Program-made: the position numbers and the translations under genes
In this document: in pieces, positions 1 through 64,000 of the stretch
Layout of the letters: every line of letters begins with the position of its first letter
Position numbering within the stretch: position 1 is the first letter of the stretch
The notes under the pieces: generated by a model
Databases searched by the model: none
Told to the model about the DNA's origin: nothing
Seen by the model: the letters and a program-made list of their open reading frames with translations, nothing else
Sequence record: PZ151149.1
Strand: one strand, 5' to 3'
Source: a phage
DNA length: 64,000 bases

Positions 1-90
1 AGTAACAATTTCTCCTTTCTTTGCTGCATGTTCTACCATATACTTCAAAGTTTCTTCGGAAGCAAGTGCTGCCGCTACTGGATTAATCAT
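1..90 (-). CDS. hypothetical protein, N-terminal 30 codons only (gene continues beyond window start)
   Basis: ATG at 90..88 preceded by AAGGAGA; open frame runs to window edge; sits downstream of early promoter at 115..155. Confidence 0.4.
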   Translation of the reverse strand, partial: MINPVAAALASEETLKYMVEHAAKKGEIVT

Positions 91-114
91 TTTTGATTCT
101 CCTTTGTTGTCGAT

Positions 115-155
115 GTGTGCATTATGCTATACACTATTCCGGTTGTCAACACCTA
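115..155 (-). promoter_or_regulatory. early sigma70-type promoter (TTGACA-17-CATAAT)
   Basis: Reverse complement of 144..149 is TTGACA and of 121..126 is CATAAT, 17-nt spacer; member of repeated promoter family. Confidence 0.5.
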
Positions 156-160
156 AAAAC

Positions 161-192
161 AAAAAAGCCACCCTTTCGGATGGCTTTTGATT
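161..192 (-). terminator. intrinsic terminator (hairpin plus T-tract on minus strand)
   Basis: AGCCACCC-TTTCGG-ATGGCT inverted repeat, T6 on minus strand; near-identical hairpin recurs at 6510, 11449 and 54370. Confidence 0.55.
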
Positions 193-418
193 ATATTTTA
201 TTCACGTCCATTTGTATAGTAGTGTTTGAATCGACCTTTGCTAAACTAGTTAAACATAGTAACCAATTCACCATCCCTTTCCAATGATAACCCTTCCTCG
301 TCTTAGACGGGTCTTCCGATTCGGCAGTAATTGAACACGCGAAAGTATGAGGAAGCCAAATAGTTGTGTTAATGCTAGTATTCTTTTACTTATGGTATGC
401 ATCCCACGGTGACTAACA

Positions 419-817
419 TTAAGCCAGTCGAGTGAGTTTATAAATTGTTTTAAAGCATAGAGCTTTGATATCGTCTAAAATGCTCTGTAACGAGCTATCA
501 ACATCATTATAAATCTCACTAGCCATTTGCGTTAACTCTTGCAAATAGGCAATTTCGCTAATCTCCTTGCGGACGACCAACTTTGGCTGATAACGACCAG
601 TGATCCCAATATTGGTTTCAGTGAAATTATCAACCAATTCTTGCATTTCAAGATAGAACTCTTCTAGAGCCTTATGTTTTGCATAAGATCCAGGACCAGT
701 TACCCCAAAATGCGCAGAATGCATATAAGTAACACTCATCAGACATTCACCGATAAAGCGGTCAACTTTATTAGCCTTTCCCTCTTCGGAAGTCTTTAGA
801 AAATCACTGAATTTCAT
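419..817 (-). CDS. Dps/ferritin-like small protein
   Basis: Translation contains HSAHFGVTGPGSYAKHKALEEFY, matching the Dps motif HWNVKGPNFxxLHxKFEELY; start placed at internal Met of ORF 419..916. Confidence 0.55.
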   Translation of the reverse strand: MKFSDFLKTSEEGKANKVDRFIGECLMSVTYMHSAHFGVTGPGSYAKHKALEEFYLEMQELVDNFTETNIGITGRYQPKLVVRKEISEIAYLQELTQMASEIYNDVDSSLQSILDDIKALCFKTIYKLTRLA

Positions 818-1106
818 GTTCTCGATTCTCCATATTATGCAACAGAACAAATTGTTGTGCGGCATATCCCCCCATAATAAAACACTGCCTAGAATCCATA
901 CATTTACTACGAGCATACATCTTCATAATATGGGCATGAAATTTCTGGCTGGTTTCAATGGAAGGAGATATTTTGTTTACATATACTATCATTGCGCCGT
1001 CGAAATAATCAGTAAAGTCACCAGTTGGATCATATTGATCAGCACTGACACTTCCGACCGCAGTCAAGCATATTGCCGCTGTTAGAGTTTTACGAATAAA
1101 TGACAT
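804..1106 (-). CDS. rI: rI-like lysis-inhibition regulator (antiholin) with N-terminal signal anchor
   Basis: 100 aa, N-terminal hydrophobic signal (MSFIRKTLTAAICLTAVGSVSA), adjacent to tk as in T4; recalled similarity to T4 RI (not computed). Confidence 0.5.
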   Translation of the reverse strand: MSFIRKTLTAAICLTAVGSVSADQYDPTGDFTDYFDGAMIVYVNKISPSIETSQKFHAHIMKMYARSKCMDSRQCFIMGGYAAQQFVLLHNMENREHEIQ

Positions 1107-1174
1107 AAGTCATTCCCCCAGATTGAAAATATTCAGTTATATTTATAATCCGGGGCTTTATTTATGATTAACTC

Positions 1175-1771
1175 TTATTTGGTAGTACCATCAATAAAAT
1201 GTTTACGACACACAGAAACATATTTATCCTCTGCACCAACTTCTATTTGAGCACCATCGCGAATAACATTACCATCTTTATCTACGCGAAGGACCATAGT
1301 CGCTTTCTTGCCACAATGACAAATACCCTTCATTTCGACCAGTTTATCAGCAAATGCCATTAATGCCGCAGATCCTTCAAATAGATTGCCCTGAAAGTCA
1401 GTGCGAAGGCCATAGCACAGTACAGGGATATTAGCATCATCAACAAGCGCACACAAGCCTAAAACATGCTCTTTAGTCATAAATTGGGCTTCATCTACAA
1501 ATACAGCATCAGGACGCCAGCGATCCGTTCTACGCTTACCTAACGATTCACGATAAACCAAGTCGAAAAGATCATCCGATTTAGTGAAGGTGATCGCTGG
1601 AGCACTTAGGCCAATTCGGGAAACGACTTCACTTTCTGAATCTCGATTATCAATCGCTGGCTTAAGAATTAATACTCGCATATCACGTTCTGTATAGTTA
1701 TAAGCACTTTGTAACAGAGAAGTTGATTTGCCAGCGTTCATAGATGCATAGTAGAAATATAATTGCGCCAT
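1175..1771 (-). CDS. tk: thymidine kinase
   Basis: 198 aa; P-loop NAGKST and overall TK family pattern. Confidence 0.95.
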   Translation of the reverse strand: MAQLYFYYASMNAGKSTSLLQSAYNYTERDMRVLILKPAIDNRDSESEVVSRIGLSAPAITFTKSDDLFDLVYRESLGKRRTDRWRPDAVFVDEAQFMTKEHVLGLCALVDDANIPVLCYGLRTDFQGNLFEGSAALMAFADKLVEMKGICHCGKKATMVLRVDKDGNVIRDGAQIEVGAEDKYVSVCRKHFIDGTTK

Positions 1772-2064
1772 TAATTAATCTCCAAAAATCCAACAAGACC
1801 TAAACCGATATAAGTCCAGATACCAATAAAAAAGATGTTAATGCTCATGGCAAGGATAAACCCTTTCAGCGTTTTGGGATACCCGACCCAATATTCCCGA
1901 CCATCTTCTAACCGGATCAGTTTATTGCCTTGCGAGTCCATATCAACTACAACATGTTTATTTCGAGATTGCAATAGATATTGTTTTACAATCTCTACAC
2001 CCGCCATAATAACAATAACGAAAATAAAAGTCCACACAACAAGATTAATGATAGTCTCAAGCAT
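1771..2064 (-). CDS. small membrane protein (two predicted TM helices)
   Basis: 97 aa hydrophobic ORF, start overlaps tk stop. Confidence 0.55.
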   Translation of the reverse strand: MLETIINLVVWTFIFVIVIMAGVEIVKQYLLQSRNKHVVVDMDSQGNKLIRLEDGREYWVGYPKTLKGFILAMSINIFFIGIWTYIGLGLVGFLEIN

Positions 2065-2275
2065 TTTCTATCACCTCCACCCAATCAGGTGTTTCCTGAA
2101 AGACTCCTTCACCTTCATGATGGTCGCAACCTTTATTGCTACAATACATCCACCAATCCCACATTCCCCACGGTAAACGCTGCATATCGTCGTTACAGCA
2201 AGTGAAGATAATAGGCCAACCACATCTAACACATCGGCAGTTTTCTTTCATGTGAGCGGTATTAGGCTTCTTCAT
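2057..2275 (-). CDS. Cys/His-rich small protein (putative zinc-binding)
   Basis: CRCVRCGW...CC...C...C..HH pattern; start moved to internal Met to abut upstream gene. Confidence 0.45.
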   Translation of the reverse strand: MKKPNTAHMKENCRCVRCGWPIIFTCCNDDMQRLPWGMWDWWMYCSNKGCDHHEGEGVFQETPDWVEVIENA

Positions 2276-2466
2276 AGATGACTCCAATATAATCGACATT
2301 TACATTTAGGGCAATGCGGTTCTTTAATATAATACCCGTCTGTCTTTGGAACACTAACAGGAGCGGTTTTTATATTGTATTCAGTGAAACAACGAAAACA
2401 AGTTACGTTTTCTACAGACTGACGTTTCACCCAATCACCGGAATATAGATCATTTTTATTTGTCAT
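2272..2466 (-). CDS. zinc-ribbon small protein
   Basis: CxxC (CFRC) and CPKCKC pairs; start at internal Met MTNKND. Confidence 0.45.
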   Translation of the reverse strand: MTNKNDLYSGDWVKRQSVENVTCFRCFTEYNIKTAPVSVPKTDGYYIKEPHCPKCKCRLYWSHL

Positions 2467-2926
2467 ATTCAACCACCACAATATTGATATCTGGAGTAGC
2501 AATATTAATGATCTCTTCTACACATTCCCACTCAAGGCCACCGATACCGCAACCGATTTTAGGAATATAGAAAGGCTGTATAGCACCTTCAAAAACATCA
2601 TTGATAGTCTCAAATCCTTTCAGGATAGCACCATATTCAGCATTTGGACCCGGTCGGAATTGGGTATAGAGATTAACCCCGCACCAGTTATAACCATTAA
2701 CTTGATGCGTCCAGACACTAAACCCACCCAGCTTTTCTACCTTACCGCGAGAAGTTTGCTTGTCAATCTCTAACGCTTGTGGGAACTCTTTCGCGATCTT
2801 CGCAGCAATACCAGCGCCCATAGTATGAAAACAATTACAACCATGAATTAAATGACCGTTTCCTTGTTTAAACAGGGCGATGAGATCGCCCTTTACAGTA
2901 TCAATAATCATAATATAAACCTCCAA
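2456..2926 (-). CDS. macro-domain protein (ADP-ribose binding/processing family)
   Basis: Motifs HGCNCFHTMGAGIAAKI (cf. NAANxxLxGGGVxxAI) and IPKIGCGIGG (cf. FPAISTGIYG); GGAGG 7 nt upstream of ATG. Confidence 0.6.
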   Translation of the reverse strand: MEVYIMIIDTVKGDLIALFKQGNGHLIHGCNCFHTMGAGIAAKIAKEFPQALEIDKQTSRGKVEKLGGFSVWTHQVNGYNWCGVNLYTQFRPGPNAEYGAILKGFETINDVFEGAIQPFYIPKIGCGIGGLEWECVEEIINIATPDINIVVVEYDK

Positions 2927-3286
2927 TTAGTCACGGGAAGACAACCCAGCCATAAAACGGCTTAAAAGCGTGTCACGATAAGCAAAGCATAATTGCTTAT
3001 CAGGGGCAGTATCACACAGGTTGCGTTTTGTTTTAGCGAAACTGGCAATACTAAGATCCCATGCTCGATTTTTTCGTTTTTCATCTCGGCCTTGTTTATA
3101 GGCTTCGTCGAGTTCAAGTGCGATAAAATCGCTACACATGTTATCATCATCACAGAAGGTTTTAATGATCTTTTTGTTGATCTCAAATCCTTTGTATTCG
3201 AACTTTGGATAAGGTCGCTCATTACTAGCAAGCGCACCAGCAGAGAACATCATAGCAATCATAGCAATTATTGTCAACTTTTTCAT
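2927..3286 (-). CDS. secreted/periplasmic small protein (signal peptide)
   Basis: N-terminal MKKLTIIAMIAMMFSAGALA signal peptide, 4 Cys in mature part. Confidence 0.6.
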   Translation of the reverse strand: MKKLTIIAMIAMMFSAGALASNERPYPKFEYKGFEINKKIIKTFCDDDNMCSDFIALELDEAYKQGRDEKRKNRAWDLSIASFAKTKRNLCDTAPDKQLCFAYRDTLLSRFMAGLSSRD

Positions 3287-3293
3287 ACATTCC

Positions 3294-3884
3294 TCAATAG
3301 CGTTTAGTTTTAAGAATGCCTTTACTCTTTAGATGGTTAGCTTTTTTTAGTACGTCATCAGCATAACCTAAACCGGCTTTATAGTTCCACCCTGCATTGT
3401 AAGAAGCTAGCGCGAGTCGGATATTACCGTTTCGAACATCCAGCCAGTATGCTAACTCATCCATCGCGTAGAATGCAGAAACCTCGCGATTCATGATAAA
3501 GTTGATAGTCTGGCGATCACTCATTTTAACACCGCGCTTTGCATTTTTCGCTTTCACCGTTTTAAGGTAATTTTGAAATAATCCATAAGCATGATGATTT
3601 TTCTTTGGTGATAAGTTTGCACCCGCGCTTGATTCTTGCCATGCGATACCCGCCAAGATGTGACCTAAACCCTTTCCGTTATAGCGAATATTCGGATGGT
3701 CCTTTTTCAACTTACCGCTTTTCTCGAATTGCTCGCCGTATTGATAGGCGAAATGTAAATTATCTAGTTGGTGTGCTGTAAAGTTGTCTATCGGCGCTTT
3801 TTTGATCGGTGCGCTAGTCGATGCGTGTGTAGCACCAACGGCTAGTGACAGACTCAATACTATCGCTTTTAGAACTTTTAACAT
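3294..3884 (-). CDS. exported lytic transglycosylase (SLT-domain protein)
   Basis: Signal peptide plus SLT motifs AGIAWQESS, GLFQ, YNAGWNY. Confidence 0.75.
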   Translation of the reverse strand: MLKVLKAIVLSLSLAVGATHASTSAPIKKAPIDNFTAHQLDNLHFAYQYGEQFEKSGKLKKDHPNIRYNGKGLGHILAGIAWQESSAGANLSPKKNHHAYGLFQNYLKTVKAKNAKRGVKMSDRQTINFIMNREVSAFYAMDELAYWLDVRNGNIRLALASYNAGWNYKAGLGYADDVLKKANHLKSKGILKTKRY

Positions 3885-3969
3885 TAATTTCTCCTGTTTG
3901 GCTTAACTTTCTGATTCCATAATATAGCCCTATCACCAGAAAGTCAAGCATTAATTTAACAAATTTCCA

Positions 3970-4392
3970 TTATTGGTCTACCCTCAAAACAACAGCCGAC
4001 ATTTTACCCGCAAGTCGTTTTGGATTCTCTATAATCATTCGGCAGCATAGACCGTGATACGGTTTACCCTCTTCGATTAGATCTACTGTCATTCCGATCC
4101 ACATGTTACCGTCAGTAATTTCTAATCGATTAGGTCGGTCTTCCATTTTCAGGAAGTCGAAGATCTCCGGCAAACGAGTTTCTACCTTATTGAATAGTTC
4201 CATTGTCTTATGTTCATCGATATGACGATCGGTTAATCTGTCGATCATATGTGGACTAAAGCGAATGAAAATATACTCGCCGTAACCATCATTCAAGCAC
4301 TTTTCTTTGATCTGCGCATTGGTTTTGCGCATTTCGGTTTCGAAGAATCTGCGCAGCTTACTACGGCGAACATGTACGTTAATTGTTTCCAT
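3970..4392 (-). CDS. regB: RegB-like endoribonuclease
   Basis: Recalled similarity to T4 RegB (RRSKLRR..., RLEITDGNMWIGMTV); start at internal Met with AGGAGA RBS. Confidence 0.75.
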   Translation of the reverse strand: METINVHVRRSKLRRFFETEMRKTNAQIKEKCLNDGYGEYIFIRFSPHMIDRLTDRHIDEHKTMELFNKVETRLPEIFDFLKMEDRPNRLEITDGNMWIGMTVDLIEEGKPYHGLCCRMIIENPKRLAGKMSAVVLRVDQ

Positions 4393-4393
4393 T

Positions 4394-4732
4394 TTATTCT
4401 CCTTTCTTGAACAAATTGCGAAGCCAGTATACAAACGGGATTTCTTTAAACTTGAATTTCTCTATAGTTAATTCTTTAGTAGCAAGATGAATACCATAAG
4501 AATCATGTGTCACGATATGCCATTTTCTATAGTCCAAATGTGAACAACCATTTGAATCTAGGTTAATAATAGTTTCTCGCTCACTAGGATTGTTTTTCCA
4601 CGATTTTGTAATCGGATCGCACATAATTCGACCTAGCGTACCATGAATAATCTCGCATTTGTAAACCTTTCCGGCAGTGATATAAGCGCAACCGTCATAG
4701 TCGGTATAAACAAACACTTCTTTAACACTCAT
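4394..4732 (-). CDS. hypothetical protein, member of local 3-gene paralog family
   Basis: Shares NGCSHLDYRKW motif with next two genes; RBS AAAGGAG upstream of ATG 4732. Confidence 0.55.
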   Translation of the reverse strand: MSVKEVFVYTDYDGCAYITAGKVYKCEIIHGTLGRIMCDPITKSWKNNPSERETIINLDSNGCSHLDYRKWHIVTHDSYGIHLATKELTIEKFKFKEIPFVYWLRNLFKKGE

Positions 4733-4757
4733 TTTAATACTCCTTTGTAGTTTCGAT

Positions 4758-4798
4758 GGGGGTATATTACTACCCCCGTTTTGACGTGTCAACTACTT
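4758..4798 (-). promoter_or_regulatory. early sigma70-type promoter (TTGACA-17-TAATAT)
   Basis: -35 at 4787..4792 (rc TTGACA), -10 at 4764..4769 (rc TAATAT); -10 embedded in palindrome GGGGGTA..TACCCCC. Confidence 0.45.
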
Positions 4799-5038
4799 TT
4801 TCAAGAATTTTTTGAGTACATTCCAAAGACCTTTATTCTCGGCTTGTTTTGGTTCTTCGATCAGTGTCCATGTTCGACCGTCTAAGTGTGCACAATTTTT
4901 AAGGCAAATAAAAATCTGGTGTCCCTTATCATCACGGATATAACCACTATTCGCAAATCTTTCATGTGGTGTATATTCATACAGTGTATTCGGTGTAATA
5001 TACTTGCGGTTACTATAAGGTGTCGTTACATATTTCAT
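4793..5038 (-). CDS. hypothetical protein, paralog family
   Basis: ITPNTLYEYTP...GYIRDD...CAHLDGRTW pattern shared with 5035..5229. Confidence 0.55.
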   Translation of the reverse strand: MKYVTTPYSNRKYITPNTLYEYTPHERFANSGYIRDDKGHQIFICLKNCAHLDGRTWTLIEEPKQAENKGLWNVLKKFLKK

Positions 5039-5229
5039 GGTACTAACTCCCAACGATCACCGCGAAGATGAGAACATCCACCATCAAGAAGGATCGTAAT
5101 ACGAAACCCCGCATCATCTTCAATATACCCGATAGTCGGTGGATGTTCGTCGTCTCGTGTCGGGGTAAAATCATACATCTTTCCCGGTGTGATATCATTG
5201 CCTTTATTGCTATTGGTATAAACTTGCAT
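5035..5229 (-). CDS. hypothetical protein, paralog family
   Basis: ITPGKMYDFTP...GYIEDD...CSHLRGDRW pattern. Confidence 0.55.
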   Translation of the reverse strand: MQVYTNSNKGNDITPGKMYDFTPTRDDEHPPTIGYIEDDAGFRITILLDGGCSHLRGDRWELVP

Positions 5230-5250
5230 TTTCTTAATCTCCTACATTAA

Positions 5251-5949
5251 CTAACCACGGGTATAGTGTTCCAGAACAACGGTCAGATGAATATATTCTA
5301 ATAAATCTTTCCAAAAGTCAACATCTGGTTCTTCCGGCATACCGTTTTTCTTTGCCTCTTCACGCGCGAGTTTAACACGCTCGTAGAGATCTTTCAATTC
5401 TTCCCGCACATTATCAAAGGTTCTTTCTCCTAACTTACACGCTAAAATAGAAGAACGTCGCGCGAGAGGGAATTGTAGATCACCAGTCTGATAGATTTCA
5501 AGTAGCTGATAACCAACACGCAGAGCATGAGAAAGGTCTTTCCAGTTACTGAAATACTTTTCAGATTTGGCTACCTGCTTTTTGAGATAACCGGAGCACC
5601 CCCACATACCAACATGATAGAATTTATCGCGATGTGTTCGGATGTATTCCCATTCTCTGGAGGATTCAATCAACATGTTACTAGGCGCGTGCACCATGTC
5701 AATAGCGCCGATATCACCTTTACATGCCAGATTGATAAACCGTTTTAGACTGAACATATTAACGTCAATATCGTCTTTGGTGTTCTTGATACCTTGACCG
5801 CTAGTGCTTTGGTCATAGTGTTCTTTCATCGATCCTAAGATAATTTCTTTCGCAGTCGGAACAAAGATACCACGATAATCTTTATCGGAATTTTCAGTAT
5901 CAAGGCCGTATAAGTGAGATCCGAAGACCATTTTAACCATTGTATGCAT
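5251..5949 (-). CDS. Pol-beta-superfamily nucleotidyltransferase
   Basis: N-terminal FGSHLYGLDTENSDKDYRG (GS...DxD nucleotidyltransferase signature) followed by helical C-terminal region. Confidence 0.6.
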   Translation of the reverse strand: MHTMVKMVFGSHLYGLDTENSDKDYRGIFVPTAKEIILGSMKEHYDQSTSGQGIKNTKDDIDVNMFSLKRFINLACKGDIGAIDMVHAPSNMLIESSREWEYIRTHRDKFYHVGMWGCSGYLKKQVAKSEKYFSNWKDLSHALRVGYQLLEIYQTGDLQFPLARRSSILACKLGERTFDNVREELKDLYERVKLAREEAKKNGMPEEPDVDFWKDLLEYIHLTVVLEHYTRG

Positions 5950-5962
5950 AATTAAACCCTCA

Positions 5963-6493
5963 TTAGTATTTTACGTTACGTCGAACGCCTTTTCGAATCT
6001 GACAAATAGCAGACGGTGAAACATTATATTTTCTTGCAAGTTCTACACCCTTCATATGGGGAGAAGATAAAATCTCTTCCACTTGGTCGTCGGTAAGTTT
6101 TGCGTTTCCGTGGTTCTCTCCCCAATTGTTGTTTAATCCTTCTTCCTTCGCATGAACAAGATTTCGGGTATCTGTCGTCCATTCAAGATTATAAAGGTCA
6201 TAGTTTTGTTTGTTTCCATCCTTATGATTAACTACACGGTAGTTATTTGGATTCGGAATAAACGCAACCGCCATAGCTTTATGCATGTTCACGGTTTTTC
6301 TAAATCCATCCGGCTTATAACATACTGTAAATTTAGAATAACCAGTTTTACCATAAACACTAATATAATTTCCGGTCTCTGTATTTCTAACCCTACCATG
6401 AGAGCTAATCTCAAATTGAGTGTAGGGCAACAGCGCATCAATCACTTTCCATTCTTCGACAGGATGGTCATCACAATATCTTTTAATCATCAT
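5963..6493 (-). CDS. HNH homing endonuclease (NUMOD4-like N-term, HNH, C-terminal HTH)
   Basis: EISSHGRVRN, VNHKDGNKQNYDLYNLEW, and C-terminal helix-turn-helix LARKYNVSPSAICQIRKG. Confidence 0.8.
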   Translation of the reverse strand: MMIKRYCDDHPVEEWKVIDALLPYTQFEISSHGRVRNTETGNYISVYGKTGYSKFTVCYKPDGFRKTVNMHKAMAVAFIPNPNNYRVVNHKDGNKQNYDLYNLEWTTDTRNLVHAKEEGLNNNWGENHGNAKLTDDQVEEILSSPHMKGVELARKYNVSPSAICQIRKGVRRNVKY

Positions 6494-6509
6494 ATCACCT
6501 CATAAAAAT

Positions 6510-6540
6510 AAAGCCAACCCTTTCGGATTGGCTTAAAAAA
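6510..6540 (-). terminator. intrinsic terminator
   Basis: AGCCAACCC-TTTCGG-ATTGGCT hairpin with T-rich tail on minus strand, directly after 6541 stop. Confidence 0.5.
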
Positions 6541-6957
6541 TTACATTGCTTCCGTAAAGGTGCGCGAAATAACGTCACGTTGTTGGTCTGGAGTCAGACT
6601 ATTGAATCTTACGGCATATCCGCTAACGCGAATGGTTAGTTGCGGATACTTATCAGGATTAGCAACCGCATCAAGAAGAAGATCGCGACTCATCACATTG
6701 ATATTCGCGTGCTGACCACCTTCGACAACCGGAGCGCCATTATCTACAACAACCGGACGGAAGCTAGTTGTGTGCAGTGCCAGCGAATCGACGTCTTCGG
6801 CGGTGATCACATGTTCTTCTGCGAAAGTTTTACTAACAATTACTTTAGCGCCGATCAGTGCTTTCGGTTCGGATACCAGAATCATAGGCGCGAAGTGTCC
6901 ACCGATAATAGTACCTTTATGCTCACCTTTCATGATTTGAATTGCTTTAAATTCCAT
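6541..6957 (-). CDS. grcA: autonomous glycyl radical cofactor (GrcA/YfiD-like; T4 Y06I-type)
   Basis: C-terminus [11 protein letters not shown]...[33 protein letters not shown] is near-identical to the GrcA glycyl-radical motif. Confidence 0.85.
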
Positions 6958-7092
6958 AATTCACCTCTTATAGATCAGGACGTTCGTCATTAACTTTTCC
7001 AACCAAAACCCCATAGAGCCTATCAGGTTGGACTTTACGATTCTTTTTAATTGTAGCACGAAATCGACGAGCTACGCTATCTTTATTTTTCA

Positions 7093-7578
7093 TCAGTTGA
7101 TACCTAAGCCAATGAAAATAGGTTGGTCTTCTACATTACCCATCCCAACACTAAGTCGATTTACTTCTAAAAACTGCAATACGCTGTCAGTAAATCCTCG
7201 CATGGTAGTATCTAGGATAAAGATTGTTTTGTCAAGACTACGACCTCGCCAAGTGATCGGATTCAGGAAAGTTCGGATCGAAGTGCAATCTACATTTGAA
7301 ATGTTGATATTTTCACCGCGACCGCGTTCTCGGATCGTTTTGGCATGTTCCCGCGTTGTTGAAACGATAAAAACACTATATCCTTTTCGCGTATAATGGT
7401 CATATAACTTGATTGTAGCGTCTGTATGCCCTGTTTGACGGCCTAAATTGATTGAGACGATGGAATCTAGGTCATCAGCAAAATTACGTCGCTTACGGCG
7501 TTCTATGATGCCATCTACGGCAGATACACACGCAGCATAAATCAAATCTTTACTTTCTAATTTTACATCAATATTCAT
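7093..7578 (-). CDS. hypothetical protein
   Basis: 161 aa ORF, no confident motif (GRQTGHT is not a canonical P-loop). Confidence 0.55.
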   Translation of the reverse strand: MNIDVKLESKDLIYAACVSAVDGIIERRKRRNFADDLDSIVSINLGRQTGHTDATIKLYDHYTRKGYSVFIVSTTREHAKTIRERGRGENINISNVDCTSIRTFLNPITWRGRSLDKTIFILDTTMRGFTDSVLQFLEVNRLSVGMGNVEDQPIFIGLGIN

Positions 7579-7640
7579 GGTAAAGTCTCCAGTGAACGGG
7601 GAGAGATCCTTAGATTGTCTCCCCGTTGATGGTTAATATT

Positions 7641-8030
7641 TTATTTTGGATCTGGGTATTTGCTGTGTGGCAATTGTAGATGAGGACCATCTTTGAAACT
7701 AGACCAATCCCCACCCCATTCAACAGGAACACCCAATTCTCGACCAGCTTGTTTAAATGCATCAGCGATCATGCGGTAATATTTCATGTTCCATGTATCC
7801 TTATCTTTAGGATACGCTACAACGTCAACCGCGAAACCGTGAAGATGACGAGATTTCATAGTCTTAGATTTACCTTCCGCAACATATTTCTTTTGCGTTT
7901 CTAGACTACGCACACCTTCCGTAATACCAAAATCGACCGGAGTCAGTTCTAATGCACGATGAACGACTTTTACCAGGTCTGGATGTACACCAACAAGCCG
8001 ATCTTTGCTTCTTTGAGATAATTTAAACAT
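7641..8030 (-). CDS. endolysin, L-alanyl-D-glutamate peptidase (peptidase M15 family)
   Basis: SRHLHGFAVDV and WGGDW...GPHLQL zinc-peptidase motifs; 129 aa. Confidence 0.85.
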   Translation of the reverse strand: MFKLSQRSKDRLVGVHPDLVKVVHRALELTPVDFGITEGVRSLETQKKYVAEGKSKTMKSRHLHGFAVDVVAYPKDKDTWNMKYYRMIADAFKQAGRELGVPVEWGGDWSSFKDGPHLQLPHSKYPDPK

Positions 8031-8058
8031 TATTCACCCCCTTTGTGAGTGATAATAT

Positions 8059-8250
8059 TTAGATTCCTGTGATCCTGCATAGAGTTCTTGTATTAGCACC
8101 AATCAGGATCGCATTAACGGCAACCATTCCCCAATCAACCCACGGATTATTATAAATGCTAAATCCGTTTGCTAGGCCAAATACAAGCATTCCGGTACAC
8201 ATACTCAGAGCAATAATCAACATCACGGTAAAACCAAATGCAAATCTCAT
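8059..8250 (-). CDS. small membrane protein
   Basis: 63 aa, two hydrophobic helices. Confidence 0.45.
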   Translation of the reverse strand: MRFAFGFTVMLIIALSMCTGMLVFGLANGFSIYNNPWVDWGMVAVNAILIGANTRTLCRITGI

Positions 8251-8251
8251 A

Positions 8252-8467
8252 TTATTTTCCTTTTCTCTGTTTACGTTTATAAAAGTAATACATTACCTCA
8301 TCGCGTCCGGTGATCCAACATGCTAGGGCGGTAAACAGGTTTACAATTCCCAACACACCTACGGATGCGGCGCTGTCAACAGACATAGGAACAGTAAAGG
8401 CCATAACTAACATAGCAACGCCACAAATGACATTAAGCACCATTATAATAAGACCGAAGAAAACCAT
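8252..8467 (-). CDS. small membrane protein
   Basis: Hydrophobic ORF; start moved to internal Met to abut upstream gene. Confidence 0.45.
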   Translation of the reverse strand: MVFFGLIIMVLNVICGVAMLVMAFTVPMSVDSAASVGVLGIVNLFTALACWITGRDEVMYYFYKRKQRKGK

Positions 8468-8469
8468 TG

Positions 8470-8649
8470 TCAATCCTCCGACACAAGAAAACCAACAATC
8501 ACGCCAGTGATAAGACATGATGCACCGCTAATAAGACAACCCGCGCCAAGTGATTCCCACCATATAAGGGAAGCGACGATAACACAGAGTCCCCAGACTA
8601 CAGCAATCACAACATAGGCAATGGTCGCCCAAAACATATATTTGTTCAT
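8470..8649 (-). CDS. small membrane protein
   Basis: Hydrophobic ORF; ATGA start/stop overlap with upstream gene. Confidence 0.45.
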   Translation of the reverse strand: MNKYMFWATIAYVVIAVVWGLCVIVASLIWWESLGAGCLISGASCLITGVIVGFLVSED

Positions 8650-8834
8650 AATAAATCCCATTCACCAAACAAATAAGAAAAAAGCCATATCAACAGAAAC
8701 GAGGCGATTGATCCAGCAAGCAAAATGATATTAGAGAATCCGCCGTCTATCCAGCCAATCAAACAGAATACGCCAGTATAGAAGCACAACCCCAGCACAA
8801 AGCATACTATAATCAACCATAGATAAAACGCCAT
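8646..8834 (-). CDS. small membrane protein
   Basis: 62 aa hydrophobic ORF. Confidence 0.45.
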   Translation of the reverse strand: MAFYLWLIIVCFVLGLCFYTGVFCLIGWIDGGFSNIILLAGSIASFLLIWLFSYLFGEWDLL

Positions 8835-8895
8835 AGAAAGCCCTCCAGTTAGCTAATTTAGTGCGGGTAGTACATTCCCCTACCCGCTTTGTTAA

Positions 8896-9054
8896 TCAAC
8901 GTAGAGCTTGTTCTAAAGCGATTCCAAACCATCCGCAAACAACACCCATACAGACAGCGACAAGAAGACTCATTCTCTCTTTAGGGATCATTGCAATCAT
9001 AACAACAACCATACAGAAAGCCATTACCATTGCAGTTAACATTTGTTCAATCAT
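8896..9054 (-). CDS. small membrane protein (52 aa, below ORF-track cutoff)
   Basis: Manually translated MIEQMLTAMVMAFCMVVVMIAMIPKERMSLLVAVCMGVVCGWFGIALEQALR; fills gap between flanking genes. Confidence 0.35.
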   Translation of the reverse strand: MIEQMLTAMVMAFCMVVVMIAMIPKERMSLLVAVCMGVVCGWFGIALEQALR

Positions 9055-9056
9055 TA

Positions 9057-9377
9057 TCACACCTTCAAAGTCATAGACGCATAGACATTAATACCAGGCC
9101 AGTTAGGATCGCAATTATACTCAACATCCCATAGATAAAGCGGTTTAGATGTATCAGCCAGGTTTTTAAAATCTTCTACCCACATTTCAAGGCTATATGA
9201 AGGATAAACTAGGCTATCATACCCTCCGTAACGTTGGCCTACTGGTCGGTCAGTAAAGACTACCTCAAGATCCGGTAATTCTTTTTCTAGGATAACCGCC
9301 AGCGCATAAATCAGGCGGTCTTCCTTGTTACGCTGCCGTAGGACCGTTGTCAGTTGGTTCGTCTGGTTCACTAGCAA
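9057..9377 (-). CDS. hypothetical protein
   Basis: 106 aa ORF; 5' end overlaps 9328..9648 by 50 nt in another frame. Confidence 0.45.
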   Translation of the reverse strand: MLVNQTNQLTTVLRQRNKEDRLIYALAVILEKELPDLEVVFTDRPVGQRYGGYDSLVYPSYSLEMWVEDFKNLADTSKPLYLWDVEYNCDPNWPGINVYASMTLKV

Positions 9378-9648
9378 CTACCTCCACATTTTCACAGAAT
9401 GAAATTTTCACAGACACAATTTTACCATAAGTGAAGAATGAATATACATTATCGAGATATTCAACGTCACCTACAATCACATCAAACTGCGGATCAGCAA
9501 CTGCCGCAACATATTCTACCAGTTCATCAAGAGAATGCAACTTAATTTCATCAATTCGGCTGTATTTGGTTGCATCTTTGATCTTAAAACCACGTTCTTT
9601 CAGTTTATCGATCAGAATTTCGCGCGGAGTTTCAAACAGTTTACTCAT
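9328..9648 (-). CDS. hypothetical protein
   Basis: 106 aa ORF. Confidence 0.5.
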   Translation of the reverse strand: MSKLFETPREILIDKLKERGFKIKDATKYSRIDEIKLHSLDELVEYVAAVADPQFDVIVGDVEYLDNVYSFFTYGKIVSVKISFCENVEVVASEPDEPTDNGPTAA

Positions 9649-9666
9649 AATATAATCCTCACACAG

Positions 9667-9867
9667 TTAATCAGTATAGTCAATAATCTTGCACATTACA
9701 ATTGAAAGAACAAAGACCGCAACCCACATATAGATCCCAGCAATCAATGCTACTTCAATATCACAATATCCAAGAAGTACAACAGGAATAAAAACAAACA
9801 TACAGACCAGCGCAATGAAACTAGCATATACGCTCGAAAATATGATGGCACTATTATTAATTTTCAT
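9667..9867 (-). CDS. small membrane protein
   Basis: 66 aa, two hydrophobic helices. Confidence 0.5.
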   Translation of the reverse strand: MKINNSAIIFSSVYASFIALVCMFVFIPVVLLGYCDIEVALIAGIYMWVAVFVLSIVMCKIIDYTD

Positions 9868-9868
9868 A

Positions 9869-10051
9869 TTAACAATCCTCGCGGTTTAAGTCAACTATAA
9901 TTGCATACAGCATAATGAAAACACTAGCAGATCCTAGAATCAATGCACCGTCACATTTTGAAACGCGCTCATCAAAATGTAACATTATCCATCCGAGGAT
10001 GTTAAAGGCGCAGACCGCGCCTATGTTCGCTAACCAATTAATCTTTTTCAT
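9869..10051 (-). CDS. small membrane protein
   Basis: 60 aa hydrophobic ORF. Confidence 0.5.
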   Translation of the reverse strand: MKKINWLANIGAVCAFNILGWIMLHFDERVSKCDGALILGSASVFIMLYAIIVDLNREDC

Positions 10052-10059
10052 AATATACC

Positions 10060-10386
10060 TTAGAAAGAAACAGTTTTCAAGAAATCCAGATTTTCAGTAC
10101 CGAAAACAGAAAAGTAGTGTTTTCCTTTTTCGGTTTTAGAGAAAGCGATTGTCTTCTCTACATGGTGACGGAAGCCAGACAGACGATCACCCAGGTCAAG
10201 GCGGCAAGCGTAAGTAGTGCCGTTTTCGAAAGTAACCTCGATTTGAGTTTTGTCATATTCGCTTTCATAGGCTTTTGCTGCCGCGTCCTGTGCTTTACGC
10301 TCGAAGTCTTCGAAGTGGAATACTTCGTTTGCGTTAGCGAATACAGAAGATTCAGAGAAGATAACTTTAACAGATACTGGTTTCAT
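10060..10386 (-). CDS. hypothetical protein
   Basis: 108 aa ORF with AAGGAG RBS, directly downstream of early promoter 10422..10462. Confidence 0.6.
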   Translation of the reverse strand: MKPVSVKVIFSESSVFANANEVFHFEDFERKAQDAAAKAYESEYDKTQIEVTFENGTTYACRLDLGDRLSGFRHHVEKTIAFSKTEKGKHYFSVFGTENLDFLKTVSF

Positions 10387-10421
10387 TTTGATACTCCTTA
10401 GTAGTTCGTGTTTCGTTTCGA

Positions 10422-10462
10422 TGGGTGTATTATGATATACACCCTATCGTGTGTCAACAACT
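10422..10462 (-). promoter_or_regulatory. early sigma70-type promoter (TTGACA-17-CATAAT) with conserved leader
   Basis: -35 at 10452..10457, -10 at 10429..10434 (reverse complement); palindrome GGGTGTATA..TATACACCC over -10; leader ATCGAAACGAAACAC. Confidence 0.55.
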
Positions 10463-10465
10463 TTT

Positions 10466-10654
10466 TTAGTCTTTTTTCATAATTTCTAGGGCAGTTTCTA
10501 CCGCACCTTTCCAACCTTCCCACATAATGGACATAGTGATGAAGGTAAAGCACCCGCAGGAATCAGCCTTTTTAGAAATAAACCATTCTACAAACTCTTC
10601 GCTCATACCATGCTCTTTAGCGGATTCGCGTAATTGTTCAATTTTGTCTTCCAT
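10466..10654 (-). CDS. hypothetical protein
   Basis: 62 aa ORF. Confidence 0.5.
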   Translation of the reverse strand: MEDKIEQLRESAKEHGMSEEFVEWFISKKADSCGCFTFITMSIMWEGWKGAVETALEIMKKD

Positions 10655-10663
10655 AGTATCACC

Positions 10664-10852
10664 TCAACACTTAACGTTATTCAATCGATTTTGAAAGTAC
10701 ATATAACAAGCATAGTTCTGTTTTGGTTGTACCGTATCAGATAGACACGCTTTTACAGCCTCGCGGTCCGATGGATCTACACCCTCAGCTTTAAGTAATG
10801 CTAAAATCTGGTTATAGCGTACTCTTAGTTGTACTAATGGTTTCTCCCCCAT
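10664..10852 (-). CDS. hypothetical protein
   Basis: 62 aa ORF. Confidence 0.5.
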   Translation of the reverse strand: MGEKPLVQLRVRYNQILALLKAEGVDPSDREAVKACLSDTVQPKQNYACYMYFQNRLNNVKC

Positions 10853-10863
10853 AATATACCCTC

Positions 10864-11091
10864 TTACAGTTGATCAGCAATGTATGCGGTGCATTTGCGG
10901 AGTTTAGCCATAGCACCACCTTTCATGTCGCTTGCGCCTACAATGTTCATGATCTCTAAGCGATCAGCCGGATTCAGTCTAGTAGCCCAGATCTGGTTAG
11001 CCAGTTCCATTTTACCCATCTGCGGTTCCATCTCAAACAGTTCACGCTCAAAGTCGATAATTTCTTTTGCTGCGTCTTTAAAGTTAATCAT
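10864..11091 (-). CDS. hypothetical protein
   Basis: 75 aa ORF with GGGAGA RBS downstream of promoter 11114..11154. Confidence 0.55.
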   Translation of the reverse strand: MINFKDAAKEIIDFERELFEMEPQMGKMELANQIWATRLNPADRLEIMNIVGASDMKGGAMAKLRKCTAYIADQL

Positions 11092-11113
11092 TTTGATTCT
11101 CCCGTTTCGTTGA

Positions 11114-11154
11114 TGGTTGTATTGTAGGGGAGTTATCCTCCCCTGTCAACACTT
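11114..11154 (-). promoter_or_regulatory. early sigma70-type promoter (TTGACA-17-TACAAT)
   Basis: -35 at 11144..11149, -10 at 11121..11126; palindrome AGGGGAG..CTCCCCT adjacent. Confidence 0.45.
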
Positions 11155-11157
11155 TTA

Positions 11158-11343
11158 TCAGAAATATGCAATATAGTTTGCCAGTCCTACAGAGTCATCA
11201 TTCGGCATTGCTTTTACTGCCAGTTCAAACCCTGCTTCAACTTTCTGTTTAGCGGATTCTTCGTTATAACCCCAAATTACCAGAATAGCTACTACGTTTT
11301 CTTTGCTTACTGCTTTCAGTGCTTTAGTGATGCGACGTGCCAT
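11158..11343 (-). CDS. hypothetical protein
   Basis: 61 aa ORF downstream of promoter 11383..11423. Confidence 0.55.
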   Translation of the reverse strand: MARRITKALKAVSKENVVAILVIWGYNEESAKQKVEAGFELAVKAMPNDDSVGLANYIAYF

Positions 11344-11382
11344 AATTTGATTCTCCGTTTAAGAAAGTGTGTTTCGTTTCGA

Positions 11383-11423
11383 TGGGTGTATTATGCTATA
11401 GGCGGGGTCTGGTGTCAACAACT
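11383..11423 (-). promoter_or_regulatory. early sigma70-type promoter (TTGACA-17-CATAAT) with conserved leader
   Basis: -35 at 11413..11418, -10 at 11390..11395; leader ATCGAAACGAAACAC. Confidence 0.55.
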
Positions 11424-11448
11424 TTTTTCAAAAAAATTTAGGCAATAA

Positions 11449-11476
11449 AAAAGCCACTCCGAAGAGTGGCTTATAG
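11449..11476 (-). terminator. intrinsic terminator
   Basis: GCCACTC-TTCG-GAGTGGC hairpin followed by T6 on minus strand. Confidence 0.6.
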
Positions 11477-11621
11477 GGGAAGGTAGCGAATCTTCCTTGT
11501 CTCCAACCTGCTAGCGGCCTAGCAAGTGAATGCTTTAGCGTACCGGATCACCCCATACGCTGCAATAAATGCGGCTAGGTGACGTCCAAATCATTCTAAC
11601 CGCGCTGTCTTTAGTTCACTA

Positions 11622-11840
11622 TTATTTATATCGCTTTCTCTCGCGACGTTTTTGATCTTCTTCCTTGATAGAGTTAAATGCATCAAAAAGACACATGACA
11701 CTGATCAGGAACATAACCGTATTTTCTACGATATCCCACGGCTTCGCATCAGTACAGATCCCCCAAACGGTAAGAAATGCAAATAGTGCAGAAGAGATCA
11801 CAAGCATGATACTTGCTAAGATATAAAAAGTCATCTTCAT
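11622..11840 (-). CDS. small membrane protein
   Basis: 72 aa, hydrophobic N-half, basic C-terminus. Confidence 0.5.
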   Translation of the reverse strand: MKMTFYILASIMLVISSALFAFLTVWGICTDAKPWDIVENTVMFLISVMCLFDAFNSIKEEDQKRRERKRYK

Positions 11841-12019
11841 GGTTTTACCTCAATTCTTCGATATTCATCACACATCCACGCAGTAAGCAAGAATCCCAAC
11901 ACATAAGCAACAAAATACGTTAATGCTTCTTCTGGTTCCGTGCTATGTGTCATCAGTAAACCAGCGAGAACAGTCTTAATAATTACATTTAAAATAATTA
12001 GCCACGCAAATAGTTTCAT
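11837..12019 (-). CDS. small membrane protein
   Basis: 60 aa hydrophobic; ATGA overlap with neighbour. Confidence 0.5.
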   Translation of the reverse strand: MKLFAWLIILNVIIKTVLAGLLMTHSTEPEEALTYFVAYVLGFLLTAWMCDEYRRIEVKP

Positions 12020-12255
12020 CGTTTGCCCAATTTCGGCCGAGTCTTTTCAAACTTATACATTCCGTAACAATCTCGAATCATCCACGTAACAAGAGCACCA
12101 GTCAACACCGACAACACACAGAAGAAGTAAAACGGTCCGGTTGCATTATCAACATGAGCAAGCCATGTAAAGAAAACACATGCTAAGAATGTAAAGAACA
12201 TCATAAAGCACAAGAAAGCGAAATATTTTATACTACTCATAGAGCCACCATACAA
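12016..12255 (-). CDS. small membrane protein
   Basis: 79 aa hydrophobic; alternative start at 12240. Confidence 0.5.
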   Translation of the reverse strand: MYGGSMSSIKYFAFLCFMMFFTFLACVFFTWLAHVDNATGPFYFFCVLSVLTGALVTWMIRDCYGMYKFEKTRPKLGKR

Positions 12256-12343
12256 CAGATCATAAGAAAACCCAACGCAATAAGAATTGCATCAAATTTA
12301 GTGAACTCAGGTCCACCTATCAACATCATTCGTTCCTGTTCAG

Positions 12344-12541
12344 TCATAGATCACAGATCCATCTAACAACACCACATACAGCGATCAGGAGTGTAGGACC
12401 ACTTGAGAAGAAAACCAATGTACAAAAATCATCTAGTGTAATACCGGAATAACTACCGACTGCAATCACACCGATGATCAGACACAGAAAGAAAACAAAT
12501 GCAATCAGAAACAAAGTATTACTAAACAGTTTAGTGATCAT
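12344..12541 (-). CDS. small membrane protein
   Basis: Hydrophobic ORF, start at internal Met of ORF 12344..12586. Confidence 0.4.
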   Translation of the reverse strand: MITKLFSNTLFLIAFVFFLCLIIGVIAVGSYSGITLDDFCTLVFFSSGPTLLIAVCGVVRWICDL

Positions 12542-12734
12542 TAGACACCCCACGACGGTCAATTTCAAAAACTTTCTTATCACCAACGAAGCATGTCACA
12601 ACTGCCTCGTTGACTTCCGCAAATTGTTGTGTTACCCACTTAAGGTCAGATCGAAACAATGTTTTGTTAATAACAAATGTTTTACCGATCTTATCCTTAC
12701 CCATAAATTTTGCGTTAACCATATCCAATTCCAT
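12531..12734 (-). CDS. hypothetical protein
   Basis: 67 aa soluble ORF. Confidence 0.45.
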   Translation of the reverse strand: MELDMVNAKFMGKDKIGKTFVINKTLFRSDLKWVTQQFAEVNEAVVTCFVGDKKVFEIDRRGVSNDH

Positions 12735-12743
12735 ATTATAGCC

Positions 12744-12902
12744 TTATTTGCTAATCGCTAAACCTAATCCGAAGAGAGCACCCGACGCTACAGTATACCC
12801 GAAAGTTTCAAATGCAGTAAAGATATCTAAGCCACCAGCTAACAGAGTTGCAGTAAACAGAGTACCAGCTACGAACATAAAAGTTTTACCGATAAATTTC
12901 AT
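12744..12902 (-). CDS. small membrane protein (52 aa, below ORF-track cutoff)
   Basis: Manually translated MKFIGKTFMFVAGTLFTATLLAGGLDIFTAFETFGYTVASGALFGLGLAISK; AAAGGAGA RBS; downstream of promoter 12927..12967. Confidence 0.4.
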   Translation of the reverse strand: MKFIGKTFMFVAGTLFTATLLAGGLDIFTAFETFGYTVASGALFGLGLAISK

Positions 12903-12926
12903 CTTGATTCTCCTTTCGTTTGTTTG

Positions 12927-12967
12927 TGGGGGTATCTTACTACCCCCGTTTCATGTTGTCAACTGTT
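12927..12967 (-). promoter_or_regulatory. early sigma70-type promoter (TTGACA-17-TAAGAT)
   Basis: -35 at 12957..12962; -10 weaker; same GGGGGTA..TACCCCC palindrome as at 4761..4777. Confidence 0.4.
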
Positions 12968-12968
12968 T

Positions 12969-13346
12969 TTAAGAAAATTTTACTTCGTCTACAATGTCTT
13001 TCATGACATTGATTTCCATTCCGGTCAGAACACGTTGGAACATGTGCTGCACATACGCTTTCAGGTATTCATTTGATGGCTTACTATCGAAAGTCTTTTT
13101 AGTGTAGTAGTCATCACCGAAAGCTACTGTAATTACATTTTCGTCGTCGTTCCAAGCGATATAAGCAAATTTGCCGTTATCCCAGAAGCGAGCACTAATT
13201 GCTACTTTTGTTGAATCGAATCCTACTTCGCTGTGAGATTCAAGAACTACTTGCGTACCAGTTTCTTTATGAATGTAGTAGCGGGATACTAAGTCAAAGT
13301 TACGGGTGTAGTGACATTCGAATTTATCTTTAAACATCATCATCAT
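12969..13346 (-). CDS. hypothetical protein
   Basis: Start at MMMMFKDKF with AGGAGA RBS; upstream part of track ORF overlaps the promoter. Confidence 0.6.
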   Translation of the reverse strand: MMMMFKDKFECHYTRNFDLVSRYYIHKETGTQVVLESHSEVGFDSTKVAISARFWDNGKFAYIAWNDDENVITVAFGDDYYTKKTFDSKPSNEYLKAYVQHMFQRVLTGMEINVMKDIVDEVKFS

Positions 13347-13376
13347 TTTGATTCTCCTAAGTGTGTTTCGTTTCGA

Positions 13377-13417
13377 TATGTGCATTATGCTATAGTCGTT
13401 TATGGTTGTCAACAACT
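13377..13417 (-). promoter_or_regulatory. early sigma70-type promoter (TTGACA-17-CATAAT) with conserved leader
   Basis: -35 at 13407..13412, -10 at 13384..13389; leader ATCGAAACGAAACAC then AGGAGA and ATG. Confidence 0.55.
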
Positions 13418-13423
13418 AAAAAC

Positions 13424-13452
13424 AAAAAACCCCGAAAAATTTTCGGGGTATA
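13424..13452 (-). terminator. intrinsic terminator
   Basis: CCCCGAAAA-TTTTCGGGG hairpin followed by T6 on minus strand, right after 13456 stop. Confidence 0.6.
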
Positions 13453-13455
13453 AAA

Positions 13456-13926
13456 TTACAGTTTGGTCGTCCACTCCAGGTCTAGATCTTCGACATACTC
13501 ATGAGATCGGACAATCTCTAAATCGAACTCTAGGTCAGTGCCAAATTTACGCGCACCAACATCATAAGAAAGCGTGATATGCGGTACATATTCAGGATAA
13601 TCCCACGTCGCACCTAAAGCAGTGCCGATATCGTGTCTGAATTGCATGTAGTCGCTTTCAAATGCCAACACAAGTGCATTAGTACCGGATTGAGTTTCAA
13701 ACACTTTCAAATGGCATAGAGAGCCTAAGAACTTCTCCCCTTCTTCTGGGATAAACGGAACATAAACACGAGAATATAAGATAGTGCTATGCAGTTTATC
13801 ACGAGTAACGGCATTAGGCAGATCGTAGAACTCCTGCAATTTTTCAATGCGGTCTAGTGTATCCTCAGTGAATTTAACCGCCGCATATGTACCTTTAACG
13901 GATTCTCGAAACGGGGTCATAATCAA
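13456..13926 (-). CDS. 57B: 2H-phosphoesterase-like protein (T4 57B position)
   Basis: Two H-x-T/S motifs (HSTIL, HITLS) typical of LigT/2H phosphoesterases; gene order matches T4 57B-57A-1. Confidence 0.55.
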   Translation of the reverse strand: MIMTPFRESVKGTYAAVKFTEDTLDRIEKLQEFYDLPNAVTRDKLHSTILYSRVYVPFIPEEGEKFLGSLCHLKVFETQSGTNALVLAFESDYMQFRHDIGTALGATWDYPEYVPHITLSYDVGARKFGTDLEFDLEIVRSHEYVEDLDLEWTTKL

Positions 13927-14189
13927 GCCTCCGTGATCAGTTCTACTTCCTCTTTAGCGTCTTCTGCTGCTTCGTCTTTAGGGAGAAGTTCTTTTACTTC
14001 TTCGACAATAGCATCAAGGGAAACAGTGCCATTTTCATCTGGCTGAATACCCAGAATGCGTACCAGTTCCATCAAGACACGCTCACGATCTTTCAGTTGG
14101 CCTTCTAAGAATGCGGCTTTTTCTTGAGTGTCGAACAGACGTACTTTCAGGACATTAATCATTTGTTCATGCTGATTGGACATATTCAC
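13923..14189 (-). CDS. small acidic coiled-coil protein (T4 57A position; possible tail-fiber chaperone)
   Basis: 88 aa helical/acidic ORF; assignment is positional only. Confidence 0.4.
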   Translation of the reverse strand: MNMSNQHEQMINVLKVRLFDTQEKAAFLEGQLKDRERVLMELVRILGIQPDENGTVSLDAIVEEVKELLPKDEAAEDAKEEVELITEA

Positions 14190-14215
14190 ATCTCCTACTT
14201 GTTGATAACTTTTTA

Positions 14216-14872
14216 TTAAATGTTCGCGAGAATCGCGCTTTCAAATTCTTCTAATGTACCATTATTTATGATAATGGTTTCACCGTCAATAGGCAAAATT
14301 CCTTTTTCGGTGGAGTGAGTCGATACAATACCGGTATCACGCTGAATATGCAACACCTTAGCACGCATAGCACGCATGAGAGCAATTTCAATAGGCTGAC
14401 GCACATCAACTACTACAAAATACCCTTCTTCACTTTTGCGCTTCATAAACTCATTCACGAAGAGATTACACCAATAAAGCGGATTAATCAAGTTAACCAT
14501 TATCTCAGTACCGAGAGTGGTTAACATAAGACGAATAGACCAGACGTTATTATGTTTTTCGCCGATCTCATTAACGACCTTGTAAATCTCAGCCAGACTA
14601 TCACAAGTAAAGGAACTACCGCCATACTTCGAATCTAGCATAAGCAGACACTGAATAAACCACTTATGCGCGGTATAGGTATCAATACCTAGATCGGCTT
14701 CTCTGTCACGCCCCAACCCGTCAAAGTCAAGATAAGTCAGACCTAAGTCTGGTTGGCATTCGCATAAGATTTCTTTGATCGGTGCTGCCAGTTGATAACT
14801 GTGTCCATCAATGATTAACGCGGCAGTGTCTTTTCCTACGCGCTTTTTACCACAAAGTGCAATCAATTTCAT
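14216..14872 (-). CDS. 1: deoxynucleoside monophosphate kinase (T4 gene 1-like)
   Basis: P-loop GKKRVGKDT and recalled similarity to T4 gp1. Confidence 0.8.
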   Translation of the reverse strand: MKLIALCGKKRVGKDTAALIIDGHSYQLAAPIKEILCECQPDLGLTYLDFDGLGRDREADLGIDTYTAHKWFIQCLLMLDSKYGGSSFTCDSLAEIYKVVNEIGEKHNNVWSIRLMLTTLGTEIMVNLINPLYWCNLFVNEFMKRKSEEGYFVVVDVRQPIEIALMRAMRAKVLHIQRDTGIVSTHSTEKGILPIDGETIIINNGTLEEFESAILANI

Positions 14873-14887
14873 AATATAAGCCTCTTG

Positions 14888-15478
14888 TTACTTTCTAAAT
14901 GCAGGGTGCATAGCTTTAATACCTTCCACTCGCTGACGATCCGCCGCCTGAATTGCTGGGCGAGGAACGATCAGTTGACCATCACGTTCAATGCTCATTG
15001 TTTTAAATGGAAGAATTGCAGTACACACCAGAGATTCATGCATGTCATCGGTGTATGTTAACTCAAGTTCCCCCAATTGTGAACACCAACAACCATAAAA
15101 GTTAAAGGTGCATACAATGTTACGGCGTTCATTGTCCAGCATGTGAACTTGAACGGCTTCCGGCATTGAATCCTTCCACGCGGTGGAGTTACCGTTATTG
15201 TAGTCTACTATAGAAAGCATCCATGTGTAAAGGTTTAGATAGCTTTCCAAATGCTCATCGACAATAAACCGGACTACCAACGGGTCAAACTCTACATGAC
15301 TGGAAGGATAATCAGCGACCGCCAAACCATATTGACCAGCAACTTGTTTAGTCGGTGGAATGGTTATAGCCGGAAGTGTAACACCTTGACAGTTTAAAGT
15401 AAAGCCTTTTGTTAGTTGACCATCTGGAATGGCAATCTGCCAGTTGCTAGGGTTAGCATAGTTAAAGAGATTGGACAT
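14888..15478 (-). CDS. structural protein at T4 gene 3 position (tail completion/sheath stabiliser-like)
   Basis: 196 aa ORF; positional inference from T4 order 1-3-2-4. Confidence 0.45.
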   Translation of the reverse strand: MSNLFNYANPSNWQIAIPDGQLTKGFTLNCQGVTLPAITIPPTKQVAGQYGLAVADYPSSHVEFDPLVVRFIVDEHLESYLNLYTWMLSIVDYNNGNSTAWKDSMPEAVQVHMLDNERRNIVCTFNFYGCWCSQLGELELTYTDDMHESLVCTAILPFKTMSIERDGQLIVPRPAIQAADRQRVEGIKAMHPAFRK

Positions 15479-15508
15479 TACGATTCCTTAAATGAAAATA
15501 TTTATCAA

Positions 15509-16042
15509 CTAAAAATTTAAACTAGCATAATCTCCAAAATGTTCCTTTGCTGCTTCGTCATAAGCCTTTGCAGCATCAACTTCGTCAAGAAAGACGCCCA
15601 AATGGACCTTTCTACGATTGATTGATATCTGAGCACACCATTTGTTATTCTGTGTTCTAATCACTCCTTTATACTTACTCTTACAACCATCAAGTTTTCC
15701 GCGATTGAATGCATTTTCCTGAGAAGTGGATTCTCTCAAGTTATCCGGTGCATTATTTTCTCGGTTTCTATCTATATGGTCGATCATTTTAACTTGCGTA
15801 CCATGTTCAAGATACCAAACAACCCTATGAACTTTAATGACCAAAGAATAGCCATCACTGCGCCAAAACTTAAAACATAGATAACCTCGACTATTTTTAT
15901 AAACTTTAACCGGGTCTCCTGCCTTATACCATCGACCATTCTTTCCACTATCTTTCAAATGGTACAATATACCATTAACGTGTTTATACTTATCTCTAAT
16001 TTCTTTTTGTGTAAAATCATCCCACATCTTAAACCCAGACAT
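15509..16042 (-). CDS. HNH homing endonuclease with C-terminal AP2 DNA-binding domain
   Basis: IDHIDRNRENNAPDNL (HNH) and YKGV...KWCAQISINRRKVHLGVF...AAKAYDEAA (AP2). Confidence 0.8.
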   Translation of the reverse strand: MSGFKMWDDFTQKEIRDKYKHVNGILYHLKDSGKNGRWYKAGDPVKVYKNSRGYLCFKFWRSDGYSLVIKVHRVVWYLEHGTQVKMIDHIDRNRENNAPDNLRESTSQENAFNRGKLDGCKSKYKGVIRTQNNKWCAQISINRRKVHLGVFLDEVDAAKAYDEAAKEHFGDYASLNF

Positions 16043-16157
16043 ACATTTTCTCCTGATAATATTATTAATAACAACATCAATCTAACATATCTAGTATATA
16101 ATGTCAATTGTCGCTTTGCGACGTGCCGTAGGCACTGACTACTTTTTAACCGAAACA

Positions 16158-16192
16158 AATTTTCTATATTCTAAAGATCTTTCTTCGTTTTG
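16158..16192. repeat. intergenic repeat element, copy A (contains palindrome AAAGATCTTT)
   Basis: 35-nt near-identical match to 53111..53145; shares CGAAACAAATTTT with 52963..52975. Confidence 0.6.
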
Positions 16193-16262
16193 GTTATGTT
16201 TTAACCAATAACTATATTTTTATACAGTAATAAATAAAACTGGTACTATACGAGGACTTCTT

Positions 16263-16517
16263 ATGACAGAAGACATTTTGTTAAAACTCTATGATCGTTT
16301 GGATAACGAATTAGCAACATTGCGGGGTGAAGTTCTCTATTTGTCTAAATGCAATACAGATCTGATTAAGCAGATTGCCGAAAGGGATGACCAAATAAAA
16401 TCCCTTTCAGGCGCATTACGTGATCGCGACAAGGCATTAGAGATTTTACAGCGTGTAACCAATAAAGAAGAGTTGAAAGACTTTCTACATGGTTATGCTC
16501 ACGCCATCGATCTATAA
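16263..16517 (+). CDS. small coiled-coil protein
   Basis: 84 aa helical ORF followed by terminator. Confidence 0.55.
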   Translation: MTEDILLKLYDRLDNELATLRGEVLYLSKCNTDLIKQIAERDDQIKSLSGALRDRDKALEILQRVTNKEELKDFLHGYAHAIDL

Positions 16518-16522
16518 TAAAA

Positions 16523-16541
16523 AGCCCGTCAATGACGGGCT
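16523..16541. terminator. bidirectional intrinsic terminator between convergent genes
   Basis: GCCCGTC-AATGA-CGGGC hairpin flanked by A-run and T-run. Confidence 0.6.
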
Positions 16542-16546
16542 TAATT

Positions 16547-17575
16547 TTAATATGTATCAGCTAATTTAATTATGTTATCAAGTTCCGTGATTGGTAAAGT
16601 TTCTGTGTATCCATCTTTCAACATGGATTTATCAACAACGCCACAATGATAAGTTCTCTTTATTTCCTTTTCAAGTTCCCACGGAATCCAGCCATCAACA
16701 CTTTGTTTGACGTAAACAAGTTTGTGAACAAACTTAGATTTCTGCATATGTTGTTTCATTCTGGTTTCCGGTAATTCATTGGTTACACCAAACTTTATAA
16801 ATTTATCATCTAACGTCTGGATATAAAAATATCCCATCTCAGATGGACGATAGCCAGAAGAACTACATTTCGGACACCCTTTAGCATTTCTGTTGAACGT
16901 ACAATATCTTACAGAAAATTCGGCGTCATGTTTTGTACATTTAAGTTTTATCCATGAATTTGCAGTACCTATCCATTCACCATCGACACCTATATATTCA
17001 TACCCTAACTTTTTACATTTATCTTCTATTCTAGATAGTGCATCTTCCACGGGAACGACATATTCCGTCTTAAATTGTTCAGCCGCACATTTCTTACAAC
17101 CACATGTACCATGATTTTTAAAATCAAAGAACTTTGTATTCTTCCAAATATGGTCATGTTTCTTGCATCTAAGAATCATCTTAGTAATTTGTGATTTCCA
17201 GCCACCAACAAATCCCAAAAATTCATAATCAAGATCTTTACATTTTTCTTCAATGAATTTGGTTGCTTCATCTTCTGTCATAACTCCCCTACATTGAGGG
17301 CAACCAACAATAACCTTTTTAGCATAGAAACTATTACTGGAAACATCATAGACAGTTCCATGCTTATTGCATTGGATAACAGATCTAGTCAATTTTCCTT
17401 TCCATTCTCCAGTAAATCCTAAGAATGTATGGTCGACAAGTTTACATCTTTCAATAACTTTATCTGCAAACTCTCTAGGAGATTTTGTTACCTTGTTTAC
17501 TCTGTATTCTATTTCTTCCGGTTGACGAAGATCATAAACGTGGGGATTTCTCCCCACGGAATTAATATTAAGCAT
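16547..17575 (-). CDS. homing-endonuclease-like protein: three tandem zinc-ribbon modules plus C-terminal T5orf172/GIY-YIG-like domain
   Basis: Three repeats FLGFxGxWKxxxT...C.KH...CxxC; C-terminal GYFYIQT...KFGVT; start at 17575 with AGGAAGG RBS. Confidence 0.6.
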   Translation of the reverse strand: MLNINSVGRNPHVYDLRQPEEIEYRVNKVTKSPREFADKVIERCKLVDHTFLGFTGEWKGKLTRSVIQCNKHGTVYDVSSNSFYAKKVIVGCPQCRGVMTEDEATKFIEEKCKDLDYEFLGFVGGWKSQITKMILRCKKHDHIWKNTKFFDFKNHGTCGCKKCAAEQFKTEYVVPVEDALSRIEDKCKKLGYEYIGVDGEWIGTANSWIKLKCTKHDAEFSVRYCTFNRNAKGCPKCSSSGYRPSEMGYFYIQTLDDKFIKFGVTNELPETRMKQHMQKSKFVHKLVYVKQSVDGWIPWELEKEIKRTYHCGVVDKSMLKDGYTETLPITELDNIIKLADTY

Positions 17576-18390
17576 CTTTCCACACCTTCCTTGCATCATA
17601 GTTTTTACCTTTAGAAACAAATTTATATGTGTTAAGGTAGATAATATTGCTCCAGTCTTTCGGGCTAATCTCAACAAGTTTTGTTTTAATGTGTCCCGGT
17701 AGATATGCTTTGATCATGTGGTCACTACCACGCATACCTTTTACATCACTCCATTTAATCTTCAAGCGTGTTTTATTGCTCAAGGTAGGAGTAGATGCAT
17801 ATTGCTTTAAAAGTGCTTCCAGAAACTGCTGACGGGCTTTAGGCGTTACATAGTGTAAGTTAAGACCCAGCATTACAGTATTACCCGCCTTTGTCTTAGA
17901 ATCACCCAGACAAATGATCAGCGGGAAAACATCCCAATATGGCAAAGTATCTTTATACTTCGCATCATACATAAAGGTATAGATTCGCCCTACTTGCGGT
18001 TTTACAATCTGGTGTCCCTTTATTCCAGCTTTTATTGTTTTAGTAAACCACTCCTGTGATTTTTCTTTAGGACGACTCTTTGATACAGCACGCATAGACG
18101 CACGAAAATCATTAATCATCATCATTGCGCGTTGCTGCTTATTGAGACCCTTTGCACCTTTCCCTTTTAGTTTTTCAACTTCTATTGCTGTTTTAATTTC
18201 GCTGGCATAACGAGACATACTTTTAGTGAAAGTCGCATAGGCTATTCCCTTAGAATCTGCAAATGCTTTAGCTGTCATTCCTTTGGCTTTTGCTTTCGCA
18301 AATTCTACACCCAATTCGACCCACTGTTTAGACTTTCGCTTTTGGGGAGACGGCTTTTCGTCTTCTGTGATTATTTCAAATACGCTCATA
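17568..18390 (-). CDS. protein at T4 gene 2 position (DNA end protector-like)
   Basis: 274 aa from internal Met MSVFEII; length and position match T4 gp2; not verified. Confidence 0.45.
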
Positions 18391-18515
18391 ATATTGTCCT
18401 CTATGTTTATGTTTGTTACACACTTGACAATCCTCTTTGCTATTGCTAAAATGCAGACGAAAATAAACAGCGATACTTGTTGATAAATATCATTATAACA
18501 CAGGAGGAACATTAG

Positions 18516-19538
18516 ATGCAAGATATTAAGAACAAAATTTTGATGCAGTTTCCGAATGCAGATATCAAGTATTTAGAAAAGTATCTAGAAATTTGTGCAA
18601 ACCCAGATAAGGATGGGGAATTAGAGAGGCATCATATTCTACCAAAATCAATTTGGAAGGAATATGAAGACCTTAAAATTCATGATTTTAATGCTGTTCA
18701 CTTGAACACCGTTCGTCATATGATGGCACACTACTATTTCAGTAAAGCAACAAATTCCATTTGGAAGTCTGTTGTTATGATGTTTAATACCAGAATTGAT
18801 ATTATGAAGGAATTGCCAGAAGATATTGTGTTGAAACTTGCTGGTATATCAGAAGAGGCAAAGCGAAAACATGTATACACGGAAGAATCTAGACTGAAAA
18901 TGTCGGAATCACAAAAACGTTTCATGGCTTCTCTTGATGAAGAAGAATTAAAACGTCGCCATAAGAAAAGAACTGATTCCGTTAAAGAACATTTTAGAAA
19001 CTTGAGCGATGAAGAACGAGAAAGAAAGTATAAAGAACGTGGCAAGAAAATATCAAAGGCGTTAAGTAATAGATCAGAGGAAAAACTTAAATTACGAAGA
19101 GAAAGGCTTCTACAAACTATAAACTCAAAGTCAGACGAAGAAAAACAAAGAATCGCCAAACTACTTTCAGATTCACAAAAACCGAAAGAAACATGGGGAA
19201 AATTTGATGAGTTATATGCATTATGGATTGATCTGAATATGCCGGGTCAATATGTATTCAAGCGCGAGGCCATTAAACGTGGATACCCAGATAGGTCATA
19301 TGATTACATCGTTAAAGAAATGAAAAATAAGTACATAAAGGAGAATGGAAACGACATAATAAAATTAAATCCCAGAAAAAATTCTGGTGTCTGGGTATAT
19401 TATGACGAAATATATAAGCTGTGGAAAGAAAATGGTATGCCTAGCGATAGAAAAACAAGAAAAATAGCGGTCGAGAATGGTTATCCCGACCAATGCTATC
19501 AAACTATAGTAAAAGACTTTAAGAACTCACTTATTTAA
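18516..19538 (+). CDS. HNH homing endonuclease with two C-terminal ~45-aa tandem repeats
   Basis: ELERHHILPKS...NAVHLNTVRHMMAH (HNH); repeats WGKFDELYALW...GYPDRSYDYIVKEM and WVYYDEIYKLW...GYPDQCYQTIVKDF. Confidence 0.8.
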   Translation: MQDIKNKILMQFPNADIKYLEKYLEICANPDKDGELERHHILPKSIWKEYEDLKIHDFNAVHLNTVRHMMAHYYFSKATNSIWKSVVMMFNTRIDIMKELPEDIVLKLAGISEEAKRKHVYTEESRLKMSESQKRFMASLDEEELKRRHKKRTDSVKEHFRNLSDEERERKYKERGKKISKALSNRSEEKLKLRRERLLQTINSKSDEEKQRIAKLLSDSQKPKETWGKFDELYALWIDLNMPGQYVFKREAIKRGYPDRSYDYIVKEMKNKYIKENGNDIIKLNPRKNSGVWVYYDEIYKLWKENGMPSDRKTRKIAVENGYPDQCYQTIVKDFKNSLI

Positions 19539-20000
19539 ACCTTTAAAACCGAACACCTTTTTTAATGTGTGTTCGGTTATGATTTTAAATTCCATATTAT
19601 GTTTTTTACACAATGCTACTGCCGCTGCCCACTTTTCGGTATTTTTCGTCCACGTCCAAGCCTCCATCATATAACGCTGCTTTGTTTTAGTCGTTAATCG
19701 CTTTGGCTTTTCTGGTGGTCTAGTCTCTTTGGCTGGCTTAATTTCCCATAAATGCTCTTTTCCATCATCAAACTTAACATAAACATCAACAAAATATCTG
19801 TGACGCTTACCGTCTGTTGATGAATTGTAAGGAATTACAACGGTCTCAGATCCCCATTTAACCACATGAGGATTACGGTCACACCATTTAAAAACATGCA
19901 ATTCCCAGCTTGAACGGTATGTGATTTTCCGTATATCCCCTTTATACTTTTCCTTATTCTCAGGAACATACTTGCCCTTATAAGTGTTAGATCCTCCCAT
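19527..20000 (-). CDS. 4: head completion protein (T4 gene 4-like)
   Basis: 157 aa; recalled similarity (ITYRSSWE...FKWCD...KWxSE) and position before 53-5. Confidence 0.55.
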   Translation of the reverse strand: MGGSNTYKGKYVPENKEKYKGDIRKITYRSSWELHVFKWCDRNPHVVKWGSETVVIPYNSSTDGKRHRYFVDVYVKFDDGKEHLWEIKPAKETRPPEKPKRLTTKTKQRYMMEAWTWTKNTEKWAAAVALCKKHNMEFKIITEHTLKKVFGFKGLNK

Positions 20001-20055
20001 TTTAGCACCCTTTATTATAAATACATAATACTATTTATCAATTGAGGGTGCTAAA

Positions 20056-20610
20056 ATGCTCTTTTCTTTCTTCCCTGCCATTGAATACAACGGCAAGATG
20101 ATTACTGACATTGTGCGCAATTACCGCGCATATTTCAATGCAATAATTTCTGATTATAACATACAAACATATTACATTCAAGGTAGTCCACGACCGGAAC
20201 AGGTTGCATATGAAGTATACGGAAACCAGCAACTTTATTGGATCTTGCTGATGCTTAATGACGTATACGATCCGTTTCATGACTGGATCACCGATCAAGA
20301 GACAGCATACGAATCAGCCGAACAACGATATGCAAACGTAGGAGGAAATCAAGTATTATACCACGTTGATATTGACGGAAACAAGTATTGGAATCTTACC
20401 GAATATCCGAAAGGATCAAGCAATTGGTATGATAAAGGGGATATTCATCATCGTCATTTGCAGTTTCATGGTGCACTGTCGGCGGTAGACACACTGGAAG
20501 ATGCGATCCTCCGCAACGAGGAACGACGCAAGATCAAGATCATAGATCCTACACAAATTAAACAATTTATTAACGCATTCATTCGAGAAATGGAAAAGGC
20601 TGATGTGTAA
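20056..20610 (+). CDS. 53: baseplate wedge subunit (T4 gp53-like)
   Basis: 184 aa; YYIQGSPRPE, QLYWILLMLND motifs; precedes gene 5. Confidence 0.75.
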   Translation: MLFSFFPAIEYNGKMITDIVRNYRAYFNAIISDYNIQTYYIQGSPRPEQVAYEVYGNQQLYWILLMLNDVYDPFHDWITDQETAYESAEQRYANVGGNQVLYHVDIDGNKYWNLTEYPKGSSNWYDKGDIHHRHLQFHGALSAVDTLEDAILRNEERRKIKIIDPTQIKQFINAFIREMEKADV

Positions 20611-20621
20611 GGTGATTAATT

Positions 20622-22421
20622 ATGCTAATGTTTAATAACTCCGTTAAATGGTTTACCGGAATTGTAGAAAACAGGGAAGATCCATTAATGCTGGGGCGCG
20701 TTCAGGTTAGGATTCATGGTATACATCCTTCGCTATCCGCACACGGTGACATTCAAGGTCTCCCAACCGAAGATCTATTATGGATTACGCCAGTACAAGA
20801 CATTACAAGCGCGGCGATCTCCGGTATAGGTCAAAGTCCTACTGGTATTGTTGAAGGTTCAATGGTATTTGGATTGGCTTTAGATGAACGTTATTTAAAC
20901 TGCGTTATTCTGGGTACTATTGCCGGACAATATACAGAGAAACCACTCACTACAGAAGGTTTTTGTGACCCTTCGGGTGCATATCCTCGTTATATTGGTA
21001 ATGATGTTAATATTCTTGCCCGTGGCGGTATTAACCCAGAAACCGGACAAACAACAAAACCTGATAGTGTCTATATTCGAGATGAAAACACTGGAGTTGC
21101 AGTAAATCCAGACGACGAGCCATTAGATCAAATTCCGGTTGATGATAATCCTGATTTTACAATAGAAAAAATGCTTCGTGGCGATGAGGGATATCGTGAG
21201 AAATGGTATCTTGATTCAGAAGGATATCCGACAATAGGCATCGGGCATTTGATCATTTATAAGAAAACCAGTGATCTGGGTATTATCAATAATGAACTTT
21301 CTAAGCTGGTAGGGCGTGAAGTTACAAACGGAAGACTTACCGCCGAAGAAGTTAGTAAAGTATTTGCCGACGATATAGAAAAGACCCGTCGTGATATGCG
21401 CAAACATCCACGAATTGCACCTGTCTATAATAAATGTAATGCTTCTCGTCGTATGGCATTAGAAAATATGGCGTTTCAAATGGGCGTTGGTGGATTGGGT
21501 AAATTTAAGAATAGCCTTGCTGCAATGCTAGCAGAAGAATGGAAACAAGCCTATGATGGATTACGTCAATCGGTATGGGCTAACCAAACTCCAGGACGCG
21601 CCAACCGTGTTTCTAAAATTATTCTTACTGGTAACTTAGAATCATATGGCGTAATTGCTCCTAAGAAAGAGGAATCAATTTCTGATGATCCGAGAGCACG
21701 TTTGAGAAAAACCCGTATTGCTGCATATAAGACGCAGAGAGCAGAAGAAGACCCAGAAGCACCGTTTACCCCACAAGATACACGAATCATGTTTAAAGAG
21801 CCTAAGAGTTCGTATTCTGCAAGGTATCCATATAACCATGTGTACGAGTCAGAGAGCGGTCATATTATCGAGATTGATGATACTCCTTCTCATGAGCGAT
21901 ATCATCGTAAACATCCTTCTGGTACATTTGAAGAAACCAGACCGGACGGAACGAGGGTAGAAAAGATTGAAGGTGATGATTATCTGATCGTTAAACAAGG
22001 CCGGAAAGTAAACGTTAAGGGTAATTTGCAAGTTGTTGTTGAAGGTGACGCGCAAGTTTATTATATGGGTAATGTGATGCAAACCGTTGATGGTAACGTC
22101 ACGGAATTTATTCGTGGTAATGTTAATCAGACCGTTGAGGGTACAGCTAATATGCATGTTGTAGGTGATGTTACCGCTCAGCTTGACGCTAATTTAACGG
22201 CTAATGTCAAGGGTAATGCTGAATTAATGATCGAGGGTAACACTACCGAAACAATTAAAGGTAACTATGATTTAACCGTTGAGGGTAATTTTAATATGAC
22301 CGTCAATGGCACTAAATCAGATCAGGTTAATGGTGACTGGTCCCGTAATTGTGGTGCAAGCGTTAAAGATATTGCATCGGGTACAGTTAAAATTGATGGT
22401 AGCCGTATTGATCTTGGGTGA
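20622..22421 (+). CDS. 5: baseplate hub subunit and tail lysozyme (gp5)
   Basis: N-terminal WFTGIVE...GRVQVRIHGIHP, lysozyme domain YLDSEGYPTIGIGH, C-terminal VxGxxxxx beta-helix repeats. Confidence 0.92.
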   Translation: MLMFNNSVKWFTGIVENREDPLMLGRVQVRIHGIHPSLSAHGDIQGLPTEDLLWITPVQDITSAAISGIGQSPTGIVEGSMVFGLALDERYLNCVILGTIAGQYTEKPLTTEGFCDPSGAYPRYIGNDVNILARGGINPETGQTTKPDSVYIRDENTGVAVNPDDEPLDQIPVDDNPDFTIEKMLRGDEGYREKWYLDSEGYPTIGIGHLIIYKKTSDLGIINNELSKLVGREVTNGRLTAEEVSKVFADDIEKTRRDMRKHPRIAPVYNKCNASRRMALENMAFQMGVGGLGKFKNSLAAMLAEEWKQAYDGLRQSVWANQTPGRANRVSKIILTGNLESYGVIAPKKEESISDDPRARLRKTRIAAYKTQRAEEDPEAPFTPQDTRIMFKEPKSSYSARYPYNHVYESESGHIIEIDDTPSHERYHRKHPSGTFEETRPDGTRVEKIEGDDYLIVKQGRKVNVKGNLQVVVEGDAQVYYMGNVMQTVDGNVTEFIRGNVNQTVEGTANMHVVGDVTAQLDANLTANVKGNAELMIEGNTTETIKGNYDLTVEGNFNMTVNGTKSDQVNGDWSRNCGASVKDIASGTVKIDGSRIDLG

Positions 22422-22429
22422 GGTAATTG

Positions 22430-22996
22430 ATGGTTGAAATTCTTCCTATGAGTTCAAAATTGGAGGATATCAGCGAGCGAGAAATCTTTGAGGTGGTGTT
22501 CTCTTATAAAGCAACGCCACCGGATGCAAATACCACATACACGATTAAAGAGTTTAAGATCAGCGAGTATCGCCCTAATAAGGGCGTTACCGTTGAAGAA
22601 ACTAAAATATCTGGTGAGTATCGGGATAGTTTTTCGCTTGGCGCGGATTCTCTTAAATATATAACGAAAGATAGAATTAAAAAATCTGCCGGAAGTTTTG
22701 ACGATTTACCAGATCCAACTACAGCAGATCTATATTATTTTAACGCTCCTACACGTCTACAGGAGGTTTATACTTATAAAGTAACCCTAACCTATATCCA
22801 ATCTGTTTCAGAGTCTTCTGGCGGTTCTGGTGAAGGAAATAGTGGTGGTTCCAATAGCCGAGAGGGTGCTGGTGAAACTAATACTCCTCCGGTAGTAACC
22901 GAGCACACAATAGAGAAAGTTTATACTCAAACCGTTTTTGGAAATTGGGATGTGTGGGCGCAACAACTAAGAGATTATGTACATAGGGGTGTTTAA
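22430..22996 (+). CDS. 5.1: gp5.1-like protein
   Basis: Positional; ATG at 22430 preferred over TTG at 22427. Confidence 0.55.
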
Positions 22997-23289
22997 TGGC
23001 TGGATTATCCTACGATAAAGCTAAAACTACAGGGCATGGTAATTACGGTCCTACGGTAATTAATGCAACTCAATCTAAGGTATTTGTTGAGGGTATCCCT
23101 GTATTAGTCGAAGGAGACCCAATTACACCACACACAAAAACAACAAAGCCTTATGATACACACGGGGGAACTACGGTCGCCAGTACCCCGAAAGTATTTG
23201 TTACCGGAAAGAAAGCAATTCAAATGGCAGATCGTATTAGCTGTGGCGATACCGTCGCTATGGCATCACCGAAGGTATTCATAAAATGA
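22996..23289 (+). CDS. 5.4: PAAR-repeat spike tip protein (gp5.4)
   Basis: 97 aa, PAAR-like repeats ([20 protein letters not shown]). Confidence 0.8.
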
Positions 23290-25190
23290 CAAAGCAAAAG
23301 ATTACACAAATTCCTGATATTTTTAATGCTGCTACATTCGATGAAATTAAAAGCGCATTAACAGACTGGATGAGAAACCAGGAAGAATTTAAAGATTTTG
23401 ATTTTAATGGTGCTGGTATTAACGTATTGATGGACTTGCTCGCATATAACACTCTGTATATTCAGCAATTCGCTAACGCCGCGCTATATGAATCTTTTAT
23501 CAGAACGGCAATTAAGCGTAGTTCAGTTGTTCAAGCCGCGCAAGATTTAGGATATTTGCCAGCGAGTAAAACTAGTGCATCAACTACTATTATGTTGCAC
23601 GTATCACATCCACGAAATCCGGCAAGTATTCGAATCCCACGAGGAACTAAATTTATTGCAAGTGTGGATCGCCAGACGTCTTACCCGTTTGTGACTACAG
23701 AAGACGTCGTGAGTGTTTTAGGTTCAAATGGTTTATATACGCCTATGCTTAAAGTCGCACAAGGTCGTATTGTTCGTACAGAAATGTTATTTGATCCGAA
23801 GAAACAAATTCTGATCCGCGATCCTGATATTGACCGCGCTCAGGTTAAGTTGTGGGTAGACGGTGCTGAATGGAAAGACTGGACACGAGAAAGTATTGTT
23901 AATGCAACTGGTGCAAGCAATATTTTCTATATGCGTGAAACCGTAGACGGTCATACAGAAATCTTCTTTGGTGAAGGTGAATCAACTTTATCTGCTGCTG
24001 GCGGTGCACTGGAAGCAAATTATATTGGTGGACTTAAGCCGTCAACTGGTGCTAATATTGTTATCGAATATATCAGCACTAAAGGCGCGGAAGCAAACGG
24101 TTCAGTTAATTTCACATACGCGGATACCCTTGCATCTATCTCTATTGTTACAATTATTGAGAATCCGACAAATGACCGTGATTATGTCGGTGCAGATGGT
24201 GGCGGTGATCCTGAATCAATCGAACGTATCCGTGAACTTGCTCCGGTAATGCGTGAATCTCAGCGTCGTTGTGTTACTGCTTCCGACTATGAGGCTTTTG
24301 TGTCTAGCCGTTTTGGTAGTATTGTTCAGGCGGTACAATGTTTCACCGACCGAGAAAAACCGGGTTATGCTTTTGTTGCTGTTAAGCCGAAATCTGGCTT
24401 GCGCTTGACAACTGTTCAAAAAGAAGATATGCGTGATTATCTGGCAAAATATAACCTTGCCCCTATCACACCGAGCATCATTGACCCCAGCTATCTGTAT
24501 ATTAAACAGAATATTAAAGTTTCCTATTCGATCAATGACTTATCAGAATCAGAGCAGTGGTTGCGCGGTGCGGTTATTGATCAGATTGACGCATATTATA
24601 CCGACGAAGTGGAAATTTTTAACCAGACCTTTAGTAAGTCTAAAATGCTTGCGCGTATTGACAAAGCTGATGTATCGGTGATAGGTTCTAGTGCAGAGAT
24701 CGAGATGGTGCGAGAGATCGACAACTTCTATAAAGCGCCTATGGCTGGAATCAAGTTTTTAAACCAGTATAAGAGCGGAATCAAGTCTAGTTCATTCAAC
24801 TTCGAAAAGGACGACAAGCAATATCCGATCCATTATGTAAGTACAGAAATGAACAAAGAATCCGGTTTAGCTAAATTGCTGGTTGGACCTTTCCCTGTTG
24901 GTTCTGTAATCGCTTTACCGCACTATTCCGGCACTGATTTTGATAAAGAGGTTATCGACGGTGCGGACCTATACTTTGAGGTTGGAGAGGTTCAGCATTA
25001 TGAAGACCTTATTTCATGGGATCTGGGTAAACTGAATATCAATAGCGATCGCTTTACTGGTTCATATATTGAGTTGACAGCTAAACCGATTGCTGATAAC
25101 ATCTTTACTAAAGACGGTTCTTTGATCGTGTTTGAAAACGATCTCCGTCCTCAGTACACAACTATTAGTCTGGAGGCAATTGCTCAATGA
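23286..25190 (+). CDS. 6: baseplate wedge subunit gp6
   Basis: 634 aa, position and size as T4 gp6. Confidence 0.85.
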
Positions 25191-28100
25191 TTAAAGCGCC
25201 TAGTGTAACTAGCTTGACAATAGAAAAATTGTCTGCTAATCAGGCGTATATCACATGGGATGACGTAGGTGAAAACTTCTTTTATTTTGTGGAGTTAGCC
25301 GAAACCAGAACACGAGACGGGGAGATCATCCCCGTCGATGAGTTAAGCTGGGTAAACCTGGGATATACTGCCGAACAAAACTGGTTTGAGGATAAAAACC
25401 TTTTTCCAGAATATTATTACAAGTTTCGTGTAGCAGTAGCCGCAGAAGGATTTGAACAAAGTAAATGGGTTGAGACAGAAGAGTTTCAGACATTTAAAAC
25501 AAACGCATATAATTTTTCTATGATGCGAGAGTTCAACCTTGCAAACGAGTTTATAAAGGAAAAATTTACATACGATAATCGAGAGTATGTCAAGTTTAAT
25601 ACCGACCTTATTCAAGCATCATTGATGAAGGAAGATTTTGTCTTTAGTCCTGAATATGCAAACATGACAAATATCTCAAACTACATTGTAGTTGATGAGA
25701 ACTTTCATGAAATACAGGACCACATAGAAAAAGTTTGTACCGATATAAACCGCACCATGTTAGCGGAAATGAACGGTGTTTTGTACCTTTTCGAAAGGTT
25801 TCAGCCGATCGTGAAAGTATCAAACGATAAAGGTCAATCATGGAAAGCATACAAGGCTTTTAATGACCGTGTAGGCAATCCGGTTTCCAGTACATGCGTT
25901 TATCAGTCTAAGACTACTACTTACGTTTTAGGTTATGACCGAATCTTTTACGGACGACAAGCGAGCGATACCCGATGGAGTGCGGACGATGTTCGATTTA
26001 GTGATGATACGATCACTTTTGCAAAGGTTGGTGACGAAAACGACTTAGGGTTTGATGTTGAGGTCTTTGGTGTATTTTCCAGATTAACAGGTGATACCAC
26101 AAAATACGCCGAAGCTATGGCGTGTAGTGACGATTATTTGTGGGTTGGTGCTAAAGATGTTATTCGCCGGATTCGTCTTAAGAATACTCCTGTTGATACC
26201 GTACAGGGTTCGCCTACGTTTGGAGAAAAAATATTCGATCCTGATGTTATCCGAGTAACAGGAAATGATAAAGCTGTCATTCAGAAAATGGATGTGATCG
26301 ACGGTAAATTGCTTGTATTTGTTACTGGTGAAGTTAAACAGCGTTATCAAGATCCAACTAAACCAGAAAACGTTGTTCCGTCAGATGATGCGGGTGTATA
26401 CTTAATCGAGAGTGATGGTCTGTCTTTTCAGAGAGTATTTGGCAACACTCCGCAGGAAAGGGAATATATTCAGCATGGGTTCAGTAATATGTCAACCAAT
26501 GGTGATGAGGTGTTCATAAGCCATTATAATCATCACTTCGAAAGCATTTTACCTGATCCAGAAACTGCCGCGAAATATGAATTAAGCGAAGCTGTAAAAT
26601 ATTCTCAGGAGCCAACTTATCTAACTGATAAGAAAATACATCAAACTACTTTCAGGGCAAGTTATGATGATTTGCGTATCTGGGAGTTAGGACCGCAAGC
26701 GTATTATAATGAGGCCGATTATACATGGATGCGTCGAAACGGTGTCCGTGTGTGGATCACAAATGATAATCGCCCGTTGGTTGTTTATCCAGAGGTTATC
26801 TATACTCAAGAAGTTGATACGTCTGGCATTCTTGACCAAAATAGGGTTAACCGAGAAGTTTATGATAAAGGGACCGTGACCTGTTATCTGAACAATGTTA
26901 AATTTGAAGGATTCAAACAATATGCATCCGGCGTAATGTTCCATAAAAACACGGGAGAGATCATAGGATTCTATCAATTTAATTACCGTGTTCGTGATCA
27001 AGTTGGTGTATATTGGAAGCCAACAAATGTAGCATTTGTTGCAGAACTGCAAAATCAGGTTCGGGAGGTTCCCTGGGTTCCGGTTCACTACGATCAAGAG
27101 CAAGTTCCAGATTTACGGCCTTTATTGAATAAAATGACGCCGGACAGCTTTTTGCTTGAAAATGAAAATTTCAGAAAATTCTCTGAATATTATCTGCAAT
27201 TCTTAAGTGATGGTTCAGGAACATATTATAATAAACTAAAAAATCTGATTAAAAACAAATACCCACGCGAGCAAGATGCATATGAGTATCTTTGGTCAGA
27301 GATGAACAAACGAAACATCTATGCAGATAAAAACAAGCGAGATGCGGTAGTAAGATTCTTTGAATCCCGCAAATCAGATTTTTATTCCACTAAGGGCGTG
27401 GAGGCTTCTTATAAGTTCTTGTTTAAGTTACTTTATAATGAAGATGTGGAAATTGAGGTTGAATCACAAGCCGGACTAGAGTATGATATTGTTGTTAGTT
27501 CAACGAACATTGACGAGGATATCGTAGGTCGCACTATTTATACTCCAACCGGACGGGCTAACGTGACGTATCTTGAAAGGGAATATGAAGGTGGTCGCCT
27601 ACGCTGGCGAGTAACCATTCATAACCTGATCGGGCGGTTTGAAGAAGGTCAAGTGATCAAATCAGAGAAAACAGCGTTTGAGGGGATGATCCTTGTTGGT
27701 GTACGTGGTAAAGAGTTGTTGAGTAGTTCAATCGACTATATCAACCGCTCACGAAGCCAATACACCATGAAGATTAAAAGTGCATTGCCAGTTTCTCGCT
27801 ATGCAAATGATGTAATGCGATTCGTTCATCCTGTCGGCTTTGGGTTTATCGGTGTTACCCTGCTTACGATGTTCATTAACAGCGGGTTAAGCATGAAACA
27901 CACAGAGACGATAATTCAATCTCTAAAAAATTATAAGTTTGACAGCGGATTGCCTAGCGTGTATCCTGATCGGGTGGCAGACCTTGACGTTGACGGAAAC
28001 ATTAAGAAAGACCCGCTTACCGGAAAAGCATTATATTTGACTTCACCTTTAATTGGTGAAGAATTTCCGGTTCCCCCTGAATATGATCAGGAGAACAGCG

Positions 28101-28273
28101 AATTGTTCCACGGACTTAAAGCAAGCGAACGAAGATTTGCAATGAGTCCACTGTTTGACCAGTCGGCGGTAACATTCTCTATGTTCCGTGAACTTGTAGA
28201 TAAACGGTTGAAGGATAATATAGGGAATCCACGCGATCCGAAGAATCCGACACAGAGGAAAATTAATGGCTAA
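25187..28273 (+). CDS. 7: baseplate wedge subunit gp7
   Basis: 1028 aa, position and size as T4 gp7. Confidence 0.85.
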   Translation: MIKAPSVTSLTIEKLSANQAYITWDDVGENFFYFVELAETRTRDGEIIPVDELSWVNLGYTAEQNWFEDKNLFPEYYYKFRVAVAAEGFEQSKWVETEEFQTFKTNAYNFSMMREFNLANEFIKEKFTYDNREYVKFNTDLIQASLMKEDFVFSPEYANMTNISNYIVVDENFHEIQDHIEKVCTDINRTMLAEMNGVLYLFERFQPIVKVSNDKGQSWKAYKAFNDRVGNPVSSTCVYQSKTTTYVLGYDRIFYGRQASDTRWSADDVRFSDDTITFAKVGDENDLGFDVEVFGVFSRLTGDTTKYAEAMACSDDYLWVGAKDVIRRIRLKNTPVDTVQGSPTFGEKIFDPDVIRVTGNDKAVIQKMDVIDGKLLVFVTGEVKQRYQDPTKPENVVPSDDAGVYLIESDGLSFQRVFGNTPQEREYIQHGFSNMSTNGDEVFISHYNHHFESILPDPETAAKYELSEAVKYSQEPTYLTDKKIHQTTFRASYDDLRIWELGPQAYYNEADYTWMRRNGVRVWITNDNRPLVVYPEVIYTQEVDTSGILDQNRVNREVYDKGTVTCYLNNVKFEGFKQYASGVMFHKNTGEIIGFYQFNYRVRDQVGVYWKPTNVAFVAELQNQVREVPWVPVHYDQEQVPDLRPLLNKMTPDSFLLENENFRKFSEYYLQFLSDGSGTYYNKLKNLIKNKYPREQDAYEYLWSEMNKRNIYADKNKRDAVVRFFESRKSDFYSTKGVEASYKFLFKLLYNEDVEIEVESQAGLEYDIVVSSTNIDEDIVGRTIYTPTGRANVTYLEREYEGGRLRWRVTIHNLIGRFEEGQVIKSEKTAFEGMILVGVRGKELLSSSIDYINRSRSQYTMKIKSALPVSRYANDVMRFVHPVGFGFIGVTLLTMFINSGLSMKHTETIIQSLKNYKFDSGLPSVYPDRVADLDVDGNIKKDPLTGKALYLTSPLIGEEFPVPPEYDQENSELFHGLKASERRFAMSPLFDQSAVTFSMFRELVDKRLKDNIGNPRDPKNPTQRKING

Positions 28274-29261
28274 TGAAAATAGTGTGATCTATCGCTCAAT
28301 CATTACTAGTAAATTCAGAACGGAAAAACTTCTGAATTTCTATAATTCTGTAGGCGATGGAGCAAATCAAATTACAATTTATGGAACGTTTGGACGTTCG
28401 GAGCCGTGGTCAGAAAACGAAAAAGAGGTGGGCTTTGCCCCACCTTATCCGACCGATTCAACGGCTGGCGTTGTTGATATGTGGACCCATATGATGGGTG
28501 CGGTTAAGATTAACAAATCACTTCTTGATGCGGTCATCCCCCGTAAAGATTGGGGTGATACCGGACAGGATAACCCGCGCACGTTCTTTATCAATGACAT
28601 TGTTGTTGTAAACTCAGCACCATATAACCGTACAGATGTTGGTAGCGGCTGGATGGTGTATCGCGTAACCGATGTTCCTGATCGCGGTTACTGCTCGATT
28701 TCAAGCATTGATGCTAAAGTAGAGTGTTTGAAGTTGGGCGGAAAGTGGACCCCAACTCATGAATCAATTGCGCCACCTGTAGGAAAGGGCGATTCTATTG
28801 ATATGGGTGATGGGTATCGTTGGGAATATCTGTACACAATTCCACCTGATGCGGCGATCAACCGTTGCACCAATGAACATATTGTTGTACCGTTCCCCGA
28901 TGAACTGCGACAAGATCCGGCGCGTTGGGGCTATGACAATGTGATCACCTGGTATAATGACTATAATCTGCTTTATCGGCTGAAAGTAGTAACTTTGCGT
29001 TTTCAGGCTTATATGGACTCTGCGCAATTCCCAACTACCGCGTTAGTGGGTAATACTGGTTTCCGTCAGTTAAGCATTATCCTTAACCCATTGGAAAAGA
29101 AAGCACGCCCTAGCGATCCAGACGTTAAAGCGGTTAACGATAAGTACCGACCGCAAGACTTAGAGCCACACTCAGGAGAAATGATCTACATGGAAAACCG
29201 ACAACCTATCGTTCGTTCACTGGATCAAACAGAACTTGTTTCTGTATTATTTGAGTTCTAA
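28266..29261 (+). CDS. 8: baseplate wedge subunit gp8
   Basis: 331 aa, position and size as T4 gp8. Confidence 0.8.
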   Translation: MANENSVIYRSIITSKFRTEKLLNFYNSVGDGANQITIYGTFGRSEPWSENEKEVGFAPPYPTDSTAGVVDMWTHMMGAVKINKSLLDAVIPRKDWGDTGQDNPRTFFINDIVVVNSAPYNRTDVGSGWMVYRVTDVPDRGYCSISSIDAKVECLKLGGKWTPTHESIAPPVGKGDSIDMGDGYRWEYLYTIPPDAAINRCTNEHIVVPFPDELRQDPARWGYDNVITWYNDYNLLYRLKVVTLRFQAYMDSAQFPTTALVGNTGFRQLSIILNPLEKKARPSDPDVKAVNDKYRPQDLEPHSGEMIYMENRQPIVRSLDQTELVSVLFEF

Positions 29262-29276
29262 GTATATGATTTTAAA

Positions 29277-29300
29277 GCCAATTCGTGAGAATTGGCTTTT
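29277..29300 (+). terminator. intrinsic terminator after gene 8
   Basis: GCCAATTC-GTGA-GAATTGGC hairpin followed by TTTTTCTATTTT. Confidence 0.55.
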
Positions 29301-29313
29301 TCTATTTTGGGTG

Positions 29314-29342
29314 TTGACAATCTTGTCTGGTGAGGTATAATG
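29314..29342 (+). promoter_or_regulatory. consensus sigma70 promoter (TTGACA-17-TATAAT)
   Basis: TTGACA at 29314..29319, TATAAT at 29337..29342, exact 17-nt spacer. Confidence 0.65.
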
Positions 29343-29370
29343 CTCACATCTAAACAACGGAGGATAAATT

Positions 29371-29628
29371 ATGGCACGTCGTAAATTTACAGATAATTGT
29401 GAAGCAATTCAGGTATCCCCTTGCGGTTGGGATGTGATTGCGAACGGTGAAAAGATCGGAGAGATCATCGATCATACTCATTCATCATTAGCTGATTACA
29501 CCGATGAACTGTGGGAAGGTATCAACTTCATGAATGACACTAAGCGATTCAAGACTATTGACGAAGCTATCTATTTTGTATACAATCCAACTTTCGGTAT
29601 GTGGAGTGATAGAAAATGGCACGCGTAA
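29371..29628 (+). CDS. hypothetical protein (first gene of inserted cassette)
   Basis: 85 aa ORF with ACGGAGGA RBS. Confidence 0.6.
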   Translation: MARRKFTDNCEAIQVSPCGWDVIANGEKIGEIIDHTHSSLADYTDELWEGINFMNDTKRFKTIDEAIYFVYNPTFGMWSDRKWHA

Positions 29629-29948
29629 ATATTAAATTGCATTACACAATGAATAAAGCTAAGTTCCCAATGCAAAAGCATTACTATGGTCTACGTGCAC
29701 AAGATCCTAAACTCTATGGTACTCATTGGTTTTGTAAACATGATAACCAATGGCACACATACGAAGAAATGCACGAGATGATGAAACAGGGTATTGAATT
29801 TAGTTATTCTAATTATGACCATCGTATAACTTGCATTCGAAAATTGAAACGATGGATTCGTAAGAATCCGCAATTTAAAAACTATGTGTTCTTTATGTCT
29901 CATACTTATCTGGGGCATAGCGTTACCGTAACAGCAAAGGTTAAATAA
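29616..29948 (+). CDS. hypothetical protein (Cys/His-containing)
   Basis: 110 aa ORF, overlaps neighbours at both ends. Confidence 0.6.
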   Translation: MARVNIKLHYTMNKAKFPMQKHYYGLRAQDPKLYGTHWFCKHDNQWHTYEEMHEMMKQGIEFSYSNYDHRITCIRKLKRWIRKNPQFKNYVFFMSHTYLGHSVTVTAKVK

Positions 29949-30787
29949 TGGCACGACTTTCTAAACAAGAACAAAAATTACACGACCGAGCAATGGAGTT
30001 GATTAATTCAGATCGTCCATTGACATTTGAAGAAAAAGAATTTTGCTATAATAACTATCATGGCGATGGGCTAGGTGGTTCCGGTGCATTCTTTACCCCA
30101 GAATGGCTTGCCTGGGATTTTACCATTGACGCACACTGCACAGGAAAAGTATTGGACCTTTGTGCTGGGATCGGTCGTTTATCTTTTTGTATGTTGCATC
30201 GTTGTAAGCCAGAAAAGATCGTATGCGTCGAACTCAATCCAGAATTTGCGCGGATTGGCAAGCGACTATTACCGGAGGCAGAATGGATCACCAGCGATGT
30301 ATTCGAATTTGAGTCAAACGAGAAATTCGATGTTGTAATTAGCAATCCACCTTTCGGGAAAATCAATACTACCAACACAAAGGATGTATTTGAATATACT
30401 GGCGGTGAGTTTGAATTTAAGGTTATGACGTTAGGCCAGAAGTTTGCCGATGTAGGTTACTTTATTGTTCCTTCTAGTTCCGCTGGTTTTGCCTATTCCG
30501 GCAGACCTTATTATGATGAATCAGTGAAGTCTAATAAATATCTAAAATGGAGCAAACAAACTGGTTTGGTGACTTATGCCGGATGTGGGATCGATACATC
30601 AGTCTATCGCGATGAATGGCATAATACCAACGTTTTAACAGAAGTGGTTGAGGTTCGGTATTACGAGAAAGAAGCCGTAGAAGCGCCTAAATCGCGTCCT
30701 AACGAACAAATAGAAGAAAGTAAGGAGATTACCTTACCGAAACAGGAAAGCGAGTCTGGGACGCTCTCAGATTTGTTTGACATTTAA
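29948..30787 (+). CDS. SAM-dependent N6-adenine DNA methyltransferase
   Basis: Motif I VLDLCAGIGRLS and motif IV ISNPPFGK. Confidence 0.75.
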   Translation: MARLSKQEQKLHDRAMELINSDRPLTFEEKEFCYNNYHGDGLGGSGAFFTPEWLAWDFTIDAHCTGKVLDLCAGIGRLSFCMLHRCKPEKIVCVELNPEFARIGKRLLPEAEWITSDVFEFESNEKFDVVISNPPFGKINTTNTKDVFEYTGGEFEFKVMTLGQKFADVGYFIVPSSSAGFAYSGRPYYDESVKSNKYLKWSKQTGLVTYAGCGIDTSVYRDEWHNTNVLTEVVEVRYYEKEAVEAPKSRPNEQIEESKEITLPKQESESGTLSDLFDI

Positions 30788-30791
30788 TTAT

Positions 30792-30817
30792 AAGCCGTCC
30801 TTGTGGGCGGCTTTTTT
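30792..30817 (+). terminator. intrinsic terminator
   Basis: AGCCGTCC-TTGT-GGGCGGCT hairpin plus T6. Confidence 0.55.
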
Positions 30818-30827
30818 GTATGTATTT

Positions 30828-30835
30828 TATAAATA
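30828..30835 (+). promoter_or_regulatory. T4-type late promoter (TATAAATA)
   Basis: TATAAATA about 27 nt upstream of gene 9 ATG. Confidence 0.55.
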
Positions 30836-30862
30836 ATACATCATAACATGAGGAATTAAACA

Positions 30863-31717
30863 ATGGCACAAGTTCCAAAGAAAAGAATAGACACAGGTAC
30901 GGTCGGCAATCCATCGACTGGCGATATCTTATATGATGGCGGTAATAAAATTAACGATAACTTTGATTCAATATATGACGCATTTGCTGATCAACGGTTT
31001 AAAGACGTAGACCACGGCGTAGGAAGAATGGTTATTCATGCAACCGGATACTATCAGAAGCATCCACGTCAAAGCTACTCGGGTTCCGCTGTTGAGATTG
31101 GGAGTCTACACGATATCGATACAACTCAAGGCGCACTTATTGCTATTCTACCTAAAGCAAAGGTCGGAGAGGGTGTTGTATTCATAAATAGTAACGGTAG
31201 CCTTTCAACGACGACACCGCTCAATATTCGAACTCAAGCAGGTGATTCTATTAGCGGTTATTCCGGTGATGCTACAATAACACAACCATTTTCAAAAGTC
31301 ACTGTTTGGTGTACTGCCGTTGAAGGTAGTCGCGTAACATGGCGATTGGGTATCGAAAGTATGTTTACCGATACAACAACGCCAGTAGATAAAACTGTTA
31401 ACGTAACTGGAGTAGCAACAAACGTTGCTATTGCCGCAAAAACAGAATATGTTTCCATCAAATTATTAACTACCGCTAGCAATACATCCGGTTCAAAAAT
31501 GCGTTCAAGTGAAACGCTACTGATGATTGATTCTAAAGCCGGAAAAGTTTATGCGACGGAATATGCAGTTTTGCAGAAGACAGAAGATGAACTATACACG
31601 GTTCGTTATTTCATCGGTTCCGGCGATAAAGTATATGCAGAGTATAAGGCTACTGGCGAAAATATTCGTTTAGCAGTTAAAGCCGTAGACACTATTAAAA
31701 TCGGGGTTGCTACATGA
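30863..31717 (+). CDS. 9: baseplate wedge / long tail fiber socket gp9
   Basis: N-terminus KKRIDTGTVGNPSTGDILYDGGNKINDNFD matches recalled T4 gp9. Confidence 0.9.
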   Translation: MAQVPKKRIDTGTVGNPSTGDILYDGGNKINDNFDSIYDAFADQRFKDVDHGVGRMVIHATGYYQKHPRQSYSGSAVEIGSLHDIDTTQGALIAILPKAKVGEGVVFINSNGSLSTTTPLNIRTQAGDSISGYSGDATITQPFSKVTVWCTAVEGSRVTWRLGIESMFTDTTTPVDKTVNVTGVATNVAIAAKTEYVSIKLLTTASNTSGSKMRSSETLLMIDSKAGKVYATEYAVLQKTEDELYTVRYFIGSGDKVYAEYKATGENIRLAVKAVDTIKIGVAT

Positions 31718-33516
31718 AACAATTAATTAATATCGGTAACGTTGTTGATGACGGTACAGGTGATTATCTAAGAAAAGGCGGTCAAAAGATTAATGACAAC
31801 TTTTCTGAACTTTATACTAAGCTGGGGGATGGTGATATCCCTCACGCATCCGGTGCATGGAAAACGCACACAGATCCATTATTAAAGCCTAATTTTGGTG
31901 ATGCGTGGGCGATTAATACAACGAACAACGCTGTTTCTGTTGAATTGCCTAAAGGAAGCGCGAGTGATTACAATAAAACAATTAAACTTCGTGATGTTTG
32001 GCGCTCATGGGCTGCACATAACGTAACATTGAAGCCAGCACAAGGTGATACCATTAAGGGATCTCCAATCGACCGTGAGTTGTATAAAGATTTTATGGAT
32101 GTTGAACTGGTTTATTGTGCGCCTGGACGTTGGGAATATATCGAAAACAAGCGAGTTGACACGATCACCACGTCTGACCTAAGCACAGTTGCTAAGGAAG
32201 TTTATATTGCAACCGAAGGACAAACAGACTTCCCTAATGTATTTGGTTCTAACACATATAACATTCGAAATGTTGAAGTATATTATCGAGGAAACCTTTT
32301 ATATTATGGCAAGTCTTTTAGTGATGACTCTAACTACGGTTCAATTGGCGAGGATGGATCACTTGTTGAACTTGATGGCAAAAGTATAAAACTTCGTTTT
32401 CCTTGTTCGGCTGGGGATACCGTTCAAATCATCACATATATGGATGGAATTGCGTCTTTCCGTTCTAGTTATATCACACACACAATTAGAGTGTATGATA
32501 CCGGAATGACAGCACTAGAAACTATTCCGGGTGAAGTGTGGGTAGGTGATTTATCGACGAAAAAAGAATTTACCAATGCTGATTTGGGAGTTAGTAAACG
32601 TGATATAATTAACCCAAATTCATTTGAGTTATTAATAAATGGTACTCAAATGATTAAAGCTGGTGATGCTGATCTTCCTTCGTTTGTTTGTGAAGGTGCT
32701 GACGGAGAAACCGAAGAGAGTTGCGCACTTGCTGGCGGTCAGTGGGTACAGTCTGGAGAAGATTATTCACTGGTATTTGATGAGAATAGCATTGTAACAG
32801 GGATTAAATTAGCTAAAGCGTTGGACAATAGAGATACTATAACAATTCGTTGGTTTAATAACGATATCGGAACTCTATTAGAATGGGATGGTGTCGGCGG
32901 AATTAAAGAAAAAGCAGACAAGATTTATCTCAATAACGAAGACGAAGTTAATTTAACAAAACAAATTGAATATACCGACTTCCAGAATCCTAGCCAGAAA
33001 AACACTCGTCCGGCAGAAGAGTATTCAGGTCGAATTATGGATATATATGCACTGTTTGATATTTTCCATCCAATCGGCACGATATACGAAAACGCACATA
33101 ACCCAGCTAACCCAGCGACATATATGGGTATTGGTATCTGGGTTCGGTATGCGGAAGGAGAATTTCTTGCTGGTTGGTCTTCCGATGCCAGCGACCAGAA
33201 TTTTGCATTAAACAATAACGATCTTGATATTCATGGACAACCTACACACACCGCTGGTGGTACTGGTGGTGAAGTTGCCTATCAAATCAAGAAAGATATG
33301 ATTCCTGAATTACAATCCAGCGATCGTGTTTTGGTGAAAGACGATACAGGGTCAATTATCATTGGTGGCTGTCAAGTTGATCCTGATGCGGCAGGTCCAG
33401 CGTTTACGAAATATAGAGAGGATATCGTAAAAGTTAATTCTGGAAATGCTGATCCATCAATGATGGGTATTCTTCCTCCATATCGCACCGTTCATCGCTG
33501 GTTAAGGGTAGGTTAA
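31714..33516 (+). CDS. 10: baseplate wedge subunit and tail pin gp10
   Basis: N-terminus MKQLINIGNVVDDGTGDYLRKGG matches recalled T4 gp10. Confidence 0.9.
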   Translation: MKQLINIGNVVDDGTGDYLRKGGQKINDNFSELYTKLGDGDIPHASGAWKTHTDPLLKPNFGDAWAINTTNNAVSVELPKGSASDYNKTIKLRDVWRSWAAHNVTLKPAQGDTIKGSPIDRELYKDFMDVELVYCAPGRWEYIENKRVDTITTSDLSTVAKEVYIATEGQTDFPNVFGSNTYNIRNVEVYYRGNLLYYGKSFSDDSNYGSIGEDGSLVELDGKSIKLRFPCSAGDTVQIITYMDGIASFRSSYITHTIRVYDTGMTALETIPGEVWVGDLSTKKEFTNADLGVSKRDIINPNSFELLINGTQMIKAGDADLPSFVCEGADGETEESCALAGGQWVQSGEDYSLVFDENSIVTGIKLAKALDNRDTITIRWFNNDIGTLLEWDGVGGIKEKADKIYLNNEDEVNLTKQIEYTDFQNPSQKNTRPAEEYSGRIMDIYALFDIFHPIGTIYENAHNPANPATYMGIGIWVRYAEGEFLAGWSSDASDQNFALNNNDLDIHGQPTHTAGGTGGEVAYQIKKDMIPELQSSDRVLVKDDTGSIIIGGCQVDPDAAGPAFTKYREDIVKVNSGNADPSMMGILPPYRTVHRWLRVG

Positions 33517-33517
33517 T

Positions 33518-34162
33518 ATGATTTCTAAAACACGTTCTAAAGCAAGCGTATTTTCTAGCGACGCAGCATTCATTTCATACGATCCGGGGTCTAAAGACCC
33601 CGTTATTGGCGACATTCGCCCAATTGGTGGATTAAACGTAGACCAATCTCGCAAAGGTTCTTTTATTAACAACGTACAATCAGCCATTGATGATTTGTAT
33701 AGCATTTCTATGCTTAATGTCGGTGATGTATTGGTAACTACAAATTCAACTCCACCGGAAGCGGCGGGACAAATAGAAACTCTTTCTTTCACTGGAACGG
33801 TAACAAATAAACACGATCCAGCCGCGACAAAAGTTGTAATTGAAGTTTTGGGTTATCCATTTGTTGTTAATGTTGGAACATCGAATGTTGCATTATGCGA
33901 AATGGTCACAACAAAATTTACTGAATTGAAAGACAAAAGTATTCTGTTCTCTAAAGTTGAGAGGAAAGGTACTGGCAACGATCAAATAGAGATTCAGTAT
34001 ATTGATTCAAACGCACACGAAGCAACGGTCGTAGAAAAATATGGTATTAGCGTTCGTGGGGAAATAAATTCCCCTGCTCGTTATGGTTATGGTGCATGGT
34101 CCAGATTGGGAACGGAAGAAAAATTTGATTCAACACTATTTTATTTTAAGCGTATTGCGTAA
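33518..34162 (+). CDS. 11: baseplate wedge subunit and tail pin gp11
   Basis: 214 aa; C-terminal region resembles recalled T4 gp11. Confidence 0.88.
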   Translation: MISKTRSKASVFSSDAAFISYDPGSKDPVIGDIRPIGGLNVDQSRKGSFINNVQSAIDDLYSISMLNVGDVLVTTNSTPPEAAGQIETLSFTGTVTNKHDPAATKVVIEVLGYPFVVNVGTSNVALCEMVTTKFTELKDKSILFSKVERKGTGNDQIEIQYIDSNAHEATVVEKYGISVRGEINSPARYGYGAWSRLGTEEKFDSTLFYFKRIA

Positions 34163-34173
34163 GGTGTAAAATT

Positions 34174-35577
34174 ATGAATAACACTATTAATCACGTAAAA
34201 GACGATGCACAGTATGTTAAGTTTGACCCTACCGGAAATTGGCCTAGCAATATAAAAAACGTACAAGCGGCATTAGCCGCTATTCAGGGATTTGCTATTG
34301 CAGGTCTTCCAACGGCAACCGAAGAAACAGCGGGTATTGCTGAAATTGCTACTCAACAAGAAGTAGATGATGGGTTGGATGGAACTAAAATTGTTACCCC
34401 CAAAACATTGGCTGTTAAGCTGTCAAGACCGGACGCAACAAAACTTGCCAAAGGGATCACTCGCTATGCTAATAACGATGAAGCTATGGGCGATACTCCA
34501 AATATTGCAATTGGTCCTGATACATTAACCCATGTATTCGAGAATAAGAAAGCAACGGAAACCGTACAGGGTACAATTAAAATCTGTTCTATGGATGCTG
34601 CAAAAATTGGTAGTGATGACACTATGGCAGTAACGCCTAAAAAGATGCACGCTGCTATTGCTCAGATTGTTCCTGGGTTGATTCCAGAACAAAACACGGC
34701 GACCGAGTCCCGTGAGGGTTTAGTTAGACTGGCGACAAGCCAACAAACGCTTGCTGGTACTATCAGAGAAGGATTTGCCGTTAGTCCATATGCATTTTCC
34801 AACGCAAGAGCCAATGAAAATCAGGCGGGTACGGTTAAAATTGCCTCATCCCAACAAATGATTGACGGTAATGACAACACAGTAGTAGTATCAGCACAAA
34901 AATTTGCGAACACTAAAGCAACCACTGGACAATTCGGTGTTGTTAAGCTAACAGATAACCCAGGATCAGGCGAGGCAAACGCAGCACTGTCGGCAAATGC
35001 TCGTGTATTGCCTCTAAGTGGTGGTGTCGTTACTGGCGATGTGTATCGTCATAGTGGAGGCGACGGAAACCAGTTTATCATTAAAAATGAACTGGATGGT
35101 CTTTGTATGCCTATTGGTGGCATCATTCTTACAGCATTTAACAGTTTCGACCACGCACAATTCAAAATCTGCAACGGTCAATGGTTAAATAAACACCAAT
35201 ATCCAGTATTATTTTCACGAATCGGTTTCACTTACGGCGGAGATGGCGGAGACAACTTTGCTCTACCAGATATGCGAGGGCTTGTTGCTAGAGGATGCGA
35301 CCACGGTCGAGGACTAGACCCAGGTCGCGGATTTGGTACTTATCAAGACGACACCATGCAACATATGACAGGTAACTTCCCTGTAGCTAACCGTTGGCGC
35401 GGTTGGACTGGTGGTGTATTTGCCATCACAGGCGGTCAATGGAGCACGAACTATAAAAACGGTGGTGGTGATGATTGGGGTAGTATTGTTAACTTTGACA
35501 GCGCAAGACAGGTTAGAACGTCTGGCGAAACTCGCGTTAAAAGCCTTGCATTAAACTACATGATAAGGGTACAATAA
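34174..35577 (+). CDS. 12: short tail fiber gp12
   Basis: 467 aa, position between 11 and wac. Confidence 0.85.
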   Translation: MNNTINHVKDDAQYVKFDPTGNWPSNIKNVQAALAAIQGFAIAGLPTATEETAGIAEIATQQEVDDGLDGTKIVTPKTLAVKLSRPDATKLAKGITRYANNDEAMGDTPNIAIGPDTLTHVFENKKATETVQGTIKICSMDAAKIGSDDTMAVTPKKMHAAIAQIVPGLIPEQNTATESREGLVRLATSQQTLAGTIREGFAVSPYAFSNARANENQAGTVKIASSQQMIDGNDNTVVVSAQKFANTKATTGQFGVVKLTDNPGSGEANAALSANARVLPLSGGVVTGDVYRHSGGDGNQFIIKNELDGLCMPIGGIILTAFNSFDHAQFKICNGQWLNKHQYPVLFSRIGFTYGGDGGDNFALPDMRGLVARGCDHGRGLDPGRGFGTYQDDTMQHMTGNFPVANRWRGWTGGVFAITGGQWSTNYKNGGGDDWGSIVNFDSARQVRTSGETRVKSLALNYMIRVQ

Positions 35578-37346
35578 TGATCGAACAGTTAAACATTCGA
35601 AAGATCCCTAACGTCGATGGTGTCCCTGGAGAGGGACAGCATTCTATTAGCTGGATTAAAAATGGTGAATGTCTAAGCGCAGCAACCACAGAAACAGGAC
35701 ACGAGGGGACGCTTAACCGCGCCCCTTATGCTATTCAAGAAAATATTGTTCGTCTGGATGAAAATTCTAAGACAACGGTAACAAAAGTTAACGAAGTTGT
35801 TACCGCAGTTAATGATATTAAAACTACTTTAGGCGCGGTTTCTGATGGTAGTATTATTGATATTGTCAATCAAACTATTGCAAAGGTTGAGTCTGTAGAA
35901 GAAAATTTAGGAGAAACTTCAAGGACATTACAAACCACAGTAGATGAACTGGCGGAGACAGGAAAGAAAATTGGTGTTCGTCCGGCAGCAGATCCGAGTA
36001 CACGAACAATATATGATGATATTTCTTTCATCAAACAAGAATTGGGCGCTTTCCCTAACTTCAATATCAACGGTTATCCAGATCCAGGTAGTTCCGGTTC
36101 CGGTATCAAATATCGAGTTATCCAGAATACGGAAGCATTAAACAACCACGGTCAGCGAATCCTCCAACTAGAAAACGACTGGCAAGATTCTGACGTTGGA
36201 GAGCTAACAAAACAAGTTAACAAAATGCGAAGCGAGCTAGGCGATACATCACTAGCAACACAGGACAATGTTTATCTTCGTCTTCGCACAAATACTCGCA
36301 ATATCGCTAGTATATCAAACGAAGTTCAGGAAGTAAAGAAAGCGATTCTATTTGAATCAATTCCTGATATCGGGACTAAAGTAACTAAGCTACAATCTGA
36401 TTATACACAGCTTAATGATGAAGTCAACGGCGTTGACGCTGGTATCCGTCCTCGTTTAACTCTTCTGGAAAATACGATTGGCAGTCCTCAAGCCGCTGGA
36501 AGTATTGATTATCGATTGACTAATCAAGAACGGGAATTTGTAGATCTTAAATCTATTGTCGGTGTTAGTGGTGCTGATGGTCTACGTGGTGAGGTTGCAC
36601 GAATCTCTAACACAGTTGGTACTGATAGTGAGCGTCATACTATCGCAGGTCGTCTAAAAATTGTAGAAAACACACAGGGACGACTAGAAGCTAGCGTACA
36701 GGATATCGAGCAAATGATCGGCGATCGAGATTCCGGTCTAACCGCTGGGGTTATTAAGCTGTCAAGCGACATGTACGGCAATCCAGAAGGAAGCACGCAG
36801 CTTGAACAAGATGGGATCGTGAAAACTGTTAAGGAATTGAGCACATCAAATGCAAGCAAGGTAACAGACGTTCCTGATGATGGTTTCCATTATCTACGTA
36901 AGCACGGGGAATGGGTTCAGGTCGCATGGGCGGCTGGTGCATTTAAAAACACCGCTCAGATTGATATTACTCTCGACGGACAAGATCAATACAAAGGAAT
37001 CCCGCTAAACGATATGACCGAAGAAGTTCCTGCGCGTGGAATGGTTAAGAGCGAATCTCTTGTTACGGTTAACGACAAAGGCTTATTCCGTTGTGATTTC
37101 CGTTGTTCTGTAAATGCGGCACATAACGCTACTTTCGTAGTCGGTATTGCTAAAAATGGTCTGATTGTACATGAGGTACGAAATGGTCATTATGGACCTG
37201 ATGATTTAATTAGCTATTCTACCAGTGCTTTCCTAAATATTGAAAAGGGCGACCGGATCGATATTCGCATTAAGGGCGTATCCGAAGAAGCATTAGCGCA
37301 ACAGCTACAAATTAAAGAGTTCCTCTTTGGAATTTCTCCGGTATAA
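35577..37346 (+). CDS. wac: fibritin (whisker, wac) with additional C-terminal domain
   Basis: Coiled-coil body; foldon-like DVPDDGFHYLRKHGEWVQV followed by about 130 extra residues. Confidence 0.8.
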   Translation: MIEQLNIRKIPNVDGVPGEGQHSISWIKNGECLSAATTETGHEGTLNRAPYAIQENIVRLDENSKTTVTKVNEVVTAVNDIKTTLGAVSDGSIIDIVNQTIAKVESVEENLGETSRTLQTTVDELAETGKKIGVRPAADPSTRTIYDDISFIKQELGAFPNFNINGYPDPGSSGSGIKYRVIQNTEALNNHGQRILQLENDWQDSDVGELTKQVNKMRSELGDTSLATQDNVYLRLRTNTRNIASISNEVQEVKKAILFESIPDIGTKVTKLQSDYTQLNDEVNGVDAGIRPRLTLLENTIGSPQAAGSIDYRLTNQEREFVDLKSIVGVSGADGLRGEVARISNTVGTDSERHTIAGRLKIVENTQGRLEASVQDIEQMIGDRDSGLTAGVIKLSSDMYGNPEGSTQLEQDGIVKTVKELSTSNASKVTDVPDDGFHYLRKHGEWVQVAWAAGAFKNTAQIDITLDGQDQYKGIPLNDMTEEVPARGMVKSESLVTVNDKGLFRCDFRCSVNAAHNATFVVGIAKNGLIVHEVRNGHYGPDDLISYSTSAFLNIEKGDRIDIRIKGVSEEALAQQLQIKEFLFGISPV

Positions 37347-37353
37347 GAAATTA

Positions 37354-37374
37354 AAGGGGCGTTAAGCCCCTTTT
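37354..37374 (+). terminator. intrinsic terminator after wac
   Basis: GGGGC-GTTAA-GCCCC hairpin plus TTTT. Confidence 0.5.
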
Positions 37375-37392
37375 CCGTTTATAGGTGATATT

Positions 37393-38325
37393 ATGTCAGG
37401 ATATGTAACCAATAACCCAAGAGAATTAAAAGACGCTATTCTGCGTCGTTTAGGCGCACCAGTAATTAACGTAGAAGTCACAGAAGACCAGATTTACGAT
37501 TGTATTCAGAGAGCACTAGAACTCTATGGGGAATATCATTTCGATGGTGTGAATAAAGGATATAAAGTATTTCGTGTTAGTGCAGAGCAAGCTCAACACG
37601 GGGTATTCGATTTAAGCGATTCTGGTGTATTCGCAGTAACTAAAATAATTCGAACAAACGTAGGTAGCGCGGCTACGATGGATGGCACTGCCGTTTATCC
37701 GTGGTTTACTGACTTTCTGTTGGGTTTAGCGGGTGTAAATGGCGGTTTAGGATCTGGCTGTAGTAAATTTTATGGTCCAAATGCAATGGGCGGTGATCTG
37801 GGATATTTCGAACAGCTTATGAGCTATCGCGCAACTATGCAAAATATGCTCAATCCGCTTCCAGATTATTGGTATAATAGCGCAAACGGACAACTTAAGA
37901 TTACAGGAAACTTCCGAGAAGGTGATCTCATTGTTGTTGAATTATATGTTAAAAGCTATATAGACGTTCCTGATATGATCGGTGCGGTTGCTGGTTATGC
38001 TCATGCGGGAGGATGTTCTACCGCTGGCGGGATTAGCGCCGTTTATGATAACCCAACTGCTGGTTTAAGCGGGATTGTTGCTGGCATGGGACCGATCCGT
38101 GATAACAAGCAGGGCGCATATAATAACCGTTGGGTTAAAGACTGCGCGACCGCGTTTACTCGTGAGCTATGGGGGCAGATCTTAGCTAAACATCAAGGGT
38201 TGCAATTACCAGGTGGTGTAACAGTTGATGGTGTCAGAATCATCGAAGAAGCACGCGCCGACATTGAGAAATTGCGACAAGAACTACTTGACTTAGATCC
38301 ACCATTTGGTATACTAATGATTTGA
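37393..38325 (+). CDS. 13: neck protein gp13
   Basis: 310 aa, T4 order and size. Confidence 0.85.
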
Positions 38326-38362
38326 TTTATTGGGGGGAGTATTCCCCCATTTGGAGTAACAT

Positions 38363-39103
38363 ATGTTTAACAACACTCTTTTTGCTCGCCTTGAATCGCA
38401 AAAGGATTATGAGAATACACGACAAACCGAGATTCTTAATCCTTACGTGAACTTTCACAAATATACAAATACTCAGACGTTAGCCGACGTTATGGTCGCC
38501 GAAGCTATTCAGATGCGAGGTGTAGAATTATATTACATCCCTCGTGAATTTGTCAAACCAGACATGATCTTTGGTGAGGATGTTCAGAGCAAATTTACTA
38601 AAGCATGGAAATTTGCGGCCTATATTAATTCATTTGATGGTTATGAAGGTGTTGGTAATTTCTTCTCTAGTTTCGGTTATCAAGCCAATGATGAACTAAC
38701 TTTTACGGTTAACCCCAACCTATTCAAGCATCAAGTAGATGGAAACGAGCCGAAAGCGGGTGATTTGATTTATATTCCTATGAGTAATGATTTATTTGAA
38801 ATCAATTACTTAGAGCCATATCAGCCGTTTTTTCAGGCTGGCAAAAATGCCATGCGTAAAATCATTGCAGAGAAATTCGTGTATAGCGGTGAGGAATTGC
38901 GACCAGAATTACAACGCAACGAGGGAATCAACGTTGATGAGTTCGCGGATCTGGATCTTGCACCGATCACTAATCTGGACGGGTTAACAGATATCAACTT
39001 AGATCAGTACAAAGAAGATAAGCAATTCAGAAGCGAAGGACAAGATTTTATTGACCCGTTTGATCCTATTAATGGCAAGGGTTCACCTTTCGCCGATTTT
39101 TGA
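38363..39103 (+). CDS. 14: neck protein gp14
   Basis: 246 aa, T4 order and size. Confidence 0.85.
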
Positions 39104-39129
39104 TAAATACTCATAAACAAGGGGGTCAA

Positions 39130-39963
39130 ATGTTCGGTTGGCACTATAATTCGTCAATTAGAAGGTATATTGTATTGCTGGGTAATTTATTCTCCGGCGT
39201 ACAAATTAAAAGGGTGCGTAGTGACGGTGAGCGTTATATTAAAGTTCCAATTACCTACGCAAAGAAAGAAAAATTCATGATGAGTCTGGACAAATATAAC
39301 AATATCTCCAGTGAGGAAGACGTAGCAAAGGTAGAAACTATTTTACCGCGCATGTGTCTTTCTTTGATTGATATGACATACGCCCAGAACTTTAAAACAA
39401 ATATTGCAAATAAGACAGTACCAAAATATACGGCTGATGGAATCAGGAGTGTGACACAATATAATCCTGTACCATATAAGTTTACTTTCGAGTTAGGGAT
39501 TTATACGCGTAACGAAGATGATATGTTTCAGATAATTGAACAGATTCTTCCTTACTTCCAGCCTCATTTTAACTGTAAGATTAAAGAACTACACGGTAAT
39601 GATGTATGGATTGATCGAGATATTCAGGTCACAATTAGTTCTATTACTCCAGATGAACAGGTAGGCGAAGATAAGTTTTCTCGTCGTCGTCTTGAGTGGA
39701 CCATTATGTTTGAGTTCATCGGGTTTATCTATCCTCCAGCTACCGACGTTAAGGGGGAAATTAGAACGATTTATCTTGATTTTCATGCCAATTCTCGTGA
39801 ATTGAATCCTAGCGGTAATTTTGAATCTGTGGATCACGAGGTCGTTAAACGTGACGTCGAGCAAGAAGAATGGGACGGAACTATCAAAGAATCATATTCT
39901 AGTGATATTCCAATACCAGTTGCACCGACTCCACCAGGTCCACGTATTGTAAGAGAATTTTAA
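39130..39963 (+). CDS. 15: tail sheath stabiliser/completion protein gp15
   Basis: Start at MFGWHYNSS (AAGGGGG RBS), as recalled for T4 gp15 N-terminus. Confidence 0.85.
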   Translation: MFGWHYNSSIRRYIVLLGNLFSGVQIKRVRSDGERYIKVPITYAKKEKFMMSLDKYNNISSEEDVAKVETILPRMCLSLIDMTYAQNFKTNIANKTVPKYTADGIRSVTQYNPVPYKFTFELGIYTRNEDDMFQIIEQILPYFQPHFNCKIKELHGNDVWIDRDIQVTISSITPDEQVGEDKFSRRRLEWTIMFEFIGFIYPPATDVKGEIRTIYLDFHANSRELNPSGNFESVDHEVVKRDVEQEEWDGTIKESYSSDIPIPVAPTPPGPRIVREF

Positions 39964-39976
39964 GAGGTAATTTATT

Positions 39977-42297
<2,321 letters not shown>

Positions 42298-42328
42298 CGA
42301 TAATGCATAAAAAGATGAGGAAATTCTA

Positions 42329-44332
42329 ATGACTCTATTATCACCGGGTTTCGAAACGAAAGAAACTACTCTCTCCACTACCATTGTGCAATCTGCGACT
42401 GGTCGCGCGGCGCTGGTAGGTAAATTTCAATGGGGTCCAGCTTTCCAGATTGTTCAAGTAACTAATGAAGTTGAATTAGTTAATAAATTTGGTCAGCCGG
42501 ATAATAACACCGCAGACTATTTCATGAGCGGGGCTAACTTCCTCCAGTATGGCAATGACCTGCGTGTTGTTCGTGTACTCAATAAAGAAAAAGCAAAAAA
42601 CGCAACTGCCCTAGCTGGTAACGTCGAGTTTGAAATCACAAACGAAGGTTCAAACTATGAAGTAGGCGATACCATCAAGATTAAACATAACCGTCAAGAT
42701 ATTGAAACGGCAGGTAAAGTAACTAAAGTTGATGGTGATGGTAAAGTTAAGGGAGTATTTATCCCAACTGGTAAAATTATCGCTCACGCTAAAGCAATTG
42801 GTGTTTATCCAGAACTTGATGGCGGTTGGACGGCAGAGTTCACTTCTTCGTCAGGTAACGGTAGTGCGGCGCTGTCAGTAACTAAAATTGTTACTGATTC
42901 CGGTCTTCTGTTAACGGATCTGGAAACTTCCCGAGCCAATATCACAAATCAAACTTTCTTGACTAAACTCCAGAAGTATGATATGCCAGCGGTAAGCGCG
43001 ATCTATGCTGGTGAGATTGGCAACTCGCTGGAAGTTGAAATTCTGGCACGTAGCTCGTTCAGTGGCGCGGTAGCACCTGAATTAACTATGTATCCGTTCG
43101 GCGGAACTCGTGCCGCAGCACGCAACCTAATTCCATATGCACCGCAGAATGATAATCAATATGCGTTTATTGTTCGTCGAGATGGTGTTGTGGTAGAATC
43201 CTATGTACTGTCTACTCTGAAAGGGGATAAAGACGTATACGGCAATTCTATCTACATGGACGACTTCTTTGCTCGTGGTTCTAGCCAGTACATCTATGCA
43301 ACCGCTCAGGGCTGGGTCGATGGTTTCAGTGGCGTTATCTCTCTTGCTGGTGGCGTTTCTGCTAACGAAGCAACGACTGGTGGAGTTGGTGCTGATCCGT
43401 TCATCGGTGCGATGATGCAAGGTTGGGATCTGTTTGCTGAACGTGAATCTATTCACGTAAACCTGTTGATCGCTGGTGCATGTGCTGGCGAAGGCGATGC
43501 GTTCTCTACCGTACAGAAACATGCTGTTTCCATCGGTGATGAGCGTCAGGATTGCTTAGTAATGGTTTCTCCGCCGCGTAGCACTGTTGTTAATATTCCG
43601 GTGACTACTGCAATTGATAACCTGATTGCATGGCGCGAAGGTTCAGGAAACTATAATGAAAACAACATGAACATTAATACCACTTACGCGGTTATTGATG
43701 GTAACTACAAATATCAGTATGACAAATACAACGACGTAAACCGTTGGGTTCCGTTGGCTGCTGATATTGCTGGTTTGTGCGCTCGTACTGATGCTGTATC
43801 CCAGCCGTGGATGAGTCCGGCAGGTTATAACCGTGGTCAGATCATGAACGTGGTTAAACTGGCAATTGAGCCTCGCAAGGCGCACCGCGATCGTCTGTAT
43901 CAGGCCGCAATTAACCCGGTGATCGGTGCTGGTGGTGAAGGGTTTATCCTGATGGGTGATAAAACAGCTACGACTGTTCCTAGCCCGTTTGACCGCATTA
44001 ACGTTCGTCGTCTATTTAACATGCTGAAAAAGAATATCGGCGATTCAAGCAAATACAAACTGTTTGAAAACAACGATAACTTTACTCGCGCTTCCTTCCG
44101 TATGGAGGTTTCGCAATATCTCAGCACGATTCGCTCTCTGGGTGGCATTTATGACTTCCGAGTACAATGCGACACCACGAACAACACGCCGGATGTAATT
44201 GATCGTAATGAATTTGTTGCTAGTATGTTCATCAAACCAGCAAAATCGATCAACTATATCATGCTCAATTTCACTGCTGTTGCAACTGGTGCTGATTTTG
44301 ACGAAATTATCGGTCCAGCTAACCAGGCATAA
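42329..44332 (+). CDS. 18: tail sheath protein gp18
   Basis: 667 aa, T4 order and size. Confidence 0.95.
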   Translation: MTLLSPGFETKETTLSTTIVQSATGRAALVGKFQWGPAFQIVQVTNEVELVNKFGQPDNNTADYFMSGANFLQYGNDLRVVRVLNKEKAKNATALAGNVEFEITNEGSNYEVGDTIKIKHNRQDIETAGKVTKVDGDGKVKGVFIPTGKIIAHAKAIGVYPELDGGWTAEFTSSSGNGSAALSVTKIVTDSGLLLTDLETSRANITNQTFLTKLQKYDMPAVSAIYAGEIGNSLEVEILARSSFSGAVAPELTMYPFGGTRAAARNLIPYAPQNDNQYAFIVRRDGVVVESYVLSTLKGDKDVYGNSIYMDDFFARGSSQYIYATAQGWVDGFSGVISLAGGVSANEATTGGVGADPFIGAMMQGWDLFAERESIHVNLLIAGACAGEGDAFSTVQKHAVSIGDERQDCLVMVSPPRSTVVNIPVTTAIDNLIAWREGSGNYNENNMNINTTYAVIDGNYKYQYDKYNDVNRWVPLAADIAGLCARTDAVSQPWMSPAGYNRGQIMNVVKLAIEPRKAHRDRLYQAAINPVIGAGGEGFILMGDKTATTVPSPFDRINVRRLFNMLKKNIGDSSKYKLFENNDNFTRASFRMEVSQYLSTIRSLGGIYDFRVQCDTTNNTPDVIDRNEFVASMFIKPAKSINYIMLNFTAVATGADFDEIIGPANQA

Positions 44333-44365
44333 TCAGTAAATTAGCATAGATTAAAAGTTAAATCA

Positions 44366-44386
44366 AGCGGGGATTTTCTCCCCGCT
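44366..44386 (+). terminator. hairpin after gp18 (weak T-tract)
   Basis: AGCGGGGA-TTTTC-TCCCCGCT inverted repeat. Confidence 0.45.
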
Positions 44387-44405
44387 CTATTAAGGAATAT
44401 CAATT

Positions 44406-44900
44406 ATGGCACTCGATTTGAATGATATTACACGCGGTTTCGAGTCTGGCGATTTTGCTCGTCCTAACCTGTTTGAAGTTGAGATCCCGTATCTGGGGCA
44501 AAACTTTAAGCTGATGTGTAAGGCTGCGACTGTCCCGGCTGCAACCGTAGAAAAAATTGCTGTAGGCTATCAAAACCGTAAAATTAACATCGCTGGCGAC
44601 CGTGTATACGACGACTGGACCATCACTGTATTCAACGATGACGCACACAAGATCCGTGATGCTATCGTTGCATGGAGCGATCAGACACACGGCACTGGTT
44701 CGGCGATCACTGGTGCAACTCCTGCACAATATAAGAAACAAGCTATTGTTCGTCAACTTAACCGTAACACCGAATCAACTAGCGAAAAAACATTGTACGG
44801 TATTTTCCCGACCAACGTTGGTGAAGTAACCCTCGATTGGGAACAAAACAACGAAGTTGAAACGTTTGAAGTTACTTTTGCTATCGATTGGGTAGAATAA
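44406..44900 (+). CDS. 19: tail tube protein gp19
   Basis: 164 aa, T4 order and size. Confidence 0.92.
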   Translation: MALDLNDITRGFESGDFARPNLFEVEIPYLGQNFKLMCKAATVPAATVEKIAVGYQNRKINIAGDRVYDDWTITVFNDDAHKIRDAIVAWSDQTHGTGSAITGATPAQYKKQAIVRQLNRNTESTSEKTLYGIFPTNVGEVTLDWEQNNEVETFEVTFAIDWVE

Positions 44901-44912
44901 ATATATTATCAT

Positions 44913-44931
44913 GCGGGGAGAAGTTCCCCGC
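44913..44931 (+). terminator. hairpin after gp19
   Basis: GCGGGGA-GAAGT-TCCCCGC inverted repeat followed by TTAATTTCT. Confidence 0.45.
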
Positions 44932-44958
44932 TTAATTTCTCCCAATTCGAGGTGAATA

Positions 44959-46524
44959 ATGTTTAGTAGATTAAAAATGCTTGCGCGTTGGGCTGATTTT
45001 GACAACGACAAATACGAAGAACAAATTAAAGATAAAGCAGAGTCTATCGCCGCACCTAAAAACAATGATGGTGCTACGGAAGTAGAAATTAATGATAATT
45101 TACCTGCTAGCTCGTGGAACTCTCTTACCCAGCAATTTTACAGCACCGACCAGAAAATCAGCACAACTAAGCAATTAGTTAACACATATCGCGGTTTGAT
45201 GAATAACCATGAAGTCGAAAACGCTGTACAAAATATAGTTAACGATGCGATTGTATTTGAAGAAGGTCATGAAGTTGTTTCATTAAATCTTGAGGCGACT
45301 GGCTTTAGTGAATCTGTAAAAGAGCGCATTCATGAAGAATTTAAAGATCTTTTAAACACTATCCAGTTTGATAAGCGTGGTCAGGATATGTTCCGTCGCT
45401 GGTATGTCGATTCTCGTATTTTCTTCCATAAAATCATCGGCAAAAATCCAAAAGATGGTATCATAGAATTACGCCAGCTTGACCCACGTAATCTTGAATA
45501 CGTTCGAGAGATCATTACAGAAGACACACCGGAAGGTAAAATTTATAAAGCAACGAAAGAATATTTCATTTACACTGTAGGCAATAGCTCTTATTGCGCA
45601 GGTGGTCAAGTATTCTCTCCTAATAGTCGCGTTAAAATCCCGCGTAGTGCTATTACATACGCTCACAGCGGCTTGATGGATTGTGATGATAAATATATCA
45701 TTGGTTATTTGCATCGGGCTGTTAAGCCAGCAAACCAGCTTAAATTGTTGGAAGACGCAATGGTCGTTTATCGTATCACGCGTGCACCGGAACGCCGAGT
45801 GTTCTTTATTGATACCGGAAACATGAACAACCGCAAGGCTGCACAGCACATGAACTCAGTGGCACAGTCTTTTAAAAACCGCGTTGTTTATGATGCATCG
45901 ACTGGTAAACTTAAAAACCAGCAAGCAAATCTATCAATGACAGAGGACTACTGGTTACAGCGTCGAGATGGTAAAGCAATCACCGACGTTACTACTTTAC
46001 CGGGTGCATCCGGTATGAGTGATATCGATGATATTCGCTACTTTAACCGTAAATTGTATGAAGCGTTGCGTGTGCCATTGTCACGCAGCAATCTCTCCGA
46101 TGCTAATATGGTGATCGGTGGTGACGGTTCAGAAATTACTCGCGATGAGTTGGAATTTTCGAAATTCATTAGAACTCTGCAATCACAGTTTTCGGAAGTA
46201 TTGCGCGATCCGCTTAAATACAATCTGATTCTCAAAAATGTAATTACGGAAGACGATTGGGATCGTGAAATAAATAATATCAAGGTGGTTTTCCATCGGG
46301 ACTCTTACTATACAGAAGTTAAAGACGCGGAAATTTTAGAGCGTCGAATCGGTCTAATCGAACGTATTACACCTTACATTGGTAAATATTTCTCTAACCA
46401 GACAGTGATGCGTGACATTCTGAAATATACCGATGACCAGATGGACACCGAGAAGAAACAGATCGAAGAAGAAGCGAACGATCCGCGCTTTAAACAAACT
46501 CCCGATGAAATAGAGGATTTTTAA
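44959..46524 (+). CDS. 20: portal vertex protein gp20
   Basis: 521 aa, T4 order and size. Confidence 0.95.
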   Translation: MFSRLKMLARWADFDNDKYEEQIKDKAESIAAPKNNDGATEVEINDNLPASSWNSLTQQFYSTDQKISTTKQLVNTYRGLMNNHEVENAVQNIVNDAIVFEEGHEVVSLNLEATGFSESVKERIHEEFKDLLNTIQFDKRGQDMFRRWYVDSRIFFHKIIGKNPKDGIIELRQLDPRNLEYVREIITEDTPEGKIYKATKEYFIYTVGNSSYCAGGQVFSPNSRVKIPRSAITYAHSGLMDCDDKYIIGYLHRAVKPANQLKLLEDAMVVYRITRAPERRVFFIDTGNMNNRKAAQHMNSVAQSFKNRVVYDASTGKLKNQQANLSMTEDYWLQRRDGKAITDVTTLPGASGMSDIDDIRYFNRKLYEALRVPLSRSNLSDANMVIGGDGSEITRDELEFSKFIRTLQSQFSEVLRDPLKYNLILKNVITEDDWDREINNIKVVFHRDSYYTEVKDAEILERRIGLIERITPYIGKYFSNQTVMRDILKYTDDQMDTEKKQIEEEANDPRFKQTPDEIEDF

Positions 46525-46767
46525 ATGAAACAATTTATCGAAGCAATTAAAACTCGCGATCTAACGCTGATCGAAAAAGAATTTGATAAGATCATGGAGG
46601 CTAAAAAAGCCCAGATCATCGAATCCCAGCGTGTCGAAATCGCATCCAGTATCATGATCGAAGGTGAAGAAGAAAAAGACCGCGATGATGAAGAAGATAT
46701 GGAAGATGAGGACGACGAAGACGAAGATCGCAAAGACGATAAAAAAGACAAAGAAGACGACGAATGA
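46525..46767 (+). CDS. 67: prohead core protein gp67
   Basis: 80 aa with highly acidic C-terminus (EDMEDEDDEDEDRKDD). Confidence 0.8.
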   Translation: MKQFIEAIKTRDLTLIEKEFDKIMEAKKAQIIESQRVEIASSIMIEGEEEKDRDDEEDMEDEDDEDEDRKDDKKDKEDDE

Positions 46768-46779
46768 TAGGAAGCCAAC

Positions 46780-47187
46780 ATGATTAAAGATTTTACTCCT
46801 AAAGCTGACTTAGAAACTTTTCTGCCGGAAGCACAGGAAAAATTAGACATGTTGGCTATGTTTGAGTCAGAAGAACTATTGAAAATCGTTGAAGGTATCT
46901 CCGAGGATGAGCCGGAACTGGCGGTAGCAATGCTGTCTATCATCGACGGAATTACTGTAAATGAAGCAATGGTTAAACATGTAAACGCACGCGGGGAAGT
47001 TGCACGTAAGAAAGATCGCAAAACCCGTGAGCGTAATGCTTACATGACTACTGGCCTAAGCAAAGCTAAACGCCGTCAAATTGCCCGTCGTGCTGCAAAA
47101 ACCAAACGTGCAAATCCATCTATCGAACGTCATGCGGAACGTAAGCGCAAAAAAGCAATGCGTAAACGTAAGGCGTTAGGATTATAA
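46780..47187 (+). CDS. 68: prohead core protein gp68
   Basis: 135 aa, basic C-terminus, T4 order. Confidence 0.75.
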   Translation: MIKDFTPKADLETFLPEAQEKLDMLAMFESEELLKIVEGISEDEPELAVAMLSIIDGITVNEAMVKHVNARGEVARKKDRKTRERNAYMTTGLSKAKRRQIARRAAKTKRANPSIERHAERKRKKAMRKRKALGL

Positions 47188-47198
47188 CAGGAAACAAC

Positions 47199-47894
47199 AT
47201 GGAAAAGAACGAATTACTGATCGAACAATGGGGCGTTCCTTGTGCTCGCGGTAGTTCGTCATTGCTTGAATCATTTGATGATAAGGCTACAGGAAATCTC
47301 TATATTCAAGGGATTTTCCTGCAAGCCGAAACGGTAAACCGCAATAAACGCTGGTATCCTCGCAGTGTTCTAGAAAATGCGGTTACTAAATACATACATG
47401 AACAAGTTGAGACACATCAAGCTCTAGGCGAACTTAATCACCCAGCAAGAGCAATGCCAGATCCATCTAATGCTTGCATCATAATTGAAAAATTATGGTG
47501 GGAAGGTAATAACGTGATGGGTAAAGCCCGTGTTATTGAAGGGGATAAAGGCGCAGGTGATAAACTTGCTGCACTGATTCGCGCTGGCTGGATTCCTGGC
47601 GTTTCCTCCCGTGGGTTGGGTCGGTTGAAAGACTCTGGTCGCGGATACAATATTGTACAGGAAGGTTTTGTGTTGACGGTTGGTGTTGATGTTGTTTGGG
47701 GTCCGAGCGCACCAGATGCGTGGGTAACTCCGGTGGTTGAGTCAACGGATAGCGATTCTAGCGCGTCAGACGCACCAGAAAGCGATAAAACCGAAAAAGT
47801 GACTAACCCTACAGCCTCACAACAAAACATCGTAGAATCGAATAATAGCGCGTTTATGGCGCTCGCAGAAGCGTTATCTAAACGCTATAAATAA
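47199..47894 (+). CDS. 21: prohead core scaffold protein and protease gp21
   Basis: QALGELNHP, IRAGWIPGVSSRGLG, VWGPSAPDAWVTP match recalled T4 gp21. Confidence 0.92.
   Translation: MEKNELLIEQWGVPCARGSSSLLESFDDKATGNLYIQGIFLQAETVNRNKRWYPRSVLENAVTKYIHEQVETHQALGELNHPARAMPDPSNACIIIEKLWWEGNNVMGKARVIEGDKGAGDKLAALIRAGWIPGVSSRGLGRLKDSGRGYNIVQEGFVLTVGVDVVWGPSAPDAWVTPVVESTDSDSSASDAPESDKTEKVTNPTASQQNIVESNNSAFMALAEALSKRYK
47886..47893 (+). promoter_or_regulatory. T4-type late promoter (TATAAATA)
   Basis: TATAAATA 32 nt upstream of gp22 ATG. Confidence 0.55.
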
Positions 47895-47925
47895 TAACGT
47901 CGTTATCAACAAGAAGGTTATAACC

Positions 47926-48720
47926 ATGCTTAAAGAAATGCTGCTCGAAGAAGCAAAACAGATCACCGTAGACGTTGCTCTCGATGACCTGTTTGAATCC
48001 GTCGAACTGTCGCCGGAAGTAAAAGAAAATTTTGGTGCTATCTACGCTCAGGCGGTAAAAGCTAATGCTGTTGCACTGGCAGAAAGCCACATTGAAAAAA
48101 TCGCCGCTAAAGCCGATGAACTGGTAGAATCAAAGGTCGAAGAAGCACGCACCGAGATTGAAACCAAACTGTACGAAGATGCAGATAAATTCCTGAATCA
48201 CTTAGGCGCTAAATGGCTGGCAGAAAATAAAGAAGCCGTCACCCGTAATATTAAAGCGGATCTGTGCGAATCCCTGATTGGTTCTCTGAAAGATGTTTTC
48301 GTTACTCACAATGTTGTAGTACCGGAAGAATCTGTAGACGTTGTTGCTGAACTTGACGAAGCACTCAAAGAAGAAAAAGAAAAAACCTCTGAACTCTTTG
48401 ATGCCAAACTGCAACTTGAAAGCGAAATTCGTGGCATGAAGCGCGAACAAGCGATCAATGAAAGCACTCGTGATCTTTCCGATACTCAGAAAGAAAAAGT
48501 AACCGCGCTGATTGAAGGTCTGGAATATAGCGAAACTTTCGATAAGAAATTAACTGCAATTGTCGAAATGGTTGCTAAGAAAGAAGACAAACCAGCGAAG
48601 ATTGAAGAATCACTAAATACTGATGCTGACAAGCTGAATGTTATTGCAGAAGCTGTCGAAAAATCAGATAAAAAGGCAACTGTAGATTCCGGCGTATCCC
48701 GCTACCTGAATTTCATCTAA
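47926..48720 (+). CDS. 22: prohead core scaffold protein gp22
   Basis: 264 aa acidic helical protein, T4 order. Confidence 0.85.
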   Translation: MLKEMLLEEAKQITVDVALDDLFESVELSPEVKENFGAIYAQAVKANAVALAESHIEKIAAKADELVESKVEEARTEIETKLYEDADKFLNHLGAKWLAENKEAVTRNIKADLCESLIGSLKDVFVTHNVVVPEESVDVVAELDEALKEEKEKTSELFDAKLQLESEIRGMKREQAINESTRDLSDTQKEKVTALIEGLEYSETFDKKLTAIVEMVAKKEDKPAKIEESLNTDADKLNVIAEAVEKSDKKATVDSGVSRYLNFI

Positions 48721-48738
48721 TGTAATTCAAATCTACTT

Positions 48739-48746
48739 TATAAATA
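48739..48746 (+). promoter_or_regulatory. T4-type late promoter (TATAAATA)
   Basis: TATAAATA 33 nt upstream of gp23 ATG. Confidence 0.6.
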
Positions 48747-48779
48747 CTTTAGGTTAACAACAAACAAGGTTTAAAGAAC

Positions 48780-50366
48780 ATGAAAACTACCAAAGAACTG
48801 ATGGAAAAATGGTCCCCGCTGCTGGAGAACGAAAAACTGCCGGAAATCGCAACTGCGTCTAAGCAGAAACTGGTTGCTAAAATTCTGGAATCTCAGGAAG
48901 CGGACTTTGCTGTAGACCCGATCTATAAGGATGAAAAAGTTGTTGAAGCATTCGGTGGCTTTATCGCAGAAGCCGAAGTTGCTGGCGACCACGGTTATGA
49001 TGCATCTCAGATCGCGGCTGGTCAGACTACTGGTGCAATCACCAACGTAGGTCCGGCTGTTATCGGTATGGTTCGCCGTGCTATCCCTAACCTGATCGCA
49101 TTTGATATTTGTGGCGTTCAGCCGATGAGCACCCCGACTAGCCAGATCTTTGCAATCCGTTCTGTATACGGTCCTAACCCGCTGGCATCTCAGGCTAAAG
49201 AAGCATTCCATCCGATGTATGCTCCTGATGTGTTCCATAGCTCTCTGGCTGCTAAAGGTGCAACCACTGGTTCCCCGACTGGTACTCCGTTTGCTAAACT
49301 GGCAATCGGTACTCAGATTGCAGCGGGTGATATTGTTCACCACACCTTCGCAGAAACTGGTATTGCATATCTGCAAAACGTTACCGCAGACGCAGTAACC
49401 CCTACCAAAGCAGGTCAAGAAACCGCAGACGAAACTGTTATGAAGCTGATGGAAGAAGGTAAGCTGGCTGAAATCGCTTATGGTATGGCTACTTCCATCG
49501 CGGAAATTCAGGAAGGCTTTAACGGTTCTCAGAATAACCCGTGGGCTGAAATGTCAATGCGTATTGACAAACAGGTTGTTGAAGCGAAATCTCGCCAACT
49601 GAAAGCCCGTTACTCTATCGAAGTTGCACAGGATCTGCGTGCTGTACATGGTATGGACGCTGACGCTGAACTGAATGCGATCCTGGCTAACGAAGTTCTG
49701 CTGGAAATCAACCGTGAAATCGTTGATGTAATCAACTTTACCGCTCAGGTTGGTAAAACTGGTATGACTCAGACCGTTGGTTCTAAAGCTGGTGTATTTG
49801 ACCTGCAAGACCCGATCGATACTCGCGGTGCTCGTTGGGCTGGTGAATCCTTCAAATCTCTGATCTACCAGATCGACAAAGAAGCTGCTGAAATCGCTCG
49901 TCAGACTGGTCGCGGTGCTGGTAACTTTGTTATCGCTTCCCGTAACGTTGTAAACATTCTGGCTTCTGCTGATCAGGGTATCAGTCTTGCTATGCAGGGT
50001 GCTGCAAAAGGTCTGAATACCGACACCACTAAAGCTGTTTTCGCTGGTGTTCTGGCTGGTAAGTACAAAGTATTCATCGACCAGTATGCTCGTCAGGACT
50101 ACTTCACCGTAGGTTACAAAGGCGACAACGAAATGGATGCTGGTATCTACTATGCTCCGTATGTTGCTCTGACTCCGCTGCGTGCAACTGATCCGCAGTC
50201 TTTCCACCCGGTTCTGGGCTTCAAGACTCGCTACGGCATCGGTATTAACCCGTTTGCAGACAGCAAATCCCAGGCACCGTCCGCTCGCATCACCTCCGGT
50301 ATGTTGAGCAAAGACAGCGTAGGTAAAAACGCATACTTCCGTCGTGTATGGGTTAAAGGTTGCTAA
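48780..50366 (+). CDS. 23: major capsid protein gp23
   Basis: 528 aa, T4 order; strongly codon-optimised. Confidence 0.97.
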   Translation: MKTTKELMEKWSPLLENEKLPEIATASKQKLVAKILESQEADFAVDPIYKDEKVVEAFGGFIAEAEVAGDHGYDASQIAAGQTTGAITNVGPAVIGMVRRAIPNLIAFDICGVQPMSTPTSQIFAIRSVYGPNPLASQAKEAFHPMYAPDVFHSSLAAKGATTGSPTGTPFAKLAIGTQIAAGDIVHHTFAETGIAYLQNVTADAVTPTKAGQETADETVMKLMEEGKLAEIAYGMATSIAEIQEGFNGSQNNPWAEMSMRIDKQVVEAKSRQLKARYSIEVAQDLRAVHGMDADAELNAILANEVLLEINREIVDVINFTAQVGKTGMTQTVGSKAGVFDLQDPIDTRGARWAGESFKSLIYQIDKEAAEIARQTGRGAGNFVIASRNVVNILASADQGISLAMQGAAKGLNTDTTKAVFAGVLAGKYKVFIDQYARQDYFTVGYKGDNEMDAGIYYAPYVALTPLRATDPQSFHPVLGFKTRYGIGINPFADSKSQAPSARITSGMLSKDSVGKNAYFRRVWVKGC

Positions 50367-50450
50367 TATAAGCCATTCCTGAAAACTCCTGTCGGGTGCA
50401 ATGCCCGACTTATCATAAACCTTATGACAGTGTAAAGTGTTAATTCCAAA

Positions 50451-50479
50451 GGGAAGACTCGAAAGGGTCTTCCCTTTTT
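50451..50479 (+). terminator. intrinsic terminator after gp23
   Basis: GGGAAGAC-TCGAAAGG-GTCTTCCC hairpin plus TTTTTG; weaker hairpin at 50392..50410 precedes it. Confidence 0.6.
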
Positions 50480-50495
50480 GCGTATCATACCCCGT

Positions 50496-50503
50496 TATAA
50501 ATA
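50496..50503 (+). promoter_or_regulatory. possible late promoter (TATAAATA)
   Basis: TATAAATA motif in 23-24 intergenic region, about 265 nt upstream of small ORF. Confidence 0.4.
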
Positions 50504-50768
50504 AGGTTGCAAGCCTATATTCTATTGGGAGCGAAAATAGATACACACAACAAACAATTCCACCAATTTTCGTAGTAACTGCATGGCAAAGGGACCAATG
50601 AATGAAATGAGCGTTCATGTTGATATTGGGTCGGATAGATTTGGTAGATATACAAATCTGGTGTATGCCGACCTTGTTATGACACTCCAGCGTGACGCTA
50701 GCGGTAATTTTTGGTTTTGGTACGCTGTTCCCTGAATTAACCACAAATTCTCCATAAGGAGGAAATGC

Positions 50769-50921
50769 ATGAGTAAGAAAGAAAACAGCTATGTTATGAC
50801 TCGTAAGGAATACAACGAATTGATGTTAGCATTAGCTTATGCAATTATTCGTTCTGATCATGCAATTAATCTGGTAAACAAAGTTAACCGTAGCGTTGAT
50901 AATGTTTCTAGGAAGAAGTAA
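50769..50921 (+). CDS. small hypothetical protein (50 aa) in the T4 segC slot
   Basis: Strong RBS TAAGGAGG then ATG; MSKKENSYVMTRKEYNELMLALAYAIIRSDHAINLVNKVNRSVDNVSRKK. Confidence 0.45.
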   Translation: MSKKENSYVMTRKEYNELMLALAYAIIRSDHAINLVNKVNRSVDNVSRKK

Positions 50922-50930
50922 GTTTATTTT

Positions 50931-50955
50931 GGAATCCTTCGGATTCCTTTTTCTT
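50931..50955 (+). terminator. intrinsic terminator
   Basis: GGAATCC-TTC-GGATTCC hairpin plus TTTTTCTTTTT. Confidence 0.5.
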
Positions 50956-50959
50956 TTTG

Positions 50960-50967
50960 TATAAATA
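50960..50967 (+). promoter_or_regulatory. T4-type late promoter (TATAAATA)
   Basis: TATAAATA 37 nt upstream of gp24 ATG at 51005. Confidence 0.55.
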
Positions 50968-51004
50968 TGATATATCCATTAAGGCAAATACAGGATTCAT
51001 AAAC

Positions 51005-52246
51005 ATGACTCATATTTTTACTGAACTGTTGCGGGAATCTACTTCCTCAGTAGCTAACCAGACAGCGCGACCGCAACTATTATCATTAACTCGCGCGGTA
51101 AACAACCTGATTTTCTCTGATCTGGTAGCAATCCAGCCAACGGATCAACCAGTATCTGCATTGTACGGCCTACGTTATCTTAACCGTGATGGTCAGATGA
51201 CTTTCCGAACTGCTACAACCTATGGTGGCGCGGCTGGTGATCGCACAGAGATTGAAGAGTTTTCAAAAGAAAAATCTTATAACGAAGGCGCACTATTCAA
51301 ATCAGACGATGTTGTATACGAAGTTGTGACCGCTGGTACAGTCGGTGAAGATGCCGAAACTCCAGAAGCTGCAATCTTTAAAGGCATAATGACAAACAAA
51401 ATTCGTTTCTATAGCGATTGTGCATCGGTAGAATACTTTGAAGATAAAAACACCGAAATTTCGTCTACCTCTATGCAGTTTGATAAATGGCAGGTTAATG
51501 TAGGTTCTCGTAAACTGAAAACCTCATTCACGACCGAATTGATGCAGGATCTTGAGGCAAGCCAAATCAACTCTGAAAACTCTGTAATTGATCTTCTGGC
51601 TACTGTTGCTTCCGAAGAGATCAACAAAGATATTATTCAGAAGTTGATCACTGTATCATCTCGCTATAAAATTAAAGGGATCACCCCTGATGGCGTACTT
51701 TCTCTCGTTAGCGTTCAGGATGCACCAACACAAGCGCGTGAACTTTACCGCTATGCTTGCGAAATGAGCAATCAAATGTTGCGGACTTCCTCCTTTGCTG
51801 GTACATACGTTTTGGCGTCTTCTCGCGTGGTTGGCCTCCTGCAATCTACCGGATGGATGGAAGAAACCGACAATGCTCTAAGCGAAGGTCGTCTACGTTG
51901 CGGTCTGGAAGTGTACGCAGACACGACAACACCTTTCGATTATATGCTCGTTGGTTGTAAGCACATGATCGGTGATATGGAGAGTGTAGGTTCTCTGTTC
52001 TACTCCCCATATACAGAAGCCGACGGCGCTGGCGCGTATAAGAGTGTAATTGACCCTAATAGCTTCCAGCATCATGTAGCTATTATGAATCGTTATTCAC
52101 TCTCTGTCAACCCATATACATCAAAAGTTGATCAGGAAGAACACCAGGTCATCAAGGGTGACGATTGGGGTAAAATGGCTGGACGTTCAGAAATGTCCTA
52201 CATTTTAGGAATCGAACTGCCACCGCTTGAGATTGACAACGCTTAA
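51005..52246 (+). CDS. 24: capsid vertex protein gp24
   Basis: ELLRESTSS...RPQLLSLTRAVNNLIFSDLVAIQPTDQPV matches recalled T4 gp24; ATG 51005 preferred over TTG 50957. Confidence 0.9.
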   Translation: MTHIFTELLRESTSSVANQTARPQLLSLTRAVNNLIFSDLVAIQPTDQPVSALYGLRYLNRDGQMTFRTATTYGGAAGDRTEIEEFSKEKSYNEGALFKSDDVVYEVVTAGTVGEDAETPEAAIFKGIMTNKIRFYSDCASVEYFEDKNTEISSTSMQFDKWQVNVGSRKLKTSFTTELMQDLEASQINSENSVIDLLATVASEEINKDIIQKLITVSSRYKIKGITPDGVLSLVSVQDAPTQARELYRYACEMSNQMLRTSSFAGTYVLASSRVVGLLQSTGWMEETDNALSEGRLRCGLEVYADTTTPFDYMLVGCKHMIGDMESVGSLFYSPYTEADGAGAYKSVIDPNSFQHHVAIMNRYSLSVNPYTSKVDQEEHQVIKGDDWGKMAGRSEMSYILGIELPPLEIDNA

Positions 52247-52567
52247 CTAAATATCTAACCAAGACAAGTCAGATCCGCCCAAGATTTTTTCGACGGCGGA
52301 TCTATTTTCTTGATGATATAAGTTAAAACATGGTATCCCATGTCTACGGGCAACATAAACAGCAATTCTAGTTCCTCCCGAAACGATTCCATTAACTTCT
52401 TTCGCCCAAAATAACACACAATCTACAGGATCATCAAGTGTCTCACCTAAGACTTGAGCAACATTTCTAGAAAACAGATTTTGCATGTATAACGGTATAG
52501 AACGAGGATTATCATAAACGTGTTCTAATTCATCCATCGCCAGATTTTTTGTTCTAAGGTTTGCCAT
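52247..52567 (-). CDS. DprA/SLOG-like Rossmann-fold protein, C-terminal segment
   Basis: SRN...SGGTRIAVYVARRHGIPCF resembles the C-terminal DprA/Smf motifs. Confidence 0.55.
   Translation of the reverse strand: MANLRTKNLAMDELEHVYDNPRSIPLYMQNLFSRNVAQVLGETLDDPVDCVLFWAKEVNGIVSGGTRIAVYVARRHGIPCFNLYHQENRSAVEKILGGSDLSWLDI
52270..52304. terminator. hairpin between convergent genes (possible bidirectional terminator)
   Basis: AGATCCGCC...GGCGGATCT 9-bp stem with 15-nt loop, T-rich after. Confidence 0.4.
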
Positions 52568-52833
52568 GCAATAACATCATGACCGTTATGCTTGTGGTCA
52601 TAAAACTTCCAATTTGGAATGAAAATTTTTCTATAATCTGGATCGTAATACTTCATGAAAGCATTGTCCATACCGTAAGCCCCTCCAGAATGCGCTACAA
52701 CGCGATTTTCTGACAATACCCTCCCAATGGTACTAGCCATTATCAAAATGTCGCTAGGCGCTTTTCTAGAGCCTATTAAAGCACATCTACGAAGTGGTTT
52801 TACTCCAAATAGATCTTGTAACTGGTCAAACAT
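52525..52833 (-). CDS. DprA/SLOG-like Rossmann-fold protein, N-terminal segment
   Basis: ALIGSRKAP and VVAHSGGAYGMD resemble DprA GSR and SGxAxGxD motifs; GGAGG RBS. Confidence 0.55.
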   Translation of the reverse strand: MFDQLQDLFGVKPLRRCALIGSRKAPSDILIMASTIGRVLSENRVVAHSGGAYGMDNAFMKYYDPDYRKIFIPNWKFYDHKHNGHDVIAWQTLEQKIWRWMN

Positions 52834-52959
52834 AATATTTCCTCCATAGAAAGCAATATCATACTACAAGTTAATAACAAATACAAGTATCCGCGTAGCG
52901 GAAGCGAGCACAGCGAGCAATAAAACACTTCCAGTAATTGATTAATAAATGTTCGAAAC

Positions 52960-53011
52960 AAATTTTTATTATTCTATAAGATAAGTCTTCGTTTTGATCA
53001 TAATTTAATCA
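52960..53011. repeat. intergenic repeat element, copy C
   Basis: CGAAACAAATTTT plus TCTTCGTTTTGATCATAATTTAATCA shared with copies at 16151 and 53135. Confidence 0.5.
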
Positions 53012-53110
53012 TACATGTAAAAACTACACAAAAGGATATCGCTTCGCGAACTCCTACGGAGTATAACATTTGTGTTACAATATGTAGTGAGTAATAATTA
53101 ACCAAAGATA

Positions 53111-53160
53111 CATTTTCTATGTTCTAAAGATCTTTCTTCGTTTTGATCATAATTTAATCA
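53111..53160. repeat. intergenic repeat element, copy B (contains palindrome AAAGATCTTT)
   Basis: 35 nt near-identical to 16158..16192, then 26 nt identical to 52986..53011. Confidence 0.6.
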
Positions 53161-53246
53161 AACAGTATTAATATTGTGCACATGTAAACTAAAATTATGT
53201 TAATAACATATACAAAAAAGCCGCCCAGAAGGACGGCTAATGTTAA

Positions 53247-53684
53247 TTATTTGTTGATAACGATCTGATTTCGGCGAATGGTAACATTACTCTTAGAGAT
53301 GATCAGATCATCCGGCACGACGTTAGTTTTGTATGGTTGGAAGCGAACAAGCATCTGATTGCGTTTAGACCCTTCCTTAATCTTGATCTCCATCTGGATA
53401 TTGTTGCCTACGTGAGCAACCGCAATTTCACCTTTATTCTCATAGACCCACTTGATGGTAACGTCTCCAGCAAAAGCCTTAATAACTTGCAATGCTTCGT
53501 CGTATGCGGTAGAGCTGTGAACTTTCAGAAGTCCAGCCGTAGCAAGACGGGAGCAGGTGATCGCCGGAGATTGCCAAACATCAACATTAATTTGCTCAAT
53601 CAGAGTAACACCGCCCTGATCAACTGCTTTGAATGCTTCGAACATTGCCTTTTTCATTGCTACGTGGTTTTTACGGAATTTCAT
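53247..53684 (-). CDS. hypothetical protein
   Basis: 145 aa ORF, no recognised motif. Confidence 0.55.
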   Translation of the reverse strand: MKFRKNHVAMKKAMFEAFKAVDQGGVTLIEQINVDVWQSPAITCSRLATAGLLKVHSSTAYDEALQVIKAFAGDVTIKWVYENKGEIAVAHVGNNIQMEIKIKEGSKRNQMLVRFQPYKTNVVPDDLIISKSNVTIRRNQIVINK

Positions 53685-53730
53685 AATTAGTCACCTCTAT
53701 TGATTAGTTATTCAGAATATTAATTACAAA

Positions 53731-54006
53731 TCAGGACATTGCCCGTTTGAATGCGTCCATTATAACAGTGTTATTTGGCTTGTCAACACGTTTTTGAACT
53801 TTATTTTTAAATTTTTTGTTGATGTGGTGTTTACGATAAACAACCTTTTCACGGCTGGCGTAAGCCTCGCGTGCATCTTTTACCATCAACCATGCCTTAG
53901 CCGCATCTTGTCCGCTGATCCCGCCAATCTTTTTAGCAATATCAACAAAATTAAGACCGTGGTCTTCGCGTAGCATGTAAACCATTAACGCTGTTTTCTT
54001 GTCCAT
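53731..54006 (-). CDS. putative helix-turn-helix DNA-binding protein
   Basis: Start at internal Met MDKK; HTH-like segment NFVDIAKKIGGISGQDAAKAW; ATGA overlap with upstream membrane gene. Confidence 0.45.
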   Translation of the reverse strand: MDKKTALMVYMLREDHGLNFVDIAKKIGGISGQDAAKAWLMVKDAREAYASREKVVYRKHHINKKFKNKVQKRVDKPNNTVIMDAFKRAMS

Positions 54007-54203
54007 CACTTCGCCCCATTGACGATTAACAGGATAGTGATCAGTACCGGAAACTGGATCATGACAGTACCAAAAAACCGGATAAACGCATTTTCTGATT
54101 TCCATACATGACATGCGACTAGCTGATAGACCATTGTTGCAACCAAAGCCAGAAAATACATCTCGATTGGTGTTTCTTTGATCAATCGTACAATCTCATT
54201 CAT
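54006..54203 (-). CDS. small membrane protein
   Basis: 65 aa, two hydrophobic helices, GAGGTG RBS. Confidence 0.5.
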   Translation of the reverse strand: MNEIVRLIKETPIEMYFLALVATMVYQLVACHVWKSENAFIRFFGTVMIQFPVLITILLIVNGAK

Positions 54204-54322
54204 ACTTCACCTCATACATTCATAAACACAACAACGAATAATACAGTAACAGTTATCAACGCCATTTTCAACCCCACATTCATAATATTTTCTTCGCCTC
54301 ACTATGACAGTAGCATGTCGAT

Positions 54323-54363
54323 GCGTGCCATTATAGGCATCTAAATAGCTCTGTCAAGCACTA
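54323..54363 (-). promoter_or_regulatory. sigma70-type promoter (TTGACA-17-TATAAT)
   Basis: -35 at 54353..54358 and -10 at 54330..54335 on minus strand. Confidence 0.5.
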
Positions 54364-54369
54364 AAAACA

Positions 54370-54392
54370 AAAAAGCCACCCCGAAGGATGGC
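54370..54392 (-). terminator. intrinsic terminator after hoc
   Basis: AGCCACCCCGAAGGATGGCT hairpin with T6 on minus strand. Confidence 0.5.
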
Positions 54393-54404
54393 TGATAGAT
54401 TTCA

Positions 54405-55619
54405 TTAAGCAGGATGCGTTTCACGAATGCATAGAACTCGCTCTAACGTATCTCGGTCCAGTTTATGTAAATCTTTGGAATGATACATGAAACCATTGCG
54501 AGATTCCATGCAAGTGCAATCACTATATTTTTCTTCCGCTGCCGCGATTGTCTCCAGATCTTTGGCGTACTTGCTGGTAGAATAAACTTCTCGGTCACGC
54601 CACTCTAACCCAGCCTCATTGAATTTAACAATCTCGTCAAATACCCACCATCCAATGTAGATAAATGAAGTTTTGCGCCACGGGATCGGGTGTACGTAAC
54701 GAAACATTTTAACAACTTCAATGGAACATTTTCTGCTTGTACTTGCTGCAACTTCTACTGTTTCATTTTCGATCTGTTGATATAGTTTAGCAACACACCA
54801 GAATTTGGCTGTGTCATCGTAAGTAGCACTCTCTTTGAACAGATGACCGTCTGGAGTGATAGAAAATCCTTCCAGTTCTTCGCCGTCCTCACTACCGATT
54901 AGAGTCGGTGACAGTTGCCCTTCGCGCTGCAAATACCAGTTATGTTTGATCGTCAATTCAGGCATACCGCTAGAATCGCCTACAATGTCCTCTGACACAA
55001 CATAATTAAGTAAGATCTCATTACCTAGTGCCACGGTCTTTGATTCCACCACATCCTGATCTACGTTCATTGTTGCCAGCATGATTTTAGTCGATGCGCT
55101 ATTGGCTGAATTTTCCGACTCACCCCACACTTTTACAGTATACACGCCGTTTTTATCTGCTGTAAATTTTTGGATTGTAGTATTCTGTTTTGTGTCTATA
55201 ACTTCTTCGCCCTTACTCCAACTATAATGTAGTTCATAGTTGTCTGCTGGAGTCTTCCCACCCGAAAATTTTACTGTTGCATGTAATTCTACGTCTTTTT
55301 GTGATGATACGTAGAAATGCGGCGGTTCGGTGATATTTACGATTAATTCCGCTTCTTCCATGAGGAAAACTTCAGATTCTACTGATTCCGTCGTATCGGT
55401 ATCTTGTACCGTTACTTTATAGCTACCCGCATTTTCACTTGTTGCGCCTTCTACAGTTAGCGTAGCTGTGCTATTTTCATGCGGTTTGTCGTCTTTTGTC
55501 CATGTATATGTCAAATTGCTGGGTAATGGTTCGTCACCCTCTACAGTCGCCGTTAAGGTGAAACCATCGCCAGCAAGAAAACATCTTTTGTCAGATTTAA
55601 TTGATACTGTGAAAGCCAT
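54405..55619 (-). CDS. hoc: Hoc-like outer capsid decoration protein with Ig-like domains
   Basis: 404 aa; repeated Ig-like segments (YTWTK...SYKVTVQD, YSWSK...VYTVKVWG) and position after gene 24. Confidence 0.75.
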   Translation of the reverse strand: MAFTVSIKSDKRCFLAGDGFTLTATVEGDEPLPSNLTYTWTKDDKPHENSTATLTVEGATSENAGSYKVTVQDTDTTESVESEVFLMEEAELIVNITEPPHFYVSSQKDVELHATVKFSGGKTPADNYELHYSWSKGEEVIDTKQNTTIQKFTADKNGVYTVKVWGESENSANSASTKIMLATMNVDQDVVESKTVALGNEILLNYVVSEDIVGDSSGMPELTIKHNWYLQREGQLSPTLIGSEDGEELEGFSITPDGHLFKESATYDDTAKFWCVAKLYQQIENETVEVAASTSRKCSIEVVKMFRYVHPIPWRKTSFIYIGWWVFDEIVKFNEAGLEWRDREVYSTSKYAKDLETIAAAEEKYSDCTCMESRNGFMYHSKDLHKLDRDTLERVLCIRETHPA

Positions 55620-55714
55620 ATAAAGCCACTCCCATAGAAAATCCGAATTTAATTAATTGAAATAGTTGATTGCCATCAACCAGATAACCATTGCGAGATT
55701 CTAATACATGAGTA

Positions 55715-55879
55715 TTAGAATAGTGATGCAACGAGGCCGAAATAGTATCGATCTCGTCTGGGTATTTGTTCTGCTATAAAGTCTGCTGTACTCACAACAA
55801 TCTTTAACAGAAGTGGATGACCAACGGAGCCATAAACCGGACCTTCTGTTTGATGCAATACATTGATTTTGTTAGACAT
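55715..55879 (-). CDS. small hypothetical protein
   Basis: AGAGGA RBS then ATG (MSNKINV); 54 aa. Confidence 0.35.
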   Translation of the reverse strand: MSNKINVLHQTEGPVYGSVGHPLLLKIVVSTADFIAEQIPRRDRYYFGLVASLF

Positions 55880-55958
55880 GTAGTATCCTCTTTTTAATTG
55901 CATAACGGAACTACAATTAAAATTATAACAAATATTTCACAACTTTTATCACCCAAAA

Positions 55959-56684
55959 TTACTTGAGTGTGTGGAATTGGCTATGTTTAGTCTCTCGCAC
56001 CTTGACAGACCCATCGCGTTTGATATAATAGATCAGTGACTTGAGGGTGTCGTGTACATACGCGTGCGGGAAACGCTCTGGATACTTCTTCCAATCTGGA
56101 GTATTAACGATCCAGTCGAAGATCCACCACGGGCAGGAGTAGTAACCACGACCGCCACCGATCAAGCAAATGGTCGGACGGAAGCCAGTAAGATCGCAAA
56201 ATGAATCAGTGTCATGTGCGGGGGGACGATGTTCTGCTTCGTCAGAGAAAATGTTTGCTACCGGAGATTCCACTTTAACTTCCGGTGCTTCTTCAACATC
56301 TGACTTAACTTCTTCAACCACTGGTTCAACTGTTGGAGATTCTTCTTTTGTTTCTTCAATGACGATCTCAGGTTCTTTCATTGCTTCAACCAGAGACGGG
56401 TCAACTTCGTCGAATACCACTTTATCATCTGCGGTGTCTGTTGCCAGAATAAGATCGTTAATACTGGTTCCTTCTGCCGGAGTTTCTTCTTCCATTTCGG
56501 AAGCCAGTTTAGTTAATTCGGTTTCTACGAACTCGATCATGTTCTCTAGTGATAAAGTCTTTTTGACCTTAATATCAAATTGTTTTGCGTAGTCCGCTAA
56601 TTCTGTTTTAGCTGTTTTCTGTGCTTCTTTGTCGTCGGACGCCGCAATAGCGCGGAGTTCTTCGAAATATTCTTTATCAAACAT
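55959..56684 (-). CDS. protein at T4 inh position (acidic middle, conserved-looking C-terminal domain)
   Basis: 241 aa between hoc and uvsW; positional assignment only. Confidence 0.4.
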   Translation of the reverse strand: MFDKEYFEELRAIAASDDKEAQKTAKTELADYAKQFDIKVKKTLSLENMIEFVETELTKLASEMEEETPAEGTSINDLILATDTADDKVVFDEVDPSLVEAMKEPEIVIEETKEESPTVEPVVEEVKSDVEEAPEVKVESPVANIFSDEAEHRPPAHDTDSFCDLTGFRPTICLIGGGRGYYSCPWWIFDWIVNTPDWKKYPERFPHAYVHDTLKSLIYYIKRDGSVKVRETKHSQFHTLK

Positions 56685-56710
56685 GTTATTCTCCTGATTG
56701 GGGGTGTTTG

Positions 56711-56718
56711 TATAAATA
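56711..56718 (+). promoter_or_regulatory. T4-type late promoter (TATAAATA)
   Basis: TATAAATA 36 nt upstream of uvsW ATG at 56755. Confidence 0.5.
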
Positions 56719-56754
56719 TTTGTATACTGTATTTATTGAGTGAGGCTATTCGCT

Positions 56755-58257
56755 ATGCAAGATATTAAAATTCACTTTCTGAACTATTCCCATGTTCAAA
56801 TTGAATGTAGCGATTCAATTTTATTAGAAATGCGAGATTATTTTAGTTTTGAAGTCGAGGGAGCAAGATTTCAAAAACGAGTAAAATACGGCGGCTGGGA
56901 TGGGCGTATTCGTCTTTTAGACTACAACGGAAAGTTGCCAATCGGCCTAACTAAAACCGTTGGCATCTTCGCTAAAAATATGGGTTATTCTGTATGGGTA
57001 GATCCTCGCTTATTCGAAAAAGAACAGGTTACAGAAGAAGAGATCACAAAATGGTGTAACGACTTGGAATTATATTCCGGTGCTAACAGGATCACCCCGC
57101 ACTGGTATCAATCAAAGGCTGTCTTTGAAGGTATTCATCATAAACGCCGTATGTTAGTTTTGCCTACGTCCGCTGGTAAATCTGCAATTGCTTGTATGTT
57201 GTCTCGCTGGTACTTAGAGAACTACGAAGGGAAAGTGCTGATCATCGTTCCTACCACGTCGCTAGTGCTGCAAATGCGTGATGATTTTGTTGATTATCGC
57301 CAGTTTCCGTATGAAGCAATTCATACTATCATGAGCGGTACTAGTAAACACGTAGGTGATCGCCTGATCGTTGTTAGTACGTGGCAATCAGCATGTAAAC
57401 AGCCGAGTGAATGGTTCCAGCAATTTGGGATGGTTATTGTTGATGAATGTCACAAGGCCACTGCTAAAAACCTGCTAAACATCGTTACTGATATGGATCA
57501 TTGCCAGTTTAAGATCGGTATGACTGGTTCCCCTCGTGACGGGAAAGCTAACATGATGCAGTATGTCGGTCTTTTCGGTGATATTTCTAAGATCGTGAGT
57601 ATTGACCGCCTGATGGAAGAAGGTCAAGTGACGAAACTGAAAATCAACTGTCTTTTCCTTCGTTATACCGATGAGGAATGTAGCTCGGTTAAGGGTAAAG
57701 AATATGCGGAAGAGATCAAGTATATTACGTCTAACCCACGACGTAATAAGTTTGCTTGTAATTTGGCGCTAAAACTCGCTAAGAAGGGCGAAAACGTATT
57801 CCTGATGTTCCGCAATACTAAGCACGGAAAACTTATGTATGACGCGTTACAGAAGGTACACGACAAGGTTTATTATATTGACGGTGGAGTTAAGACAGAA
57901 GAACGTGATGAATTTAAGAAATTAGCGGAAGGGGAAACAGGGATCATTTGCGTTGCATCCTATGGTGTGTTCTCTACTGGTGTTTCAATTAAGAATTTGC
58001 ACCATGTTATTTTCGGTCATCCAGTGAAGGAATCAACTATCGTTCGTCAGAGTATCGGTCGTGCATTGCGTAAACATGGTTCTAAGGATATTGCAACGGT
58101 CTGGGATCTTATCGATCATTTGGCGGTTAAGACAAAGAGCAAGAATGCTAAGAAACAGTTTAGCCACCTTAATTATGCTCTTAAACATGCCCTTGAAAGA
58201 ATAAAAATTTACAACACAGATCGATTCGAATATGTCACGAAAACAATCGAGATTTAA
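56755..58257 (+). CDS. uvsW: UvsW RNA-DNA and DNA-DNA helicase
   Basis: SF2 helicase motifs (LPTSAGKS, VDECH, TGSP), about 500 aa; ATG 56755 preferred over GTG 56740. Confidence 0.92.
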   Translation: MQDIKIHFLNYSHVQIECSDSILLEMRDYFSFEVEGARFQKRVKYGGWDGRIRLLDYNGKLPIGLTKTVGIFAKNMGYSVWVDPRLFEKEQVTEEEITKWCNDLELYSGANRITPHWYQSKAVFEGIHHKRRMLVLPTSAGKSAIACMLSRWYLENYEGKVLIIVPTTSLVLQMRDDFVDYRQFPYEAIHTIMSGTSKHVGDRLIVVSTWQSACKQPSEWFQQFGMVIVDECHKATAKNLLNIVTDMDHCQFKIGMTGSPRDGKANMMQYVGLFGDISKIVSIDRLMEEGQVTKLKINCLFLRYTDEECSSVKGKEYAEEIKYITSNPRRNKFACNLALKLAKKGENVFLMFRNTKHGKLMYDALQKVHDKVYYIDGGVKTEERDEFKKLAEGETGIICVASYGVFSTGVSIKNLHHVIFGHPVKESTIVRQSIGRALRKHGSKDIATVWDLIDHLAVKTKSKNAKKQFSHLNYALKHALERIKIYNTDRFEYVTKTIEI

Positions 58258-58262
58258 TAAAT

Positions 58263-58280
58263 AGGGGCTTTAATGCCCCT
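58263..58280 (+). terminator. hairpin after uvsW
   Basis: GGGGC-TTTAAT-GCCCC plus TTTATT. Confidence 0.45.
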
Positions 58281-58300
58281 TTATTCTACGGAGATTAAAA

Positions 58301-58537
58301 ATGATTAGCTTTAAACGTTTTTTGGTTGAGGCCGCTATTGACGGTTTTATGAGTAAGATTTATTCTTGTAATACTATCGAGGGATTAAATGAACTTGAGG
58401 CATATTATGAGAAGCGCAAGAAAGAAACAGAATTGAAACCTGCTGATGATATTTCGATCCGTGATGCCATCGCTGGACGCCGTAAGCAACTGGAAGCGGA
58501 CAACGAGCCAGAAGAGGAGCCGGAAGAGGATTTTTAA
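58301..58537 (+). CDS. uvsW.1: UvsW.1-like small protein
   Basis: 78 aa with acidic tail, directly after uvsW. Confidence 0.7.
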   Translation: MISFKRFLVEAAIDGFMSKIYSCNTIEGLNELEAYYEKRKKETELKPADDISIRDAIAGRRKQLEADNEPEEEPEEDF

Positions 58538-58548
58538 GATATAAAAAA

Positions 58549-58567
58549 GCCCCATCAATGATGGGGC
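58549..58567 (-). terminator. intrinsic terminator (T-tract on minus strand)
   Basis: GCCCCATCA-TTGATGGGGC hairpin with T6 on minus strand. Confidence 0.5.
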
Positions 58568-58600
58568 AAAATAAACCAATTAAAATCGGTTATCAACAAA

Positions 58601-58777
58601 TTACATTAACAGCATTGTTTGCTCTACGAGTTGTTCTTGTTCTTCGCCGTTCGCATCTTCACTAATCGAACGTTCTGTTACTAGCTGTAAGCAGTAGCCA
58701 GTGTGAACAACGCCGTTTTCTGTCTGGACGGCTAACGCATCCTCGACAGGTTGTTTACAACAAATACAGATTTTCAT
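58601..58777 (-). CDS. UvsY.-2-like Cys-rich small protein (58 aa, below ORF-track cutoff)
   Basis: Manually translated MKICICCKQPVEDALAVQTENGVVHTGYCLQ...; AGGAGG RBS. Confidence 0.5.
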   Translation of the reverse strand: MKICICCKQPVEDALAVQTENGVVHTGYCLQLVTERSISEDANGEEQEQLVEQTMLLM

Positions 58778-58798
58778 AAAAATTCCTCCTGCATGTAT

Positions 58799-59206
58799 TT
58801 AGCGACCAGATTCCAGCATACGCAATTCTATAGCATTCTTGATCGCAAAGCCACGAGATTTAACGATATCAAGTGCGCGACCAGCAAAGTCCATTACCAT
58901 CTGGTAATATGCAATTTTCGTATCAAGCGGTAAGATCTCGTCGTCTGCTGCCATGACAACTTTCAATTCTGATTTCTCATATTCAGCGCGACACCAGTCA
59001 TCACTACGGTTAGTGTAAAAGTCAAGACGATTTTTCATAGCCTTTTTCTTTTTAGCCTCAAGAGCAATCGTCTCTCTTTTCGCCTCGCTGTAAATCCTTA
59101 ACCACTTTGAGTATACTACCGGATTATTCAGCGCCTCCCATTGCAACTTAGTTGCATCGATCTTCATGTCAGCTTCTAATTGTTCTTTCAAATCGTTTAG
59201 GTCCAT
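58799..59206 (-). CDS. uvsY: UvsY recombination mediator
   Basis: 135 aa; KLQWEALNN, KSELKVV, IVKSRGFAIKNAIELR match recalled T4 UvsY. Confidence 0.92.
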   Translation of the reverse strand: MDLNDLKEQLEADMKIDATKLQWEALNNPVVYSKWLRIYSEAKRETIALEAKKKKAMKNRLDFYTNRSDDWCRAEYEKSELKVVMAADDEILPLDTKIAYYQMVMDFAGRALDIVKSRGFAIKNAIELRMLESGR

Positions 59207-59253
59207 AATATCCCCTTATTCACACTAAGACCTATATCATATCACACACAAAA

Positions 59254-59652
59254 TCACTTTGCAAGTCTTATGCGTAGTTGTTCAAGATCATCTGGGTTAT
59301 CTATTACTGAAAAGTAGATTGATACTATGATTGAGTTATCGTCGTACTGCGGAGTTACTTCTACTGTCAGGTTTCGGACCCGTGGTTCATAGTTTCGGAT
59401 CGCCTCATTAATGTTTTTTGATAAGGTATCCACTGTCAGTGGGTTCATGTTCTCAAACAGTGATTTATTGAGATCGCATCCAAACAGTGGATCAAATGGA
59501 CGAGATCCCTTGCGAGTAGTCACGATCAGTAGAATAGAATCCTTAACCGCTTTAATACCTATGTTCTTTTTAACGTCGTTATTCCACGATCTGGATATAT
59601 TGAGATCCAAATCAGTATACATCTGATTAATAGTTGCCATGTTATACCTCAA
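59254..59652 (-). CDS. 25: baseplate wedge subunit gp25
   Basis: 132 aa, same size as T4 gp25, T4 order. Confidence 0.9.
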   Translation of the reverse strand: MRYNMATINQMYTDLDLNISRSWNNDVKKNIGIKAVKDSILLIVTTRKGSRPFDPLFGCDLNKSLFENMNPLTVDTLSKNINEAIRNYEPRVRNLTVEVTPQYDDNSIIVSIYFSVIDNPDDLEQLRIRLAK

Positions 59653-60278
59653 AGAATTTTAAGGAAACTGGATAGACCTGATAATGAATATACACCAGAT
59701 TCCCCGCATTCGCACTTGATCGGTACTGCCAGCGTGATTTGATTTCTTGTTAGCTCGTCGATCACTTCTTCCACTTTATCCGTGGTAAGCATATCCAGCA
59801 CGCGGTCAAAGTCCTGTGCGTTCAGGTCGTCTATATTGAATTGCTGATCGCCGATCACGATATATTCGATACATGCAATTACCATCTGCATAATATCAAC
59901 ATCTTCTGTAAACTTAGGTTGACGAAATTTGATTTTTACTTGTCCTAAGTCCAGAATATACGGTTCAACTTCTGGTATCTGTGTGCGTGAAACATCAAGA
60001 GAGTATACTTTCTCTTTATTGCATACACCACACACCCAAGTAGCATCAATTTTCATCTTATTGAGGCTGTGACACCATAAGAGAAGAAAAATATATTCTG
60101 CTTCGCATTTCTCTAGCTCTAATGCATTGATCCCCGTACATTCATGTATGATCTTTATAACAACCTCTGACAGCTTGCCAGTCTCTTTTGCTGCTACCAG
60201 TTTTTGAAATTCGCCGAAGGTGAAAGCACGGGCGTGTATCAACTTTTCGCCTAATTGGATCTTGAAAAAGTATTGCAT
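59649..60278 (-). CDS. 26: baseplate hub subunit gp26
   Basis: 209 aa, T4 order and size. Confidence 0.85.
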   Translation of the reverse strand: MQYFFKIQLGEKLIHARAFTFGEFQKLVAAKETGKLSEVVIKIIHECTGINALELEKCEAEYIFLLLWCHSLNKMKIDATWVCGVCNKEKVYSLDVSRTQIPEVEPYILDLGQVKIKFRQPKFTEDVDIMQMVIACIEYIVIGDQQFNIDDLNAQDFDRVLDMLTTDKVEEVIDELTRNQITLAVPIKCECGESGVYSLSGLSSFLKIL

Positions 60279-60320
60279 AATAAAACACCCTTTATAAACA
60301 CATAGAATTATTTAGTATTT

Positions 60321-60328
60321 TATAAATA
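60321..60328 (+). promoter_or_regulatory. T4-type late promoter (TATAAATA)
   Basis: TATAAATA 21 nt upstream of gp51 ATG, in divergent 26/51 intergenic region. Confidence 0.55.
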
Positions 60329-60348
60329 CCCGAAAGGGGGATTATACC

Positions 60349-61119
60349 ATGAATATTATCCGAATAAAACTACCGGAAGGTGTGCAGAGATTTAAACCAT
60401 TCACGGTAAAAGATTATAGAGATTTCCTTCTGGTGTCAACTGAAATTAAGATGAATCCAGAAGAAGAACAAACGATTCTGGATGAGCTATTAGAAGAAAT
60501 ATATCCAGACGTAGATCCGGCATTTCGTGAATATATTTTCCTGAATGTCTTTACTAGTTCAATTGGTAAAACTAAGATACCGCTTTGTTTTACTTGCCCG
60601 ACTTGCAACAAAGAAAGAAAAATGTTGCTTAACTTACAGGTTGAAGCACTAAAACCAATCGTTCTAGAGGCCGCAGGGCTTAAAATAACTTTCCGGTATG
60701 TTAAACCATCAACCGACTATGCAAAAACGTTTCTGGATGCGATAGAGCGTGTATCTGATGGTGTTAATGATTATCTATGGACTGAATTACCGGAAGAAGT
60801 TAGAGAACAGGTTATAGATTCAATCTCATTTGCTGAATTTGAAGAAGTTGTTAAGCAGATGCACACAATCAAGATCGAACAAAAGATATCTTGTTGTGAA
60901 AGTCATGACCTGAAATACATAGGTCTTCTTCCATTATTCAAATTGTTGTTGAATCCAGATGAGTTATTCATCTTTTATCGAATAAACCATCTATTGGCAA
61001 AATCAAATTATTCTATCAGTGATCTTATGGACATGTTACCCGTCGAGAGAAACATTGCACTGACACTGGTCGAGAAAGACGTAAAAGAGGCAAACAATGC
61101 AAAGAACGGGGTTTCCTAA
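60349..61119 (+). CDS. 51: baseplate hub assembly catalyst gp51
   Basis: 256 aa, T4 order and size. Confidence 0.8.
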   Translation: MNIIRIKLPEGVQRFKPFTVKDYRDFLLVSTEIKMNPEEEQTILDELLEEIYPDVDPAFREYIFLNVFTSSIGKTKIPLCFTCPTCNKERKMLLNLQVEALKPIVLEAAGLKITFRYVKPSTDYAKTFLDAIERVSDGVNDYLWTELPEEVREQVIDSISFAEFEEVVKQMHTIKIEQKISCCESHDLKYIGLLPLFKLLLNPDELFIFYRINHLLAKSNYSISDLMDMLPVERNIALTLVEKDVKEANNAKNGVS

Positions 61120-62206
61120 TGTCTCAATAAAACTTTATCAGGATTATGAGGCATTTCTAAATCATCGCTTTATAGAATTGGGTGCTACCTTTGTTACAAT
61201 GACTCTGCGTGATTCGATTCGTGGGGTGAACGAAGGATTGTTGCAATTCTATGATAATAAGGCGATGCATACAAAATTAAATGGACGAGAGATCATTCAG
61301 ATTTCGCTATCCACTGCTAATACAGATGAAGTGTTTAACCGAATCTATGGGATCTCTCATAGTAATGTAACGATTGACCAAAAATCTGACAACATTTTAA
61401 CATTCCAGTTAAAGAGCTATCACGAAACACTAAACCTTAAATTTTCTCGCTCATTAACAAATAACGCTGTTAATAACGTAACTAGCATGATCGATGCCAT
61501 CTATAAGGAAGTTCCTTTATGGAAACCTACTATAAAGGGTGATAACGTTGTTATTCCTCGTTGTCCGTGGGTTAGTACCATAAATGACTATATGGATTTT
61601 GTTAGGGCATACGGGCAAAGCGTAGAAACCGAGTCTTTCGTGTATTGCTGGGAAGATTTTGATGGTATAACGATCGCTGGACACGATACAATATTAAAAA
61701 ATGAGCCAATACCAGCTATAATCTGTGAGCCTAGACTCATGGGGCAATTTATTGATATGTCGCCTAATCTGATGGTTTTTAATTTCGAGTGGCAGACTAA
61801 GAGCAATGCTAAAGTTAAAAATTCATTTAGCAATGTGACATACACAACTATTGATTTTGTTACTAAGCAGTATAATAAAATTGTTGTTGGTAATGGGGAT
61901 AATATTGCACACTTTGCTCATGGTGGCGCTTATGGTAATTTAACTTATAAGAATGCGTTTTTGGAAGGTTCTAAACTTGCCACAATAGAACAATATGATT
62001 CATATGCTACCGCAGTGTGTCACGGTAATTTTTCGTTGCGACCCGGTATTGTTATTCGATTCTTTGATGAGAAGCAACAAGCACGCAATGATTTTATTGT
62101 TGACGAAGTGGTGCATGAAATTAGCCGAGAGCAATCATTAACTCACCTGTATATGATCGGTAACAGCGAAGAATTACAGGAAGTCAAATTTGAAGGTAAG
62201 ATATAA
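61097..62206 (+). CDS. 27: baseplate hub subunit gp27
   Basis: N-terminus MQRTGFPNVSIKLYQDY...LQFYDNK matches recalled T4 gp27. Confidence 0.9.
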   Translation: MQRTGFPNVSIKLYQDYEAFLNHRFIELGATFVTMTLRDSIRGVNEGLLQFYDNKAMHTKLNGREIIQISLSTANTDEVFNRIYGISHSNVTIDQKSDNILTFQLKSYHETLNLKFSRSLTNNAVNNVTSMIDAIYKEVPLWKPTIKGDNVVIPRCPWVSTINDYMDFVRAYGQSVETESFVYCWEDFDGITIAGHDTILKNEPIPAIICEPRLMGQFIDMSPNLMVFNFEWQTKSNAKVKNSFSNVTYTTIDFVTKQYNKIVVGNGDNIAHFAHGGAYGNLTYKNAFLEGSKLATIEQYDSYATAVCHGNFSLRPGIVIRFFDEKQQARNDFIVDEVVHEISREQSLTHLYMIGNSEELQEVKFEGKI

Positions 62207-62724
62207 TGACAGAAACTAAACCTATGTTAAAATTTGTTGTTCCTGTAAAAAAATTAGAGATAAACGGGAAACATATCAAGATCCCAAAAATGGGGATTAA
62301 GCAACATCGATTATTAAAAGATGTTCGTAGCTGTGATGAAACATTAAAGATTCTTCTTGATTCAATCTGTCCTGGGTTAAACGCTGCCGAGTCTGAATTG
62401 GTTATGCTTAACCTTTGTGCGTTTAATGGTAAGTGTCTGGAAGAAAAAGATGGTCTTAAGCTGTCTGATGTGTATATTTGTACAGAGACTGAATTTACTT
62501 TAAATGGTAAAGTCTTTAAATTTAAAAATCCAATGTATACTTCTGACCCCATTATCGATGACGCTGATTTCTTGAGTCATCATTATCACGGTCCTAGCGT
62601 AGACTTCCATGATTTCCCAGCTTTTATTATGGATTGGGCTACAGGATTAAGAAAAACTATTGCACTGGATACACCGGAAGGTACTATCTATGGTGGAATT
62701 AACATATTGGATCGCCTATCATGA
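62206..62724 (+). CDS. 28: baseplate hub distal subunit gp28
   Basis: 172 aa, T4 order and size. Confidence 0.8.
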   Translation: MTETKPMLKFVVPVKKLEINGKHIKIPKMGIKQHRLLKDVRSCDETLKILLDSICPGLNAAESELVMLNLCAFNGKCLEEKDGLKLSDVYICTETEFTLNGKVFKFKNPMYTSDPIIDDADFLSHHYHGPSVDFHDFPAFIMDWATGLRKTIALDTPEGTIYGGINILDRLS

Positions 62725-64000
62725 ATGACGCATTAACATCATTTCGCGGGATGCGCAAGGAAGCGGAAGAAAACCCGATTGATAAACTTAACAAATTAGA
62801 TAAACTTGATTCTATTGATAATTTGCAAGCCGCTACCGAATTGGTAGCGGAGACAGTAGAACAAAAATCTAATGAAGTTGTTGGAGCGGTAGAGGATAAC
62901 ACCGCAGCCAATGAATTGACGGCAGAAAATACACAATCTACCGCTGGCAATACCCAAAAAACTTATGAAGAATTGCAAAAACTCAATAATTTCTCTTCTC
63001 AGATGAATGAGAAATTACGTGGTTTTGGTGTTATGATGGAACGTAGATTTGGTGTTGTCAGTAAAATGGCTAGCGGTATTGGTGCGATTGAAGAAGCACT
63101 GAAAAAACCGGAACAACCGCAAACAATGCCATCACCTCAGCCAGTTTTGCCTACTGTACCGGAACAGCCTAATAATGACAACTATCAAGGTCTTCCAAAG
63201 AAAAAACCAGATGTTGATGACCGAAAGAAAAAGAACGCCACAGATAAGCGTAATGCGGATTCTATGGAAAATCTTCTTAAAGTTGTTCGTGGAGGATTTA
63301 AAGAAACCATAAGTATCTCTAATAAGGTCTTAGGGATGTTATTTAAGATCACTTTGACCGCTATGGCAGAAGCCGCAAAATGGGGTGCTATTTTGATGGG
63401 TATTGTTTTTGTCATTGATACCCTGATGGTTCATTTCAGATATTGGAGTGATTTATTCGAAACAAAATTCAATGAATTTATGGATAAGGCTGGAGGATGG
63501 GCTGGTCCTATTAGCGATATTTTAACTACTGTTCGTCAGGTTCGAGATTATTGGTCTAAAGGCGAATATGGAGAGTTAATTAAATCTCTTGTTATGGGTA
63601 TTGGTGATGCATTCTATAAAACCTTTATCCAACTTGATCGAATTATCACTACGGGTATTGCTAAAATTCTTCGTATGATCCCTGGTATGGGTGATTATGC
63701 CGATAAGTTAGAATATGGTGCTTTAAAATCTGCTGTCGCTCAAGGCTATACGCCAAATGAAAGAGAACTCGAATTAATGGATAAGGTCGAGTCTGAACAC
63801 GAAGAAGACAAATATGGAGAGCGTACTGGTTGGACCGGAAAAGCCCGTGATATTGGCGAAGCTATTGGGGATTCTATTAAGGATAAAGTTAACGAAGGTC
63901 TTGTTAGTCTGGGTTGGCGAGATCAAAAGGATGTTGACGCAGAGAAACGACAAGAAGAATTAAAACGCGGGGAATACAAGTCTGTTTCTGCTGAACAACG
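62721..64000 (+). CDS. 29: baseplate hub subunit / tail length determinator gp29 (partial, continues past window end)
   Basis: ATG at 62721 overlapping gp28 stop; open frame to window end; T4 order. Confidence 0.8.
   Translation, partial: MNDALTSFRGMRKEAEENPIDKLNKLDKLDSIDNLQAATELVAETVEQKSNEVVGAVEDNTAANELTAENTQSTAGNTQKTYEELQKLNNFSSQMNEKLRGFGVMMERRFGVVSKMASGIGAIEEALKKPEQPQTMPSPQPVLPTVPEQPNNDNYQGLPKKKPDVDDRKKKNATDKRNADSMENLLKVVRGGFKETISISNKVLGMLFKITLTAMAEAAKWGAILMGIVFVIDTLMVHFRYWSDLFETKFNEFMDKAGGWAGPISDILTTVRQVRDYWSKGEYGELIKSLVMGIGDAFYKTFIQLDRIITTGIAKILRMIPGMGDYADKLEYGALKSAVAQGYTPNERELELMDKVESEHEEDKYGERTGWTGKARDIGEAIGDSIKDKVNEGLVSLGWRDQKDVDAEKRQEELKRGEYKSVSAEQ

Follow-up and report, generated by a model that had tools for sequence, protein, structure and literature searches.

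The five small genes immediately upstream of the M15 endolysin gene of this phage probably encode early, accessory, genus-restricted two-helix inner-membrane proteins that act on the host envelope, a reading in which we infer both the early timing and the envelope function. The genes themselves are real and conserved ORFans whose products share one topology class, and they are located within a longer operon of a phage genus that carries its canonical lysis genes elsewhere. The window, a stretch of 64,000 nucleotides (sequence record PZ151149.1), derives from a Krischvirus, an RB49/Phi1/JSE-like coliphage related to T4, and the genes of the array region all lie on the minus strand. Five ORFs of 52–71 aa, as described in the initial annotation, are present between positions 8,059 and 9,054 and are referred to here as A (52 aa), B (62 aa), C (59 aa), D (71 aa) and E (63 aa). 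They do adjoin an M15 endolysin gene, as was also claimed, with a 28-nt gap after E and with Pfam and PHROG matches supporting the endolysin assignment. The features of the locus are as follows:

10429..10457, minus strand: predicted sigma70-type early promoter (TTGACA-17-CATAAT)
9057..10386, minus strand: upstream operon genes, tightly spaced and on the same strand as the array
9054..8896, minus strand: ORF A, 52 aa; orthologue RB49 ORF107c (RB49p107); phrog_16035
8863..8887, minus strand: A–B spacer stem-loop, within the 61-nt spacer 8835-8895
8834..8646, minus strand: ORF B, 62 aa; orthologue RB49 ORF106c; phrog_19354
8649..8470, minus strand: ORF C, 59 aa; orthologue RB49 ORF105c; phrog_16151
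8467..8252, minus strand: ORF D, 71 aa; orthologue RB49 ORF104c; phrog_15232
8250..8059, minus strand: ORF E, 63 aa; orthologue RB49 ORF103c; phrog_15016
8016..8068, minus strand: E–endolysin junction RNA hairpin, predicted by folding, covering the endolysin start codon
8030..7641, minus strand: endolysin, 129 aa, Peptidase_M15_4
6511..6534, minus strand: predicted intrinsic terminator after vs.6, a 10-bp stem followed by a T-run

The genes had been described as packed with ATGA or short overlaps, which is the case at the B/C junction, where an ATGA overlap constitutes the sole overlap in the array, but not at the other junctions. C and D are 2 nt apart (TGAcaATG) and D and E 1 nt apart (TAAtATG), whereas A and B are separated by the 61-nt spacer with its conserved hairpin; the junctions other than A–B have no spacer. 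The start codon of A is situated 2 nt past the stop codon of an upstream 104-aa gene (TGAtaATG). Because A abuts this gene and is set apart from B by a spacer, the array is not a self-contained five-gene unit but forms the downstream end of a longer predicted early operon, whose upstream genes encode a 108-aa LPD25-like protein, small TM proteins of 60 and 66 aa, and overlapping soluble proteins of 106 and 104 aa.

The strong sigma70-type promoter near 10457, which corresponds to RB49 'Pe:57746', most likely drives the operon containing the array; in the RB49 early-promoter predictions, Pe:57746 has a score of 37.4 and the next promoter downstream is at 52389 (PMC1524935 Additional file 3). 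The terminator after vs.6, the counterpart of the RB49 TransTerm site 53587-53607 ('nrdC.11<--vs.6'), is likely to end the early transcription unit. On the basis of these promoter and terminator predictions, we suggest that the array probably represents the last five small genes of an early unit of ~3.9 kb. Canonical late promoters ([T/A]ATAAATA) were not found on the minus strand between 6400 and 11622, and the published RB49 predictions contain no late promoter between 48.7 and 64.5 kb (PMC1524935). In addition, GGAG (RegB-type) SD sequences precede B and D, and novel ORFs in T4-like phages have been reported to be expressed coordinately with early genes (PMC1524935).

The array sits between 57B and regB, in a region corresponding to the T4 e.8-e.1 block, and small TM proteins account for 14 of the 24 genes between 57B and the endolysin gene in RB49, where they form three clusters. 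The hyperplastic region is rich in non-essential ORFans (PMC2839356), and the array fits this type, consisting of database orphans with a sigma70-like early promoter upstream. Indeed, these are the same genes as the ORFans of RB49 and Phi1 (Arbiol et al. 2010, PMC2839356; Nolan et al. 2006, PMC1524935): RB49 ORF103c-107c are direct orthologues of the array, with 93–94% DNA identity, and lie in a region that is likewise rich in early promoters and non-essential ORFans; the earlier work gave them no function either. The genes have been annotated since the RB49 genome, with TM predictions published in 2006, and are thus already known; a literature search for a transcriptome, proteome or genetic study of ORF103c-107c found none.

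All five ORFs are real genes under purifying selection. Among 14 isolates, pN/pS in the annotated frames is 0.24 for A, 0.48 for B, 0.22 for C, 0.08 for D and 0.23 for E, against 0.83–2.3 or more in shifted frames, and variable sites gather at codon position 3. Gene order is kept in 59 of 59 Krischvirus isolates (B being missing or broken in a few) as well as in divergent metagenomic relatives, and starts, SD sequences and lengths are conserved in at least 19 genomes, down to 67–79% protein identity, a comparison that comprises 14 aligned isolates and five metagenomic contigs. D is the most conserved of the five, being 79–86% identical in the five metagenomic contigs, where its C-terminal 32 residues are invariant; these residues vary slightly in two other database homologues. 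An 88-aa extended version of D, taken from the ORF-finder listing, was rejected, as the upstream extension is not conserved. C is intact in all 14 isolates and all five metagenomic contigs, E in every genome examined, and C, D and E co-occur in all genomes examined. No disrupted copy of C, D or E was ever encountered, an unusual pattern for ORFans that are purely accessory and one that counts against our preferred reading.

B is under the weakest constraint of the five. A tblastn match was obtained in 58 of the 59 records; B has a 145-nt deletion in ELT4, a frameshifting 11-nt deletion in PHB13, a deleted SD sequence in E26 and an N-terminal half that is out of frame in ECD7. Of the 14 aligned isolates, 13 have an intact A, and JK32 has a duplicated or broken copy; A is frameshifted in pEJ01 and 67–69% identical in the divergent contigs. 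Judged from these genomes, B is dispensable in nature, and A is perhaps dispensable too.

The five proteins are highly hydrophobic (GRAVY 0.98–1.73), and a hydropathy scan places two TM segments in each of A–D, and one clear and one weaker segment in E. The initial annotation had allowed one or two TM helices per protein; the hydropathy scan and the published RB49 predictions together settle on two, the second of E being weaker. Specifically, TMHMM predicted two TM segments for each RB49 orthologue given, including helices 5–27 and 37–54 of ORF103c, the orthologue of E (2006; PMC1524935). In the same table, ORF105c, the orthologue of C, is absent and ORF106c is given twice, probably a typographical error (PMC1524935). 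The two helices of A are connected by a short K/R loop, the two-helix protein B contains no Lys or Arg at all, and C also has two helices. D, with TM segments 2–25 and 30–53, is predicted to form an N-in/C-in helical hairpin, and its AF2 model is a hairpin with helices spanning residues 2–25 and 30–70 (pLDDT 77.5). The C-terminal cytoplasmic tail of D is strongly basic (…GRDEVMYYFYKRKQRKGK), with seven basic and two acidic residues and a net charge of ~ +5, and such a tail is present in D only, A, B, C and E being without one. Hydropathy reveals no periplasmic domain longer than ~15 residues in A–E, and none of them contains a lipobox. Since the Cys of the 'LSMC' sequence of E is not conserved, being replaced by Trp in MIZ4, E is not a lipoprotein and 'LSMC' is not a lipobox; E was rejected as an o-spanin on this ground.

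Each ORF matches its own PHROG, labelled 'unknown function', and nothing else significant was found in Pfam, NCBIfam, PADLOC or PHROGs for A–E and the two upstream small TM ORFs. A tblastn search of A–E against 50,697 phage records gave matches in Krischvirus only. In a word-indexed search of 5.8 billion proteins, identity does not fall below 79% for any full-length homologue of D, below 88% for any homologue of E or below 86% for any homologue of C. A profile HMM of D recovered its own cluster and no relatives among 1.84 billion representatives, and a Foldseek search with the AF2 model of D (BFVD, PDB) returned only the Phi1 orthologue and otherwise generic helical hairpins with E > 0.3. Within the reach of these searches, A–E are genus-restricted ORFans, confined to Krischvirus-like phages. 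A database label that D carries, 'tail length tape-measure protein', is clearly wrong. Alignment of all five against each other with hhalign gave probabilities of at most 3%, which argues against paralogy among A–E, and tandem duplication was rejected on this basis. The array shows no similarity to T4 Imm, Sp, 61.x, e.2-e.8, trna.2-4 or vs.3-7, nor was sequence or structural similarity to characterised exclusion or anti-defence proteins found for it by PADLOC, tblastn or Foldseek (the latter for D), which counts against our preferred reading.

The initial annotation considered the five as candidate holins, antiholins or spanins, which is not supported, given the T4-type set located elsewhere, the missing family match and the predicted early operon. 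The T4 T holin has ~218 aa, a single N-terminal TMD and a large periplasmic C-terminal domain, and the T4 RI antiholin has ~97 aa, a SAR/signal N-terminus and a T-binding periplasmic domain; two-component spanins comprise an i-spanin with an N-terminal TMD and a periplasmic coiled coil, and an o-spanin with a lipobox signal peptide. We know of no T4-like phage in which t adjoins the endolysin gene. It had further been remarked that no ORF in the window reaches the size of a t-type holin, which is beside the point, as t is unlinked to the endolysin gene. In RB49, t is annotated at 154972-155628 (RB49p254) and rI is RB49p086, located ~7 kb from the array, with rIIB also present. In SSG23 the holin is ORF227, the endolysin ORF101 and the spanins ORF261/262, and RB49, Phi1 and JSE belong to the T4 PseT.3/PseT.2 spanin families (PMC6139136). 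As judged from these annotations, Krischviruses keep a complete T4-type lysis set (t, rI, pseT.3/pseT.2) at unlinked loci. A–E were rejected as T-type holins because of their length of 52–71 aa, two TMDs, lack of a periplasmic domain and lack of a Pfam or NCBIfam match; as RI antiholins because they have no periplasmic domain and the rI orthologue is RB49p086; and as spanins because they have neither a periplasmic domain of more than ~15 residues nor a lipobox.

The endolysin is a soluble M15 L-alanyl-D-glutamate-type peptidase of 129 aa (Pfam Peptidase_M15_4, 6e-12; phrog_465, 9e-69) with a hydrophilic N-terminus and no SAR domain, and its gene is found where T4 has gene e, flanked by the e.x block and vs.8/vs.6/regB (synteny with T4 and RB49). 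In the hairpin predicted at the E–endolysin junction, an upstream arm base-pairs with the start codon of the endolysin gene and with some of its SD sequence (MFE -12.8 to -13.1 kcal/mol, z = -1.9), such that the endolysin AUG has a P(unpaired) of 0.00, the lowest of 18 genes in the early region; the start codons of the small array genes are more accessible. The 28-nt spacer between E and the endolysin gene is identical in 14 isolates, and in divergent contigs the hairpin persists in a stronger form (-18.4) even with an indel and a K3R change, whereas a computed transcript starting at ~8050 loses it (-3.3). The upstream arm carries TCTAAATA (8063..8056), which is one mismatch from the T4 late promoter TATAAATA and ends 25 nt upstream of the ATG; none of the other late genes in the window uses CTAAATA upstream. 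The endolysin thus appears to be controlled separately by a start-sequestering hairpin, which would bury its start in read-through early transcripts.

McPheeters et al. (1986) reportedly described how translation of T4 gene e is masked in early transcripts. As in T4 gene e, the hairpin pairs the initiation region of the endolysin with an upstream arm bearing a late-promoter-like octamer, and a transcript starting ~6 nt after the octamer would be without the 5' arm. The gene differs, however, in being a non-orthologous M15 peptidase, and the octamer is TCTAAATA rather than TATAAATA, with both structure and start predicted here from sequence. The start-masking hairpin design itself is known for T4 gene e (PMC3014915). 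Co-transfer of the array with the M15 endolysin gene was rejected, as closer endolysin homologues occur in many unrelated phages and as the ORFs upstream of the endolysin gene are larger in two other Straboviridae lineages. At the e locus of Bragavirus PM2, NudE and larger annotated ORFs lie upstream of the M15 endolysin gene, and in the Slopekvirus-like Klebsiella phage RCIP0006 the corresponding ORFs are hypothetical and encode 86–133 aa; compared by ORF length, the 52–71-aa array is absent upstream of the endolysin gene in both. The best reading of these comparisons is that the array is not tied to the endolysin and that their adjacency is positional, with an M15 peptidase filling the slot of T4 gene e.

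The stem-loop in the A–B spacer consists of GCGGGTAG, a 9-nt loop and CTACCCGC, with no T-run after it. Among the 19 genomes the stem is kept while the loop varies freely, and in G2494 the stem-loop is annotated as an ARNOLD terminator. It is flanked by TTAACA and TAAATT hexamers, but these are 29 nt apart and thus provide no functional sigma70 spacing, so the spacer was not accepted as an active PeSL promoter; in RB49, no early promoter is predicted at this site (PMC1524935). PeSL cassettes, which combine an early promoter with a stem-loop, have been described for ORFans of RB49 and Phi1 (PMC2839356). The array shares with these PeSL-flanked ORFans a conserved GGG…CCC stem-loop and indels clustered around B, but its spacer is without a correctly spaced promoter, and C, D and E, being invariable between isolates, differ from the 'differential' ORFans that were the focus of that study. 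The stem-loop is probably an attenuator or RNA-stability hairpin, or else a remnant of a PeSL cassette.

Of the five, D is the most plausible candidate for a role in lysis. Class II holins and pinholins are small, with two TMDs, an N-in/C-in topology and a charged cytoplasmic C-terminus, and the phage 21 pinholin S21 has 71/68 aa. D alone of the five has this architecture, resembling S21 and other class II holins in its 71 aa, two TMDs, predicted N-in/C-in topology, basic C-terminus and proximity to an endolysin gene. That D has a textbook class II holin outline, is conserved like essential genes and lies two genes from the endolysin gene counts against our preferred reading. One could imagine that D, or else one or more of the others, serves the M15 endolysin as an additional holin, an antiholin or a regulator of lysis timing, alongside or instead of T, and the location of the array directly upstream of the endolysin gene, its likely co-transcription, the strict conservation of D, E and C and weak sub-threshold Pfam matches of D to holin families point in this direction; indeed, the endolysin gene, being without a canonical late promoter, may be co-expressed with the array from the same transcripts. 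We nevertheless consider this unlikely. The known holin families that the initial annotation proposed for comparison yielded no Pfam or NCBIfam match above cut-off, and A–E have no NCBIfam holin match; the best matches of D, Phage_holin_3_5 (E = 0.058, 14 bits versus a cut-off of 27) and Phage_holin_3_6 (E = 0.9, 10 bits versus 28.4), are far under the gathering scores and stand among equally weak matches to unrelated TM families. D further departs from class II holins in having no dual-start (holin/antiholin) motif, as there is no conserved alternative start, and no canonical late promoter upstream of the array, and its phage already possesses the T holin and the RI antiholin as part of the full T4-type set. 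For a soluble endolysin without a SAR domain, a pinholin would be of no use. The masked endolysin start and the more accessible starts of the small genes argue that translation from the shared RNA is timed differently for the two, related genera that carry this endolysin at this locus have larger ORFs upstream, and small TM genes are the majority gene type of the region, such that adjacency to the endolysin gene is expected by chance. A more elaborate version, in which a D-centred C-D-E trio forms a second membrane module, independent of T, that governs the release or the timing of the M15 endolysin and was acquired or evolved when M15 replaced the T4-type lysozyme at e, appears more improbable still; if it were true, Krischviruses would run two holin-like systems.

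Two further alternatives concern the five as a group. B-C-D-E, or at least C-D-E, might be subunits of one hetero-oligomeric inner-membrane complex, viroporin/channel-like or scaffold, made early and in fixed stoichiometry. The ATGA overlap and the 1–2-nt gaps are compatible with translational coupling, the co-occurrence of C, D and E is invariable in the genomes examined, the five are unrelated in sequence as expected of distinct subunits rather than duplicated effectors, and the invariance of TM2 and tail in D suggests a protein–protein interface. Tight spacing is, however, normal in T4-type early operons, soluble neighbours included, and B is lost without loss of the others, so that this arrangement seems possible but rather doubtful. 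At the other extreme, the ORFs could be non-coding or decaying remnants, either chance hydrophobic ORFs or fragments of a larger, disrupted membrane-protein gene, as they are very short, compositionally biased ORFans lying in three different reading frames, with B repeatedly disrupted. This interpretation is largely refuted and retains hardly any probability: purifying selection is frame-specific in all five, the starts, SD sequences and lengths are conserved across the 19 or more genomes, and no larger homologue exists among the 1.84–5.8 billion proteins searched. Derivation from a single larger gene was rejected on the conserved starts and SD sequences, the lack of a larger homologue and the difference in frames.

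According to the preferred reading, in which A–E are early accessory proteins of the envelope, the five would enter the host inner membrane in the first minutes after infection, where they may modify or protect the envelope and would not form the lysis hole. C, D and E would represent the conserved core, with B, and perhaps A, dispensable, and D probably works via its invariant TM2 and basic cytoplasmic tail. Possible roles include Imm-like exclusion of superinfecting phage DNA, inhibition of a host membrane protein, or counter-defence. T4 Imm confers superinfection immunity and has 83 aa and two TMDs, whereas Sp has 97 aa and is secreted. An Imm-like exclusion role, one sense of the immunity proteins that the initial annotation also proposed, is possible, in that it fits the predicted early timing and the two-TM architecture. 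T4 Imm, trna.4, e.3 and e.4 are likewise small proteins of the inner membrane, have one or two TMDs and come from accessory regions that are transcribed early and leftward; the genes for trna.4 (61 aa, with two segments that look hydrophobic by eye), e.3 and e.4 lie, like the array, between 57B and e. However, Imm and the other small early T4 membrane proteins have no detectable similarity to the array (tblastn E > 1 or no match) and belong to different PHROG families; a tblastn search of T4 Imm and Sp against the window found no match in 8059-9054 at E <= 10, and neither imm nor sp is annotated at the syntenic positions of RB49.

As found, the array is typical of the many small membrane ORFans in the accessory regions of T4-type phages and in itself matters little. 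In these therapy-relevant coliphages the set of lysis genes consists of t, rI and pseT.3/pseT.2 together with the M15 endolysin gene, unlinked as in T4, and the five neighbours of the endolysin gene should not carry holin labels. With small membrane proteins making up more than half of its genes, this region of 5–6 kb is a compact place to look, and finding out what the strictly conserved D, E and C do would add to the sparse knowledge of small membrane proteins of the early phage programme.

Five small membrane-protein ORFs, here A–E, occupy window positions 8059-9054, at the places and with the sizes given in the initial annotation, and the gene that comes next is indeed the M15 endolysin. 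The minus strand carries every gene in the region of the array, so that upstream of the endolysin corresponds to higher coordinates.

Features of the array and its predicted operon (window coordinates)
10457-10429, minus strand: predicted sigma70-type promoter, strong, TTGACA-17-CATAAT
9054..8896, minus strand: ORF A, 52 aa
8863-8887: predicted A-B spacer stem-loop, 8-bp GC-rich stem GCGGGTAG/CTACCCGC, 9-nt loop
8834..8646, minus strand: ORF B, 62 aa
8649..8470, minus strand: ORF C, 59 aa
8467..8252, minus strand: ORF D, 71 aa
8250..8059, minus strand: ORF E, 63 aa
8016-8068, minus strand: predicted endolysin hairpin, 5' arm with TCTAAATA at 8063..8056
8030..7641, minus strand: endolysin, 129 aa, soluble Peptidase_M15_4
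6534-6511, minus strand: predicted intrinsic terminator, good, after vs.6
Operon order, first part, minus strand: 108-aa protein, two small TM proteins, two overlapping soluble proteins, A
Operon order, second part, minus strand: hairpin, B, C, D, E, endolysin, vs.8, 41-aa ORF, vs.6

Extended forms of A, C and D called by the ORF finder were rejected because the PHROG profiles begin at internal ATGs, the starts used by every annotated record; an 88-aa extended D was likewise discarded, as in relatives the extension contains stop codons or the ATG is absent. The packing by ATGA or short overlaps that had been described holds for the B/C junction, which is an ATGA overlap, but not for C-D (TGAcaATG) and D-E (TAAtATG), which do not overlap, nor for A and B, which are 61 nt apart. 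Given this gap, and since A abuts the 104-aa gene upstream (TGAtaATG), the five do not form a closed unit. We note that the 106-aa and 104-aa soluble ORFs before A overlap by 44 nt (window 9328-9377, minus strand), or by 50 nt if the 104-aa ORF is read from its longer TTG start. The 104-aa ORF begins at a GTG or TTG within the 106-aa gene, and purifying selection acts strongly on both ORFs (pN/pS 0.09 and 0.06).

The 3.1-kb stretch around the array is matched at 90-99% identity by 59 phage records, all from Krischvirus, the RB49/Phi1/JSE-like T4 relatives infecting E. coli and Shigella. Shigella phage SSG23 (97.5% across the 3.1 kb) and PHB13 (97.7% across the array) are the closest. Across 14 sequences (the region from 13 isolates plus the window), the annotated frames have pN/pS values of 0.24 for A, 0.48 for B, 0.22 for C, 0.08 for D and 0.23 for E, compared with 0.23 for the endolysin and 0.83-2.3 for shifted frames of the array ORFs, and variable sites are concentrated at third codon positions. 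A–E are real genes, and the alternative that they are non-coding is extremely improbable. More divergent metagenomic contigs (11-175 kb) retain the series of 51/52, 62, 59(61), 71 and 63 aa followed by a 129-aa peptidase, with identities of 79-86% for D, 67-69% for A and 70-83% for C. The final 32 residues of D, comprising TM2 and a basic tail (…GRDEVMYYFYKRKQRKGK), do not vary among the five metagenomic contigs and differ slightly in two further homologues from the databases. Every genome examined has C, D and E unbroken. ORF B is less stable, being deleted in ELT4, frameshifted in PHB13, deprived of its SD in E26 and out of frame in its N-terminal half in ECD7, and A is frameshifted in pEJ01, possibly through sequencing error; in JK32, a 264-bp stretch reaching from within B across the spacer into A is tandemly duplicated. 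A–E as a set are restricted to the genus and conserved in it, and C, D and E make up the core. The JK32 duplication (2455-2720 of its locus, window equivalent 8719-8982) reflects either genuine recombination at the stem-loop or an error of assembly.

All five products are extremely hydrophobic (GRAVY 0.98-1.73). The proposal of one or two TM helices per ORF is borne out both by a hydropathy scan, which finds two TM segments each in A–D and one clear plus one weaker segment in E, and by published TMHMM predictions of two helices each for the RB49 orthologues ORF103c, 104c, 106c and 107c (PMC1524935 Additional file 2). ORF105c, the orthologue of C, is not in that table, where ORF106c is entered twice, probably in its place (PMC1524935). 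AlphaFold models D as a helical hairpin (H2-25 and H30-70, mean pLDDT 77.5). ORF B is unusual among membrane proteins in that its 62 residues include no lysine or arginine and only D30, E58 and D60 are charged, so that its topology cannot be set by the positive-inside rule.

Similarity searches return little beyond the genus. Each of A–E has its own small PHROG labelled function unknown, and Pfam, NCBIfam and PADLOC scans of the array ORFs gave sub-threshold noise only. All five were compared by tblastn with 50,697 phage genomes, yielding no matches outside Krischvirus records, and searches of 5.8 billion proteins with D, E and C recovered close relatives only, at identities of at least 79% for full-length D, 88% for E and 86% for C. 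A profile HMM of D found only its own cluster and one fragment among 1.84 billion cluster representatives, and Foldseek with the D model returned the Phi1 orthologue, other matches being generic helical hairpins. T4 Imm, Sp, e.2-e.8, trna.2-4 and vs.3-7 show no similarity to the array. Paralogy among the five, or with two further upstream small TM genes, was rejected (hhalign probability <=3%). The label 'tail length tape-measure protein' borne by D in PHB13, ELT3/ELT4, JEP8, AV108 and KMB43 is wrong, an obvious annotation-transfer error.

Comparison with T4 and RB49 places the M15 peptidase at the exact position of T4 gene e, in the order 57A/57B, accessory block, endolysin, vs.8, vs.6, nrdC.11 and regB along transcription, and the array corresponds to the T4 e.1-e.8 block. 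The 57B-to-endolysin interval belongs to the hyperplastic regions reported in RB49/Phi1, which contain many non-essential ORFans and promoter-plus-stem-loop cassettes (PMC2839356). In RB49, 14 of the 24 genes of this interval encode hydrophobic proteins of 41-74 aa, in three clusters (ORF118-124, 110-112 and 103-107), and a small membrane gene beside the endolysin is therefore expected by position alone. The same 14 make up over half of the TM-predicted RB49 ORFs in the 2006 table (14/21, or 14/26 if signal-peptide-only entries are counted). This small membrane protein island spans 7138-12170 of the RB49 locus and about 8059-13000 (minus strand) of the window; RB49 ORF118, in the same island, resembles D in its two TMDs and very basic C-tail. 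Bragavirus PM2 and the Slopekvirus-like Klebsiella phage RCIP0006 (Straboviridae) also carry an M15 endolysin at the e locus, but, compared by size and, for PM2, annotation, they lack a 52-71-aa array, having NudE and other annotated ORFs (PM2) or hypothetical ORFs of 86-133 aa (RCIP0006) before the endolysin. The array is a Krischvirus speciality and not a companion of the M15 enzyme. Immediately downstream of the endolysin, G2248, JK32 and JSE have a 191-aa HNH/AP2 endonuclease gene inserted, and their last ~27 endolysin residues are divergent (…VICGVDWVTFKDGPHMELDKKVYPDPV; window 7641-7720), a variant also present in metagenomic contigs L016-L019 that looks like a homing-endonuclease co-conversion tract.

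The predicted promoter and terminator match published RB49 predictions, namely 'Pe:57746' (score 37.4) and the terminator at 53587-53607, between which those predictions contain no further early promoter; nor do they contain late promoters between 48.7 and 64.5 kb. The motif [T/A]ATAAATA has no copies on the minus strand at 6400-11622; on the plus strand, all nine copies of TATAAATA fall within the late-gene region of the window, eight of them 21-38 nt ahead of a late ORF. GGAG, a motif cut by RegB and characteristic of early T4 mRNAs, is present in the SDs of B and D and absent from that of the endolysin. On the basis of these promoter and terminator positions, late-motif absence and GGAG-containing SDs, A–E are best read as belonging to a predicted ~3.9-kb early operon; a literature search found no Krischvirus transcriptome. 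A near-consensus sigma70 promoter (TTGACA-17-TATTAT, 11/12; window 8473-8445, minus strand) lies across the C stop and first D codons, stays promoter-like in divergent contigs (TTGAAA-16/17-TATTAT/TATTGT) and has no call in the published RB49 promoter set; as predicted, it would initiate within D and could provide additional early RNA for both E and the endolysin. Within the A-B spacer, the stem is retained and the 9-nt loop is free to change among genomes, and no T-run follows. The -35-like and -10-like hexamers flanking the stem are 29 nt apart, so the element looks like the stem-loop of a PeSL (early promoter plus stem-loop) cassette without a working promoter, and it could be an attenuator, RNA-stability element or recombination scar. 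It is also where the indels and the JK32 duplication are concentrated, which fits the recombination role proposed for PeSL-type elements.

One element here, a hairpin at the endolysin start codon, seems not to have been described before. The 28-nt E-endolysin spacer is identical in 14 of 14 isolates despite variable flanking codons, and together with the first endolysin codons it is predicted to form a hairpin of -12.8 to -13.1 kcal/mol (z = -1.9). The endolysin AUG is wholly paired in this prediction, its P(unpaired) of 0.00 being the lowest of 18 region genes (0.15 to 0.86 for the others). In divergent contigs, a 1-nt deletion and AAA-to-AGA (K3R) give a stronger predicted hairpin (-18.4), and the M15 endolysins of Bragavirus PM2 and RCIP0006 have comparable predicted designs with AATAAATA and CATAAATA. 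In the window, the 5' arm includes TCTAAATA, which differs from the T4 late promoter at one position and ends 25 nt before the ATG, and a transcript from about 6 nt past the octamer is predicted to lose the structure (-3.3 kcal/mol). We hypothesize a late transcription start at TCTAAATA, with the caveat that C at this late-promoter position is rare outside Aeh1, and no use of CTAAATA was found before other late genes in the window. The predicted arrangement, at a non-orthologous M15 endolysin gene, mirrors the one demonstrated for T4 gene e, where masking lowers translation from early read-through RNA about 100-fold (PMC3014915). RB49 and Phi1 went unexamined in that review, which gave them as having 'no apparent gene e' (PMC3014915).

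The main rival to an early accessory role casts D as a holin-like or lysis-timing protein; its outline fits a holin and it is very conserved. Among known holin families, however, its best match reaches 14 bits against a cut-off of 27, with nothing above threshold. Should the hairpin act as its T4 counterpart does, the endolysin and the small genes would be carried on one early RNA but translated on differing schedules, which argues against a holin-endolysin cassette. In RB49, the T holin gene follows the tail-fibre genes (RB49p254, 154972-155628), the RI antiholin is encoded about 7 kb past the endolysin (RB49p086), and rIIB is also present. In SSG23, the holin is ORF227, the endolysin ORF101 and the spanins ORF261/262 (PMC12533011). 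A survey that assigns RB49, Phi1 and JSE to the T4 PseT.3/PseT.2 spanin families finds lysis genes unclustered in T4-like phages (PMC6139136). All four canonical lysis roles are filled away from the array, and we regard a lysis role for the array as unlikely. That the window has no t-sized ORF, as initially remarked, is uninformative, since no phage of this family has t close to e. Databases and the literature have recorded these ORFs, their orphan status and their TM predictions since 2002-2006; the initial annotation described a known uncharacterised feature accurately, while its holin, antiholin or spanin interpretation is unsupported by genomic context.

We favour the early accessory reading, which is probably correct, and A–E should get no holin annotation. 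C, D and E possibly form one complex, which would be compatible with this reading. RB49 has no imm/sp annotation at the syntenic sites, which weakly suggests room for functional analogues among A–E. Elsewhere, phages are known to make small membrane proteins early that inhibit envelope functions of the host, such as ΦNM1 Gp11 in S. aureus (PMC11237401). A–E would be made early and inserted into the inner membrane, where they may modify or shield the envelope of the host, with Imm-like exclusion, inhibition of a host membrane protein and counter-defence as candidate roles.

Follow-up and report, generated by a model that had tools for sequence, protein, structure and literature searches.

The stretch of DNA analyzed here (the window; 64,000 nucleotides of record PZ151149.1) belongs to a Krischvirus, an RB49/phi1-like T4-type coliphage, and shares 93-97% identity over its full length with 59 GenBank phages/genomes, including RB49, phi1, JSE, and GEC-3S. 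It contains seven minus-strand promoters embedded in repeated intergenic cassettes, whose positions are orthologous to the ORF113-126 region of phi1/RB49 around dmd, a hyperplastic region with small ORFans downstream. In GEC-3S, five of these promoters and two of the terminators are already annotated. The components of each cassette, all on the minus strand, are as follows; +1 positions are predicted ones.

88-188, minus: cassette at the window edge; terminator 188-163 then T-tract; -35 149-144; -10 CATAAT 126-121; +1 ~114; SD box 102-93; ATG 90.
4730-4800, minus: cassette upstream of the ORF095 homologue; -35 4792-4787; hairpin GGGGGTA/TACCCCC 4777-4758 over -10 TAATAT 4769-4764; +1 4757; SD box GGAGTATTAA 4743-4734; ATG 4732.
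10384-10465, minus: cassette upstream of the ORF113 homologue (orthologous to phi1 PeSL114/113); A-rich tract; -35 TTGACA 10457-10452; hairpin GGGTGTAT/ATACACCC 10444-10423 over -10 CATAAT 10434-10429; +1 A 10422; leader ATCGAAACGAAACAC 10422-10408; SD box GGAGTATCAA 10397-10388; ATG 10386.
11089-11157, minus: cassette preceding the ORF116 homologue (PeSL117/116 in phi1); -35 11149-11144; spacer hairpin AGGGGAG/CTCCCCT 11144-11126; -10 TACAAT 11126-11121; +1 11114; SD box 11102-11093; ATG 11091.
11341-11472, minus: cassette preceding the ORF117 homologue (PeSL118/117 in phi1), with no hairpin inside the promoter; canonical terminator 11472-11451 then T-tract; A/T-rich tract; -35 11418-11413; -10 CATAAT 11395-11390; +1 11383; leader 11383-11369; SD box 11356-11347; ATG 11343.
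12900-12968, minus: cassette preceding the ORF124 homologue (PeSL125/124 in phi1); -35 12962-12957; hairpin GGGGGTA/TACCCCC 12947-12928 over -10 TAAGAT 12939-12934; +1 12927; SD box 12913-12904; ATG 12902.
13343-13449, minus: cassette preceding the ORF125 homologue (PeSL126/125 in phi1); terminator 13449-13429 then T-tract; -35 13412-13407; -10 CATAAT 13389-13384; +1 13377; leader 13377-13363; SD box 13357-13348; ATG 13345.

A preliminary description of this DNA had proposed at least seven near-identical early promoters that combine TTGACA and a 17-nt spacer with a -10 resembling CATAAT and an A-tract upstream, and the seven it listed are all present in this form. TTGACA and the 17-nt spacer are found in 7/7 (-35 hexamers starting at 149, 4792, 10457, 11149, 11418, 12962, and 13412), while the -10 hexamers (CATAAT in four promoters, otherwise TACAAT, TAAGAT, or TAATAT) match the consensus at 4-5 of six positions, giving 10-11 matches of 12 for both hexamers together. 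Directly upstream of the -35 in all seven promoters lies an A-rich tract ending ...AAAAGTNG, tracts of the ...TAAAAAAGTTG type occur just upstream in 7/7, and a stop codon falls within or adjoins the tract. The positions originally assigned to the promoters (115, 4758, 10422, 11114, 11383, 12927, and 13377) approximate the predicted start sites, which, judged from the sequence, would lie at an A that is invariant in 27/27 cassettes. This A is preceded by a conserved discriminator, ACNCCC, also present in cassettes that have no hairpin. The leader said to be common to three promoters, ATCGAAACGAAACAC, indeed has three exact copies (10408-10422, 11369-11383, and 13363-13377), against 0.21 expected with two mismatches allowed, and leaders are predicted to be unstructured (mean MFE -0.5 kcal/mol). 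A ribosome-binding box overlooked in the preliminary description, GGAG(A/T)AT(C/T)AA (GGAGWATYAA), has eight matches in the window compared with 0.63 expected; seven belong to these promoters, and the box is followed by ATG in 7/7 cassettes.

Perfect 7-8 bp G/C-rich hairpins lie inside the core promoter in four of the seven cassettes. Overall the stem-loop is positioned over the -10 in three cassettes, in the spacer in one and upstream in three. The inverted repeats previously reported to span the -10 are far from random: the probability of finding at least four of seven promoters with a stem of at least 7 bp is ~1e-10 when spacer and discriminator are shuffled, one of the four stems being 6 bp in the region tested. 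Their earlier placement needs amendment, in that AGGGGAG/CTCCCCT does not span the -10 but occupies the spacer, extending from the final -35 base to the initial -10 base, and the first repeat, given as 9 bp, is 8 bp (GGGTGTAT/ATACACCC). GGGGGTA/TACCCCC occurs in two copies, at promoters 4792 and 12962. The four built-in RNA hairpins have folding energies of -10.8 to -13.6 kcal/mol (z-scores -3.0 to -4.4), and the range for the stem-loops of all seven cassettes is -10.8 to -16.6 kcal/mol. Promoters 149, 11418, and 13412 have no built-in repeat; each has a hairpin plus T-tract 10-33 nt upstream of the -35, and these upstream hairpins (188-163, 11472-11451, and 13449-13429) have the form of canonical intrinsic terminators. 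None of the four built-in hairpins is followed by a U-tract, their 3' tails being ATCGAAAC, ACAAACAA, ACAATACA, or ACAAAC, and they are therefore not canonical intrinsic terminators.

The alternation between the two arrangements was examined in a census of 28 cassettes from the window and three phi1 regions. Eighteen had an internal hairpin only, six an upstream terminator only, one both and three neither, so that the two structures are near-exclusive (28 cassettes; Fisher p=0.0014). Genuine -10-overlapping hairpins ended 6-8 nt after the -10 in 12 of 13 cases, nine of them at exactly 6 nt. Paralogous hairpin arms differ in sequence while complementarity is kept, with at least five different self-complementary arm pairs: stems formed by an arm and its own partner average 7.75 bp, compared with 5.46 bp for cross-combinations, and the observed value was reached in 0/5000 permutations, a test in which common descent of arm pairs is not corrected for. 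Where a stem contains a single mismatch, it is G·T or T·G (5/5 instances). Over 15 genomes the stems hardly vary, in contrast to the unpaired 5' part of the spacer, which is hypervariable; no compensatory changes were found among these close orthologues, in which stem changes comprised two single pair-breaking C>A substitutions (PHB13 and phiS) and three changes in G/C run length. The comparison of paralogous arms and the nature of the mismatches point to pairing itself as what is selected, and since the arms covary, mismatches are confined to G·T and the -10-hairpins end at -1, an RNA-level element acting on read-through transcripts is favored.

The seven repeated promoters very probably correspond to the promoter-early stem-loops (PeSLs), repeated regulatory elements known from T4-like phages of the RB49/phi1 type (Arbiol et al., 2010, Genome Biol Evol 2:140, PMC2839356; Comeau et al., 2014, GBE 6:1611, PMC4122927). 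In the first of these papers, a PeSL of phi1/RB49 is defined by a sigma70-consensus promoter with an AT-rich region upstream and a polyG/polyC stem-loop that lies "most commonly between -35 and -10 or overlapping the -10" and has an SD site after it, and some 52 are counted per genome (Arbiol et al., 2010). The RB49/phi1 signature is given elsewhere as TTGACA-N17-TATAAT plus Gn-loop-Cn (Comeau et al., 2014). No difference of kind separates these from the window cassettes, which occupy orthologous intergenic sites in the same genus. Shared by both are the TTGACA-N17-TATAAT-like promoter preceded by an AT-rich tract, a Gn-loop-Cn stem-loop (located upstream, in the spacer or over the -10), a 3' end formed by the SD site and ATG, a hyperplastic ORFan setting and an association with indels. 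The promoter and hairpin repeats are thus real but already known, and do not constitute a new repressor-operator system. Four refinements were not found stated in the portions of the PeSL papers available to us, namely the hairpin/terminator alternation, the fixed end at -1, the restriction of mismatches to G·T and the RegB/S1-like character of the GGAGAATCAAA box.

Both papers report that PeSLs are active as promoters and as terminators and take part in the shuffling of genes (Arbiol et al., 2010; Comeau et al., 2014). Sister elements PeSL206/205 and PeSL211/210 conferred strong promoter activity in lacZ fusions, and the stem-loop of PeSL211/210 reduced downstream lacZ to an extent comparable to rrnB T1 (Arbiol et al., 2010). 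The early-promoter assignment of the preliminary description agrees with this reported activity and with the RB49 early promoter consensus, itself in agreement with 5'-end mapping in the literature, as well as with the near-consensus sigma70 character of the promoters, their position upstream of small early ORFs and the annotation of the same sites in GEC-3S. The phi1 counterpart of the tested PeSL211/210, PeSL212/210, has a spacer hairpin (GGGGATC-ggt-GATCCCC) that likewise lacks a U-tract, and so is of the same kind as the built-in hairpins of the window.

Each cassette, of ~70-130 bp, spans the whole gap between two small early genes. It begins at the stop codon of the upstream gene, inside an A/T-rich, UP-element-like tract, and continues into a near-consensus sigma70 promoter, TTGACA-N17-(C/T)A(T/A)AAT, presumably transcribed by the host RNA polymerase in its unmodified form immediately after infection. 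Beyond the C-rich discriminator ACNCCC and an invariant A, the putative start site, a short, A/C-rich, unstructured leader resembling ATCGAAACGAAAC leads to the ribosome-binding box GGAGAATCAAA, which hardly varies, and then to the ATG. Each cassette also has one G/C-rich stem-loop, either a hairpin plus U-tract terminator upstream of the -35 or a built-in hairpin of 7-9 bp, in which free spacer bases pair with the -10 and discriminator or which lies wholly in the spacer. Ending at -1 or upstream of it, the built-in hairpin is not part of the transcript made from its own cassette; it would form only in RNA reading through from upstream, where it is most likely to act as a terminator, attenuator, or 3'-end barrier insulating neighboring mini-operons. 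Such insulation is the most likely function by analogy with the sister element, for which it has been reported experimentally, and termination by the U-tract-less hairpins of the window would be expected by analogy with that one published reporter assay. The copies probably resemble each other because the same functional constraint applies to all parts, and because ~100 bp of homology lets cassettes recombine, which would shuffle the small genes between them.

The preliminary description had offered processing sites in read-through transcripts as one use for the palindromes, and its placing of the structures in such transcripts comes closest both to the evidence and to the terminator/attenuator assignment in the literature. 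A version of that idea, in which the built-in hairpins do not terminate but serve post-transcriptionally in polycistronic read-through RNA, as barriers at 3' ends or as boundaries for processing, stabilizing the upstream cistron or setting the stop for exonucleolytic trimming, is possible but rather unlikely. It is consistent with the missing U-tract in all four hairpins, with their stability, with wobble mismatches on the sense strand only and with a hairpin end at exactly -1, which makes them part of the upstream RNA only. However, the fall in downstream lacZ caused by a U-tract-less spacer hairpin in the reported assay (Arbiol et al., 2010) is better explained by termination or attenuation than by stabilization alone, and the way built-in hairpins and canonical terminators replace each other suggests functional equivalence.

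Recombination at the locus invites another reading, in which the G-run/C-run hairpins are DNA signals (cruciform or single-strand hairpin) used by a phage recombination protein to drive excision and insertion of PeSL mini-circles, any effect on transcription being secondary. The same speculation appears in Arbiol et al. (2010), where one RB49 mini-circle crossover is mapped inside the loop, and cassettes of the window show the association with indels or replacements among close relatives that characterizes PeSLs. In phage Skers a cassette-bounded, 238-bp insertion at the 10457 cassette consists of an ORF plus a degenerate second cassette, and the locus has mosaic modules, the one between cassettes 10457 and 11149 differing by 4-20% among genomes versus 0-3% for flanking modules. 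Yet the Skers junctions lie within the ATCGAAAC leader, outside the hairpin, the arms vary in sequence, and the replacement of hairpins by upstream canonical terminators implies a function in RNA. No recombinase was identified, moreover, and short homology suffices for T4-type recombination; we regard a dedicated recombination signal as improbable. The recombination role of the cassettes is only partly visible in the window, since not every diversity peak falls at a cassette, the one at 12350-12469 being an exception.

The preliminary description had also raised the possibility that the palindromes are operators for a phage repressor or anti-sigma switch, that is, duplex-DNA sites at which a dimeric repressor or anti-sigma-linked factor binds over the -10 and shuts the early promoters off. 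In several copies the center of dyad symmetry falls close to the -10, and where a strong hairpin is absent the -10 is flanked by weak dyads (GCAT-A-ATGC and TGCC-TATAAT-GGCA). The silencing of early promoters in T4-type phages is described in the literature as incompletely understood, and RB49-type phages have no MotA, in contrast to T4 with its MotA/AsiA middle-mode switching. An operator should nevertheless present a shared recognition sequence at a fixed promoter position, and none was found: the arms have no common sequence but covary, the center of symmetry shifts by class (spacer, -35-overlapping or -10-overlapping), and the repeat is missing from three of the seven promoters here and six of the 28 census cassettes, where an upstream terminator is present instead, a negative association. 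The confinement of mismatches to G·T fits one folded strand rather than a symmetric protein site, and the operator reading is unsupported and very improbable. That the repeats are functionless by-products of promoter constraint and recent duplication is scarcely credible, for although the 3' arm coincides with a discriminator conserved even without a hairpin and several copies are clearly paralogous, the shuffling result, the invariance over 15 genomes of a 5' arm set in otherwise hypervariable spacer positions and the complementarity retained by each of the different arm pairs all speak against it.

A likely trans-acting partner of the GGAG(A/T)AT(C/T)AAA box of the cassettes, suggested by sequence resemblance, is encoded in the window itself.

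3970-4434, minus: regB gene, encoding the RegB endoribonuclease (Pfam PF10715, E=3e-48).

RegB/S1 sites of T4-type early mRNAs have the consensus GGAGRAYARAA (Durand et al., 2006, NAR 34:6549), with which the cassette SD box GGAGAATCAAA agrees at 10 of 11 positions; the exception is position 8, where the A of the consensus is among its most conserved bases and the cassette box has C. As with RegB/S1 sites, the RNA around the box, where translation of the early genes starts, is A-rich and unstructured. This resemblance makes the SD box a candidate for cleavage by RegB.

Early promoters of T4 (Pe) share with those of the window their strength, dependence on host sigma70, a UP-like tract rich in A and a G conserved at -36, but have a GTTTAC-like -35 in place of TTGACA. 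T4 Pe promoters and the PeSL-like elements of T-even IP loci also drive small early genes, some being paired with stem-loops, although those of T4 are weaker, AT-rich, and without the polyG/polyC of PeSLs. The morons of lambdoid phages (Hendrix et al., 2000) are, like PeSLs, self-contained units with their own promoter/terminator and a small accessory gene. Morons lack conserved repeats at their flanks, which are not considered to mediate mobility, whereas in PeSLs the fused promoter and terminator make up a single repeated linker that doubles as a source of homology for recombination. Two further members of the family, the first absent from the preliminary description, lie elsewhere in the window.

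29274-29372, plus: terminator 29274-29299; -35 TTGACA 29314-29319; 16-nt spacer; -10 TATAAT 29336-29341 with GTGAG/CTCAC, a weak 5-bp repeat, on either side; leader ATCTAAACAAC; GGAGG; ATG.
54330-54393, minus: terminator 54393-54374 then T-tract; -35 54357-54352; 16-nt spacer; -10 TATAAT 54335-54330 between TGCC/GGCA, followed by CATCGAC.

The stretch of the window from 10300 to 13500 aligns end to end with 59 GenBank phage records at 92.7–97.3% identity, and all 59 belong to Krischvirus, the RB49-like "pseudo-T-even" coliphages that include RB49, phi1, JSE, GEC-3S, PHB13, and others. Within 1–16 kb of the window all genes are on the minus strand, and comparison with phi1 and RB49 places the promoter-bearing stretch from ORF113 to 57B, around dmd. 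The seven minus-strand promoters of the preliminary description were all recovered by a consensus scan and by a pattern scan of our own. Their TTGACA elements, each followed by a 17-nt spacer, start at 149, 4792, 10457, 11149, 11418, 12962, and 13412 on the minus strand (the cassettes are named by these numbers), and the -10 hexamers are CATAAT-like as claimed (CATAAT four times, TACAAT, TAAGAT, and TAATAT); the positions originally given are those of inferred start sites. The leader said to be common to three promoters, ATCGAAACGAAACAC, has exactly three occurrences where 0.21 would be expected, an enrichment confined to the longer leader, as CATCGAMA alone has 8 matches in the window vs 6 expected. 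Additional family members lie at 29314 (plus) and 54357 (minus). The observation is confirmed and is highly non-random; the element itself has already been described.

Features of the window referred to in the text
3970-4434, minus strand, RegB (Pfam match)
12531-12734, minus strand, Dmd (Pfam match)
10444-10423, minus strand, hairpin GGGTGTAT/ATACACCC
4777-4758 and 12947-12928, minus strand, hairpin GGGGGTA/TACCCCC
11144-11126, minus strand, hairpin AGGGGAG/CTCCCCT, in the spacer
93-102, 4734-4743, 10388-10397, 11093-11102, 11347-11356, 12904-12913, and 13348-13357, minus strand, ribosome-binding box
56098-56107, plus strand, ribosome-binding box

The window promoters are orthologs of published promoter-early stem-loop (PeSL) members and the family is already known, because their anatomy is that of the published PeSL and the GEC-3S record already lists, at orthologous sites, five of these promoters and two of the terminators. 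The work of Arbiol et al. (2010; PMC2839356) defines PeSL anatomy in phi1 and RB49, recognizes five positional subclasses, and counts about 52 PeSLs per genome, mostly in hyperplastic regions, 5' of ORFans; lacZ fusions gave approximately 13,000 Miller units from one wild-type PeSL, and the PeSL211/210 stem-loop cut read-through about as strongly as rrnB T1. The phi1 counterpart of the published test element (PeSL212/210) is a spacer hairpin, GGGGATC-ggt-GATCCCC, which is without a U-tract and of the same kind as those of the window. The RB49/phi1 signature is given as TTGACA-N17-TATAAT plus a Gn-loop-Cn stem-loop by Comeau et al. (2014; PMC4122927). A full-text keyword search of the literature returned no Krischvirus transcriptome or transcription start site mapping paper among the matches listed. 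The published picture of PeSLs is unchanged by the present results, and the refinements set out here are modest and testable.

Inverted repeats were sought in the 30 nt from -35 to +1. Perfect, G/C-rich repeats are present in four of the seven promoters (several had been noted), but not all of them lie over the -10, since the AGGGGAG repeat falls in the spacer; the first repeat, reported as 9 bp, is in fact 8 bp long. Stems of at least 7 bp in four of seven promoters have a P of ~1e-10 when spacer and discriminator are shuffled and the -10 is kept fixed, and RNA folding, which had been proposed as a check, bears the hairpins out (-10.8 to -13.6 kcal/mol, z-scores -3.0 to -4.4). Each of the promoters lacking a repeat (149, 11418, and 13412) has a canonical hairpin-plus-T-tract terminator close upstream. 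A census was made of the cassettes of the window and of three further phi1 regions, 28 of which carry the conserved SD box: 18 have a built-in hairpin (an inverted repeat inside the core promoter) only, six an upstream terminator only, one has both, and three have neither (Fisher p=0.0014); the two seem to be alternative ways of meeting the same need.

The geometry of the hairpins is precise. Genuine hairpins over the -10 (n=13) end exactly six nt past it in nine cases and at 7–8 nt in three more, while spacer-class hairpins end at the first base of the -10 or no more than two bases from it; 27 of 27 cassettes have A as the seventh base 3' of the -10, and most have an ACNCCC-like discriminator, with or without a hairpin. 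Given where the hairpin ends and where transcription probably starts, a cassette's own transcript lacks the built-in hairpin, which occurs solely in RNA reading through from upstream, and the earlier suggestion of a role in read-through transcripts pointed in the right direction. The built-in hairpins fall outside the canonical definition of a terminator, having no U-tract, and judged from their sequence they may bring about termination or attenuation, or merely block 3' exonucleases.

Across paralogs the arms vary yet stay complementary (GGGGGTA/TACCCCC, GGGAGTA/TACTCCC, GGGTGTAT/ATACACCC, GGGGATAT/ATATCCCC, GCGGTTA/TAACCGC), and stems formed by a cassette's own arms average 7.75 bp vs 5.46 bp for cross-combinations, a value as high being reached in 0 of 5000 permutations in a test that ignores shared ancestry. 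Five stems contain one internal mismatch each, which is G·T or T·G in all five, although two of these stems may be incidental; G·T is tolerated in the sense-strand RNA and would be A·C on the opposite strand, and hence the mismatches are strand-specific wobble pairs. Paralogs were used because the orthologs of 15 genomes are too similar (93–97%) for covariation to be informative: their stems are almost invariant, and of the few changes none was compensatory, two were C>A substitutions that break a pair, and three altered the length of a run. A scan of IMG/VR for the promoter-plus-leader pattern yielded 3 contigs only and therefore no wider diversity for covariation.

The preliminary description also offered the palindromes as operators, a reading that fails. 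Operators would be expected to share a recognition sequence and to keep the same position in every promoter under their control, whereas the arms of these repeats vary and do so together, the position of the repeat shifts by class, and the repeat is missing from three of the seven promoters; it alternates, moreover, with an upstream terminator, and its mismatches are wobble pairs specific to one strand. Terminators acting on the opposite strand were likewise rejected, as a weak T-rich tail is found only at 12926-12949 (plus), there are no nearby plus-strand genes, and G·T would be A·C on that strand.

A feature missing from the preliminary description is the ribosome-binding box GGAGWATYAA, which has 8 matches in the window vs 0.63 expected, seven of them 3' of the seven promoters and the eighth 3' of a TTGACA-N16-TATAAT at 56002 (plus). 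The box, GGAG(A/T)AT(C/T)AA(A), is nearly invariant, with GGAGAATCAAA identical in 21 of 27 cassettes. The cassette leaders, with a base composition of A 51%, C 23%, T 16%, G 10%, are A/C-rich and lack structure (mean MFE -0.5 kcal/mol), as would be expected for efficient ribosome loading. Compared with the RegB/S1 target consensus GGAGRAYARAA (Durand et al., 2006), GGAGAATCAAA agrees at 10 of 11 positions, with a C at position 8, and the boxes of the window agree at 9–10 of 11. RegB itself is encoded by the phage, and we infer that the box may double as a post-transcriptional off-switch of early genes.

It is conceivable, if on present evidence rather unlikely, that each PeSL is a complete portable on/off module, beyond promoter plus terminator, that combines an RNA 3'-end hairpin with a RegB/S1 site. 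The built-in hairpin, being no classical terminator in view of its missing U-tract, would then serve as an RNA 3'-end element, placed such that the upstream RNA would end exactly at the start of the next, and the near-invariant GGAGAATCAAA box would give each cassette a site for RegB/S1 cleavage, by which every cassette-driven ORFan would be shut off after a few minutes. Any gene inserted between two such cassettes would automatically gain early, transient, and insulated expression. PeSLs are among the few concrete candidates for "linker" sequences by which small accessory genes are exchanged between large lytic phages with expression kept correct, and cleaner hypotheses follow from the alternation of hairpin and terminator, the RegB-like SD box, and the evidence for hairpin action in RNA of the sense strand. 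Several Krischvirus phages are in use in phage therapy, and recognition of PeSLs aids annotation of early transcription units in Krischvirus genomes.

PeSLs also help to explain mosaic patches among close relatives. Recombination between PeSLs has been proposed to shuffle the genes lying in between, and excised "mini-circles" were detected, according to Arbiol et al. (2010; PMC2839356). A clear cassette-bounded indel is seen in phage Skers (locus L010, 402-641; window ~10402-10413), where an insertion of 238 bp contains a 47-aa ORF (SKERS_252) and a second, degenerate cassette; its two junctions are inside the ATCGAAAC leader of cassette 10457. The inter-cassette module from 10457 to 11149 differs by 4–20% between genomes, and the modules on either side by 0–3%. 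Support for shuffling at this locus is real but partial, because a finer diversity profile has further peaks away from cassettes (e.g., 12350-12469).

The few free spacer bases adjoining the -35 are hypervariable among the orthologs of the 15 genomes, for example at 4778-4786 and 10445-10451 (minus), in genomes otherwise 93–99% identical. In PHB13 the spacer of the 4792 cassette is similar to the one in cassette 12962, a likeness suggestive of gene conversion among cassettes. Many phi1 spacer-class hairpins (e.g., locus L019 at 5257, 5652, and 4093; locus L021 at 18978) have arms AGGGGATC/GATCCCCT, so that their stems hold two GATC (Dam) sites; a Dam methylase is encoded by phi1 itself, and no such GATC hairpin is found among the seven cassettes of the window. 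Of 27 cassettes of the window and phi1, 24 have C as the second base 3' of the -10, within a C-rich discriminator. A C there is, reportedly from the 2006 work of Haugen et al., a non-optimal contact for sigma region 1.2, as in rRNA promoters. With such a C, open complexes at PeSL cassettes would be short-lived and promoter escape fast.

Two large ORFs amid the gp2/gp4 head and DNA-end genes, 16547-17677 (minus) and 18516-19538 (plus), vary in presence among relatives: both are missing from RB49, whereas phi1 carries ORF130.1 and PHB13 a plus-strand ORF of 1023 nt. A CapR homology domain is encoded by the former of the two (Pfam PF21817, E=2e-14), and the latter has no Pfam match; both are probably mobile or accessory insertions. 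Lastly, a non-coding stretch of ~170 nt at 11451-11621 (minus), running from the stop codon of the ORF118 homolog to the terminator at 11472-11451, is a candidate small RNA or 3'-UTR RNA. A search of the whole window against Rfam at the gathering threshold gave no family, this stretch included, ARAGORN found no tRNA, and the UPWr_E1 record calls a 144-nt ORF within it. The stretch folds into 4–5 hairpins with an MFE of -65.5 kcal/mol (z=-3.45), which none of 200 shuffles equalled, and is 97–100% conserved in 59 of 59 Krischvirus records and absent elsewhere.

Follow-up and report, generated by a model that had tools for sequence, protein, structure and literature searches.

An intact minus-strand gene (16547..17575; 342 aa plus stop) in the 64,000-nucleotide stretch of DNA analysed here (the window) is probably a free-standing T5orf172-family homing endonuclease gene (HEG). 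The carrier phage is an RB49-like (Krischvirus) coliphage, and the gene lies between the homologues of genes 3 and 2, as the preliminary description had placed it. As a selfish phage nuclease gene that combines zinc-finger repeats with a T5orf172 domain, it is an ordinary representative of a known family. The family was described in 2021-2023 and the gene already bears the name 'endonuclease' in RefSeq krischvirus genomes.

A zinc-finger and T5orf172 domain protein

The open reading frame (ORF), as given in the ORF list, runs from an ATG at 17575 to a stop at 16547-16549 and its product matches PHROG 681 ('endonuclease') with E=1.6e-79. Same-site genes that are 97-98.5% identical over their full length are found in FL37, FL38, ELT3, pEJ01, Cognac, ECD7, Skers and G2248. 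In none of the nine carriers is the ORF disrupted. A tblastn search with the 342-aa protein returned relatives in 446 phage records, including T5.141 of phage T5, a direct sequence homologue at ~30% identity. No paralogue of the HEG was found elsewhere in the 64-kb window, an NCBIfam search gave no family for this or either of the two other HEG-like proteins of the region, and PDB sequences, searched with a profile of the family alignment, gave chance matches only (E of at least 0.4).

Residues 1-31 (17483..17575, minus strand) form an N-terminal leader whose ATG and first codons lie within the gp2 stop region and the putative target-site sequence. The start codon overlaps the gp2 stop (ATGCTTAA), and empty sites already contain this ATG as part of gp2 codons. 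The first eight residues have a pLDDT below 50 in the structure model, most homologues begin at about residue 14 of the 342-aa protein, and the sole other in-frame start is a GTG at codon 7, inside a hairpin described below.

The leader is followed by three tandem repeats, all encoded on the minus strand: residues 32-98 (17282..17482), delimited by Pfam CapR and DUF723 matches and repeat alignment, residues 99-173 (17057..17281), which hold the best Pfam CapR stretch (residues 108-161), and residues 174-240 (16856..17056), delimited by repeat alignment. Compared pairwise by BLASTP, the repeats match one another with E=7e-15, 4e-10 and 5e-13. The Pfam CapR homology domain (PF21817) matches three stretches of the protein at 54.6 bits, well above its gathering cut-off of 24.2 (E=1.2e-14), and is also matched in 27 of 27 aligned homologues. 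Every repeat contains the core (F/Y)(L/I)G(F/V)xGxW, then a C-x2-H pair (C69/H72, C137/H140 and C213/H216 in repeats 1, 2 and 3) and, 19 residues on, a C-x2-C pair (C92/C95, C160/C163 and C234/C237). These pairs supply the candidate zinc ligands of each repeat and give it the two predicted metal-binding knuckles, ~20-26 residues apart, expected of a CapR module (CxxC...CxC in CapR itself). Among 34 homologues C137, C160, C163 and C213 are invariant, and conservation is at least 90% for C69, C92, C95 and C237. The preliminary description was right about the three repeats and their motif pattern, but its length of ~45 aa covers only the core from FLGF to CxxC; the whole unit, leading helix included, is 67-75 aa.

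PF21817 is named after CapR, the capsid-operon repressor of PLE, whose zinc-finger DNA-binding domain is homologous to these repeats (PMC8096241). CapR binds DNA sequence-specifically and in a cysteine-dependent manner, as seen by EMSA with Cys-to-Ser mutants (PMC8096241). It differs from the window protein in being a single-domain, satellite-borne repressor of 15.5 kDa that lacks a nuclease domain, and in having CxxC rather than C-x2-H as its first knuckle. The three N-terminal fingers, arranged as beads on a string, would be the sequence-specific DNA-binding part of the protein.

Residues 241-342 (16550..16855, minus strand) make up the C-terminal domain. The motifs GYFYIQT...KFGVT, which had suggested a T5orf172 or GIY-YIG-like domain at the outset, are found at residues 248-265. 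The protein itself reaches the threshold of none of the corresponding Pfam models, and in this it differs from published T5orf172 HEGs: the 342-aa sequence has no match to T5orf172 (PF10544) or MUG113 (PF13455) at E<=1, and its C-terminal 107 aa alone match GIY-YIG (PF01541) with E=0.049 and 14.4 bits, below the cut-off of 22.6. The link is made through full-length homologues (E=1e-36 to 1e-13), named 'GIY-YIG nuclease family protein' at NCBI, which carry PF13455 or PF10544. When members were scanned one by one, MUG113 was matched in 14 of 27 (best 4.8e-7) and T5orf172 in 9 of 27 (best 7.7e-7), and the same-site allele of AV108 gave a T5orf172 match with E=0.0075. Weak PADLOC matches of the domain to ThsB1 (E=7e-4) and 'HEase' (E=9e-3), the only ones obtained, were taken as noise.

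Across 34 sequences GYFYIQT (Y251), KFG (K261, G263), ETR (R272), E302 and DGYTE (E325) are invariant. The GIY-YIG motif residues are thus in place, with a Tyr in strand 1, (Y/K)-x-G in strand 2, an Arg in helix 1 and a putative catalytic Glu, and structure models give a confident GIY-YIG-like alpha/beta fold in which E302 sits in the helix after strand 3; all these placements on strands and helices are model-based. Y251, R272 and E302 are the probable catalytic residues, and K261 and E325 are family-specific invariants. The Glu taken as the equivalent of I-TevI E75 or Odn E180 is a putative assignment. Homologues, invariant residues and fold model together bear out the T5orf172/GIY-YIG likeness of the domain, which would act as a GIY-YIG-superfamily nuclease.

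The architecture is not the unusual one that it had been taken for. In its standard published form the family has tandem zinc fingers of CapR, DUF723 or DUF4379 type that precede a T5orf172 domain (PMC10448857, PMC8096241), and zinc-finger domains, often repeated, occur in 200 of 229 (87%) T5orf172 HEGs (Barth, Dunham & Seed 2023, PMC10448857). ICP1 gp53, gp121, gp130, gp165 and gp174 and T5.141 have the same domain order (PMC10448857; Netter et al. 2021, PMC8096241), and such genes share with the window gene an essential-gene neighbour, presence/absence polymorphism and domain shuffling between alleles. One difference is the host, a T4-type Krischvirus, a group not mentioned in the main text of PMC10448857; T4 itself is without T5orf172 genes (PMC10448857). 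The protein does not have the N-terminal GIY-YIG domain and C-terminal DNA-binding region of the T4 Seg type. In the Seg proteins and I-TevI the nuclease is N-terminal and DNA is bound by NUMOD/HTH elements plus a single zinc finger, whereas here the order is reversed (fingers 32-240, nuclease 241-342), the fingers are three and of CapR type, and the second motif reads KFG in place of the canonical YIG.

The insertion site and its occupancy

Comparison with the empty RB49-type site, by blastn breakpoints and junction sequences, defines a cassette of 1021 bp (16541..17561) that extends from the gp2 stop codon to a terminator. Its GC content is 0.343, as against 0.39-0.435 in gp1, gp2 and gp3, and copies of a 5-bp direct repeat, ATTAA, delimit it at 17562-17566 on the host side and 16541-16545 at the cassette end. 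The gene for gp2, the DNA end protector (17568..18389, minus strand; PHROG 429, E=2.7e-71; annotated in RB49 and Phi1), abuts the cassette with its 3' end. The right-hand boundary of the site is a native bidirectional terminator hairpin (16522..16542), terminator-like on both strands, which is common to ORF130 and gp2 (or the HEG) and is present in all empty and filled sites.

A second hairpin marks the 5' end of the cassette (17539..17558, minus strand). It was found as a terminator-like match and by RNA folding, and comprises an 8-bp stem with a GNRA tetraloop followed by TTTATGATCT. It lies within ORF codons 6-13, where it occupies the place that the native terminator has in empty sites. 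The stem is conserved. As its loop the window has GAAA, and Cognac, ECD7 and Phi1 have GCAA; the local RNA fold has a z-score of only -1.7. Coming right after the HEG start, this hairpin and its T-rich tail may terminate or occlude most gp2 read-through. No T4-type late promoter (TATAAATA) was found on the minus strand near the gene, that is, between 11623 and 27535, and sigma-70-like matches in 15400-19700 are no commoner than in shuffled sequence, so that no dedicated promoter can be assigned. With no promoter found and an ATG that overlaps the gp2 stop, expression of the HEG is probably kept low.

The cassette occupies an identical junction in 9 of 58 krischvirus records and most of the others, RB49 included, have the empty site. 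This presence/absence polymorphism at one defined site, in genomes that are otherwise collinear, is that of a homing gene, and it agrees with the earlier proposal of a variable insertion. Neither of the two outcomes that the preliminary description had named as counting against it, a C-terminal domain without GIY-YIG likeness or conservation at the locus in all relatives, was obtained.

Its proposal of a three-gene insertion that also comprised the adjacent HNH-AP2 gene and a small coiled-coil gene does not hold, since RB49 carries the coiled-coil gene without either HEG. That gene (16263..16517, plus strand; 84 aa; PHROG 17832, E=4.7e-57), the homologue of RB49 ORF130, is present in every krischvirus locus fetched (RB49, Phi1, Cognac, PHB13, Makalu_002, ECD7, AV108, MIZ4, kvi and JSE) and is no part of the insertion. 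The HNH-AP2 gene is a separate insert (15510-16104) with its own distribution, and a third HEG-like gene lies at 18516-19538. These two and the T5orf172 gene assort independently, occurring in different combinations across RB49, Phi1, ECD7, PHB13, Makalu_002, Cognac and AV108. They are three independent cassettes, and the T5orf172 gene was inserted alone, just after gene 2.

The cassette is linked to a divergent block at the 3' end of gp2 (17571..17637, minus strand), which departs from the RB49-type allele at 20 of its 67 nt. No difference from RB49 is seen in the 113 nt just upstream (17638-17750), and over the first 600 nt of gp2 every pair shows 98-99% identity, save those with AV108 (~84%). 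All nine HEG-bearing records have the block, and so do only three of the HEG-less records among the 58 (MIZ4, MIZ5 and kvi), a linkage with a Fisher p of 2e-8, although the records are phylogenetically related and their independence is thereby overstated. On the ORF130 side no HEG-linked divergence was seen. Linked flank divergence of this kind, present in nine of nine carriers, is the co-conversion signature of a homing gene.

In MIZ4/MIZ5 and kvi, crossovers lie ~10 and 20 nt from the gp2 stop, which fits what partial conversion tracts would produce; MIZ4 and kvi could alternatively be ancestral empty alleles. Simple deletion of the HEG by way of the ATTAA repeats was rejected as their origin, as the junction reads GCATAAGATTAA and not GCTTAATATTAA. 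We propose that the block contains or adjoins the putative recognition or cleavage site in HEG-less alleles. Alternatively, it could have no role in immunity and simply have hitch-hiked from the original donor.

Allelic genes at the ORF130-gp2 site

Two further alleles of the same family occupy the ORF130-gp2 interval, a Phi1-type allele (80% aa identity) and a JSE/AV108-type allele (27%, with four CapR repeats), and ECD7 gp128 and the Skers 'putative GIY-YIG nuclease family protein' are the same allele as that of the window (~98%). Phi1 ORF130.1 is a mosaic relative to the window gene. Its nuclease domain is 100% identical at the amino acid level (dS 0.035) and repeat 1 is 91% identical, in contrast to repeat 2 (60%, dS ~2.0) and repeat 3 (55%, dS ~1.5), and it is linked to a different gp2 3' haplotype. 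In JSE ORF134 and the 380-aa gene of AV108, a separate terminator precedes a ribosome-binding site of the gene's own, and the divergent tract in gp2 is larger.

As judged from their dS of 1.5-2.0, repeats 2-3 of Phi1 are anciently diverged modules. Rapid positive selection was rejected as the source of their divergence, dS being saturated and dN/dS only ~0.14-0.25 in the swapped repeats. On the strength of this dN/dS, and of an ORF that is intact in all carriers, both the window-type and the Phi1-type allele look functional. No sampled donor of the Phi1 repeat 2-3 segment was found, the closest sequence being the window-type allele at 58%. It is possible, though we hold it somewhat doubtful, that the site harbours a natural series of alleles, with a T5orf172 HEG retargeted by swaps of zinc-finger modules.

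Homing and its alternatives

The cleavage, target, homing and hairpin role that we infer would combine as follows. In a mixed infection with a cassette-less krischvirus, the protein would bind the RB49-type gp2 3' end or the gp2/terminator junction and cut there, and recombinational repair from the HEG-bearing genome would copy in the 1021-bp cassette together with the adjacent ~67 nt of gp2. The carrier's own allele would be protected, as proposed, because its block differs at 30% of positions. Homing has not been experimentally shown for any T5orf172 HEG, as stated in PMC10448857.

An unlikely alternative is that the gene is a domesticated nuclease, kept by selection on the phage, that cuts foreign DNA recognised by its fingers and so excludes competing krischviruses or attacks a satellite or host element. 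Its precedent is ICP1 Odn (Gp88), an origin-directed nuclease that likewise has a T5orf172 domain with conserved Arg and Glu, cleaves DNA in vitro and loses this activity in the E180A mutant (PMC8263062); in the cited literature it is the only member of the T5orf172 branch with demonstrated in vitro cleavage. Odn differs in that its DNA-binding domain is of RepA_N type and came from a satellite, and in serving anti-satellite defence rather than being a homing element. That nucleases derived from T5orf172 HEGs have been co-opted elsewhere (Odn, PMC8263062), and the CapR DNA-binding domain as a repressor (PMC8096241), speaks for domestication, as do purifying selection in the repeats of both alleles and an ORF preserved in every carrier. 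Against it stand the gene's presence in only 9 of 58 records, the lack of a significant match to defence-system models, and the allelic HEGs at the site with their tightly linked flank block, the classical signature of a HEG. The two readings do overlap, marker exclusion being a side effect of homing.

We consider it distinctly improbable that the cassette arrived and spreads through recombination, ordinary or illegitimate, at terminator hairpins or short repeats, with no part played by the protein, which might then be an inactive relic or a mere DNA-binding protein. The ATTAA repeat and a hairpin at each boundary would suit such a route, stem-loop cassettes have been proposed as mediators of shuffling in RB49 and Phi1 (PMC2839356), and the protein falls below threshold on Pfam nuclease models. 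The two boundary hairpins, however, share no common sequence, three different alleles of one nuclease family sit at the same site, the putative catalytic residues do not vary among 34 homologues and the mosaic alleles agree at 100% in the nuclease domain. Moreover, divergence in the flank is confined to one side and ends sharply, as break-initiated repair predicts. Very improbable is a PLE CapR-like transcriptional regulator that binds the gp2/ORF130 terminator-promoter region to tune late genes, its C-terminal domain being degenerate: CapR is a demonstrated DNA-binding repressor module (PMC8096241) and a bidirectional terminator adjoins the gene, but CapR has no nuclease domain while the one here is intact, its Y/K-G/R/E residues being invariant and its fold modelled with confidence as GIY-YIG-like, and the gene is dispensable in most krischviruses.

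The architecture, being the textbook form of the family, is of little import in itself. The gene is of modest value as a model system, in that carriers and non-carriers alike infect E. coli and are easy to grow, the junctions have been resolved to the nucleotide, and a block of 67 nt stands as candidate target or immunity determinant. The natural HEG-less recombinants MIZ4 and kvi narrow the location of the candidate site, and the two further alleles provide a ready-made test of how specific the zinc-finger modules are. The gene also illustrates, as does the linked gp4 allele of the HEG next to it, how the limits of allele exchange in essential phage genes are marked by nuclease genes. If retargeting by module swaps is true, and repeats 2-3 read the ~67-nt gp2 block, these phages would provide a tractable E. 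coli system for the first proof of homing by a T5orf172 HEG, and a modular recognition code of CapR-type fingers could be derived.

Insertions in the gp3-gp4 interval

The window derives from a T4-type coliphage of the genus Krischvirus (RB49-like); all 59 records matching 14200-20000 by megablast are krischviruses, with Cognac the top match (97.9% identity, 90% of the query). Using Pfam and PHROG searches and the RB49 and Phi1 annotations, we assigned the gene order as gp1 (14216-14872, -), gp3 (14888-15478, -), an HNH-AP2 gene (15509-16042, -; an HNH_3 plus AP2 homing endonuclease gene, or HEG, adjoining gp3 upstream), an 84-aa coiled-coil gene (16263-16517, +), the T5orf172-family gene studied here (the target ORF; 16547-17575, -; 342 aa), gp2 (17568-18389, -), a 340-aa HEG-like gene (18516-19538, +) and the head completion gene gp4 (19527-20000, -), followed by gp53 and gp5. 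This order bears out the position between gene 3 and gene 2 homologues given in the preliminary description. The match of gp4 to the Pfam Tn7 TnsA-like endonuclease N-terminal domain (E=5e-21) appears to be a trait of the gp4 family, not of this locus.

The target ORF, the HNH-AP2 gene and the coiled-coil gene had also been read as one three-gene insertion, a reading that fails because RB49 lacks all three HEG-like genes, yet between its genes 3 and 2 lies the coiled-coil gene (RB49p130). Against the RB49 sequence, the window carries three distinct inserts, at 15510-16104, ~16550-17555 and 18405-19539, each with a GC content (0.34-0.36) below that of the core genes (0.38-0.435), and the three HEG-like genes assort independently. 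The window has all three; at the site between the coiled-coil gene (ORF130) and gp2, Phi1 and ECD7 have only a T5orf172 gene (Phi1-type and window-type, respectively), Cognac has the window-type gene plus the 340-aa gene, PHB13 and Makalu_002 have the 340-aa gene alone, and AV108 has the HNH-AP2 gene with a distant T5orf172 allele.

The HNH-AP2 gene (Pfam HNH_3, E=6.8e-14; PHROG 99, E=1e-46; GC 0.361) lies in an insert independent of the T5orf172 cassette. The 340-aa gene (PHROG 655, 'homing endonuclease') encodes a protein with the HNH-like motif HH...N...H and, at its C-terminus, two ~45-aa repeats, each ending GYPD(R/Q)xY. Its insert sits between gp2 and gp4, the 3' end of the gene overlaps that of gp4 by 12 nt, and its linkage to a divergent gp4 allele is perfect: carriers of the gene (window, Cognac, PHB13, Makalu_002) share 99.2-99.8% identity in gp4 and non-carriers (RB49, Phi1, ECD7, AV108, JSE) 99-99.8%, against only ~80% (87% amino-acid) between the two groups. 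At the 3' end of the coiled-coil gene (16418-16517), 8 of 100 nt set the window apart from all the other krischvirus loci fetched, which are 98-100% identical to one another; this divergence shows no linkage to any HEG.

Domain architecture and family of the target ORF

The target ORF is uninterrupted and its product carries three tandem repeats (residues 32-98, 99-173 and 174-240) that match one another in pairwise BLASTP (E=7e-15, 4e-10 and 5e-13). Each opens with a helix, after which come a (F/Y)(L/I)G(F/V)xGxW hairpin and two knuckles, C-x2-H and then C-x2-C; the three repeats first described are real, but the ~45 aa ascribed to them is the core of a unit of 67-75 aa. The Pfam CapR homology domain (PF21817) is found three times (54.6 bits; cut-off 24.2), and DUF723 and zinc-ribbon models match the region more weakly.

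The protein itself reaches no Pfam nuclease model, and its C-terminal 107 aa alone (residues 236-342) match GIY-YIG PF01541 under threshold (E=0.049). Full-length homologues from a search of 5.8 billion proteins, named 'GIY-YIG nuclease family protein' by NCBI, bear PF13455 (MUG113) or PF10544 (T5orf172); scanned individually, 14 of 27 alignment members match MUG113 and nine T5orf172 (best E ~5e-7). Cysteines aside, the residues invariant throughout the alignment of 34 sequences are Y251 (GYFYIQT), K261 and G263 (KFG), R272, E302, and D321, G322 and E325 (DGYTE), a set that evidently corresponds to the GIY-YIG enzyme pattern Tyr / x-G / Arg / Glu, with a Lys, as is typical of T5orf172, replacing the second Tyr. 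On the independent evidence of the homologues' domains and the conserved residues, the proposed GIY-YIG-like C-terminal domain is supported as a member of the T5orf172 branch of that superfamily, despite the sub-threshold Pfam score, and nuclease activity is predicted.

Contrary to the earlier suggestion, the architecture is not unusual. PHROG 681 ('endonuclease') matches the protein at E=1.6e-79, and relatives turn up by tblastn in 446 phage records, with a coverage of 80% or more of the protein in 153; they include T5.141, RB49 ORF238c-like paralogues and phages of Aeromonas, Vibrio, Klebsiella and Salmonella. The layout is exactly that published for T5orf172 HEGs: the Cys-dependent DNA-binding domain of CapR is homologous to domains at the N-terminus of putative T5orf172 HEGs of ICP1 and of T5 Orf141 (Netter et al. 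2021, PMC8096241, where CapR was defined), and in 200 of 229 T5orf172 HEGs there are zinc-finger domains of the CapR, DUF723 or DUF4397 type (the last so spelled there; cf. Pfam DUF4379), often repeated as 'beads on a string' (Barth, Dunham & Seed 2023, PMC10448857). The T5orf172 domain of ICP1 Odn cleaves DNA in vitro, and E180A abolishes cleavage (Barth et al. 2021, PMC8263062).

Insertion site and linked gp2 polymorphism

Empty sites read GATGCATAA(C/G)ATTAA followed by GCCCGTCAxTGACGGGC, comprising the gp2 stop, six bases and a bidirectional terminator, and filled sites read GATGCTTAATATTAA joined to TTCCGTGGGGAGAAATCCCCACG on the left and ACATATTAAAATTAA joined to GCCCGTC on the right; from these junctions the cassette measures 1021 bp (16541-17561), with a direct repeat of ATTAA marking its bounds. 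Host sequence supplies the first five codons of the target ORF, whose ATG overlaps the gp2 stop codon (ATGCTTAA). Within codons 6-13, a hairpin whose 8-bp stem carries a GNRA tetraloop (GAAA in the window, as against GCAA in Cognac, ECD7 and Phi1), with TTTATGATCT after it, occupies the exact position of the native terminator in empty sites. In ECD7, a TATTAA tandem duplication at the gp2-stop/cassette boundary of the left junction gives two extra codons in the annotated ORF (MLNININS...). A search for a gene-specific promoter for the target ORF found none; expression is presumably low, through gp2 read-through and translational coupling. This agrees with the tightly limited expression of HEGs in T4-type phages.

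Among 58 records containing the gp2 3' end, nine have the window-type allele (G2248, Skers, Cognac, pEJ01, FL37, FL38, ELT3 and ECD7 twice), two the Phi1 allele and five the JSE/AV108-type gp2 3' haplotype (JSE twice, G37-3, PTE-Eco09, AV108); in the remainder the site is empty. In JSE (L011 793-1935) and AV108 (L008 2547-3689) we confirmed a 380-aa relative between ORF130 and gp2, with four CapR repeats and T5orf172 (27% identity). A separate terminator hairpin and ribosome-binding site for that gene follow gp2, and its linked divergent gp2 tract is much longer, identity dropping to 62-84% from ~nt 300 on.

The last 67 nt of gp2 (17571-17637) show 20 differences from the RB49-type allele, with five amino-acid changes, and the 113 nt directly upstream (17638-17750) are the same as in RB49; over its first 600 nt, gp2 is 98-99% identical in every pairing without AV108 and ~84% identical in those with it. 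All nine carriers of the window-type HEG have this 3' block, and the only non-carriers with it are MIZ4, MIZ5 and kvi (Fisher p=2e-8, or 3e-7 without duplicate records, the records being related and independence thus overstated). No HEG-linked divergence was found on the ORF130 side. Because the divergent tract is one-sided and sharply bounded, it suggests a break or recognition site in the gp2 3' block, ~20-70 nt from the stop. In MIZ4 and kvi the sequence is RB49-type again from ~10 and ~20 nt ahead of the gp2 stop, as would be expected of conversion tracts that span a break site and end short of the HEG; an ATTAA-mediated deletion would not leave this pattern. Both may be empty alleles resistant to cleavage, or the outcome of partial co-conversion.

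Mosaic alleles

Amino-acid identity between the window-type and Phi1 alleles is 100% in the T5orf172 domain (dS 0.035), 91-94% in the leader and repeat 1 (dS 0.27), 60% in repeat 2 (dS ~2.0) and 55% in repeat 3 (dS ~1.5), with dN/dS of 0.14-0.25 in the last two. Fast evolution of repeats 2 and 3 was rejected given these dS and dN/dS values. Both repeats must instead have been swapped through recombination with an unsampled relative, and purifying selection acts on both versions. The gp2 3' end of Phi1 is a separate haplotype of its own. The same module shuffling has been reported for Vibrio-phage HEGs (PMC10448857), and in the krischviruses it is coupled to a polymorphism on the putative target side.

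The target ORF is an ordinary, already catalogued, free-standing HEG of the T5orf172 family, with nuclease activity and homing predicted, and is one of three independent HEGs that crowd the gp3-gp4 interval of the window. Its remaining interest is as an E. coli model suited to testing nuclease activity, target site and homing.
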